A DNA stretch of 58,073 nt from Gracilinanus agilis. Its lineage: Eukaryota. A program made the translations under genes and the position numbers. Under the pieces are notes generated by a model. That model ran no database searches. It worked only from the letters and a program-made list of their open reading frames with translations, and was not told the DNA's origin. Location of the stretch: contig NC_058132.1 of the NCBI RefSeq assembly GCF_016433145.1, positions 67,564,828-67,622,900 of the forward strand, in the 5' to 3' direction. This document shows, piece after piece, positions 1 to 58,073 of the stretch. The first letter of the stretch is position 1. The number at the start of each line of letters is the position of its first letter.

Positions 1-699
1 AGCTGCTGCTAACAATATAATGTCATTTAATTTTAAGACACTTTATGCTTTTTATGGTGTTTACTCCTATGTTGTGTCACTTAATTCCAACAAGTTCATA
101 GAACAATATTTTCTTTTATGGCTTGGGAAATTAAGTTGCTGAGATATTAATGCCATTAGCTCAGGGCCAGGGGTATTTCCCAGGCTTCCTGATTTGTTCA
201 TCATTGTGATGATTTTGATTTTGATCATTGTGATGATTTTGAATTTGATTATCCTGTGCATGAGGGCATATAATATTTGTGAAGCCATCCATGCTCTCTA
301 AATATTACCTTCACATTTTTTTCTACCTCTGATTGGACCAAAGTTGGCACTTAATGTCTCCTATGTTATTACCATGTTATGGTTACTTGTGTAAGTCTTC
401 TATTTTCCTTTCTATGGTATGTTTCATGAGGATAGGGAATTTTGTCTTTCCCCGCCCTACCTAATGCTTGCATTTTAATTTAATTAAATGGAATTTTTGA
501 AATGCCAAACTAAGTTTTTGGTAGTATAAGCCAAAAACAGTGTATCATAACATCTCTTTACTACCACTAGTACATTTTTTCCTCAAGACTCTGCAAGTTG
601 TTATTGGGGATGTAGACACTAAAAGATAACTCTAGTCCAACTATCAGTAATATGGAATTAGGTCTTAAACAATGATACCTGTAAAACCCAGTGGAATTG

Positions 700-1865
700 T
701 GCATCAGCTAAGGGGTGTTGGGGGGTTTGAAGGAGAGGGAAAGAACATGAAATATGTAACTATGGGGAAATATTCAAAATAAAAATTTTTTAAAAGATTG
801 CAAGTTGGAGAAACTGGGCTTGTAGATGTATCTTAAAAGTTAAAACTTCCCTTTTTATGTAGATGAAAATTTTGGAAAATCTTATATTTGTTGAAAACTC
901 AAAAAAACTTTTTTAAAGATTTTTACAAGGTTGTTCTTTTGTATAAGTTATTTTATAGTCTTCAGGATTCTTGATAAGAAAAGAAGATGGTATTACTGCT
1001 TTAATCATTTTGTTCCAAAATGCTCTTGATATGAAGCTAATATAAGAAGATTATGAAAAACTAGCCACATACTATCATGGCTTGTCAGTACAATATAATT
1101 AGATGAAAGAATTTGGATAAAAATATTTTGGCAAATGAACAGTGAGTGAGAGGAGATTCAATGGGGCTAAATATAAAGACCTACCCTTGGGTAGTTGATT
1201 TTTTAAAAAACTTAAGTATAAGCTAGGAGAAGTGTGGCAGTTTATTGGGGGGGGGGGAATCTAGGACTTCTAGTGGTCTACAGGTTAAACATTAGTCTGT
1301 AATACAATGTATAGCCAAAAAAAAAAGCCAATGTGATTATAACCTTAATTGAGAAGCATAATGTATAGAATGAAAGAGGTGACATAGTTGCTATACTCTG
1401 CCCTATTCAGACCACAACTGTAATGTTAAGCTTATTTGGGGAACCATATTTTGGATAGGCATGTGCCAAGTTGGAGGACACCTAGAGGAGATTGACCAGT
1501 TGGTACAGGATTGCAAAACCTCATATCACAAGAATTGGTTGAAAGAACTAGTTATATGTATCCTGGAGAAGACTCAAAGGAAGGACACAATCACCAAAAA
1601 CAGACTTATTCTTGTAATAGACTTACTACATCAGAAGATAGACTGAAGACCAATAGGTGGAAGATACAGGAAGCAGATGTACATGAACTTCCCAAGCAGA
1701 GATGTCTAAAAAAGGAATAGGCTGCTTAAAGGGATGACAATTCCCTTGGCACTGGAAGAGTTTGAGGGACCACTTGTGTAAGGTTTTGTAGTGGATAATC
1801 ACATCCCAGATGGGAAGTGGTGATGGACTAGGTTATCCCTAAAGTTCCTTCCAACTCTGAATCTT
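700..1865 (+). mobile_element. Degraded L3/CR1 LINE 3' fragment
   Basis: Residual ORF YHKNWLKELVICILEKTQRK resembles CR1 YEERLKELGLFSLEKRRLRG. Ends with the L3-type tail gttccttccaactctgaat. Confidence 0.7.
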
Positions 1866-2689
1866 TAATAATTTTTCTTCTCTCAGAGCTTTGCTTCTAT
1901 TTGTCTTCACAAATACCCCTCCCCATATTTATAATGTTCTCTTTCTATGTAGAGTGGCAGGGTAGTAATGCTGAAGATATATAAAACTTGGCTCTGAGAT
2001 ATTAGTCCTGGATTAAAACCAAATACGATGTGTTAAACAACACATGGTGAAAGCATGGACCATATTATTATGATGCCAGACAGAGCTGAATTAGAACCTT
2101 GGGAGGGGGTGTGGATACACATGTACGATGATGCTTTTAACACAACTGTGAAGCAAAATATTTTGTCACACTCCTCTGTGTTGACAGATTTGGGTCTACC
2201 ATCTGCTCTTATACCACATTGTCTGGCTCAGAGCAGCAGTGACAGTCACCCAAGAGTAGCAGGGACTTGTAAGAACTCGGCAATCTCTCACTGAGTGGCA
2301 TGGTAGATTCGTGTCTTTCTGAGCAATCATTTGTTGATTGATTTCTTTGATGGGGAAAGACAATGACAAGAATATCTTTCATTTGCCTCTGAATGCTATA
2401 TGCATGTAGTACTGATGCTCTCAATGTTGTAAGTAACAGCTTACACTTACATAATATTCTGCAGCTACTGAGACCTATAAAACCATTATTTCATTTGACC
2501 CTCCTAAAATCCCACCTCGTACTTTCATGAGTGAGGAAGCAGAGACTTCGAGTGGTTAAGTGGCTTGCCAGTAGTCAGGCAGCTATTAAGTAGTAGAGAA
2601 AACTTAAACCCCCAGGACCTGTGGCTGTTTCTGTTATGCCATTGAGTATTTTTATAAAATTATTCTTTTATTCTAAATAATAGAGCTGG

Positions 2690-2920
2690 CATTTAGGGAG
2701 TTCTTTAAGATTTATAATGTTCATTACATATATTATTTCATTTCTTCTTCATAATCTATGAAGTAGTAGTTCAGGTATTAACTCCATTTTATAGATGAAG
2801 AAACTGAGGCTTAGAGAGTTTAAATAATTTGCCCAATGACACCAAATAGTAAATGATAAAGATAGGGTTCACATATGACCCTTATAATTACTAAATCCAT
2901 TGCTTTTTCCACTATATCAC
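2690..2920 (-). mobile_element. MIR/CORE-SINE
   Basis: ccattttatagatgaagaaactgaggc...tttgcccaa is the antisense CORE motif. Confidence 0.7.
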
Positions 2921-3009
2921 TGAGGAACTTTATTAGTTTCTCCTCTTTGTCTATTTTAACTTATATTAATATTAGAAGGTATAAAGTTATCTAGTTTAGC
3001 TGAAAGCAA

Positions 3010-3140
3010 CTAGGGAATGTGATAGATAGAGTGCCAGGCCCGGAGTCAAGAAGACTCATCTCTCTGAGTTCAAATCTGGCCCTAGATCCTTACTAGCTAT
3101 GTGACCCTGAGCAAGTCACTTAACTCCTTTTGCCTCCCCA
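3010..3140 (+). mobile_element. Marsupial CORE-SINE (MAR1/WSINE-like) 5' part
   Basis: tRNA-like head with gagttcaaatc B box, then tactagctatgtgaccctgagcaagtcacttaa. Confidence 0.65.
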
Positions 3141-3189
3141 CCCTACCTCCTCCCCAAATTGTTCATGCCCAGCTAACCATATTTCCTTT

Positions 3190-3375
3190 AGGGATAGCTA
3201 GGTAGCAAAGTGGATAGAGCACCAAGCCTGAAATTGTGAGGACATGGGTTTAAATCTAGCTATAGTCACTTCCTAGCTGTGTGATCCTGAGCAAGTCACT
3301 TAACTCCAGTTGCCTATCCCTTACTGCTATTCTGTCTTGGAATTGATACTAACACAGAAGGTAAGGGTTTAAAAC
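3190..3375 (+). mobile_element. SINE1 (opossum-type) copy
   Basis: tRNA head, core, and tail ...gaaggtaagggtttaaaa. Confidence 0.75.
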
Positions 3376-4747
3376 AAAGAAGTTATCTATTTCAGGTCTG
3401 CATTTAGAGATACTGAAAAGTAATAGGGATTTAGAAGTTGCATTAGGAATCTAGTTCACTGACAGATGCTAGAAATGGAGATAATTTAGACATGATCCCT
3501 ACCTTCCTAATGATTATAATCTAGCAGGAGGGAATAGAATACACACACATACACCTTCATGCAGAAAAATGTATGTATGTATATCTATCTAGACCTAACA
3601 ATAGTATAGACTAGAATATAAAAGGCCAAGCAAAGCTAAATGCTATAAATGTCAGAGGAGGGAAAACCAATTCTGCCTAGAGGGACCTTAATTTATAAAG
3701 ATCATTAAAATCTTCCCAAATCAGTCCAAGAATACTTCTGGGGGGAAATGGGATGATAGGACATTAGGTACCAAATATGTAAGGTGGTTGATTGAAGTGC
3801 TGAAAATTTTTGACATTTAAAACCTGACTCCAACTTGCCTTTCTAGGCTTATTAGACATTCCTCCCTTTTATGCACTCTGTAAATTCCAGTCAAATGGGC
3901 TTATTTAATGTTAGTGATACTCAGTGTTCTCTTCTCCATGCATTGGTATGTTCCATCCCCTAAGCCTAGAATATATTTCTCTCCATCTCTACCTCTTTAT
4001 ATCCCTTACTCCCTACAAACCTCACCACAAGAATCACCTCCTATGAAAGCTTTTCCTATTTTCCCTTCCCTTTTCTAAGCTAGTAGTAAGTATAATCCTT
4101 ACTAGTATTTTAATTTGCAAATTTATTTACTGTTTAGTAGTTTATGCATTATTCCTCCTGATACACTGAGCTTACTTTTGTCTTTTTATCTCTGACACCT
4201 GCCATAATGGAAATTATACCATACATGTAAATAAATAGAGTTCAGTGATAGAATACAATAGAGGCAAGAAGCACTAGAAAAATTTGAGGATAAGAATATT
4301 ACTTTCAACTAGGGACAACATTTCTCTTGTGCCTTAAGACATACCAAATACTTTTCTCATAATTCTTTAAGGTAGCTGGAACAATATTTTTATCCACATT
4401 TTACAGTTGAGGTAACTGACCCATCAAGTCATTCTGCTTTTAAGTATCTGAACTCAATCTCAATCCCAGATTTCTTGACTCCATGTCCAAGGCCCTTTCC
4501 ACTCTGCTATGGTGTCTGTCTCTTTATGGAAGGTATAGCACTTAAGCTGGGCCCTAAGGGCAGAAAAAATAGTAGGCATAGAATAGAAGAGAATGCATTT
4601 TGAAATGCTGCAATGAATGCACAGAGATAGAAGAGTAAAGGATAGAGTCAGGGTTGGTGGTTACTTTTAGCTGAAGCACAGAGTACATGAATGGGAGTAA
4701 TGACATGAAAAGGTGCTAGAAAGGTAGACTAGATATAGGTCCTAGAA

Positions 4748-4955
4748 CCATGTTGGTGAACCTATGGCACATGTGCTAGAGTGTGGCATGCCTTTTCCAT
4801 GCATGCCTGAGGTCCTTTCTCCCATCACCCACCCCTCTGCCCAGCAGCCCAGTGGAAGCGCTTCCTCTCTCCCCTGTCTGGGGTAAGGTGGGGGACTCAT
4901 GTGTTGTGAGGGTTGCAGTTTGGGCACTTGGTTTCTAAAAGGTTCACCATCACTG
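4748..4955. mobile_element. hAT-family MITE, 208 bp, inserted in an L2 relic
   Basis: 16-bp TIRs ccatgttggtgaacct / aggttcaccatcactg. 8-bp TSD tcctagaa / tcctagag (7 of 8 match). Confidence 0.85.
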
Positions 4956-5506
4956 TCCTAGAGGGCCTCATTGACCAGGCTGTGTGATCCTGTTTGTATT
5001 TCCTCCCACCCTTCTTTAAGCAATAGGGAAGATTTCTGGGAAAGGAAATGATATGGCTAATTTTTGGCGGTTCAATGAACAAAAGTTTAGAAAGGGGGAA
5101 AACTGGGAGCAAGAAGATAATCTTTAAAACATCGTGAAGCTATCATAATAGATAAGGCAAAGAGTTATAAGGACCTGAGTCAGGGGTGGCAATGTGAAAG
5201 TTACATAGCAGAGATATGGGGAGGTTGAATCAATAGCCAGTCAACTAGAAGTTAATAAGGTCCTATGTTCCAGGCAGGATTTGGCAATCGATTAGATGTG
5301 AGGTAAGGGAGAAAGAGGAGTCAATGATAGGGTAGGAAGAAAAGCCACATTTCAAATGGAAAGATGAGTTAAGTTTTTGGACAAATATACCATAACATAG
5401 CCTGAATAAGTATGGCTATGAAGATCATGGTTCCATTGTCCAGTGATTTTTGAAATGGTGCATCATGACTCTTGCCTTCCCTTTACTTCTCCTCTTCTCT
5501 GTCCAG

Positions 5507-5718
5507 CTGGAGCAGTAGAGACACCAGACCGGAGCCCTCGGCCTACCTCAGCACCAGCCATTGCTCAGAGCCATGGTCCAGAAGTCAGCTTCCCTGGGAC
5601 CTCTAATGGCAAGAAACCTTCAGTTTCTAAAGTGCAGAAGGAAACTGTGAAGGTAGAGATAAAGAAGGAAGAAGTGGAACCTGAACAAGTAGAACCAGAG
5701 CCAACTGAAGAATGGAAG
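5507..5718 (+). CDS. EPB41: Protein 4.1R exon 13 (U2/16-kDa region), 212 nt, phase 1 to 0
   Basis: Pyrimidine tract then ccag|CT acceptor; AAG|gtataa donor. Encodes AGAVETPDRSPRPTSAPAIAQ...KETVKVEIKKEE...EPEPTEEWK, matching the recalled 4.1R DRSPRPTSAPAI and EPEPTEAWK motifs. Confidence 0.95.
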
Positions 5719-7574
5719 GTATAAATGTTAAATCAGTTTGGCATTTCCCCAGAATGCCTTCTCCCTGGGCTTGTTTTAATTGACTGATGATGTTAGGGCA
5801 CTTACTTTGTTTTTCTTTTTGATTCAGTGGATGTAATGAGGAGAAATTCAACTCAGAATTTTAGAGCTGGAAGCAGTATTATAGACCATCTAGTCCAGTG
5901 CATCTTAAGCTTCTTTGTGCTCTTTTGTCAATCTGAAGTCTGAGGACCCATTTTCAGAATCATGTTTTCTAAGATAAAGTAAAAATTTATTTCCTTTAGA
6001 AAGGAAATCAATCAAGCTAAAATATGATTATCAAAATACTTTTTTTAAAGAGCACCCTGAACTAGTCCAACTCCTTAATTTTACATAAAATTCCATCATT
6101 TTACATAGCTATTGTGTAATAGCTTTATTGAATCAAAACTGAGGCCAAAGGAGATGAAGTAATTTGTCCATAGTCACATGGCACATAAAAGGCAGAGCTG
6201 GGACTAAAACCCAGGTTTCCTGACTCCTGGCCTAGAATACTTTCTCCTTGTACTTCCATCTGTCATTAGACCCTTCTCATTTTTTTCTTCTTTTCTTCTG
6301 ACATAATTGTGACATCAAGGGAAAGGATTCCTTAAAAATTTTATTTATATCTTTTGCTTTAACAAATCTTAGATTTCCTGCTGTATCCCCTACCTTCTCA
6401 CCTAGAGACATTCCTTTCAAAATCAAATTTTTAAAGAAAAGAAATAAAAATAGGGAGAAAATAATTCAGCAAAATCAATCAGTACATCAAAAAACATCTT
6501 ATATGCACTATTTCATATATGTGGACCTCTGCATCTTTGCCACCATCATCTATATAATAGGAAAGGGGGGAAAATGTCATAAGGGTCCTTTTTTAAGGCT
6601 TGAAAATACCTGTATGGGTGAAGATAGCATAGTTGTTCCAGATTAAGATTTATTTTTCCACTTGATGCAAAAAGCCAGCATATAAAGCTTCAAATTTATA
6701 AAAGTAAATGATTATTTGATTTACAAAAAGATTCATGATATACAACTTTCCAGTGGACATTCTTTGAGTAGTAAAGTTTAGACTATTTTAAAGTAATCCA
6801 GTTTACATACAGCTTTTCCAGAGCATGTTTACTTCATAAATCAAGGTCTACTTTTATGTTGAGTTTTTAAGATTTGCCTTACCAGTGAGGAGAAGCTGCT
6901 CTTGAATTTGTTCATGGCTTTGAATTGATTGTCTTCAGTCATCTAGGGTATCAGGAAGGAATTGGGGTAACCTTGTACATGTTGACAGGACTGTTTAATA
7001 TGTATAAGCAATGCTGGGCCTGAGGTGTTCATTTTACTTTATGGAGGAGGTACAAATCCCAATATTAATAACATGAAGTATGAGAGGAGAATGTGTTGAT
7101 CTTTTTAAGAAGATATTTTAAATTTTATCAACTAGCTAAGAAATCTAATATCCATTAGACTCCCTCAGGAAGTTTTACCACCATGGCAATTTAATTAACC
7201 TTGTCCTTTTAGTGCTAATTCATCATCCAGTGGGCTGATCAGACTGTCTTGCTTTAGACTCATAGTATCACAGAATTTTAGACCTGAAAATGAACCTTGG
7301 AGTTTATGTAGTGTAACCCCTTCATTTTAGAAGTCAGCAAAATGAGGTCCAAATAAGGGAGATAACTTGGCTAGGTCATGTGGCTGATAGGTTGCATGTC
7401 AGACACAGGTGTCTTGACTCTAAGGCTATTGTGCTTTATGCTGTATCACATGATATCAAAAGATATAATTGCAAGGAATTTTTGGCCTGTTTTTTGTACT
7501 TTGAGTTTAATTTGAGTCCAAAGAGAGAGAATGTACTGGCCATGCAAGCTTGTTGTGCCTACCTAGTTCAGTTC

Positions 7575-7790
7575 CTATGCCACTGGGTAGTACTCATCTT
7601 CCTGAGTGAAAATCTGGCTTCAGAAACTAGCTGTGTGACTCTGGGTAAGTCACTTAACCCTGTTGGCCTTAGTTTCCTAATCTGTAAAATGTGGTAGAGA
7701 AGGAAATAGCAAACTATTCCATTATCCCTTCCAAGAAAACCCCAAATGGGGTAATGAAAAGTCAGCAACAACCAAAGAAGTTCAATGTTA
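7575..7790 (+). mobile_element. MAR1-type SINE
   Basis: CORE followed by the tail gagaaggaaatagcaaac...aagaaaaccccaaatgggg...agtcagcaacaac. Confidence 0.75.
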
Positions 7791-9699
7791 GTAGTGCCAT
7801 TTTATCAGAGTATCACAGCAGACTATTTTTTTTTCTCATTGTACAACCTGGCATTTCTGACGACATTCCTCCATCCTTTACACCGACCGTCTGGAAAGTG
7901 TTACATTACAGTAGTTGGCAGGGAGCTTTGTTGGCAATGGCTGAAACTTCTCTGACCTTCCACTAATTTACTTATTCTCTGCCTGCCTGTAGGACAGACA
8001 CAATTATGTCTAAGAATAGCATCCCTTTGCTATTGTGACTGTAGCAGAGTAGGAAGAATTCTCCCTTGATATATGCCCCCATTTGAGTGATAGTACTGAA
8101 TCTTCTTGCCAATTAATTGTTATGTAAATGTACTTCAGGTAATCTCACTGTAATCAGTTGAAAACCATCTCTAATAATCCTCAGTTATCTTAATTGTTCC
8201 CCATATTAACAGTAACAACAAATTCTGTTCCTATTTTATTTGTACCAAATTAGAATTGTAGCACTGAGAAATCTGACATTCATCAAAATCACTTTTATTA
8301 TATAATCCAAGTAACACAATAGCTTTGTTGCATAGAGGAAAATTGTGTATATGAGATTGGGACAATACACTTAATAACAATGATAGATAAAAGTAGTTTG
8401 TCACTATGGATCAGTAGTCTCAGTATGCATTGATTGTATTATATACATTCATCACATTTAATATACATGGGCATAGGCAGAATTTCTCAGGATTAGTCAT
8501 TCTCCTATTAATCCCTAACACTTGAGCCTTGGTCCTACCTATATAGAAACAAAATGTACTTTTCTTCTATACATTACAGGAAATTTTAAAGCAAAAGCTA
8601 TAAATTATTCAAATATGCACAAATAATTTGGACATTCAAATGAATAGCTAACAATAACAACCATAATAGTAATTAACAGCCAAAAGCAATTTACTTGTAT
8701 GGCAGCATGCTGTGAATCATAGGTTGAGAGCTTCACGGGACCTTTAGAGGTCTTCTAGTACAACAAAATGAGGTTAAGTTTATAGTAAATAACAACTAGA
8801 ATTAATCCAATACATAAACTCTCCAGGTCTCAGTTTTCTCATCTGTAAAGTGAAGCAGCTGAACTAGAGAACATAGAAGGTCATCCCAGCTCTAGATCTG
8901 TGATCCTATGAATCACATCCCTTTCATTAAGTGCATGGGTTTTTGTGACCTAATAATCAGGATTACAGACTATTTACAGTATTTACTTCCACTGATATTA
9001 TTTTTAGTGTTGTAGGTAACTTCTCAGTGTGCTTATTTATAAATGAAAATTGTGTTTAGTCAGTGTCCATTTTAGGTTGGTGAATTTTATGATTTGATAT
9101 AACTGAGGTACAGTTATGGATTTTTAAAAATTGGTTAGCCAGCAAAAATTTTGTATTTCCTCTTTTGGCTTTAAATCATATTGTATGTCTGTGTTAAGTG
9201 TAAGTGTGAATTATTTGTCTCTCTGAAATATAATATATGTCATGCCTCAATTTTTTAGACCTATGAGATGATGATTTTTAAAAAAAAATATTTTCTGAAG
9301 TGCTTTCAGATTACTCAAAGAAACAAAGTCAACTCTGCCATGACAATGGCAATTTGATTAAGGCCTTGATTTTTGGTAATTACTAAGAGTCAACTTTTTC
9401 TTTAAAAAACTCACTTAAATATGCTCAAACTAAATGGAATAAATACCCGAATTCCTTTTTTTCTAAATCTGTTTTCTAAATGATTGTTTTGGCTTCAAAG
9501 GTGGGAAAGCGAACTGACAGAAAGCTGGGGAAGTGTGTGAGCCCCTCTCTTATAAGACCTTTCTCTAGACGTCATGATAATTATATATTAGATTGCGTTT
9601 TGCAACCAGTTAAAATGTTCAACTTATGGGTTGAAATGAAGCCATTCTTGAAAAGCCCACTAACCTGAAATGTTTTGCCACTTTATTTCTTAAATGTAG

Positions 9700-9756
9700 G
9701 TGGAAAAAACCCACATCGAGGTCACACCACCCACCATAAATGGTGACCAAATCCAG
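9700..9756 (+). CDS. EPB41: Protein 4.1R alternative exon 14, 57 nt
   Basis: tag|GTG acceptor, CAG|gtttgt donor. Encodes VEKTHIEVTPPTINGDQIQ (human recalled as VEKTHIEVTVPTSNGDQTQ). CACTAAC branch point at 9658-9664. Confidence 0.92.
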
Positions 9757-9922
9757 GTTTGTGCTGACAGTCGCTCATGCTCCTTTTAATTTTTTTCCTA
9801 CCCTTTTCCCCCTCCATCTTTTTTTTCCTTTTTTTAAAGGTTGTAAAATGAAGGTCCAAGCAAATTTAAATGAGCCAACTTTTTTATCATTTCTTTCTTT
9901 CTTTTTAATTACTGCAAAACAG

Positions 9923-9964
9923 CAACCTGCAGAAAAAACAGAAGATCTGATAAGAATGAGGAAG
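9923..9964 (+). CDS. EPB41: Protein 4.1R alternative exon 15, 42 nt
   Basis: cag|CAA acceptor, AAG|gttaga donor. Encodes QPAEKTEDLIRMRK (human recalled as KLAEKTEDLIRMRK). Confidence 0.92.
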
Positions 9965-10876
9965 GTTAGACTCTTTTCAATTTCACAGAGCAACATTACC
10001 ACTTTGCCCATGCTCACCTCGAGTGCATTAAAGAGACAATGGTCCATTCTTTTCATTGGCTTCTTGTTTGTTATTTGAGGGCTGTCCTTACCTCATTTTT
10101 GGGATGAATTATGCTCTTTCGTGAAGAACAATAATCAGCAGTGGAGACCAAAGGAAAAACTATACTTCATTCACCTTTTCATGAAATGTGTCAGCTAGTC
10201 ACATTTATTGGTGAAGTTACACAAATGCTTTTTTATTATTAACAGCATTTTATTCAAAGTTGTCAAAATCAGCATTAAGGCAGCAATTTCATGACATTGT
10301 CAGAAATTGTGGCTTTATTTACCTCTCCTTCCTTTGCCTTATTTTGCCAGTCTAATATAAGCAAGGTAAATACATTTTTTACTCAGGAGAAATATTGAAT
10401 GACATATATAATTCTTACACATCTGCCTCATACAAAACATTAGAGGTGTTTACCATGTAAATCTTGCAACCTGATGTTGAAAAAGAATCGAGAATCTTTC
10501 TGAGTATACATCCACACAGAGCTTCAAAGCTTTTTAAATTACTTTCATTTTTTCAATATTTGAAAGATCTTTGTGACTGTGAATGGGAAACATGTATTTG
10601 ATGTGTCAGAAGCCAATAAAACAAGGAGCACTGTTTGTTTAAGTGAAATCACCAATTCTTCCATCACTCATGAACAAGTTCACCCATTTTTTGGTGGTAA
10701 TTGTTTCTTCATTTGTCCTTGTGTTTTTCATGACCATTCCATGTTGTGCCATATGTTGTGTCCCAGATATTTGGTTTTAAAACATTTTTTGATTTGCCAA
10801 TTTGCGATTTTTTTCCCGCAAGAACAACATTTTAATTTTTTGTGCTTTTCTGTTTTTTTCCCCCTTTCATTTTCAC

Positions 10877-11016
10877 NNNNNNNNNNNNNNNNNNNNNNNN
10901 NNNNNNNNNNNNNNNNNNNNNNNNNNNNNNNNNNNNNNNNNNNNNNNNNNNNNNNNNNNNNNNNNNNNNNNNNNNNNNNNNNNNNNNNNNNNNNNNNNNN
11001 NNNNNNNNNNNNNNNN
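10877..11016. other. 140-N assembly gap, probably hiding EPB41 exon 16
   Basis: The N run directly follows the pyrimidine tract ttttttccccctttcattttcac and precedes three TGCATG motifs. No KKRERLDGENIYIRH-type coding sequence was seen elsewhere between exons 15 and 17. Confidence 0.85.
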
Positions 11017-11037
11017 CTCCTATGCTGCATTTGGTTT

Positions 11038-11086
11038 TGCATGCTCTTGCATGAGAAAATTTTAGATTTAAAAATGCTTTTGCATG
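11038..11086 (+). promoter_or_regulatory. Three RBFOX (UGCAUG) intronic splicing enhancers downstream of presumed exon 16
   Basis: TGCATG at 11038-11043, 11048-11053 and 11081-11086. RBFOX2 activation of 4.1R exon 16 through downstream UGCAUG repeats is established in placental mammals. Confidence 0.8.
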
Positions 11087-14000
11087 TTGATACAACATGA
11101 ATATTTGCAATCATCTCTTTTGCCTCTTTTGTTTTCATCTGTCATACTTATCTGAAAAATATATGATTGGGACTACCTCTATTTCAAATGGGGGACCATT
11201 TGAAATTAGCCATTCACTTACTCCTAGGGATTTCATTTTGCTGCTCAAAGTCATCTGAATTTTCCCCAAGATGAGCATAAGTCCCAAATGAAAGTTGGTT
11301 TATTTTCATCTGTTGGCCTGAAACAATATGGAAGAGATAGGGTAAGATGGACAGTTTGAAACTATATTAAGTACATTGAAATATAGAATCAGAGTTCAGA
11401 TGAGCTTACTAAAATTTACAGTGTCAGAATCAAAAGAAGGAAGACTAAGAACTCATATGTACTTAATACTTCCTCCATTTGTTATTTATAACAGCTTGGT
11501 AAGGCAGATTGTGTACCTATCATTACCTCCATTTGGCACATGAGGAAACTGAGGTAGAGAGTTGTATGTTTTCTGACTACCAAGACCAAAGTTCATTCTT
11601 TTATACTTAACATACTGCCATCTTTAAAAAAAAGACAGTAAGAAAAAACAATGAGGGTACAATGATATGTAGAGAATAATATAGGAATGAAGAGCTAACT
11701 CATTATTCCCAGCATTGGTCCCCCTTCTAATGTACTATAATCCAATTCTAGATTTCCATAATTAGGCTTAAATTTTGGGGGGGAAAACTATATGAGACTG
11801 AAAAGTAAAATGAGTCAGCTATTAAAACCCCTGATTCACTCTATAAGGATACTTTAACTGTCTTCAAGCCTTTGAAGGACTCTTAAGTAGAAGCTGTGAT
11901 CCACTGAGGCAGCAAAAAGAATTAAGTTTAGCTCTAGTATCAAGGGTTTAGCTTAAATGTAAAGAATTTCCTATTGTAAAGTTTCCTTAAGTATTGGGCT
12001 GGATCACTGTATCAGTTTCTTCATCCTTTTCTGTAAGAACTTTTAAATTGAATTTATTATAATTTGAGATGTTGTTTGAGTGTTTTCTATAAATCCAAGT
12101 AGGAATAGACCTCACCCTCCCTATATGAAACCTCTCTATGACATGACAGTGATCATTGAGCTGTTAGATCATTAAGATGTCTGGTGAAAGAAAATTCACT
12201 ACCTACTGAGGCAACCCATCCCATTGTTGGATAACTTTAGTTGTTAAGAAGTTGTTCTTCATATTGAGCCATAATCTGCTTCCTGTAATGTCCTAATTCT
12301 TAACTGAAGGAAGAAATTAAATAATCTGTCATGATCTCTTCCTAATCTAAGATACCCTGATCCTATGATTAAAGAAACAGATATTGCTAACATGACATTG
12401 TATTGTAGGGAGTAAGCTAGATACAGTTCTTGTGCCTTGAGAGTCTATGATCTAAGACAGTGTTGAGCAGAATATTAACACTTGCAGACAAATGACTAAA
12501 GCATTGATCTAAATCATAACTATTGAGAGTATGGAATGAATGTAGTTCGCAGAGTACTGGAAAAAGAAGGAATTATAATGTCTGACCAAGTGAAATCACT
12601 ACCTTTCTTTGAATTTGGGGAAGTATAGACTGATGAATCAGTCATTCCAAAAGCATATATTAAATACTAGTTTTCATTCAGCACTATTCTAAGATCAAAT
12701 TAAATTGTAAGCTGTTGGAGGGAATGAGAATTCTCCCTTAACTCTGCCACTGGCTTAATATATGGCCTCTGTCAATTCACTTAGCCTTGCCTGGCTGTTT
12801 CTTCTTTTGAAAAGTGAGAAAGCCACTTGCCTTCAGACAGCAACTATAAATCTCAAGTTGTTGAATCACTCCCTTCCCCTTTGCCAGCTCTGTGTGCATT
12901 TTTAATATCCAGCAGAATAGGCTTCATGTCTCAGCTCTACTCCATATAATTCTCAGAAGCCATCCATTAAGAATTTTAATTCTTTCATCTTGATTTTTTC
13001 TTTTGTTGATGGTACCCTCCAAATAGTAATCTGTCAGATTTAGGGAGAGACAGAAAAGCAGTCCCTTGCTCTTTCAGTTCTTGTAAATAAATTGGAATGA
13101 GAGTCCTGTGGGCCAGAGATGACTCAAAATTTCATGTGGAACATTTCAAACTTTAGAAGGTTCAATGAGTTCAAACCATCCCATCCTTACATACTTAGGA
13201 GTGGATGAGAATTGGCTTAGGCTCCAGAGGTTGATGATAACAAAATTACATTTTCCTCTTAGAGTATCATCTGGTAATTTCAAATAAAAATGTATTTCTT
13301 AAATAGGCCACCCTTGAGTAGAAGAATCCCTCCTGGGATGGTTTTCTTCTATCCCACCCCCAATAGGAGCCTACAGTACCAATCATATATTTGCCCTGTG
13401 TTCCATAGAGTGTGTTGTGACTTCTGAGATTGACAGTGTTCCTATGTGTGATGTGCTTTTTTCCCTCCTTTTAGCATTTCATTGATAGCCATGAGAGGAT
13501 ATTCCTAAACAAGTGTGTGTTTAAAAATAGAAACTACTAACCACCTTTTGAAAGCATTTCTATTTAATAAAACTTTGTGGTTTGATCATTGCTGAAGTCA
13601 TGAGATTGGAGACATCAATACAATTATCTAATCTTTGGATTGCTGAGGAAAAGTAGCTGATTATTTCTTAATGCTTTCTCTAAGGAGAAAGTTTTCCCTC
13701 TTCCAGAGGAATATCTCATGAATATCTGTCATATCAAGGTATTGCTCCCACTTGGTAATTTTATTCTGACATAAACAAGGTCAGATTCACTTTTAAATCC
13801 TTCTGTCTCTTATACCCTCATCTTCCAAAGCAAGTGCACACCATAAATATATTCGAAATGATTGCCTCCAAAGTTTTTTCCTTGTTACCAAATCCCTACT
13901 ACATTCCATCTCCCTCCACCCCCTGGTTTCTTAGAGGGCTAGCTAACCCTCACTAAGATACCATTGGCTCCATAGCGTAGAGTTAGATATGGAAGAACCT

Positions 14001-15329
14001 TAAGAGATCACCAAGTCCAACCCTCTCATTATATAGATGTGAAGACTGAGGTCTAGGAAGATTATATATTGCCCAAGATTATAGATGAGTGGTTTAATAG
14101 CCAGAATTCAAGCTCATCTGACTCCAAAACGAGTATCTTTCTATTTCATGCTTCCACTGAAAGCCCTTTTTACCTCAGGATCCAAACAGTGTTACAGGCT
14201 TGGCAAGATGGATATTTATCAAATCACCATTCTCAATCATTAAAGGGCTGCTATGATCAACTCTGATTTGATTGGTGTTTTTCTTTTGTTGGATTTTGAG
14301 CTCTTTTCTGTTCACCACCTAAATATTTCTGATTTTTTAAAAAGTTGTTCTTCACCTTCATTCTTTACCTTCTTCATGCACTTAATTTCCAAGCAGGAAC
14401 CAGGTCATAAGGTGTTACATTCTTACTGGGCTTCAGCTTGTTCATGCTTTTCCTTAGCTAGTAAACATGCCCCTTTTGCCCTCTGCTGAGACAAAAGCTC
14501 CAACTGTCACTTTTCAGTAGTGAAACTTGTATGCATGAGAAATACCCATATTTTATCCCAGCGTGCAGGAAATGCTCTGAGGAACAAGCTACCGGATCTT
14601 CTCTCTTGGTTCAGCCTTTTCTTTGGCTGATTGATCTTAAAGCAATTATTCATAGTCCATCCAGTCTTATGTAAGTAAGTTGGCAAATAGATTGAATAAC
14701 AATTCGAATTTAGTAAGTAACCTTCAAATCCAGAATCAAAATTAGGTTTCTTTTACTAATTCTCTTCTACTTCCATGCTAATTTTCTTATAGTATTGATT
14801 TTGATGGAAAAAAAAATTTTAATACAAGCTCTAAAAAGGACTTCAGACAAATTTTGTTTTAAATGAATTCCATTTCTCTATGGAAAAAAAGAGTCTTTTT
14901 TTAAGGGAGCCAAATCAAAGGCAGTCTTGAAACCTGTGCCGTAAAATCAGGAGATAGTGTTAATGTCCACTTTTTCTTGAGTTCACAGTTATGCTCAAAA
15001 ATAAATTCAGAGTATTTTTAGCAGCTGCTAAATATTTAGAATCTCTGAAATATTTCAAACACAAGATCTTTTAGGTTCTTTCCAGAGAAAAGTAAGAAAG
15101 GGAACATTGGAATTCTTGTCTTCAAGAAGTAGCTCCCAGATATTACTGAAAAGTGTTGCTTTTGGAGAACTGACTTTACTTTGAGGCCATTTTTTATATC
15201 CCTTCTTAGTTCCTATACCTAAGGGTCAGCCCCTCCCTCAAAGCTAGAAAATTTTCTTAACTTTCAATTCTGTTTAAACACCTGTTTTGTGCAAAGCATT
15301 ATGTTTTTTGCTTGGGATACAATGATACA

Positions 15330-15520
15330 ATTTTTTAAACCCTTACCTTCTGTCTTAGAGTCAATATTATATTGGTTTCAAGGCAGAAGAGTTGTAGGGG
15401 CTAGGCAGTGGGGGTTGCCCAGGGTCACATAGCTAGGAAGAATCTGAGGTAAGTTTTGAATCCAAGACCTCTTGGCTCTAGGCCTAGCTCTCAAGCCACT
15501 TAAACATCTAGCTGTCCCCA
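15330..15520 (-). mobile_element. SINE1 (opossum-type) copy
   Basis: Antisense aaacccttaccttctgtcttag...cccagggtcacatagctagg...ctagctgtccc. Confidence 0.8.
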
Positions 15521-16747
15521 TAATGATACGAATTTTAAAATTAGCTTCCTTTCTCCTTTCAAATAACTATTAGATCTTGTGCAATTTTCCCTTGAGAATA
15601 TTCCTTCTAATATTTGTTCCCTGCCTAGAGTAATGCAGAATTCATATATGGAACAATGAACTTTTTCCTACTGCCCCTTAACTTGTTCAGGAGGCACAAA
15701 ATCTTAGGTGGACTTTATTAGCTACACCCTCATTCATAGAAAGTTATTAGATTAAGCTCTTTCCCTTGAATTGCATCTAGAACTGATGGAAAAATTAGTG
15801 GAGAGCATTGGTAAAGAATTCTTCAATATCATATGAACTCAAGTAGACATGTTATTATATCCAGTATCTGTTATAAGTCTGAATCATTTTCAAGGATTAT
15901 TAACAGGAATCTAGAATGAAGGTTAGCATGGAGAATTACTGTGGTGAACTTTATATCATATTAGAGAGAATGGAATTCAACTTATTTGCAAAATAAAAAT
16001 AATTTTAAAGAATAAGTGACCAAAGGTGTACCTTGAATTACTGTAGCCACTTTTGGAGGTGTAGGGGAATGGTTAGAAATTCAGAGAGCCCAAAGATGCC
16101 AATCTTCCTGATAAAAACGAATAGCAGTCTTAGTTGTGGGATCTTGGTTCTTTGTTATAGAAGCCTTCAGCAATCTCCTTTCCTTTTATCATCTCCATCC
16201 CACCTGGGCTGAGCTTAAACCAGTTCAGTGTCACCTAATCCAGAATGAGGGTGAGTAAATTGAGAAACCATCCGCATTAATTGGATTAGGTGATAGAGAG
16301 CTGGATATATCTTCTCTCCAGTATCAGGGCATCATAAGAGAAAGGAGAGATGAAAAATCAATAAAGAAATGAACTCTTTATGGGTATTTGACAAATCATA
16401 GAAACTTAACATTGGAGGGGACCTTAGCAGTCATCCTAATTTAACTCTGCCAGATTAATGAATCCTCTTGACAACTTCTCTGATCACATCAAATTGTTCA
16501 AAGATGCCCTCAGACCATGATGCTTATCTGCTTCTAAGTGCCTTGTTTTTTTTTTTTTTAAGAAAAGAAAACAAGGCAGCATACTCAAGTGGTATATTTT
16601 CAGTTTTAGAACAACTATGGATTTGGCAACCTATCTCCTGGATGTGGTGTGTTTTCTGCCAAGGCCCATTGTTTCTAATGGGCTGTTCTTGGTCTGGTTT
16701 CATTCTCAAGTGCTTATTGTTTTGCTCCTTTGTTTCATCAACTATAG

Positions 16748-16924
16748 GATTTAGACAAGACCCAGGAAGAGATCAGGAAGCACCATGCCAGCATTAGTGA
16801 GCTCAAGAAGAGTTTCATGGAGTCTGTCCCAGAGCCTCGGCCTAGCGAATGGGACAAGCGCCTATCAACTCACTCCCCCTTCCGGACGCTAAACCTCAAT
16901 GGGCAGATCCCCTCTGGAGAAGGA
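16748..16924 (+). CDS. EPB41: Protein 4.1R exon 17 (SAB domain core), 177 nt
   Basis: tag|GAT acceptor, GGA|gtgagt donor. Encodes DLDKTQEEIRKHHASISELKKSFMESVPEPRPSEWDKRLSTHSPFRTLNLNGQIPSGEG. Confidence 0.97.
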
Positions 16925-19140
16925 GTGAGTACTATGTGATAAGGTGTCTGGACACAGGGGAGAATGATATTTTGCCACATTCTCAAATGGAAAGAGGAGT
17001 GTAGATAAAATGTTCTTTGTCCTATGATGTTGTTACAGCGTTGAGGTATTTCTGGTGAACACTTCTGAGTTTTATAGGCCCCACAAATGGACTCTTAAGA
17101 AGCAGTGTCAGGCTTAGCAATTGACTGCATATTGAAAAATCTCTTTCTACCAGAATATTCTTAGCTTGGGCTTTTTTTTAGTGAATATAAGGCAGCAAAA
17201 TGTTTAAATACAAAAAAGAAAAAAGGAGAGTAATTCATTAACAACAAACATCTGTCAAATATCTATTACATACAGGGCATTGTACCTTGTACATAATGCT
17301 GATGTTAACAGGTCCAGAATTGAAAAAGACTGGAGGAGGATATATTTTTAGCCATGTTTTACATTTCTGAATAATCTGGTGACTTTGGGGACTAATACCC
17401 ACACTTTTCTTAATAAACTGAGGCCTTATGCTTCAGAGATTGCTGCACACCAGATCCAGATTGCTGCATTTCATTTTTTGAAAAATTCTATTAACAATTT
17501 AGAATATATCTTTGTCTAGAGTAATCTTTGTATTTTGTAGTATCTTTGTAGTTTCCTTAGATTTTTTGTACCACAAATGAAGGAGTTTAAAGAGACTCTG
17601 CAGGGACTGGCCTCAATTCTATTACTAATGCCATTGCCTAATTTAGAAATTCTACACCCAGTTCTCAATATGATGAGAGTCTTTTGAAGGTTACCTTGAG
17701 AAATGCAAGTCACTGACCCAGAGACTCATTTTAAAATCTTTATTCTCTACAAATTTATCATTTATGTAATGAGTCATAATGATGCAAAAGGAAAGATTGT
17801 AATTCAGTTAATCAAACATTTAACATTTTCAAAATGATGTCTTTTTCCCCCACAAAAAAGATAGCAGTAATCCTAATTAGGAGTGGTGATTTAGCTAAAG
17901 ATTGATTTAAAAAATAATCAGACTATAGGAACAGTGATCTAAATGTAACTATCTAGAACTGAATACAATATTAGCCCACGCAAGCTCTTTCCAAACTAAA
18001 GCTATATGACAGAGCTTTATGGCAGAGTTAGACAAACAGTCCTCTAAAACAAGTTTTATTCACCAATTTCTATGAGCCCTTACAAATCTCGCATTCTCTA
18101 TCTGTTTAACTATCTCCACAAAACAGGATGAAAGGCCTCTGTAGAAAGCTCCTAAGAATGTCAGGCTACTGCTGCTGACCACTGACATTCTTCTCTTTGT
18201 ATCCAAACCAACCCTCCCCCCCCTACACACACACACACACACGTACACATATACATATTTCCCCTTTGACTCCTAGGAATCCTTGGCCACAGGCACTTCT
18301 TCCTCCCCTGCTTTACCCCCACTGCCTTTGCTGGAAAGATATCTGGCATTTCCATGTACTAGTCCAACTGTTGTTCAGGTCAGTTATATTACATCCACAT
18401 AAAGTTTGAGGCAGACTAACATCCATAAGAGTTATAATTACCCCCTGCCCAAACAGTAGAGAGAGTCCCTAGTTATTAGCCCTCTTACATCTGTACCTTT
18501 CTTTCAGAAGTTTGTTAGTGGGTATTAGATAAATGTGTATCACTCCTCATTTCCAGAATTGTATCATACTTCAGTCCTTCCTGGTGGCTCAGAGGTAACT
18601 TGGGGAACAGAATTCCATTTGGGGGAGCATTAAGCTAAGTTGACAGACCTAGAGGGACCTTTGAGCATTCGGTGGTGTATACACTGACAGTGTAGGAGGA
18701 GTAAACAGAGAGCCTAGAACAGAATCCAGCACTAGGGGCAGGCAGTGCCCTAAGACCCAGCAAGGGACTATTCTCATTATTGTTACTATTTTATAAATGC
18801 AAGGAAACATAGCTCTGCATGGCCTATAGGGTTTCGTTTTGCAGTGTATGGAGCTCTTTGAGAAGGCTCAGAACCCCAGTGAGGAGTGACATGGTGGGGT
18901 TGGTTGGGGAGGGAGGTACAGACTAGAGTGGGTGCAGTGCCATTTTCAGACGTTGTCCTATATAAACAGGTGCCTTAATGCAGCTGTGGTTTCAAGCCTA
19001 CAGTTTTTTTCAAAAAGCTGGAAATTATTTCCCATTTATTTTAATTCTTGGGATGATGGTTCCACTTTCTGAGGAATCTTCTTCCCCTCTTTTGGTGCAT
19101 TGCAAGGCAACTGATTTTTCCATGCTTTGTGTATGCCCAG

Positions 19141-19191
19141 GTGAAGAAAGCCTCTGTCCTTCCTTCGGAGAAAAAGGTTGGTGGGCCTGAG
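19141..19191 (+). CDS. EPB41: Protein 4.1R alternative exon 17A, 51 nt
   Basis: cag|GTG acceptor, GAG|gtaaag donor. Encodes VKKASVLPSEKKVGGPE (human recalled as VKKTSVLPSERKVGGPE). Confidence 0.9.
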
Positions 19192-19405
19192 GTAAAGCTG
19201 CTCTTAGAACTTGTGCTGCTAAAGTAGGATTTGCTCTTGTCATGGCACTAAAAAGATAATCCCCTGTCCCAAACAACGCAGCACCTGCTGAATAATATTT
19301 TTCTTTGGGCTCCACAAGCAGACTCACATCCTCCAGCCTCCTGGCCTAACTCCTGAACACCTGCTCAAAGAGCAGCTTTGACAGCTTTTGGTTTGCTTAC
19401 ATCCG

Positions 19406-19431
19406 TGCATGGCTAGTTGGAAAGCTGCATG
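19406..19431 (+). promoter_or_regulatory. Pair of UGCAUG RBFOX motifs downstream of exon 17A
   Basis: TGCATG at 19406-19411 and 19426-19431, about 215-240 nt after the donor. Confidence 0.5.
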
Positions 19432-20545
19432 AGGATGTTACTGTGTATTCGGAGAGAAGAAACCGAATTTAATTGTACCCTATTCTTTTTATGTTGTCTT
19501 TCTCTCCTTTTTGGTTTTCTTTTCTTTTAAAATTCACATTAATTTTGCATCCTTTCTTTCTTTTTCTTTTTTCTTCCCATTTTTGCTGATCAGTCCCCCA
19601 GCTACTTTCTCCCTGATACACATCACTTAGGGGTGTGCAAAGAACCAGTGTCAAACTTCCAAAGTGACCAGAGGAGGCTGGCTCAACTAAGAGAACTGAG
19701 AGCCAAATTTTTCCTCTCCTAGATAACACCTGGCTTCTCCCCAGATGGCAATGAACAGAGATGGAGAACATATTTCTCAGCTGGATAACCAGTTTCCATT
19801 GAAACATTTACATAATGTAGCACATAGCCCTTCACATTGTTAGTGTTTGATTTATAAAAAGTCATGCTTACAAAATCAGTTTCTAAAATGAAAAAAGACA
19901 CATGAAAAGAGAAAAGTTACTATCAAAGAGCTTCCAATCTGAAAATTAGTTTTCCTCTTTGCGTGTGTTATGAATTGCAATGATTTGAATATTTTTTGTG
20001 TACTGCCCACAGATAAATTTGAGTGCATGAGACAAAGTTTTATATTTTTTTCATTTTGCAGAAACTTCAAAATTTATAAGATTAATATGTTTGCTTCTTG
20101 GAGCAAAAATAATTAATATAGTGAATGAAGTTACAGTTTTTTAGGCTTGACCTGTACATTCTTGGGTCCAAGACAACCTTTTTTATCCTATTGTTTATAT
20201 TTAAGACACAAATAACTTGACGGTGAGAAAAATGCTTCTTGCTGGTTTTGCTTACTCTGTCTAAAAAGGAATCAGCACTGCTCATGTAACAGAAATGACT
20301 CAAACTCTTGGGTGGATTTCCTGAAAGGACTGCTTTGCCGCTCCCACAGAGCCCTCAAGAATGATCATTGAGTACTGCCTTCACGAGTGGTTTCATTAGG
20401 GTCAGTTCCTGGATTGGCGGAGAGATTCCAAAATATCTGCCCAAGTTAATACTTTGCACATCCCCAAGTACCATTTTTGAGCATTTTTCATCTGTCATTG
20501 TGTTCATCTTTCTCTGTCTTTCTTGATCTTCTACCACGAAAGCAG

Positions 20546-20797
20546 ACACAGGAACGTGCTCTGTTAGTACAGGATGAAGACAAAATAAAAAGGCAAAAGA
20601 CATCCACTGAGAGAGCCTTGCCCCAGCAAGAAAATGAAGAAACTCTTCCCAAGGTTTCCATTCCAATCCCTGAGGAACACAAGTCCCTCAAAAAGTGCCA
20701 CCTCTACTCTAGTACTTTTCCATCTCCTCGTATTCCTTTCATGATGTCCTTTCTCGTGGTTCTTGCATTGGCTGTTTGGTGGTTGGTCTTTCTGTGA
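20546..20797 (+). CDS. EPB41: Candidate alternative terminal exon with a C-terminal hydrophobic (tail-anchor-like) segment, 83 aa plus stop
   Basis: About 45-nt pyrimidine tract followed by in-frame acceptors AAG|CAG|ACACAG|. The phase-0 frame is open to TGA at 20795-20797 and ends in IPFMMSFLVVLALAVWWLVFL. No transcript evidence is available. Confidence 0.45.
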   Translation, partial: TQERALLVQDEDKIKRQKTSTERALPQQENEETLPKVSIPIPEEHKSLKKCHLYSSTFPSPRIPFMMSFLVVLALAVWWLVFL

Positions 20798-21410
20798 CCT
20801 GAAAACAGGGTGCTCACCTGAAACCTCAAGACCACAACCTTGAACTCTTGTCCTTGGTTGGCTTCTGTCTACTGCATTTTCTCCTGTACTATGCTCTCCT
20901 AATCTCAGGAGCTCACTGTCACAGGGGCTTTCGCCACTGTTCTGTTTATAAACCGTGTTCCCCTTTGTACAGTATATATCTTGGGGTGCAAAGGAGTGGC
21001 AATGGATTGCCAGGTCAGTTTTTCTGCATCAAAGTTAAACAAGCCTTTGTAATCCATAAAAAAATCAGATAAAAAGCATATGGCAGGTTGGTACTTTTTC
21101 CAAGAGCTATAACTCTTAAGCCTGCATGTTTCTCCTGATTACTGTTGCTGTGTTGTCCCCCCTCTAAGATTTCATATGAAGCAAAGTAAGTACTCTAAAG
21201 AAACATTTGATGGGATTCTCCCTTGTTCCTCAACAGTTATTCATGTGACATGAACTTCATGGTTTAAGGAGGAAAAAAATCTGACTTTGTATTTATTCAA
21301 AAGCCTTAAGAATATACATAATGAGCAATGAAGTCTGATCCATAACCACTCCTTTTCTGGGGGGGAAATCAAACAAACCAGTACACAATAGCCTTTTTGT
21401 AAAATATAAA

Positions 21411-21552
21411 AATAAAAAGGCTTTTGACAGCTGTGGCCTTCTTTTGAATATTTCAGAGATGGTCAGGGACAGATTACTTCTGCTGCCTAGCATACTGAAG
21501 AGATCTGAGCTATCTCTTAATAAACAGGGTGTTAATGGTTTAAAAAAATAAA
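21411..21552 (+). terminator. Candidate polyadenylation signals for the putative terminal exon
   Basis: AATAAA at 21411-21416 and 21547-21552. Both sit in A-rich tracts, so they could be chance. Confidence 0.3.
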
Positions 21553-22426
21553 AAGAAACTGCCACTGCCCTTTAAATTGTAGCCAGGGCTCTTTTCCCCA
21601 GAGTCCTCTTCTTCTATCCTATATAAAACAGTATAGTACGGCTACTGTGAGACCCTGCGTAGTTAAATTCTGTTCGTAAGTGTTAATGAGGGTGTTTCAC
21701 TTTTCTGAATGAATATACTTTTGAACTTCTCTTTATGATTTAAGAAATAACGATGTTACCAGAAGCAATACTTACCCATGACAATTAGCTTAAAAATCTA
21801 TATTTATGAATTTTGTTTTCTTTATTTCAAATGTGTTCTTGAAAAGTTGTGCTTAAAACCACAATGTGTTTTTAATGATGGTAATATGAGGGAAGTATTA
21901 TTGTGATGAGTTTTTGTCTTGTGCTTGCATGTTGATTTATGAGGCTTCTCTGAATGTAAATATGAGTGCCATCTATGTTCAGATCATAATTCTGGTGGTG
22001 CTTCACCAGTTATTTTGACTTTAGAACTAATTCAACTTTGCATGCTGCTTGCTTTTGAGGGACACCAGATGTACCTGTCTGGATGAATTGGTTCAAGTAG
22101 TTTCATACATTGATTTTCAAGTTTGAGTTCATATGTAAAGTCATACATAGAGATTTAAAGCTATTTTTTGTCTTTGGGACACTTGCTGCTTAAAACAAAA
22201 AAAGAAGTAAGTTGGAACCCAGAACCTTCTTCCTAATATTATAGTGTTATCTGTATTATACTGTTGTCTCTTGAGGTATATAGAAGTGATTCTAGAGTAT
22301 TTCCTGAAAACTGCCACTTTTTCAATTTAGGCATTCCCACTAAACTTGTAGAGAAGAAAAAGCTTGACTAGTAGAAGCTGGTATCAGAGAATAGACCTGT
22401 GTATGTCATTGGATATGTCTATTTAT

Positions 22427-22427
<1 letters not shown>

Positions 22428-22470
<43 letters not shown>

Positions 22471-22472
22471 GA

Positions 22473-22502
<30 letters not shown>
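22428..22502. repeat. Compound microsatellite (AG)n(GT)n
   Basis: Seen directly. Confidence 0.95.
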
Positions 22503-22503
<1 letters not shown>

Positions 22504-25379
22504 AAGGGGAAGTAACAGAAAAAGCTGTTTGGCCCAAAATATCAAATAACACTTCCCTAATTGAGGGTGATTATTTTAACTCTTTCACTCGTGGTCTTCT
22601 CCATTATTTATGAAGGTGTACAAGACATGATCTTGGCTAAGTGGGACAAGAAATTATTTCACTGAAATAATTTTTTTTATTTTTTAAGGAAATAAGGGGG
22701 AAATATTTTAGAATTTTATTTTGTGACTGCCTGAGATCACATTTTCACCCTCTCTCTTTAAAACATTGCTTCTTATTGCCCAAGTTTGCATGAAGCATGT
22801 CTCACTTTATATTGGAAGTTACACCAAAAACCAAGTTTTTAAACTTGCAGTACCTTTCAAGCTTTCCAAAACTAAACAGACTGGTGATCACCACTTCTCA
22901 TCAAAGGTGCCTCTTGGCCAGATGAGAGATTCCATTTCCTGATTATAGGCCGTGGTCTTCAGAGGAAAGTTTCACCAACAAGTAGATTCAGCTCAATAAT
23001 CCTAAAAGATGGATTCTGTAGAGTTGTAAGGGGTTGAAACATTGGGCATATTGATTTTGTGTTTCCATTAGCTGTACTTAAAAGAGTATATATAGCTTTG
23101 TTTAGTCCATAGCTGAAAATAGTCTTTTTTTCTCTTATTTTCTAGAGAGGGAGACTCTAGTTATTGCTTCTGGACTCTACTTCGAAAAAACTTTTTAGGC
23201 TCAGTTTGAATGATTTAGTTTTAAGTATTGATATATGGTTTGGATGACAAATGGAAAGGCAGTGAGAGCTAGATTTTAAGCGTAGCAAAGAAATAGAGCA
23301 TTTGGAGTTTGTCTTTGTTGCCTCATAACTCAACTGACTGTGGGAAGGTTATCCAACTTCTAGGTGTCCTGATTTCCATTTAATATTTGGAGACAAACCA
23401 GACTCATGATAACTAAGGTCCATTTATATTTAACCTGAAGTCAAAAAGCCACCTAAGGCATTGTTTTATTATTGATGTTTCTGTTGTCTTCTTGAGCTAA
23501 ATAGAAGATAGAAGTTCAGAAGATCTCACCAAATTATGAGAATATTTTCAAACCTGTTTGAGTATGCTTTAAAAAAACACTACAGTTGCCAAAGAGTCTA
23601 AATTTGTAATGATCCTAAAGGAAATGAACACTTGCTAAGCATAAATAAGCTACATTAAATGCAAGAAGTCTTCTATAAAATGTCAAGGAAATAATATGAT
23701 CCAAGCAGGAGATGGGCACACCATGTAGAAGGAGTGAGGAAATAACTGATACTATCCCAAGTGCTCCACTGGTCAAATTACTAAGGACTTATAAACACGT
23801 GCAAAGTGTTAGAAGATGTATAGAAAGGTTATTAATCTATTGGGTGGATATAGAGGATGTATGAGAACATATGACCAAGAATCACCATGACATCTCATTG
23901 GAACAGGTGCTCACATTGATAAATCTGGGATCTCAACTGAGGACTGAAATATTTGTGCATATAGCAATTGAGTGGCAACAGAATTTCTTTTCTAATATTG
24001 AAAGCTACCAAAATTAAGCATATTTCTTACTATATCATACTCTGAAACTTGACTTAAGAATTAATGACTTATTTATGTTCCTCAGTTCTTATTCATCACT
24101 CTTGCCATTTGACACCCCCACCAAAATATGAGAATTTATTAAGACACACTCATGATCTATCTCAAAAAAAATCCAAATTTCAGGGGACTCAAAAGAACAA
24201 TGAAAGATGTATAGTGCAGATATACATGAGCAGTAACAATGACTTGCTTGCAGGATGTGATGTACATGTCATAGAGGACAAATCAGTGTTATAGCAAGAA
24301 TGATGGCTGATAGACGCCCTTGCATGTTGCATTGGTATAAATAGAGACCAGCAGGTGCATTTTGGGAGTGGATTTTTTTATATAAAAGAATTTAGGTAAG
24401 TATCACCCAGAGACAGAGCATAGATCTATGGTTCCAAAGACATGGATAGGTTTTTAACTGCCCCGGTGAAGTACAGAAAAAGCTAAACTTAAATTTGTTA
24501 ACTTTGCTTATTTCCGTTTCTTGTAAAAGACTTGGTGGGATAGGAAAGTAACAACATTGACTAAGATGAGAACTAATGATTGGCTGTGGGTCTCCAACTT
24601 TCCTAACTCACCTGAATGGTACCTCATCTTTTCTATAGATTGGTCTTTAGATATGTTTAATTCTTAGATATTTCAAAAGATCTCTTGATTTATTTGACAT
24701 ATGCACTATGTCTATGGCCATAACCTACCTTGTGTTGCTGTGGTCCAGAAATTCAGTGCCTACTGACTAGTGCTATAGGACTCACCAGCCTCTAGTGATG
24801 AGCCCCACCCTCCTTAGCTAAACTGGTTTTCAAACAATAGAAACAGTTACTTGGCCTATGCTTGAAACCTTTCCAGCATAGTAAGACTTTATGGAGCTTG
24901 AATTCTGTGGGCATAGCCCTTAAGAACCCCAGGCCATTTCCGTGCCCTAAGGAGACATAATTACTTCAGCACTCTAAGGGTCTGTGATTTCATCCATGTG
25001 GGTGCTCTCACCATCAATGCCTTTTTTGACCAAGTCTCATGAGTTGCTATGGGTGAAAGAAGTCAAAACCTAGAAGCTAACATTGTAGTGATAAACCTTT
25101 CCAAACTTGACTAAGCTGCTAGTTGGGCAATAGGCAGAGAGCTGCCCTATTTATAATTTAAAACCTTTCTAGTTTGGTGTAAGACCTGCCAGAGCTAGAC
25201 AGAAAATAGATTCTCTAGCTCTATGGGCAAAGGATGAGAGAACCCAGGGTGGCCTTGTAGGGGAACTTTAGTTGGAAGGGATTGATTCCCTTTCCAAGTG
25301 CACTTGGTGAACTTTAGCTAATATTTAAATTACACTTTAAAATTTGCAAAGTGTTTTTAAAAAGGTTAAAATTCCTTTG

Positions 25380-25560
25380 ATCCTCACAACTACACTGTGA
25401 GGTAGGTGCTATTATTATCTTTATTTTAGAAATGAGGAAACTGAGACTGACAGATTAAGTTAATTAATGTGATCAGAATCACAGAGCTAATAAGTTCTTG
25501 AGGCAGAATTTGAATTCATGTCTTCCTTAACACCAAGTCTAAAATTTCTGTACACTATGT
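25380..25560 (-). mobile_element. MIR/CORE-SINE
   Basis: cctcacaactacactgtgaggtaggtgctattatt...gaggaaactgagact. Confidence 0.7.
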
Positions 25561-27009
25561 TATCTACCTGCCCAGAGACCAATGGTCACCGAATAAGAAA
25601 AAAGGACAGGGGAAAAAAACCAGAAGGAATTGTGCCTCTGTATTTGGGTTTTTGTTTGCCCGGAGTATTAGTCAGAATAAGTAGTATAATAGAAATTTGT
25701 CAATTTGTCTTCCTAATATATATGTGTATATGTATATGCTAAAATCCCAGACTTCTGTGTGATCTTGTGAAGAACTGACCATCATGTATTACTTTGTTTT
25801 GGTTTCATATAGAAATCTTTTCCTCCTATCATACTCATGGCTACTCTTAACTTTGGTGCTTAAAACTGGGAACATTTTGCAGTCTCCTCAGCACACAATT
25901 GACAATTGATAAATCATTGAAGTTTTTGTTGTGGTGAACATGGGACTTGTTCCCTTCATCCTACAATAGAAAACAAGGAGGGACACTAACACATAAAAGA
26001 GAGAACTTTAATATACATATTAAAAGAAGCACTTTCTTCACAATGGGATAGAATTACTCCACCATTGAGTTCTGGCTAAAAATATATATAATTAGCTTTG
26101 GGAATAGCTTAGGTAAATTTATTGATGCTATCCAGAATCTAGTATTAAAGAAAACTGATGCCTTCAGAGTTTCATAGGCTTTAGAGCTGGAATGAGCCTT
26201 ATAAAGCATGTAATCTTCTCTTTGCTCCCTTATTTTATAGAAAAGTATGAGTAGCTGCTGGAAGAAATGTGGAAAGAAAAAAGGAATGCGTACGGCTGCT
26301 AAAAATGAATTTTCTTCATCTTTATTGAGCACTTATTCTATTAAGGAATGGATGATGTGTTGTTGGAGACATAAAGCTTTATTATATATAGCTCTTGACC
26401 TTAAGTAGCTTACAATTTTTAGTGTGCAGTCCTAGCTACTTTCTTCTCCACATGCTAACCTTTTTCCCCCTCGTCTCTTTCAGTTTTCATTTTCTATCTC
26501 ATCCTTTCTAACTTAGCCTTCTGATTCTTCCCACCTTGCACATCTAGCCATATTTCTTTATCCAGGAATCTAAGCTTCTACTTATTGACTCATTGACTCA
26601 TTAAGCTCATTTTGACATAATAGACTCAGCTGCTTCACAATATTGGGCAACCACTTGGGATTTCAATTAAGTCAGAAAATATTTTAGAGCAACTCAGGTG
26701 TATGAAGCAACTCTAGACATGAGAGTTTTAAAAATTCCTTGTATCATGGGCTATTTGTTAGTAAGAAAGAGGCTTTTTCTCTACCCTATTTGGAGATATG
26801 TCCTCTGGCTTTTACAATGAGCTTACTCTATCCTCCCAACTTTCCTTTTAGTTACTTGGGGCCCAAGTTTTATTTCTAATGTGACGTTTGTCAGAATAAT
26901 ATACACCTGCATCGAGGGCATCCTTATCCTTGACAGTGATATTAGAAGGTAACAGGTAGGCTTTTGAAAGTTATATTGCATAACAGACCTCATCTTTACC
27001 ATAACAATT

Positions 27010-28275
27010 GCCAAACAGATGCAGAGAATAAGATCTAACTATGCTTATTATTTGTTGACTATAAAAAAGCATTTGCTTTGGTAGACAAAAAATGCTCTCT
27101 GAAAGGCTTTCTTTCAACAAGGTGCCTTTCATACATGTTAGAATTATGCAGAATTCTTTGAAAGAAAGAATAGAACTTTGTTGAGCCTTCTGATCATTAA
27201 TATCAATCAAATTATAATACAGGGAGCTGGATACTCACCAGATGCAGTCACCATTGTCATGGGGAAGATCAGTCACAATCCAAATTGAAGGATTCCCCGT
27301 AAATGGTGAAGTACTCCAGATTCTTCTCTTTGTGGATAGCATTATGTTGATTGTATCAAGCCCTCAAATATTGCAAAACTTCATAAACGAAATTCATAAT
27401 CAAACCGGGAAAACAAAATATATGAAGAATGCCTGTTATCCAGATTATAACATGCAATTGAATATATAATTTAAATAGCTTCTCTATCTCAATATGCGTG
27501 AATGTGTATATATTGATAGATATATCAAGCACACCCAAATATGTGTGTATATATATATATAACATATATATTTGCATATATAGATATATATACACACAGA
27601 CATGTATAGAAATTCTTAGCCTTCAAATGAAGAATGAATCATGACCAGAATTGAAAAGGAAAGGAGCAGACACGATTGCTTTTGGGAAATTATTTTAGGG
27701 GGCTAGGTGGCTCAGTGGATTGAGAGCCAGGCCCAGAAACAGGAGGTCCTGGGTTCAAAGGTGGCCTCAGACACTTTCTAGCTGTGTGACCCTGGGCAAG
27801 CCACCTAACCTCTATTGCCTAGTCCTTACTGCTCCTCTGCCTTAGAACCAATAGACAGTATTGATTCTAAGATGGAAGGTAAGGGTTCCCCCCCCAAAAA
27901 AAAGCTTTTTTCAATCCATTATTCTTTTGGTAATGATTTAATTATGGAACTCCATAGTCTCTGAAGAATGAAAGTTGAGCTTTACTCAGAAGGTAATAGA
28001 TAGGTGTATATGTACATAAGCAGACTGTATCATGTTGCAAAAAAGTCATTATATTTTAAAAGTGGCATAAGAGATGTTATTGAAGTATATTATTCAAAAT
28101 CAAAAATTGACTGGTCACATGGCAAGAGCAAAGGCACACACGGTGGACAGCCCATGTGTGCCTCCATTGTTATCCTTGATATGTCATGAGAATGCAGAGA
28201 AGATCGAAGCATACAGGCCACATCCAGTGTAGAGATGTCCCACGGGATGAGCAGGTCTAGATGGCTTGTGATTGG
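27010..28275 (+). mobile_element. Degraded RTE-clade LINE (not BovB-like), split by (TA)n and a SINE
   Basis: RT motif LFVDYKKAF at 27048-27074. LQILLFVDSIMLI resembles a degenerate LFADD region. Post-RT GHMAR at 28113-28127. Confidence 0.7.
27697..27905 (+). mobile_element. SINE1 (opossum-type) nested in the RTE
   Basis: ggggctaggtggctcagtggattgagagccagg...gatggaaggtaagggtt. Confidence 0.9.
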
Positions 28276-31200
28276 CATGGCTAGAAAGGGTCCTCCTGCC
28301 AAAGAGATTCCAGCTCCGTGGGGCACTGAAGACCCTGAAGGCTTTAAGCACTTTGTTACCTAAAGACATTTCAAAGTTATTCTGCATTCTAATTAGGGTT
28401 TAGAATACACCCCATCTCCCCCCACCCCCCACAAGACTACTAAAGGCTGAATTGCAAAACCAAACCTATATTCTAAAATCTATATTCCCTTCTAAAAATA
28501 ATAGCAATTGTTGATTACAGTCAGTATTATTACAATCAGATATGGTTTGTAGGAGTAGGGGGAAGGGAAACATGACCTATATTTTTGTAAATGACCAGAA
28601 AGTCATCACTTTTCAGTGTTTCTCTGTGAATGATGAAGTCAGGCACTCTAACTTTTCACCAAAAGTTAACTCCTTAACTGCCTGTCTTATGCCAATGTAT
28701 CAAAAGGTCAGGGCCCTGTAATTCTGGGTATCATTCCTTCACAGCCTGCTTCTGATCATAGTCTGCTGATATTAGCTGTATGTGTTCAGATACAGAAAAC
28801 CTTCCAGATTGTTGGTTTTAAATGCCATAAAAACATTTATACATATCATAAGAGCTTGCAAGTTGTTTACTCGGAAGTACCCTGTAGGATAAATAGTGTT
28901 ACATATAGTATTAACTCCCCAGCATGCATGTGTGCATGCACACACGCGCATAGACACACACACTTTACAAATGGGGAAAATGGGGTTCTTCAAGGTGAAA
29001 AGATTTTCCTGCATAGCTAATGAATAATAGAATCAAACCTGGGACCTAGACTTTCTTCCTCCAGTTTTGGTACTCTTTCTCCTTTATCTCTTCTATAAAA
29101 GTAATGATATTTCAGATTGGTATTCTCATTAGTATGAGTTAGTTTCAATCTCTCCATGCCTTAATAGACAATCATCATAACTTTCTGTGGCCAACAGAAT
29201 TCATCACCTGCTGATCAAATTTCTGGTGATGAACCTTTCCAATCTTAGCCAAGCTGGTTCTTGTACAGTGGATTCTGGGCCCGTGCTTGTACTTGAAGCT
29301 TTTCTAGCCTAGAAGGACAGAGGTTGCATTTTGCTGGCACAGACCCAGAGAAACTTAAGGTCACCTCCATTCCATGAAGAGAGATCCAAGAAAAACTTCA
29401 GTAGAAGATTAATAATAACAATAATACCTTTTATTTATATAATGTTTTACAGTTTGATTATTTGTCACTTATAACTCTATAATATAGATAATACAAGTAT
29501 CTTCTATACTGTATTGCCTCTCTGTAGTTTCTGTGTGAACCCAATATGTAGACACGAAGTCTGAGGCCACTAAATAACCTGTTAATCATATATTGTGGTC
29601 CCTCATTGATGTAAGTACCATGTGCCTATATAATGGACACTAATTGTAATTGAGGTGAAAGGTCCCTTTTCTTCATTTACCCCAATTAATATAATATAGC
29701 CTACATCTTTCTGTCCCTAGAGACTACAGTGGGATACCTATTTTGCTTATCTTATCATGTGGTGGTCATAAATGGAACTTTCGGTTTTTAAACTTTCATG
29801 TCTATCTCAAAACAGCAGATCGATAACTAGGCTTCCATTTCTATCTGATCCAAAAGTAGCACCCAGTTATTTTTATCAAAAAATGTCAGGTACACCTTTT
29901 GTTGTTTTGTTTGCATCATTTAGACAAAAGAACCAGTCGATTAAATGTTCTGCTTTTCAGCTGATTGTTTCAATATGGCTAAAATAATCATAGTCTTTCC
30001 CTATAACTCTTTAAATGAAGAATAAACAAACCCACAGCCATTTTCTTTGTAGATGATTCCAAAAAGAATGGTTAGACATTGGACATTAGTGTTCAGGCAA
30101 GCCATATACACTTGAGCTACCTTCTAGGATGTTAGTTCCTGCCAGTGTTATTCTTGTCATTTGACAAACTTCCTCTTTGTGAATGTAGTGTTTGCACAGG
30201 GGTGACAAATCCAGGGAAAGAAACCCTTTCTGGGAGTGTGCCTCCATTTGTCACCATTTCAGGCAAATTTTAAATGTAGATGATCAGTTGATAGAAGGAA
30301 AAGAGGTAATTCATTTTCATGCTTTGGGATCCAGTTGCATACTAAATGCAGTGCTATATGTGAGATTTTATATGGAAATGTTTCAAGAAGAGGCCCTCTT
30401 TTTCTTTTTTGAATTGTAATGAAACTTCTTATCTGAGAGAGTCCCCTTTGATTACTGGGAAAGATCCCCCATTCTAGTGCCAGGACGTGTGGATAGTATC
30501 TATGATGGTGAATTAGGGGAATGTTAATTCTCTTGTTTTCTTGTTCAAGAGCACTCTTTTTTGATTGGCTCCTTGATTTGTAGCTTGTTTTGGGAGGATG
30601 CTCTCCGATAAAGCCTACCATGCCCCAGGAAGTATCAGTGACTAAGACCACTCAGTCCTGAGGTTTAATTGAGTCATAGAGTTCCATGAACTTAAAGATA
30701 ATTGAATGAGAACTTTTTACTAAAAACATCTCTTTCATGGAAATTTTCTTTGATATTTTTCTCAGATTATTTGCTCTGTAACATGTAAACTTGTCATGAA
30801 TAAATATTGTTGTAAATCTGAGTCCTGTTTCTATTGATCATGAAGGAAATAGGAGCCAGTAATTCTGTGCAGAGTTGGGTTCACAGAAAAGAGGGGAAAA
30901 AAGAGAACTCTCCAATAATAATAGCTCCCATTTACATAGCCTCTTTAGGATATGTAAAAATGAAAGTTAATGTTCCTATTTTATAGCTAAGTAAACTGAG
31001 CCTCAGAAATATAATAACATACTCAGTAAGTATTAGAGCCCAGACTGAGACAGATCTTTTAGTCTTTATGTGACATCTTGCTGCTTCAACTCTCAGATTG
31101 TTAGTCTGTCTGTATAGATAACCCACATAGTTTTCTTTCGATGTACTTAGTTAATAGTAGTTTTACTGACTTTCCTCTGGTGTAGTTATTTCTGTTTGCT

Positions 31201-33881
31201 TATCCCTAAGACAGACATCCTTTTGATTTAAGATCAGATTTCTTCAAATTGTGTTTTAGGTCTGAAATAAGTTTTCCTTAATTACAATGAGCATTCAGAA
31301 AGTTGAGATTTTTATAACAAAAATCCATGCAAGTAGGTACATCATTTACAAAGAGAAGCATTTTTGACATGATACATTTTTCTTTTGTTTGAAATGAACA
31401 CATCACAGATTAATAGTTATCAACTGTCCAACCATTGCCATTCTTATCACATTAAAAAGTATGGAAAAGTGTGGGAGTGTGAGAGTGGGTGTGAGATCAG
31501 AGACTGATGCTGTTCTGTGGCATTAATGGAAATCAGATGAATTCATCTCTGAGCAGACTTCAGAGTCTACCCAAGGTGAACCTTTCATCTTCTACTTGCA
31601 TTATCCAGGTGATTATTCAGACCTGACTTTGCAGTGTGGCATATTTACTAGCTGAAAGTATATGCCTTAGGGACTAGGACTAAAAAATATAAAAGTTATA
31701 TAGGTAGAAAATGACAGTGTTTGACACTGTGTTTTTATGACTATTGTACTTTTGGGTGGTTATCAAAAAACTTAACAACCATGTTCCCTATATTGGATTT
31801 TTTTTAGTAACAAAGGAGTCATAGATTGTTGCAGTAATAACAGTTTCTTTTGAATATAATTCTGTGGAATGAAGATGCTATTTGTATTCAGTCCAGAAGG
31901 AGTGGATATTTACAAAGCTTAATTTAGTGCTGATTTTAGGTTTCCTTGTTATCCCTTCATGTGGTTTATGTTCATTGTCTTCTGGAATGGGTTGTCTTAA
32001 AGTGAGAGCAAACTTAAATGTCTTCATCAACAGACTAAGTGCTGGACTGTTTCCATACTGGTGGAACCTCTTAGAAGACTGTTCTCTTCTGAATGGGCTT
32101 ACATTTGGGGTAAAATAGAATTGATCTCCAAAGACATTTCATCTACAAGGAGTTTTTGGTCTGTGTCTAATGTTTGCTCAAGTACTTTAACATTTACAGC
32201 TCTGTTCATGCTTGAGAACACCTCTTTGACCTGTGGAGCCCTGTCTGGTGAGTGCAGCTGAAAGGCCAAATTTTCTATTACTTAATGGCTAGTTTTGCAT
32301 CAGGCATTTATCTCAAAGCTTTTTTGCTTTTGCATTCACCTGTACTGGGGATAATCTAATAACACTATTTAGAAAATATTTTTGGAATATAATTACCATT
32401 GGTCATTTTTAGTCACAATTTGTAAAATCTACATTATAGTGTAAAGTCTTGATATACAACAGCTTGGCCAATTAGAATCTATTATGGACCAATTTGATTT
32501 AGTTACATCAACTCCTGTTCCCCGAAATGACTAAAGTCTATGCTATATGTGGTGGTGGAGTCTGAACATGACTGCAAATTTTATGGGCAAAATTGGTGAA
32601 TGCCACAAGGCTATATTTCTTAGGTATAGTCCAAGTGGGAGACAGAGAAACGCACAGCTGTAGCCAAGGGGCTATAAAAGAGAGTGAAGCTAGGGGAAGA
32701 GATTGGTTGATGAGAGCAAAGGAGGTTGGATAACTCATGCTCTGGAAAGCAGAAAGTAGAAAACACAATCCTATAACAGTGAGAAAATAATTATTATTCC
32801 CATTGTTCAGATGAGCAGAATGAGGCTCATCAAGGTAAGGGGACTTGCCCAAGTTTAGACAGTACTGGCTTATGCGGTACTCATGATTCCAAACCCAGTC
32901 CAGTGATATCTGTTGTCACCTGAGATCTCTCTTGTTGCCTGGGTCTTATGAGAGTCAAAAAAACACTTGGTTGTTAGTTTATCCCCATCTTGAGTCTCTT
33001 TTAAGTCTGTAATTTCTTTCTATAAGTTTCAAACTATTAATTGGCCTGTTTTGTTTTGTTTTGTTTTCACTTGAAATGTAACCAAACTTTTATTTTCATA
33101 TAGCTTTCTTTCTTGGGATGGGGGGAGGGGATTAGAATGATTGGTTTTTGTTTTTCCTTTTTTGTTTCTCTTCTCTGTGGAAGAATGGGGATGAGGGGAG
33201 GTACAGAACCTGCTGCTTATCTTGTCATTCTTGTACACCATGTTATCTCATCTAGCTTTTGCAAAGGAAGCTGTTGCCAGATATGATTTATCTTTTATTG
33301 CAAGTGCCCATCCAAAATTTTTTCCGTCTTAAAACCTAATATGGCCCATTAGCACATTGAAGATCCTGCCCATTAGTCACCAAAGGGCAGCACCAGTGCC
33401 ATTTGCTTTCTAAATTGGGAAGAAACTCATCAATATGGATAATAAGTGGATCTATAGATGCACGTGGTTTTCTTTTCAAACTCTTCTGGGTATCTAAAAA
33501 CAACTATCAGTTCTTTAGTGCTTTTCAGCATACAAAGTATTTTCCTCATAGTGACTGTGCAATGTGGAATACAAGTATACTTACACCTTTTGTGTGCACA
33601 TTTTGAGTAGTGTCAGCATTTCATAGATGAGGAAAGCAGCCAAGTGACCTAAGAGTGCTGAAACTGGTGGGTTGGAGAGCTGGCATCTAGGTCTTTTGGG
33701 TCCTGAGGCTATGTTCAGTCCCATGCTGCCCTCCCCACAAGCTCTTGAAAGGCATCAAGATTCTTTAGACTCAAGGGTCACTGACAAAGGAGGCACTCGC
33801 AATTAACTGATCTGATCACCCCTATTTTGTTTGCATGTTACCGGCCATGCTGGGAGGAGAGCTTTTATTTATTCAAGTGCT

Positions 33882-33950
33882 TGATGATGATGATGATGAT
33901 GATATTGATATTGATGATGATGATGATGATGATGACGACAATGATGATAA
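33882..33950. repeat. (GAT)n imperfect microsatellite
   Basis: Seen directly; it produces the spurious poly-Met ORF. Confidence 0.9.
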
Positions 33951-35493
33951 TGTATGTGTGCTATTTCACTTTTGTTAAGAACTTATCTTTCCCCACACCC
34001 TTCTCTTCCCCCCTCCTGGAGATGACAAGCAATTCCACAGGGTTATACATGTTCTTTTTGGTTTTTGAAAGACAATGATAATATGATACATGTGTAAATA
34101 TGTCTTAAGTATGTAGGCATAAAGAAATGTGTGTATACGTATCTGTGTATACACCTACACACATTCATACATACATGTCTCTATCTCCCCTTAAGACTTC
34201 TCCTCCTTTCTTTCCTATACCTTCTCCACTCCCTCTCTCCTCCTTCCCACCTCTCACTACCCCATCACTTCAAGTACTTAGGATGCTTCTTCTCCCTATC
34301 AGTCTATTCTTGAAAGGCATCTTATAAACACATCTTCACAAATGTGTAAATAATTGATAAAATCTTAAATGTATTATTCTTCCCAGGAGTGTTTTTATTT
34401 TAATCTATAGACAAAGTCTTCGACCAAAAGGAGCCTTTTAGATTGTACGGTCCTGAGAACATTCAAACTTATGAGCAGGGCTGACCAGGCGACCATTTTA
34501 GCTCACTGCATCTTAGAAGAGAATAAAGGTAAAGAGAAAACTAGTGAGAGTTTGGTGGGCACACTGGGTTTTGGGGATTTCAGTATAGGCTTGTCTGGTA
34601 TGATATGTTCCTAACTAAGGGCATTTTGCAGTAAGGTCACTGATACATTATGCATATCCTGTATTGTGATGATTGACTATCCATTTGTAAGATTTCCTTA
34701 ATTTTCTGTTGTCTAAAAATGCTATCTAGTGAGTTTTTGTGGGAACAGAATTAGATCAGGTATAACTCTGTAGAATGTGACCAGAGGATATGTTCTGGTC
34801 ATTTTCTCTCCTTTTGGAGGTAAAGTTAGTTAGTAGGAACAGTGATGGGGGATTACCTACCTACCCTCATGCCAGCTCTCCCCAAAAGTAATACTTGCAT
34901 ATAAAAAGACATTTGTGAAGCCTGGGGATGAAAAGTCTGGCAAAGTTTAAAATAATCAAACATTTTATGTATAATCAGAAACTCTCACCCCTTGTTTTTT
35001 AGAAAACAAAGTCACATTTGCATCAGTTCTTATTCTCTCCTAAATACTATCTGGGTACTTGAACTGGCAGGGAATTGGTGTATGTTCTTGTATTATGTGT
35101 GTTTTAATTGGCATTGGTTCTTTCCTCCAAGTTCTGGCTAGAAGGGCTTCCTGAAATATAAGAGAAAACCTAATAGAGAACTTACTAACAAGCAGACTGG
35201 AAGATCTAGTAGCATCAGCCTTATTAAAACCCATTGACTTGGCTCATTCTTCCCAAATACTTCAGCTTATCTAGGCATATTTACTTTCCAATAGGGAGAA
35301 TAAATTTCTATAATGTTTTAATTCGTGTCCTCTTTGTAAATTAAAGCTTCAGCTTCAGGGATGAAATCTTAATAGTCATCTGTCTATTGAATATGATGTT
35401 CTTGAGCTCTAACTTTTACTTCTTACATTGTATCTCTTACAATACTTCACTTGATGGTTTCTTCCATTGTGGATTCCCTGTCTTGGTCTAGGT

Positions 35494-35684
35494 CAGTAAT
35501 TCCCAAAGTGGGTGCCACCACCCCCTGGTGGGTGCTGCAGTGATCCAGGAGGCGTTGAAGGCCACAGGTGCATTTAGGGGTGGTGAATAACTGTAAGGGG
35601 GTGGTGATAGTATGTGACAGGGGGCGCGAAGTAATATTTTTTCTGGAAAGGGGGCGGTAGGCCAAAAAAGTTTGGGAACCACTG
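35494..35684. mobile_element. hAT/Charlie-type MITE, 191 bp
   Basis: TIRs cagtaattcccaaa / tttgggaaccactg. Flanks gtctaggt / tctagagt fit a TCTAGA-type target with one indel. Confidence 0.8.
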
Positions 35685-38270
35685 TCTAGAGTCTAGACTT
35701 TAGCTTTAGGAACCTTCAGATTCCCAGTAGTTAGCCAGAACAATTTAGAAGCATCTTAGGTCTTTTTAGGCTTCAAGAAGATATACTAAGGCATTCAGAG
35801 TTCTTGCTGACATCTTTTTTTAGATAACCACCTAGAATGAGGCTCCAGCCATCTAAAGTGAAGTATATTTTCTGTATTTGGTGCTGAATCCTTCACAGAT
35901 TGACTTTCAAAACCAGATTGTCACATTAGGATCTGGTTTATCATAAGTGAAAATCCTCCCAAAATATATGATTTCATCAGTGTGGGCATGAACAATATCA
36001 ATCTCAACCTCTCCCTGTCCTAGTGTCATGGTTTCACCTCTTGTAGCTGCCTTCCTGGTGATGAACTTCTTTGAACTCGGTTGACTAGCTTGTTTCCAAT
36101 CCAGTACTTGAAGCTTTCCAGTTTGAGTAGGAACTGTCAGAGGGGAAATTCCACTGACATCACTTTTAAGGGCCCTGGGTTGTCATGGCCATGCCACAAT
36201 GTAGTATTAGATTGAGACTTAGGTGGAGCTTTAGTGATGTCATATTTACACAGCATTTAAAGATTTACAGATCTCTCTGTTAGTCCCAGTTTGAGGTGGG
36301 GTCATTGCAAGGACTCTTATCCCCATTTTACAGGTGAGGGAACAAACCGAAGCTCATAGAGGCTCATAACCAATAAATTGCTGGGCTGGGGTTCAGCAAC
36401 AGGTTTTCTGATTTCAAGTCTTATTCTGTGATACCAGGCAGCTTCTCAGTAGTTTTAGTTCTTTCTTCTAACCATTTTATTATTGGAAGATATTGAGCAC
36501 TGTTCATCTTTAAAGTGCCAAGTAAAAGTCAGATAATAGTGATGTCTTTTCCTCAAGTTTGGATAGCATTAAGCCTTCAAAGTGTGATGGAAACAAGACT
36601 TTCTTCAATCAGGAAAATGTATTGCTTTTCTCTTTCCACTTAAGGGTAAAATTGGTCTTGTTAGATGGTTAACGTGTGATAGAAATATTAAGGTCTATGG
36701 GAAGGGGAAGAATGTGTCTCTCTTCAGTCTTTTTGGATATAGTTTCCCAAGGATACTTGTGAGGTAAGACAATCATCTGAGCATGAATGTCTCTACTTTG
36801 ACAAGTCTTTGACATATGTAAATCTTAAATTTCAAAAATAGCCTGAAAAGAAAGAGAAGATCTGGTTTGCATTTGATGGAGCTACCACAAAACTCCAGTA
36901 AAACACCCACATCCTGCTATTAATGCTATCTAGAGTTCAGTAAACCAATGGAAGGGTAATTTAGAATTGTAAAAGGTTATGGTCCTGAGACATAAAGTAC
37001 ATTTTTAAAAATAGTTTTAATAAAATGCCTTTTTGTAAAAGCCACACTTCGGTTCCCTCCCTATTCCCCCTACCACTAAGAAACAACTCCCCCCCCCCTT
37101 AAAAAAATCCTCCCAGTACATAAGCATCATACAGATTAAGGGCCATTCTGGTACAATGGATTATATATATATGTATATATATATATATTTAATAGGTGAT
37201 ACATATCACCTATTAATTTTTCCTTTGTGAGTACAGCAGTGAGCAATTAACATAGTAATCTTAATATTTTGTGCTTTTAATTTTCTTAATCAGAATTTTT
37301 ATGAGATTAAGATATTCATTCACCTAACTAGTTTTAATATATAATATAATGTTCTCCTCAATATTCCTTTCACCAAATTTACAGCACTGTAGATAAATGA
37401 CAGTTTCTCCTCCATTGGCAACAAGGTTCTTCTTACAAGTCTTCCTTAAGAGTCAACAACCACATAGGTTCTAAAACTGCTAGCTTTTCACTCTGTGCCA
37501 ATCATATAATTACATTAAGTTTTTGGTCAGCCCCTTGCAACATACAAGTGGTTCAGATATTGGTAATATTGACTTCTGTTGGAAGATTTTCCTTAGGTTT
37601 ACAATTTAATATATAGATATATAATGTCTTTCTTCATAGCATCTATTAAATAACATTGTCCATAAAATCTTCAGTATTTAAGATAGTTGATAAATTTTGT
37701 GACATGGAAGCTTTGCAGACCTTCCATCTGCCAAGATCTTTCCATTGGGTTCAGTTATCTTTCTGATGCCTAGGGGAAAATGTCAGTTACTTTGATAGAT
37801 TATCCTTAGTTGAGAGCTTTTGACATACTTTTTATTCTTTTATAAATATTATTTCAAACAGAAACTAGCTTGAGATACAATGCCCTTCCATATCTCCCAG
37901 CCATGTTATTTAAGACCTCTGTTATCTTAATTACCTTATCCATAAAATGAGAGTTTGTCCCTTCCAACTTTGACAGTCTATGATGATCTATTCCTTAGAG
38001 TTACTTCAGAGACAGAATGCTGAGTTGGATAGATGATGGTTCTCTCAATTCTTATGTTCTCATGTTCTTTCTTGGCATTCCTGTTCTATGTGGAATAGTT
38101 CATGATAAAAGCACTAATTTGCAAAGTAACAGAACTGACCCTTTACCGACTTTCAGTCTTAGTTACTAGAGTCCCCAACTTTATCTTTACCCTCCCTATA
38201 TATGTTTAAATGGTTGCTGTAGCAAAATAGTCCATTATTCTAAATAATATTTCATTCCCAGATGCTTTTT

Positions 38271-38463
38271 TTTTTTTAGATTTTTTTTAAACCCTTAACT
38301 TCTGTGTATTGACTTATAGGTGGAAGAGTGGTAAGGGTAGGCACTGGGGGTCAAGTGACTTGCCCAGGGTCACACAGCTGGGAAGTGTCTGAGGCCAGAT
38401 TTGAACCTAGGACCTCCTGTCTCTAGGCCTGGCTCTTAATCCACTGAGCTACCCAGCTGCCCC
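38271..38463 (-). mobile_element. Young SINE1 (opossum-type) with intact 15-bp TSD
   Basis: TSD tcccagatgcttttt at 38256-38270 and 38464-38478. Nearly identical to the copy at 45231-45421. Confidence 0.92.
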
Positions 38464-40390
38464 TCCCAGATGCTTTTTGATAGAAATTTGGTTCCTTTTT
38501 TTCTTTATAGACTGGTTTGCTAGAATGTTTTTCAGCATATAAGCAGTATCATTTATTATTTACTAAAATGTCATCATAATGCATAAAAATCCCTTATGTT
38601 TATCTATATAGAATGAAAATTGATATGTATATTCAAGGACATTGACCCTAGAGTACTATCTTGTTAGGACTCATTTGTTTATTCCCCTAAATGGTTTTTT
38701 AAGTGGGTCTATTTCAGAGTGTCTTAGTCTTCAAGAAAAGAGTGGTCAGCTCCTAGAAAACAGAATGGTACCTTTAAGTCAGATATCCTTGGCAGTGAGG
38801 CCACCAATCAGTCTTAACTTCACAATTCTTGTGACAGCCCTCTCTCAATTCCATCTTTTACATGCTAGGCAATAGTTGTTCTTGATCAATGTTGAACTAA
38901 CCTAAGCTAAACCAAATTTTTTCTAGTATTAGTTGTCCTACAGTTTAAACTGAAAGGTGATTAAGTGAAAGGTTTCTAGATGTGACTTAAGAAAGACATT
39001 CCTAGCTTAAAGATCTTTTCTTAACTTCATGGAGCTATTGTTTAGGTTTATCATCACATTTGAGGAGTTTTGTATGTTTTAATAAGCCATTTTTTAAAAA
39101 TTGCCATTTCCATGCCTTGGTGATAGAACAAAAATGTTAAATTGTTTTCTAAGCATAAATCCTTTAGTTGAATTTTTTCTAAGTTTTTAAAGGTAGTCAT
39201 GTAAGAATTAAGTTCATGAGTCATGTGAACTGAGCTAAAAGGATTCTTTTCCCAAACCAATTTACAGAAATAATCATAACAGGAGCTGCTTTTTCAGAAT
39301 CTTGCCAGTAAACCAATGCTAGATGACTCCAGTGTTGTTTTGTTTTCTTAAAATTGTTCATTGTTTAGATGGCCAATACTGTTTATGTCACTTGTATCCC
39401 TTCTTCCCAGCCAGTTCTTTCTGTTTCTGTCACCTTTCTTGGAATTTTTGGATTAGTTAAATTATTCTCTACTGCTGAAGAAAATGCTTATACAAGATTA
39501 CTTTGAAGCATTCATTACTGACAAGGTATTTAGCCTACCTAAGGGTAAATGGTAGTTCTTGATCCCTAAAGTATATATTCTTGGAGAGATTACATATGTA
39601 GTTCATCTGCCCAATGGTGGTTTTTCCCTGGTATTGAATCATTCTAAATCAGATTTTTTGCTCATCTTCAGAAAAGTCTCTTTTAGGCAGTTTTCTTTTT
39701 TAAAAAAAGCATTTGAGTATTAGTATTGATGCTATGACATTGATTCTGGTCAGTGCTTGAGTGTCCATATACTAATACAGCTTCTCTGTTGTTGGCAGGT
39801 AAAGTGAAATCTGGATCATAAGCCTGATGGTGCCATCAAGGAGCTAGTATAGTGATCAGTCAGCTTTTAAAATGGTGAATCAGGCTTAGGTGATAGAAAT
39901 CAACACACATTTCATCTAACTCACCATTCTCAAGAATATTTATGAATTCTTTAAAGAGGTGGTGTCTCCTCTTTGTTCAAATCCTTCCTAGGAAATGAAT
40001 GTTTAGGATTAGCAGATTGACTTTCCATCCACCAAAGAAATCATCGAAGGAAACCCAGAGAGTGTTTGATCCTGAGCAAGATGCAGCTCCCCAAACTCTT
40101 CAGACTAATTATATATAGGTCTTCATGGTTCAAATTAGGGTATAACACCTTCCTGATAGTTGAAGGGCTGACTATATAGACCATCCTTAGCAGTAGTTCT
40201 TGGTTTTGAAATCTACAAAGGTAGGGGTTTGGGACTTATGCCAGTGTTGTTATTTCCACGTTTAAAAATCCACAGGAATAACAAGAGCCTTGATCTTACT
40301 TTAAGACTATATGCTTCTGTTAGTTCAAGGCATTCCACCTTCATTCCTAATATTATCTTCTTGCCTTTGTGTATATTCATTCACTTGTAG

Positions 40391-40849
40391 ACTAAGGATG
40401 ACATTCCCAAAGAGGAAGTGGATTCAATGACAAAGAGACCAAACCCTGACTCTGAATGGGAGGGCCTTAAGCATTCAGTGGTCCTTAGTGGGACCCAAAT
40501 GACAACTCGATCGGAGTCTCCACAAAGCCATGACTTTGGGCCTGTCTCCATAAATGGCAAGGAGGCAGAAGACAAGGCACATGAGGCAGCTGGTCTCCTT
40601 GGTAACAAGGAGATGCTAAGTTGGCCAAATGGGGTATGTACAGGTGTAGAAGAGCAAACCAGTGCCTTAAAGCACTTGGAGTGCATGCTATCTGAAACAC
40701 CTGCTTCCTGTCAGCTGTACACTGGTGGAAAAGAGGCAAAGGGTGGTGAAGACCATGTTACACCAAATGAGCTACTTGGGAAGCAGAATGGACCATATCC
40801 TGACTTTCGTGTGGGTTCAGGGTTCCCCATCCTCATTCGAAGTTTCCAG
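40391..40849 (+). CDS. EPB41: Protein 4.1R large alternative exon (17B-like), 459 nt, 153 aa, phase 0 to 0
   Basis: ttgtag|ACT acceptor, CAG|gtagta donor. Open frame TKDDIPKEEVDSMTKRPNPDSEW...YPDFRVGSGFPILIRSFQ. Position and size match the roughly 450-nt epithelial exon 17B; I cannot verify the peptide from memory. Confidence 0.82.
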
Positions 40850-41242
40850 GTAGTAATGGTTTGGGTCAAATGCCTCTCTTTGGGAGAGGGCCAGAACTCT
40901 CCCTGGGATGGTGATGGGAGCCATTTATTTCATACTTTTCTGATTAAAGAATGATTAAAGAACTTGTGAAGGCATCTCAGAGGAACTTACCCAGAGGAAT
41001 TCCAAAGCAAGAATTGACTTTTTTGCCAGCTAATTTGCAAGGCATATGTAAATAAACCCTGTCATGGCCATTACACAGTCTGATAAGGGTTTTTTAAAAG
41101 GGGATGCTACCTTTCTTAGTTCAAATGCAGGTTTAAAAAGAAAGGTAAAATTCTGAAACTTCTATGGGCAAGAAACTTCAATGTTTTTGATAACTACAGT
41201 TGCTCAGGAAACAAAACCAGCTCTGTTGAAAAAGAGTAGTTG

Positions 41243-41422
41243 AGGTGGCAGCTAGGTGGCTCAGTGGATAGAGAGCTAGGCCTGGAGTCAGGAGATCCCG
41301 AGTTCAAATTTGGGCCATAGACACTTCCTAGATGTGTGACCTTGGGCAAGTAACTTAACCCCCATTGTCAGCCCAATTCTTGATATTAATTCCTAGATGG
41401 GAGGGAAGGGTTAAAAAAAATG
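41243..41422 (+). mobile_element. SINE1-type copy with 15-bp TSD
   Basis: TSD gaaaaagagtag(t/c)tg at 41228-41242 and 41423-41437. Confidence 0.88.
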
Positions 41423-42262
41423 GAAAAAGAGTAGCTGGTTTCTCACCAAGATTATTTCAGACCTAAGACAAAAATATATTTTAGTCACGAAATCTGACTC
41501 TATAAGATTCTAATATTCATTACTTTGTTCTGTTACCCTCTACTACTCCCATCCCAGGGAGAAAGAGAAATGGGTTTTAGTGATCATTGGTACTAATCAT
41601 TTATGCTAAAGTAGATGTCCATGTAATCCCTATGATAATCAAGGGGTAGCTTTCAGAGTGATTTACAGACTTGGGGAAGGTGAGCTGATTTGGCTAAAAT
41701 GGCCTTCCATTCTTTGACTAATATTTGTCCTTCTGATATATTAATCACCAGGTGGTGGCATAACTGATTTTTCTCTTTTCAAATATTGTTTCCTTTCAAC
41801 AACTCCAGTGAACATCTGACATTGATTTGAAAAGAGTTAATGAATTCCATGCATCATTTGGACTTAAGGGAGGAACTATGTGGCCAATTTTCTTGATTGC
41901 AAGTGGTGTACAATCCCAAGGACAAAACAAAATAATTGCTATTTGGCAAACAGTTTTGTATTCAAATTTTGGCTCAGAAATCAATCCAAAATATTTTATA
42001 TCATTCATCTTAATTGTAAAGTCTTATGGCCACTTTGTTTTTTCATTAGACATACTTAGAATATAGTTCTTTCCCATCCCTTATGATTTGACACTTTGTA
42101 AGAACTACTGTAAAATGATTTACAAGTCCTATGCAAACAAATCCTAGTTGGATTTTTTGTCTGCAAAGACCCTGAAACTTTGATCAGGTCAGTGTCAGAC
42201 AGTTGGCCATCTATTTCCCTCAGACAAGATATAAGTAATTTTCCTTCTCCACTGTTTCATAG

Positions 42263-42391
42263 CCTCCTCTTGTGAAGACTCAGACAGTCACCATCTCGGA
42301 TGTTGCTAATGCTGGGAAAAGTGAAATCCCAACCAAAGATGTCCCTATTGTTCACACTGAAACTAAAACCATCACTTATGAGGCTGCCCAG
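42263..42391 (+). CDS. EPB41: Protein 4.1R exon 18 (CTD), 129 nt
   Basis: tag|CCT acceptor, CAG|gtagga donor. Encodes PPLVKTQTVTISDVANAGKSEIPTKDVPIVHTETKTITYEAAQ. Confidence 0.97.
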
Positions 42392-43579
42392 GTAGGATAT
42401 ATATTTTTTTAACTTAAATCTTTGGTTGCTTATAGTCAAGTTCTTCTTCAGACTTGGTAGTTCTAGCAAGTGGCATTTATTTACTGTTTTCATAGATTCA
42501 GAAGAGGAAAATTGCCTTCAGTGGGGTTAATGAGCTGATAGGAATAGTGGCCAAGGGTAATTATAGTAAATTGTGAAAAGCTTTGAAGATTAGACAGAAA
42601 AGTTTGGATTAGGAATCACTTAAGAGTGCCAGTGGAGTGTGAAGATAAAATCAATGTTTGAGGGAAGGAATGGAGGCAGAGAAATAAGTGAAGGTGGTCC
42701 GGGTATCAAAAGGTGAGGATTACTTAGATTTAAGTGATGGTTTTCAAAGTAGGAAGGAAGAAGTGAGTCTACAATAAACTGGGGGAGGTGGGGGAAGACT
42801 GAAAGGACTTATCAGTGAATCAGATGTGGAAAATGCCAAAGGACAGGATCTGACCATGAGTTCAAGATTTTAAAACTCTGTGTTTGTGGAAAAACGCCAT
42901 TGGGAAATTAGGAAAGGTTCACTTCCCTTGTACCCCATATCCAATTAATTGTCAAGTCTTAGCAGTTTGACCTCCAAAAGTGATCTCCTACCCCTCTCTT
43001 TGGCCACCATTCACCATTCCTTAAATGGAATATGGCTCAGTCTCCCAAGTAGTCCCGTAGAGCTTCCAGGCCCTTTCCAATATGTCTACCATACAGCTAC
43101 CAAAATAATCTTCTGACCATATCATTTCCCTCCTCAAGTGCCTTTAGTGGTTCTCTACTGCCACTGCTTCTAGGAAAAAATACTAATGCCTTCGCTTGGC
43201 TTTTTTGTAAAGCCTTCACAAATTGACTCCAATCTACCTTTCCAGGTTTCTTACTGAAGTGATAGTTTTAGAAGTAGGAAGAATTGAGTCCACAACAAAC
43301 TGGAAAAAAAAAGACTGATAGGACTTATTAAAGTATTAGATATGGAAAAAGGTTGGGAACTTAGATAACTAAAAGGATTGTGGTGTCATCAACAGAAAAA
43401 TAAAAATTTGGAGAGAGTAGATGGGAGGAGAGATTAAGTTTCATAAGTAAAATATGTTTTGTTTGAGGAAAATATTAGGGAACTCTTTGGCAAGTGACCA
43501 CTATATCCCTCTGTGACTGGATTAGATCAGGAGTCCCAAACCAGTGGACTGGGTTGCAGAAAGGTTTGTAACTTTGGAT

Positions 43580-44400
43580 ATATGCTCTATCCTGCCTCTT
43601 CTTTAACCTCATATCCAATCAGTTGCCAAGTTTTTATTGTTTCTGTCTCCCCAGTATCTCTTACATCCATTCCCTTCTTGTTTAGGCCCTAATCACATCT
43701 TCTCTAGACTTATTGCAACTGCCCCTCCCTGCTTCAGGCCTCTTCTCTCTCTGGGCCATTGTACTTCCAGCTGCCAGTGTTTCCCTACAGTGCAAGTTTG
43801 ATCGTGTCACTCCTGTGGGTTGGAATCCCACCTCAGACACTTGCCAGCTTTTTCACCCCAAACAAGTCAATTAATCCCATCAGCCTCCTCCAAATCATCA
43901 TCCCTAAAATGAAGAAGAGATTGGACTCCAAGCCTCTTCTGACAATAGAACTATCATAAGATAAACTAGTTTGCCACTTAAAATACTCCACAACCTGGTC
44001 CCAACTCTCCTTTCTAGTCCTGTTCTTCATACATCACATTCCATCTCCCAACTCTGTACCTATTCGTAGACTGAGGTGCCTACCCTGCAAAAGGCACATT
44101 CTTTACCTCTGTCACTGAGAATCCCTAGTGTCTTTTAGTGCTCAGCTCTAATGTCTCCTCCCCCAAAATTACATTATATTTGTTTGTGTAAATGAGATCA
44201 TCATTTTATATCTATATAGCCATTGCCCAGGGCCTGGTACACAGTAAGTGCTAAATAAATGTTAGCTAGTATTATGTGCGGACTTATCATGTCATCCAGT
44301 ACAATGTGAGTTCCCACATGCAGGGACTATTTCATTTTTTTTCTTTAACTTGACACATGAATTCATAATAAATGCTTGCCTCTTGATTCATTGCTCTCCA
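43580..44400 (+). mobile_element. L2 LINE 3' fragments
   Basis: ctctagacttattgcaac...; ends cctggtacacagtaagtgctaaataaatg and aataaatgcttg. Confidence 0.7.
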
Positions 44401-44669
44401 AGGTCAGTCTTACGCTGGTTGCCACCATCACCCTTACCATTATTCTTTTGGCTTACTTGATGCTGTCTACCAGAATTTTCATTGCAGAGGGAGGAACAGT
44501 CAGCAACAGCATTCCCTTCCCTGTTCAGGAATATCACTTGTTAGCCTTTCTACATGAAAAGAGTGGAAGCACTCCATTCAGATACACCCCCAGGAGAGAG
44601 AGACTGAACCACTGGCAGTGCCAAAATTGACTGCACAGAGTTTCAAAGTTGGAAGGGATTTTATTTTAT

Positions 44670-44868
44670 TTTTTAATCCTTACCTTCCATCTTAGAATCA
44701 ATATGGTATATTAATTCCAAGGCAGAAGAGTGGTAAGGGCTAGGCAATGAAGATTAAGTGACTTGAGCAGGATCACATAGCTAAGAAGTATCTAAGGCCA
44801 GGTTTGAACCCAGGACCCTCCCATCTTTAGGCCTAGCTCTCAATCCACTGAGCCATCCAACTGTCTCA
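44670..44868 (-). mobile_element. SINE1 (opossum-type) copy
   Basis: Antisense ccttaccttccatcttagaatc...ccactgagccatcca. Confidence 0.85.
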
Positions 44869-45230
44869 TGGAAGAGACTTCAGTGGCCATCCATTCTTTA
44901 CCCGAAGTCCTTCATTTGGGGGAGGGGAGGCAGGAAGCCATCATCTCCCAGGGTGCTTTTACTTTTGTATAGCTGCAAGAGTTAGGAAGGTTTTCTTGAT
45001 TTTGAAGCCCGAATTTGACTCTTTGAGACCTATTGCTTCTAATCCTACTCCACAAAGTTAGACACAGTAAGTTTAAGTCTTCTTCTGTTTGACAGCCCTT
45101 CACATACTTACCTATCAAGTCTTAACCTTTTTTTTCTATGGTGTTCTCTCTTTTCTCTCTCTCTCTGTATCTCTCTCTCTTTCCTCCTCAATTTTAGCAC
45201 ATTTAGGTGGTCTCTCTATATTTTTTTTAA

Positions 45231-45421
45231 TTTTTTTTTTAATTTTAAACCCTTAACTTCTGTGTATTGACTTATAGGTGGAAGAGTGGTAAGGGTAGGC
45301 AATGGGGGTCAAGTGACTTGCCCAGGGTCACACAGCTGGGAAATGTCTGAGGCCAGATTTGAACCTAGGACCTCCCGTCTCTAGGCCTGACTCTCAATCC
45401 ACTGAGCTACCCAGCTGCCTC
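45231..45421 (-). mobile_element. Young SINE1 (opossum-type)
   Basis: Full-length antisense copy; flanked on both sides by tctctctat, a T-run and aa (TSD-like). Confidence 0.92.
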
Positions 45422-45643
45422 TCTCTCTATTTTTTTTTAAACCACAACAGTTTGAGAAGCTGTGAGTTAGAAATTAATTAATCCCATTTCCCTCTGCTCT
45501 GATTATTGGGCTATCAGGGATCATGAATTTGCCGATGTTTCCAAACTCCAAGACTTGTATGCATTCGACAGTCACTTTTCTAATTTATTCCTCCCCTCAT
45601 CTTCCAGGCTATTTTGTAATCAGTCAGCAAATTAGTTAGCACT

Positions 45644-45646
<3 letters not shown>

Positions 45647-45674
<28 letters not shown>
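45647..45674. repeat. (CA)n microsatellite within an L2 relic
   Basis: Seen directly. Confidence 0.9.
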
Positions 45675-45678
<4 letters not shown>

Positions 45679-46389
45679 CCTGCCATCAAGGAACTTACAT
45701 TCCAATGAGGGAGACAACATAAAAGATAGCTATAGATGAAAGATAGCTTTCTAGTTATTTGCTTTTTGTCATCATAAAAAGGTTAACTCTCCATAGAAAA
45801 GATGCCTCCTTAACCCTTATTTTCTAAGTGAATTGGTTGAATTTCCCTTGTTAGAAAATCTGTGAACAAAGAAAGATATAAGTAAATGTAATATATATAG
45901 TGCATAAAGTACATATATATATACACTTTAATATATATAAAGTAAAAAGCATACTTTTTAAATATATAAAGAGATATGCTATAAGATGTGGATTTCTTCT
46001 GCACTATGCCTATACTTCATGATATATTTCTTCTCTGTTTTGAGCTAAAGACCCATAGCCATGAAATCAGACCATGGGATCCCAGTGTTGTTGGCCTTGC
46101 TATCAGCCACGGTCCTGTCCCAGCCTCACCTCTAAGGATCTACATCATAGATTATCATTGCTCTCTTAGCCACCAGTGCCCCTCTCCAGCACTGTGAGAA
46201 TCTAATCTTCCCTACTTAGGCTGACTTTGTGAAAAGGACTATTTATTAGTCAAAGCATTACTGTGTAGGATGTTGGTTATTATTTTAAAATGCGTGACTG
46301 AGCCAAGAACTGGCAGGTGCCATATCCTCTTAGTCTTGTCCTCTTATTCAAGGAGATACTTAATTGGTGGTGTGTGACTCTCTCTTCAG

Positions 46390-46491
46390 ACTGATGAGGG
46401 CAATGGTGACCTAGACCCTGGAGTCCTACTGACAGCTCAGACCATCACATCTGAGACCACAAGCAGTACTACCACAACTCAGATTACCAAG
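46390..46491 (+). CDS. EPB41: Protein 4.1R exon 19 (CTD), 102 nt
   Basis: cag|ACT acceptor, AAG|gtaaag donor. Encodes TDEGNGDLDPGVLLTAQTITSETTSSTTTTQITK. Confidence 0.97.
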
Positions 46492-46929
46492 GTAAAGTAC
46501 TAATACACAAAGGGTGGCTGGTTACCTGTTGGACTGCTGAGTCAGCTGCTTTCTCACCCCCCCCCCAAAAAAAAAAATCTTGGCCCTGGCAAGGGGGTAA
46601 AGTCCTACCTTGTTTCCTTGTTTGAATTACTCCCAAAATTTCTGCTTCCTAGCTAGAAGTTGAATACTGATTTCTCCAAAAGCAGACCAAATGCCCAAGA
46701 AGAAGGCAGTGGACACGGAGAGATCTCTTTCTGAGAGATTCAAGGAAACAATATAATGTAAAAATTTTGTGTGTTACTTTTGTAATTATAAAAACCTGTG
46801 TTCAGTCCCAGCTACTAAGCTTACTTTAAAAATCCCTTTTGTTGGCCTAAGTTTCCTCAGCTATAAAATGGGGATAATCTTTGCACTACTTATCTTTAAT
46901 ACTTTGTCAGCCAGAAAACACTATCAATC

Positions 46930-47137
46930 GGGGGGCAGCTGGGTAGCTCAGTGGAGTGAGAGTCAGGCCTAGAGACAGGAGGTCCTAGGTTCAAACCCGG
47001 CCTCAGCCACTTCCCAGCTGTGTGACCCTGGGCAAGTCACTTGACCCCCATTGCCCACCCTTACCAATCTTCCACCTATGAGACAATACACCGAAGTACA
47101 AGGGTTAAAAAAAAAACCAACAAAAAACCAAAAAAAC
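46930..47137 (+). mobile_element. Young SINE1 (opossum-type) with 15-bp TSD
   Basis: TSD aaaacactatcaatc at 46915-46929 and 47138-47152; A-rich tail. Confidence 0.93.
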
Positions 47138-47302
47138 AAAACACTATCAATCAGTCAAATACTTACTAATTGTTATAGTGCCTGGTACTGGAGATACAAG
47201 TTCCAAAAAATGAAATAATTCCTACTCAAAATGAGCCTATATTTAAATGGAAAGGAGACAAATATATAGAAAAATAAATATAAAGCTAATTATGTATATA
47301 CA

Positions 47303-48745
47303 CACAGTGCTGGAAGAACTATGGGAAAAGGTTTGCAATATTATACAGGAGGCAGCAACAAAAAAAAGTCCCAAAGAAAAAGCAGAGCAAGAAAGCAAAA
47401 TGGCTGTGTGATGAGGCTTTACAGATAGCTGAGGAAAGAGGGAAAGAAAAAAGAAAAGGAGAAAGATCTCCAGACTCGGTGTAGAATTCCACAGAACAGC
47501 AAGGAGAGATAAGAAGGTTTTCTTAAATAAGCAATGCAAAGAATAGAAGAAAGCAATAGAATGGGAAAGACAGATCCCTTCAAGAAAATTAGAGACCTTA
47601 GGGGAAACTTTCAAACAAAAAAATGGGTGTGATAAAAGACAAAAATGGTAAAGACTTGACAGAAATAGGAGAAATTAAGAATAGATGGCAGAACAAATTC
47701 AGAAGAACCATACAAAAAAGATCTCAGCATCTGCAGGATTACCCAAGATGGACATGTCATAGTAGAGAGTTCCAACAGACTAAAGCCTGTGTGTGTGTGT
47801 GGATCACAACAAAATGGCAAGTCCTCAAAGAGATAAGTGCCAGGGCATCTAATTTTTCTCCTGAGGAAACTGTATGTGGGTCAAGAAGCAACAGTTAAAC
47901 ATGGCACAATTGATTGGCTTGAGATTAGGACAGGAGTATGACAAGGCTACATAGTATCACCTTATTTATTTAACCTATGGACAGAGTACATCATGTGAAA
48001 TGCTAGGCTAGATGAATCAAAAGCCAGAATTGAGGCTGCCCAGAGAAATATCAGCAATCTCAGACAATATCACCAATGGCAAGAAAGTGAAAAAAAATTA
48101 AGAAGCCTCTTAATAAGGTTGAAATAAGAGCGTAAAAGCTGGCTTGAAGCCTAACATTAAAAAAACTAAGATCTTGGCAAGATCCCATCACTTCCTGGCA
48201 AATAGAGGGAGAAGAAATGGAAGCAGTGTCAGATTTTATATTCTTGGGCTCAAAGATCACTGCAGATAGTGACTGCAGCCACAAGAGGAAAGCTGTGGTA
48301 AATCTGGACTGCATACTAAAAAGCAGAGAAATCACCTTGCTCTATATAATCAAAGCTATGGTTTTTCTAGTAGCTACATATGGCTGTGAGAGTTGGACTA
48401 TAAGGAAAGTTGAGTGTTGAAGAATTGATGCTTTTGAATTGTGATATTGGAGCAGACTTTTGAGAGTCCCTTGGATGGCAAGGAAATCAAATCAGTCAGA
48501 ACTGAAATTTATTCAGATTATTCACTGGAAGTTCATACTTTGGCCACATAATAAGAAGACAGGATTCACTAGAAAGACCCTGTTGTTGGAAAAGATTGTA
48601 GATAAAAGGAGAAGGGATAAGAAAAAGAAACAATGAACATGAACTTGGAAGGACTTTGGGAAATAGTTGAGGATAGAAGGGCCTATCGTGCTGTGGCCCA
48701 TGGGACCATGAATTTGGACACAGCAATGACTGAATAATAATAGCA
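47303..48745 (+). mobile_element. BovB-like RTE LINE, 5'-truncated and internally deleted
   Basis: Long stretches resemble the recalled BovB consensus: aagaaaattagaga, tcaagaagcaacagtta, ggctccaaaatcactgcagat-like, agaattgatgcttttgaa, and a 3' gactgaa end. Confidence 0.88.
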
Positions 48746-50653
48746 AGGTGAATGGGTATTGACAACTTCTGCAGTCTCTATCCTGGGCAAGGCAGTCCTG
48801 GGCCTGCCCTCATACAGCTACCAACTTAGTTCAGACCCTCAATACTTTTTGCCTGAATTGTTTTTAACAGCTTTCTGAGCAGTTTTTCTGCTTCAAGTCT
48901 CTCTCTTCCCCATTCCAGTCATTCCAGTCCCCATGCCAAGAATAGGCATCTATTTGGTGTGTGTCAGGCTTCAAGATACACATTTGCTAAAGTAGGAATG
49001 CCCAATCCTGTGCTCTCATTAGAACGTAGGGTTGCTTAGGCAGTGGGGCAGTGCTCCAGATTGACTCTGCTGTTGTGCTTTCTTCTGGAAGAGGCCTCAG
49101 AAGAGTCTCATTGTAACAATCCATCCCAGGTAGTCCTGACCCTACTCTTACTCTTCTCCACCTTCTCCTACCCCAATAAAGCTCCATTGTCCCTGAGAAT
49201 GGGGTCCACAGAGCCAGCCTCTTTTGTGTGGGCTTCTCTCAAAAAAGGTCCAGGATTTCAAGTCAGATTGATCCATAGACAAGGAGAGCTTGGAACAACC
49301 ATGACTGGGTCAGAGAAGAGATAGACCATTGCTACGGTGGATAGGGCAGGGAGGAGACAGAACTGCCCAACTATTCCTTCATTTTTCTTTTCTCTCCAGT
49401 GAGAAGGAGCTTTTGGGCTGGGGAAAAAACCCCAAAGATTATTAGGGAGAACTATATTTTGGACTCTGAGAAAACTAGTAGATGTGATACTGAGTAGCTT
49501 CTCAGTGACCTCATCATTTAAACCTGAACCTTTCAGAAAAACACTTGGAATGACAGATACTATGTGCCAAATACTGGGCAAAAGGAAGCAGAGCCGCCAT
49601 GGCTCTGTTCCCCATCAAGATGACTTCTCAAACCAAAAACCCCTCTGGGGCCCCTACTCTATTCTGTGTAGTTGTATCTCCTTAAGGTCAAGAACTGCCT
49701 TGCCTTTATTTGTATCCTCCTTACTGAGAATCATCCTTCTGGCATTTGGACGTGTGCTTAGTGAATGCTTTTTCATGAATGCTTTTATTCAGTATTCAGC
49801 TATCTGGTTAGAGCTCCAACTCCATCCCTTCCCAGACTGCTGGGTTTAGCTGCTTAAGGACTCTGAATTTCAATTTCCTCGTCTGTAAAGTGAGAATGAT
49901 TCTACTTGTCTATGGCGGAATTGTGATAATCTTGCATTGTTTGCCTGACAGGTTGAAGTGAATAAATTGCTTTGTACTATATAAATATCAGCTATTGTTT
50001 TCTTTTCACATTGCCCCTTTAAAATTCAATCCAAAATATTTTAGGCAGCTCAGTACCCAGTGAATAGTGTTGGGCTTGGATTCAGGAAAAAGACCTGAGT
50101 TCAAATTCTGTTTCAGATACTAGCTGTGTGACTTCATCTCCATCTGCCTTAATTTACATATCTATAGAATGGGGATAATGAAAATCCCTACTTTCAGGTA
50201 TTTCTGTGAGGGTGAAATAAGACAATAGATGTAAAGAAGCACTTTGCCAACCTTAAAGCACTATAGATTATCCTGATTCAGGGACCAGCTCTTCATCAGC
50301 TATATAACATGCTGCCTATCCACCTCCTTCATTTTATAGGAAAGGCAGATGAGCCCCAGGGATGGGAAGTTTGGGACTGGACCCCAAGAATCCTGACTTT
50401 AAGTCCCTCCTCTTACCTCTTCTGTGGTAGCTTTTCTTAATCACTGAAACTGAGAAAACAATATGAATAGAGAAAGGAAAAGGATTTTTGTATTGAAGAC
50501 TTTAGGGATCCAAGGATCTACACTTATAATCTTGGAGAAAGGGATAAAAATACAGATTCAATTGCTAAGCAGCAGCAGACTTAAAGTTTCCCTTTTTTTT
50601 TTTTTTTTTTTGGTCTTGATGGTCCCTAATAACCATTTTTCCTTTGATTTCAG

Positions 50654-50734
50654 ACTGTAAAAGGTGGGATCTCAGAAACTCGGATTGAAAAAAGAATTGT
50701 AATCACAGGAGATGCCGACATTGATCATGATCAG
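50654..50734 (+). CDS. EPB41: Protein 4.1R exon 20 (CTD), 81 nt
   Basis: cag|ACT acceptor, CAG|gtagga donor. Encodes [27 protein letters not shown]. Confidence 0.97.
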
Positions 50735-51539
50735 GTAGGAGAGGTAAAGAACCAGTGAGGAGAGAAGCCCCTAATTAGGAATCAATCAAGTAGTAAGCAT
50801 CTATTAAGTACCTACCATATGCCAGGCATTCTGCTAAACCCTGTGGAAACCAAAAGAGGGAACAGACAGCGCCCTCCCCACCCCTCTTCCCCCAAAGAGC
50901 TTACAATCTAATGGAAATATCCCAACCAAGGCTATGGGTATTTCAGGATACCAGAGCAAAATGTGTAGGTGAGGAGCTTCTTTTCTAACTCACTCTAACT
51001 TTGGGACAGTTACTATGTGTCACTGGTTCTCATTTTCCCCCTTTTTAAATAAAGGACCTTCCAACTCTATCTAGCATTGTGTGATAAATATGTGATTTTC
51101 CTGCTTTGGGCAACTAGAGACTAAAAGGTCAGGAGTATTATTCCTGTTTATCAGCTAAGCCAAGTCAGTGCTGTACAGCCTAGAAAGGTGGAGAAGCTAT
51201 TTTTGCCTCAGGCATCATCAGCAGGATTGCCAAATTTCTAATTCCATATCCTTTCTTTCTTAGGGATGCTGTTATTCAGAAAGTCTTTTAAAATTAAAAC
51301 AAAACAAAATCTGAACTGCTAGGCTGGAAGCAGGTTTGAGATACAGAGGGCCCAGAAACCAGGGTGGTAGACCAAGGGAAAGGATTTTGCTTCTTGCCCC
51401 CAAGGAATCTGTTGAGCTATCTCACCATTCTTCCTCTTTCAGTCACTGGGAAGCAGCAGTCAAGCCGTAGTAAAACAAAACATTTCTGACAGGAGATAAT
51501 ATAGCTTGGTTACTCAGTCCCACCTCTAGGGAGAAGGGG

Positions 51540-51835
51540 AGACTATTTCACTTATGAACCTCTCTGAGTGTTAGGAAGTTTTTCTTTTATATCTACCCCA
51601 AATCAGGTTCCCTGTAACTTCTGCCTGTTAGCCCTAATTCTACCCTCTAGGGGTGAGCAAAACAAATCTAGCCTCCCCTTTGTATAGTAGTTCTAAGATA
51701 TTTGAAGATAGCTGCCTTTCTTTCTGATGCCACTAAATCTTTTCTGCTCCTTGTCTAATAGCTCCATTTACCCCAGTTAGTCTACAGATAGTGTGGTTTT
51801 GAGTACTCTCAGCATCCTGGTTGTCCTACTCTTTA

Positions 51836-51896
<61 letters not shown>

Positions 51897-52200
51897 TTCA
51901 GTTGTTTCTGACTTTCTGTGATCCCATTTGGGCTTTTCTTGGCAAAGATACCAGTTTGTGGTTTGCCATTTCCTTCTCTGGTTCATTTGACAGATGAGGA
52001 AACTGAGGCATACAGGGTGAAATGACTTGCCCAGGGTCACCCAGCTAGTAAGTTTCTGAGGCCAGATTTAAACTCAGGAAGAAGCCCAGCTTTCTATGGA
52101 CCATGGAACCACCTAGCTGCCCTACTCTTAATTCATGCCAGCTCTCATATATTGCCTAAAATGTGGTGCGTCAAACTAGACACTGTATCCTACTGTATCT
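51540..52200 (-). mobile_element. L3/CR1 fragment interrupted by a MAR1 SINE
   Basis: gaagtttttcttttatatctacc...; resumes after the SINE with tggtgcgtcaaactagacactgtatcc. Confidence 0.6.
51837..52122 (-). mobile_element. MAR1-type SINE with expanded (CAA/CAG)n tail
   Basis: Antisense MAR1 body. Tail (TTG)n(CTGTTG)n at 51837-51898. TSD-like cctactct(t)taatt on both sides. Confidence 0.85.
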
Positions 52201-52229
52201 ACTGTGTATCCAATCTTGTGCTAAATGCC

Positions 52230-54445
52230 ACAAGAGACCTAATTCCTCTAAATTCTAGTTCCTTTCCTCTATTGATTATTTCCCATTTATCTTGTATATA
52301 TTGTATATATTGTAGGTACACAGTTGTTTGCATGTTGTCTCCTCATTAGATTATGAGCTGCTTAAGGGCAGAGACTGTCTTCTGCCTCTCTTTGTATCTC
52401 CAGTACTTAGCACAGAGCCTGACACATAGTAGGTGCTTGATAAATGTTTACTGACTCACCAAGAAGAAGCATATAATATGGTCCCTGATCTCAAGCTGCT
52501 GAATTTAGTTAGGGAGACATCAGCTCTCTTCTGAACTCCAGTCCCCTACCTTACAAAATTCTAACTGGATGTCTGCCTTGATCAATGTCTTTAAATTCAG
52601 CATAAACAAAATGGAACATGTGTTTTCCTGCAAATTGCCACTTCTGCAAAACTTTCTTATTTCTGTTGAGAGACTCCTTCCATCCTCCCAGGCACCAAGC
52701 TCAATACCCTGGGAGTTAATGACTCTCCTCCCCCAACCCTTCCATTAATTGAGTTGACCCCCCATTCTATTCTCAAGGCTACAACCTTCATTACCTCATC
52801 TTTAGAGTTCCTTTATTAGCTCCTTCTTCCAGTCTCTTCTTCCTCTCTAATCTATCCTCCTCATAGCCCACCTGACAGATCTGACCCTATGACTCCTCTG
52901 TCCACAGACCTTGTTTGATTTCCTGTTGTTTACAGGATAAACATCATCTTCCCAGCCTGGCATCGAAAGCCCTCTACACTTGGTTTTCCCCTTACATGTT
53001 AGCCTTTCCAGGCTTTTTACACTTTTCTCAGCTACGCTGGCCTTTGTGTCATTCCTCTCACCCAGTACTCCGTCTATGCCTTTGCATTGCCTGTCCTCCA
53101 TGTCCAGAATGCTCTATCCCCTCACCTCTACTTCTTGATTTCCTTGACTTCCTTCAAGCCTCAGCTCAAATCCCACTCTCTGCAGGATGCCCGTCCTGGT
53201 CTTCCTCACTGCTGGGGCCTTTCCCTCTGAGATTACCTCTGAATCCCCTGTAGAGATCTTGTATGTACCTAGTAACTTACACGTTGCCCCCCATTAGATG
53301 TCGATCTCCTTAAGGGCAGAGCCTGTTTTTGTCTTCTTTGTATCCCAGGTGCTCAGCCCAGTGCCTGTCAAATAGCAGGCACCTAATAACATGCTTATTG
53401 GCTGAGTTCTTCACTCTCCACCTCAGCCTCTCAGAATCCCTCTTTTCCTTCATGGCCCAGTTCATAGGCCATGAAGTCAGTCTTTCTGTTGCTCCAGTTG
53501 GGAATGTTCTCTGCTTCCATCATATTAACTTGTACTTGTCCATGTCAGTGGACATGTATTCCCTAGTAGAGTATAAGCACCTTGAGGGCTGAGACTGTAT
53601 TCTGTATTTGTGCCCTTAATCTCTGAGCTTGACCCCTTAGTCAGCCTGCCTCTATCTCTCTTTCTCCCTTAATCTCTCTTTCCCTAATGGCTTCTTCCCT
53701 GCTGCCTATGTGTATGTCTGGGTCTATCTCCACCACATTTCTTACATTCATCCCATTTATATGACTATGATATGAGTTGGGCCCTCATCACTTCTAACCC
53801 AAATGATTATAATAGCATGCTTCCAGTCTGTTTCTAACTCTTTCCCTCCTTCCCTTCTTGCTTTCTTCTCTAGGCCTTCTTTCACATGGCTACTAAAGTA
53901 ATCTTTTTAAAGCCCAGTCCAACCATGTCATTCCTCTCCTCAAAAATCTTCAGTGGCTCTTTATTACCTTGAGGATCAGACACAAAACCTCTCAGCCTGG
54001 CTCCTACAGTTTGACTCCAACTTCTCTTGGTAGCTTTAGTTGGTTTTACTCCTTGTACTCTACATTCTTGCCAAAATGGACCACTGAGTGTTTTCTTTGC
54101 TTGGTGTTTTGTTTTTGCCCTCCATTTCTCTCTGTAGGCTGTCTTCATTCCTGGAATAGACTTTCTTCTCATTCTTAGGATCCCTAGCTTCTTTTAAAGC
54201 TTAGCTTAGGTGCTGCCCCCTACACAAAGCCTCCCTGTTCCCCCAGTCCCTTCAGCTGCTAGTTCTCTCTCCTTTCTCAGATGAGCTTTTAGTTGCTTAT
54301 CCAGGTACATGTTCTATCCCCCCAGAAGAATGCAGATTCCTTGAGAATAAGGACTCTTTTTTTTCCCCTTTTTTGCCTCGGTGTCCCCAGTGTCTAATCC
54401 AGCATATAGTAGACGATTGTCAAATGTTGCCTGAATTGAATGATG
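52230..54445 (+). mobile_element. Cluster of L2 3' fragments
   Basis: Repeated L2 ends (gcctgacacatagtaggtgcttgataaatg; gtgcctgtcaaatagcaggcacctaataac) and L2 body motifs. Confidence 0.7.
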
Positions 54446-55570
54446 CATTTAGGATGCAGATAAGTGCTAGCTTGTGATATCCAAACTGAACTCTTCTTGG
54501 CCTTAAAGAGAATTACCTCCCTGAGGGGAAGAGTGGTCAAAAAAAGGGTTAGGATTTATGAAGCTAATGCTTGAGCTGGGCTCTAAAATTCTAGAGAGTC
54601 TGTATTGGAGAAAGGCTGGGAGAGTAGCAGGATGAGTTGGCCAGAGGTGCAACAGGAACAAGACTGCTGGGCCCATGATTGAGCTTTGGGCAATAGGTTT
54701 TCATCTAGTGCCATCTCTCATCTCTGTATCCCTTCTCATTTTCTATTTGACCTTCTTGTTTTCTATCACTCAAGAATGCAGTGATGTACATATGAAAAAT
54801 TTTACAATAATCAAAGGAAAGTGCAGGGGTGAAGGGAAGCAACAGGGTTCCCCTCATAATTAGTGAAAGTTCACTGTGTCAGCTTTCTGTTTTCTCCTGT
54901 AGCTTCTTATAGCTTTTCTGATCAGATTTTTACTCCATCTTCATATGGTCAGGTCTTTCCCATTAGGTTTCCTCCTTCCCATGCTTCCCTTCTTAGTCTC
55001 CTCATTCGACTCCTGTACCAGAATACCTCTGCGTCGTCATTTTTTTTTTCCATTCTGCTGCCCCACATGTATGAAAATCATAAGAATCTTGTGAAAAAGG
55101 ATTTCACAGGTCATTTGATCCAGTTCACACCTGAGTAGGAGTCACCTATGCATTATTCCCTGTAAGTTATCATCCATCTTCTTAAAAGCTCTCCGGGGAT
55201 GGGAAATTCACCTACTCCCTCCTCCAGCCTCTTCTCTTTTTGAGCTGTTAATGCAGCTCAAATGCAGCCCTCTTCCCTTTAGTCTTACATGTTCTGTCAA
55301 TCCTCTCAGAAGCACCTAGTGAGGAAGGGTTCCCTCTCCCTTCCCTCCCCACTCCTAAAAGCAATCTTATCTTCCTACTTGTTACAGTTATCTAGCCTGG
55401 AACTTGACTTTCATCTCCTCTGACCTAATCAGATTAGATTAGTATACTTGCTGCCCTGGACTTATTAGGCCTTCAGGGAAGAAGGGATTGCCTTTACCAT
55501 AAAGATGCTTCTTCCCTTGTAAATTGGTCCAGCTGCTTTCCTTTTTAATTACTTCAACTCTCTCTCTTAG

Positions 55571-55669
55571 GTCCTCGTTCAGGCAATCAAAGAAGCTAAG
55601 GAGCAGCACCCTGACATGTCAGTGACCAAGGTCGTGGTCCATCAGGAGACAGAGATTGCCGAGGAGTAA
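55571..55669 (+). CDS. EPB41: Protein 4.1R exon 21 coding part with stop (exon ends at 55674)
   Basis: tag|GTC acceptor. Encodes VLVQAIKEAKEQHPDMSVTKVVVHQETEIAEE*. Donor CAG|gtaaga lies 5 nt after TAA. Confidence 0.97.
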   Translation, partial: VLVQAIKEAKEQHPDMSVTKVVVHQETEIAEE

Positions 55670-55976
55670 CTCAGGTAAGAAGGCATTCCTGATGGATCCT
55701 CATAATATCATTTGGGAAGATGAGGGCTTAACCTGCACCTAGTAATGTTTATCACCGTTGCCTACTGGCAGTAGTCTGTCCAGCATGGATGAACCAGCCA
55801 GAAGAGCCCCCATTCCAAAAAGAAGGCCACATGAGACATCACGAGGTGAAGACAAAGCTTAGTGTGGCTAAAGGAAGTGGGGAGAGGATAGGAAAACTTA
55901 TTTTTAACTCTAGCTCGAGAGGCTTGAAGTCAGATTCTAATCTTCTTTGTCTTCCTCTCCTGGAATAATAGAAAGA

Positions 55977-56184
55977 GGGGGCAGCTGGGTAGGTCAATGG
56001 ATTGAGAGCCAGGCCTAGAGATTCAAATCTGGCCTCAGATACTTCCCAGCTGTGTGACCCTGGGCAAGTCACTTGACCCCTATTGCCTACCCTTATCACT
56101 CTTCTGCCTTGGAGCCAATATACAGTATTGACTCCAAGATGGAAGGTAAGCATTTAAATATTTATATATATATATATAATTAAG

Positions 56185-56215
<31 letters not shown>
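55977..56215 (+). mobile_element. SINE1 (opossum-type) with (TA)n tail
   Basis: ggggcagctgggtagg...gatggaaggtaag; flanked by tagaaaga on both sides. Confidence 0.88.
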
Positions 56216-56216
<1 letters not shown>

Positions 56217-56599
56217 AGAAAGAACACTGTATCAGGAGACTGGATTCCAGCTTCAGCTGTGAGACCTTGTGAAAACCATGACCTTCAGGTTAGCATCTGA
56301 TAAGTGAAATAATAAAGGTAAAGCCCTTTGCTACCTACCCCTAAAATGCTGTAAGAGTGTAAACTATTATTATTATCTGTAAAGTGGGGAGAGTAAGCTA
56401 CTGATTTTATAGGAGTGTTCCAAGAACTATAGAAATCATTCAAGTTGAGTACTTTATAGTCAAGGCAGAATCTATCAGATGCTGCCCTTTTAAATCTCTT
56501 CAAAGACCTGGAAATTTTCATAGACTCCATGCTCACTTTGAATCTATTATACAACATGGCAGCCAAAGAAACAAACTTAATCTTAGGCTAAATGATGAG

Positions 56600-56990
56600 G
56601 AACACAGTGCCCAGAACACTTCTTACAGCTTGCCTAGATGGTACCTGATGGTGTTCAATTCTGGCCCTCATATTTTGGGAAGAATATTAACAATTTAGAG
56701 AGTATCCAAAAGAGGGTGACCAAAATTGCACCAAAGAATCAGTTGAAGTAACTGGGGGACTGTGTTCACATGGAGATGGGGCTAGACTTGTTCCGCTTGT
56801 CTTCTTTTGTCAGAATGTCTTTAGATAATTGAAGGAAATGCTAATTTGTAATTCAAGGATAGTAAAAATTGAAGTGATATTTTTTCTTATCCAAGTTCAT
56901 TGACCCCATGGGAACCTATGGGGCCCAAATTAAGAACCGTTCGACTGAATGGCCTTTCAAGTTCTAAGATTCTGGGACTTCTAGCTCTAG
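56600..56990 (+). mobile_element. L3/CR1 3' fragment
   Basis: gtgttcaattctggccctcat...gagagtatccaaaagagggtgaccaaaat. Confidence 0.6.
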
Positions 56991-57112
56991 AATTTGCCAT
57001 CTGCAACCTACTGTGTTGTTGTTAGTGGAAACCTAGCATTAGAACAAGAGCAGTGAGCTAGATTGGCTTTCTCCCTAGTCTCTCTTTGATCTGCCCTTCT
57101 CTTTTCTTCCAG

Positions 57113-58073
57113 GAATCTCACCTCACTCCTTTACCAGTCTTGGAGAAAACTATAAACAATAAGGAAACTTCCTTCAACATTCAGACTTTGGACTTTCAAG
57201 ATTTTTCCAAAATCACTGAAAATTCATCTTCCTTTGCATTTGGAATTCATGATGTGGGATTCTTCTAGGTGCCACTGAGCCTTTGCCATAGCTTTTTCTA
57301 GATTGTGATGCCAGAAACTGCTCAGCTTTTTACTCTATGGACTGTTTTTTAGCTAAGCGGTGGTGATTTTTTTCAGGGTGGCTTGCACTCCTCACTTTTT
57401 CATACCAGTTTCTGACCCAGGCACTGACCATTCCATGGGCTTTGCTGCCCACAAGAACCCTGTCCACTGTACTGGAGGAGAAATTCAGGCTATTGATCTC
57501 TGTACTTTATTGTACCCTCTTGATGACATATAGAGCTACAAAAACCAGCTCTTCACCCCTGGGGCCAGTGAGTTCATTTCATCTGCCTGATGGAAGCCTG
57601 GGGTGGTAGAGGCATCTCCCCAGTGCCTGATTGGAAGGGTATTCCTTTGGGAATTATGGGCAGAAAGCCAAACGCACACCATAACGGGCAGAGACCTCGG
57701 CTGCGAATGTAGTGTTTTTTCTAACACTTTTTTTTAAAGCTATTTCAGTAGCTGTTTAGAGCAAAGAAACTGGAACTTACTTCAAATATATGATACTGTG
57801 AATTATCAAGCACATTCATGGAACTGTCACCCACCTCCTTAACCTTTTAGCCCCTTCAGGAACAGCCTTTCCCCACCCAACACAATAGATCAAACTTTAT
57901 GGACAGGAATCTTGAAACCACAGCTGCTGACCACTCAGGTGGACTGTGCAGCATCTACCCAGCAAGGATGATCAGAAGATGCATCAAAAAATGCTTGTCC
58001 TACCTAATTGCTTCCGGAGGGACTATGGGGAGGCTTAATGAGGTGTGAGAGTAAGTCTCTGTTTCTGACCACG
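57113..58073 (+). other. EPB41: EPB41 non-coding last exon 22 (3' UTR), runs off the window
   Basis: Long pyrimidine tract ending ttccag|GAA. The following sequence (cagactttggactttcaagatt...aaatcactgaaaatt) resembles the recalled human EPB41 3' UTR start. Confidence 0.75.

Follow-up and report, generated by a model that had tools for sequence, protein, structure and literature searches.

The EPB41 locus

The window, by which we mean the whole stretch of 58,073 nucleotides of opossum (Gracilinanus agilis) DNA that was analyzed, carries EPB41, the gene for protein 4.1R, on its forward strand. The identity of the gene was confirmed by the CTD exons 18 to 21 at 42263-55666 (Table 1). Exon 17 has 91.5% identity with the spectrin-actin binding (SAB) part of protein P0046, and its homologues have a Pfam SAB match. 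The same 17-residue exon 17A is present in all related loci, in the frog gene model P0014 and in the gecko models P0038 and P0039. The tail exon that is the subject of this report lies on the coding strand in the 25-kb intron between exons 17 and 18, downstream of exon 17A. Its reading frame is open from 20477 to the stop codon. The ends of exons 17 and 17A are in phase 0 and carry GT donors, which allows either exon to join the tail frame directly.

Table 1. Coordinates of EPB41 features in the window
Feature	Position	Strand	Remarks
EPB41 exon 13-like sequence	about 5500-5720	+	
EPB41 exon 17, second half of the SAB domain	16748-16924	+	Phase 0 at both ends; GTGAGT donor
EPB41 exon 17A	19141-19191	+	51 nt, 17 codons; phase 0; GTAAAG donor
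Proximal alternative C-terminal segment	19594-19722	+	42 codons (SPSYFLP...KFFLS), then TAG
Conserved intronic block upstream of the tail acceptor	20447-20545	+	CTTTGCACAT, YCAY cluster, pyrimidine tract, AAG-CAG
Tail exon, coding part	20546-20797	+	83 codons, then TGA; start at 20543 adds one Gln
Charged linker and juxtamembrane motif (KVSIPIPEE..KSLKKC.LYS..SPR)	20546-20731	+	From translation, alignment and codon models
Hydrophobic C-terminal segment, predicted transmembrane tail anchor	20732-20794	+	21 residues; nothing after it
Stop codon of the tail exon	20795-20797	+	TGA; same codon in every homologue
Marsupial-conserved sequence past the tail stop	20798-22160	+	blastn blocks 20427-21507 and 21700-22133
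CTD exons	42263-42391, about 46381-46437, 50651-50737, 55571-55666	+	Last ends HQETEIAEE

The 25-kb intron contains 24 stop-to-stop frames of at least 84 codons, and the tail frame is thus unremarkable when judged from the window alone. A strongly hydrophobic end is found in only one of the 84 intron frames of at least 60 residues, that of the tail, and the tail region is single-copy within the window. That the frame is more than a product of chance rests on comparison across species and not on the window. Elsewhere, a run of 140 Ns occupies 10877-11016, and the longest open frame of the intron (178 codons, 40418-40954, + strand) is found some 1.3 kb 5′ of exon 18. EPB41 has a 450-nt epithelial exon 17B in this interval, to which the frame may correspond.

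The final 21 residues encoded by the tail exon are all apolar, with a Kyte-Doolittle mean of 2.58 over the last 19. The criterion for a tail anchor, a single hydrophobic segment of about 20 residues in the last 30 to 50 or so with few residues or none following, is fulfilled, the segment standing at the extreme C terminus. No family was found for the tail in Pfam, and the ESM Atlas returned only noise at 0.65; the proximal ending described below likewise has no family.

Homologues in tetrapods

A word-indexed search returned six homologous open reading frames (ORFs) with 68 to 88% identity, and phmmer, run exhaustively against 1.84 billion representatives, returned eleven homologues at E<1e-10. 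Further homologues came from an additional search and from scanning JGI metagenome contigs with a DNA pattern, giving an overall identity range of 44 to 93%. The degenerate DNA scan contributed two more bird-like copies, together with two bacterial chance matches. It yielded no placental-like copy from the JGI metagenome contigs, and the searches could not exclude the existence of one. All but one of the 18 tail-carrying loci that were fetched are genomic sequences colinear with the window; the exception, L015, is RNA.

Five lineage groups were inferred from the sequences. Group A (the window, L004 to L009, L017, L018, P0007 to P0010, P0034 and P0035) is marsupial-like and AT-rich, and we take its members to be marsupials; L017 and L004 can be aligned with each other from end to end, and each with the window only in patches. 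Group B (L001, L002, L010, L011, L015, L020 and L021) is bird-like, with a GC content of 45 to 48% and an exon 17 end identical to that of the bird Limosa lapponica (P0041). Group C (L003 and L012) is gecko-like, sharing an unusual exon 17 ending and a near-identical exon 17A with the gecko proteins P0038 and P0039. Group D (L013 and L014) is an unplaced lineage, for which a search for Rfam SINE-type matches gave none that could place it. Group E consists of frogs, represented by the Staurois parvus protein P0014 and locus L016.

Two observations on individual entries may be recorded here. In lineage D (L013, positions 2224 to 3064, and L014), only about 550 bp separate exon 17A from the tail exon, and the proximal SPSYFLP segment was not found on the contig. 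Among the tails, that of lineage D has diverged furthest (44% identity), with frame, stop and hydrophobicity kept and an in-frame ATG at codon 5. The gecko protein P0038 is labeled “UNVERIFIED_CONTAM: Protein 4.1 [Gekko kuhli]” at NCBI. Its exons 17 and 17A are close to those of Sphaerodactylus and to L003 (positions 1464 to 2753), and the contamination flag therefore looks doubtful for EPB41.

Selection on the encoded protein

The reading frame ends at the same codon in 22 of 22 distinct homologues, spanning marsupial-, bird- and gecko-like copies, the unplaced lineage and two frogs, and TGA was seen in the DNA of every locus checked. Database ORFs that run past this point show W as the next residue because a code-4 gene caller reads TGA as W. 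Over 84 codons, there is no indel among nine amniote DNA copies, while both flanks are full of indels. Differences between the window and L003 fall 14, 10 and 33 times at first, second and third codon positions, respectively, an excess at the third position.

Codon models (IQ-TREE GY+F3X4, with omega free or fixed at 1 and compared by a likelihood-ratio test) gave an omega of 0.38 for the whole tail exon, with a loss of 16.9 log-likelihood units when omega was held at 1 (2dlnL 33.8). The constraint is unevenly distributed. Over the first 48 codons, evolution is nearly neutral (omega 0.67; P = 0.08, not significant), whereas omega falls to 0.24 for codons 37 to 63 (P = 1.5e-6), to 0.18 for the 36 codons at the C terminus (P = 6e-10) and to 0.09 for the 21 hydrophobic codons (P = 5e-8). 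Within the tail, substitutions exchange one hydrophobic residue for another, and its hydropathy remains between 2.4 and 2.8 in all 22 homologues. The WW pair is invariant, and little or no change is seen across the same set in an MS pair, a Pro-Arg-type boundary, a Cys and a KVSI.P motif.

Between the opossum and the bird-like copies L001, L002, L010 and L015, nucleotide identity is 82 to 84% over about 385 bp and dS is about 0.5 (20543-20794), which is far below neutral mammal-sauropsid divergence. The tail exon is therefore also constrained at the RNA level, and omega is, if anything, overestimated.

Frame-specific selection, the single stop position in 22 homologues, the conserved acceptor and the frog model joining exon 17A to the tail (both described below) together make it likely that the tail segment is a genuine protein-coding, alternative C-terminal exon older than the amphibian-amniote split. 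Neither UTR function nor chance can explain selection focused on the hydrophobic helix together with a fixed stop, the lack of indels and a conserved acceptor in phase.

A proximal ending within the same terminal exon

The same intron contains a second alternative ending, nearer to exon 17A. This proximal segment sits behind a conserved TTTTGCTGNYCAG acceptor (CAG), and its stop is TAG or TAA across the aligned species. Its omega is 0.18 (P = 1.7e-10), and it forms the C terminus of gecko protein P0039 and of P0040. Alignment of L015, the RNA contig of P0040, to the genomic locus L020 gave exon 16, exon 17 (with 17A skipped) and then one uninterrupted block that extends from the proximal acceptor through the entire tail exon to 40 nt past the tail stop. 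L015 is thus a true spliced sauropsid RNA, and the tail region is present in mature RNA. In that molecule, the tail stretch is 3′ UTR of the proximal form and not its translated end.

Since L015 runs unspliced from the equivalent of 19594 into the tail, the tail exon is part of a longer terminal exon, inside which its acceptor is an alternative 3′ splice site. That longer exon begins at 19594, is at least 1.2 kb long and contains the tail exon. Selection of the same strength as on the last 36 tail codons, combined with documented splicing, makes the proximal segment a positive control for the tail. The proximal ending is seen in the gecko “Protein 4.1” A0ACB8FR90 and in L015. It shares with the tail the intron, the phase, the presence of a stop codon, the loss of the CTD and the strength of selection. 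The two differ in that the proximal ending has 42 residues, no hydrophobic segment and directly documented splicing, which the tail exon lacks.

Three-way identity among marsupial-like loci falls at about 22160. The sequence between the tail stop and this point is likely to be a 3′ UTR common to both C-terminal forms, although the poly(A) site was not located. No canonical poly(A) hexamer is conserved: the opossum AATAAA copies at 21411, 21519 and 21547 are absent from two other marsupial-like loci.

Splice signals upstream of the tail

A pyrimidine tract at 20501-20535 is followed by AGs ending at 20542, 20545 and 20551, all at codon boundaries of one frame. The first two form the tandem acceptor AAG-CAG (20540-20545), and no AG occurs between the pyrimidine tract and 20541. 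The acceptor sequence AAAGCAGA is identical in all amniote copies; the base that follows is usually C and is A in L010. In the frog locus L016, the equivalent sequence is GGGCAG|ACT, and only the CAG is kept. The third AG (exon start 20552) has been lost in L012 and group B and is absent in frogs. The conserved acceptor is thus the CAG, with an exon start at 20546, and 20543 is its NAGNAG partner in amniotes. The preliminary description, made before any comparison, had listed the pyrimidine tract, three AGs in one phase-0 frame, the stop and the 21 apolar residues. All of these held; of its three tandem acceptors, however, only AAG and CAG proved to be conserved, and the one for 20552 did not.

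About 95 nt of intron 5′ of the acceptor is conserved better than the linker codons. Both the CAG acceptor and the CTTTGCACAT element (20452-20461, about 90 nt upstream of the acceptor) are kept from frog to opossum. When the opossum is compared with groups B and C, 20447-20834 forms an island of conservation in otherwise unalignable intron. Strong conservation of the upstream intron is a pattern typical of regulated alternative exons, a reading inferred from sequence alone. A NOVA-type YCAY cluster follows CTTTGCACAT at 20471-20507. On the same kind of inference, CTTTGCACAT and the YCAY cluster might be regulators of the distal acceptor.

Sites of the RBFOX type also occur in the region. Two TGCATG motifs lie 215 to 240 nt downstream of exon 17A (19406-19411 and 19426-19431), a pair conserved in marsupial-like, gecko-like, bird-like and lineage D copies, and two further conserved TGCATG motifs lie 3′ of the tail exon (21926-21931 and 22039-22044).

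Evidence for the junction

The Staurois parvus gene model P0014 (CAI9595004.1; UniRef A0ABN9FDA5) consists of exon 17, exon 17A and the tail. In its sequence ...VCGSE|TQGE..., the bar follows 17 residues that match exon 17A of the opossum in alignment; the junction is therefore equivalent to an exon start at 20546. The model begins only at exon 17, with an odd MRK start, and the evidence on which it is based is unstated.

With the sole exception of this gene model, no RNA or ORF with a junction into 20543 or 20546 was found in the database. Proteins with FERM or SAB spliced to the tail were sought with three queries: the tail alone, a 336-amino-acid carrier with the matching region restricted to the tail, and the frog model. 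A screen of all 97 retrieved proteins for a hydrophobic end yielded only the frog model; isoforms of >588 amino acids were outside the length filters. The absence of a distal junction carries little weight because the database holds a single RNA contig even for the proximal form.

The preliminary description had proposed a terminal exon that, spliced to exon 17 or 17A, would yield FERM, SAB and a membrane anchor without the CTD. It had regarded frameshifts or stops in relatives, loss of the hydrophobic tail in relatives or an absence of junction reads as grounds for rejection. The core of this reading is supported, with membrane insertion inferred only. The terminal exon is real and was incompletely delimited, lying inside the longer exon that starts at 19594. 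The nine amniote DNA copies have no indel, the stop is fixed in the 22 homologues, and selection on the whole exon (omega 0.38) agrees with the proposal; loss of the hydrophobic tail was not seen in any of the 22 homologues. The junction search gave no RNA junction into the tail, the frog gene model alone showing the join of 17A to the tail at 20546.

Proposed mechanism

We propose that splicing from exon 17 or from the 51-nt exon 17A would involve a choice between two acceptors of one composite terminal exon. Choice of the proximal acceptor (19594) would give a soluble ending of 42 residues. Choice of the distal acceptor (CAG at 20545, with AAG at 20542 as NAGNAG partner) would give an ending of 83 residues, comprising a weakly constrained acidic and basic linker, the conserved juxtamembrane motif and a 21-residue hydrophobic helix with which the protein would finish. 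Either choice would remove the CTD (exons 18 to 21). The distal product would therefore be predicted to consist of FERM, SAB and a single C-terminal membrane span, with its functional part wholly cytosolic. Such a tail-anchored 4.1R could provide a direct link between the bilayer and both spectrin-actin and FERM partners.

Insertion would most likely be posttranslational and into the endoplasmic reticulum (ER), which in muscle would be the sarcoplasmic reticulum (SR). The 4.1R tail is assigned by inference to the ER-directed class of tail anchors, as known from GET/TRC40 substrates, because its end is 21 residues long and very hydrophobic, has nothing after it and has no basic residues beyond. 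Exon 17A is a muscle-enriched exon. The suggestion of the SR arises because the frog model includes 17A and is no more than a guess. 4.1R is a cytosolic or peripheral protein, and on this basis we assume that it has no signal peptide or other span, the 5′ exons being outside the window.

The composite explanation, an ancient alternative coding exon selected by acceptor choice and giving a tail-anchored product, is likely. Use of the distal acceptor in the opossum, membrane insertion, the target membrane and the tissue are inferred only, from the sequence.

Alternative explanations

The rival that survives best is translation of the tail frame outside 4.1R, from a transcript that starts in the intron or through an unseen upstream exon, the product being a small tail-anchored protein that lacks both FERM and SAB. 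In its favor, no junction-bearing RNA was seen, the frog model covers exon 17 onward only and has its odd start, and lineage D has the in-frame ATG at codon 5. Against it, the opossum and groups A to C lack an in-frame ATG before the hydrophobic segment, the conserved 5′ signal is an acceptor with a pyrimidine tract and not a start codon, the phase fits exons 17 and 17A, and the frog model joins the tail to SAB exons. We consider this explanation unlikely. Its simplest version, an independent small gene with its own ATG, was rejected, as a conserved start codon was not found.

A second possibility is that the tail ORF is never translated, its sequence being kept for a role as 3′ UTR or regulatory RNA of the proximal isoform and its open frame being incidental. 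L015 does carry the tail unspliced after the proximal stop, and the dS between the opossum and bird-like copies implies some constraint on the RNA. Constraint of that kind, however, lacks the power to give an omega of 0.09 to 0.18 in one frame or the excess of third-position changes. It also fails to account for hydrophobic-for-hydrophobic changes, zero indels in 84 codons and one stop in 22 lineages. This reading is very improbable.

Also very improbable is a poison cassette, in which the stop of an internal exon would trigger nonsense-mediated decay and so tune EPB41, the peptide being irrelevant. Conserved, stop-carrying alternative exons are often regulatory, the flanking intron is strongly conserved, and a GT follows shortly past the stop in some lineages. 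Nevertheless, no donor past the stop is conserved, the gecko-like copies lack the GT, and the RNA contig L015 continues past the stop unspliced. For this purpose, a stop alone would suffice, and neither 36 codons at an omega of 0.18 nor a preserved hydrophobic helix would be needed. A chance ORF or a repeat was rejected outright, the region being single-copy in the window and conserved across tetrapods.

Relation to known proteins

On the preferred reading, an alternative tail-anchored ending of 4.1R, the canonical and tail forms would have in common the gene, the strand, the FERM and SAB exons up to 17 or 17A and the phase-0 structure. In contrast to canonical 4.1R, which is peripheral and ends in the CTD, the tail form would have no CTD and would finish with a membrane span. 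The closest entry is the frog protein A0ABN9FDA5 (“SAB domain-containing protein”), which has 57% identity over the last 55 residues and the same junction and stop. It is an unreviewed, partial model of 153 residues without FERM, has no stated evidence or function and is not named as a membrane protein. The tail sequence is thus already public, in this model and in anonymous ORFs. The full text searched yielded no account of a 4.1R that is transmembrane or tail-anchored, older subscription papers on 17A and 17B being beyond its scope.

Two other systems offer partial parallels. Splicing of C-terminal exons of SLMAP (sarcolemmal membrane-associated protein) supplies a tail anchor and sets membrane targeting in muscle. 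As proposed for 4.1R, alternative C-terminal exons of a cytoskeleton-associated protein bring in an anchor helix. SLMAP is unrelated in sequence, however, and is always anchored, swapping two anchors, whereas the choice in EPB41 would be between anchored and soluble endings. Small ankyrin-1 (sAnk1 or Ank1.5), from ANK1, is an integral membrane isoform of the SR encoded by a red-cell membrane-skeleton gene. It and the tail form of 4.1R would both be integral membrane products of such genes. Unlike the 4.1R tail form, sAnk1 comes from an internal promoter, has an N-terminal anchor and lacks most ankyrin domains, and it has no sequence similarity to the 4.1R tail.

Significance

The tail exon has been under selection for at least about 350 million years, and it therefore very probably does something. 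It is well supported as coding and unproven as part of a membrane protein; full-length RefSeq and Ensembl isoforms were outside the length limits of the searches. As a locus, EPB41 would offer a clean example of one terminal exon that provides two mutually exclusive C termini through acceptor choice.

4.1R is the textbook peripheral linker between spectrin-actin and the membrane, and its splicing has been studied for decades. The CTD is the NuMA- and receptor-binding region. A membrane-embedded 4.1R without the CTD, if real, would be a different kind of linker. It could explain functions of 4.1R at internal membranes, such as calcium handling in heart and muscle. A bolder reading can be entertained only as a possibility: that an integral membrane 4.1R, ancient and overlooked, is produced by an acceptor switch that adds an ER/SR tail anchor, and that the exon is intact and used in placentals, including humans, so that some of what 4.1R does in muscle, heart or neurons would be carried by a form that has not been assayed.
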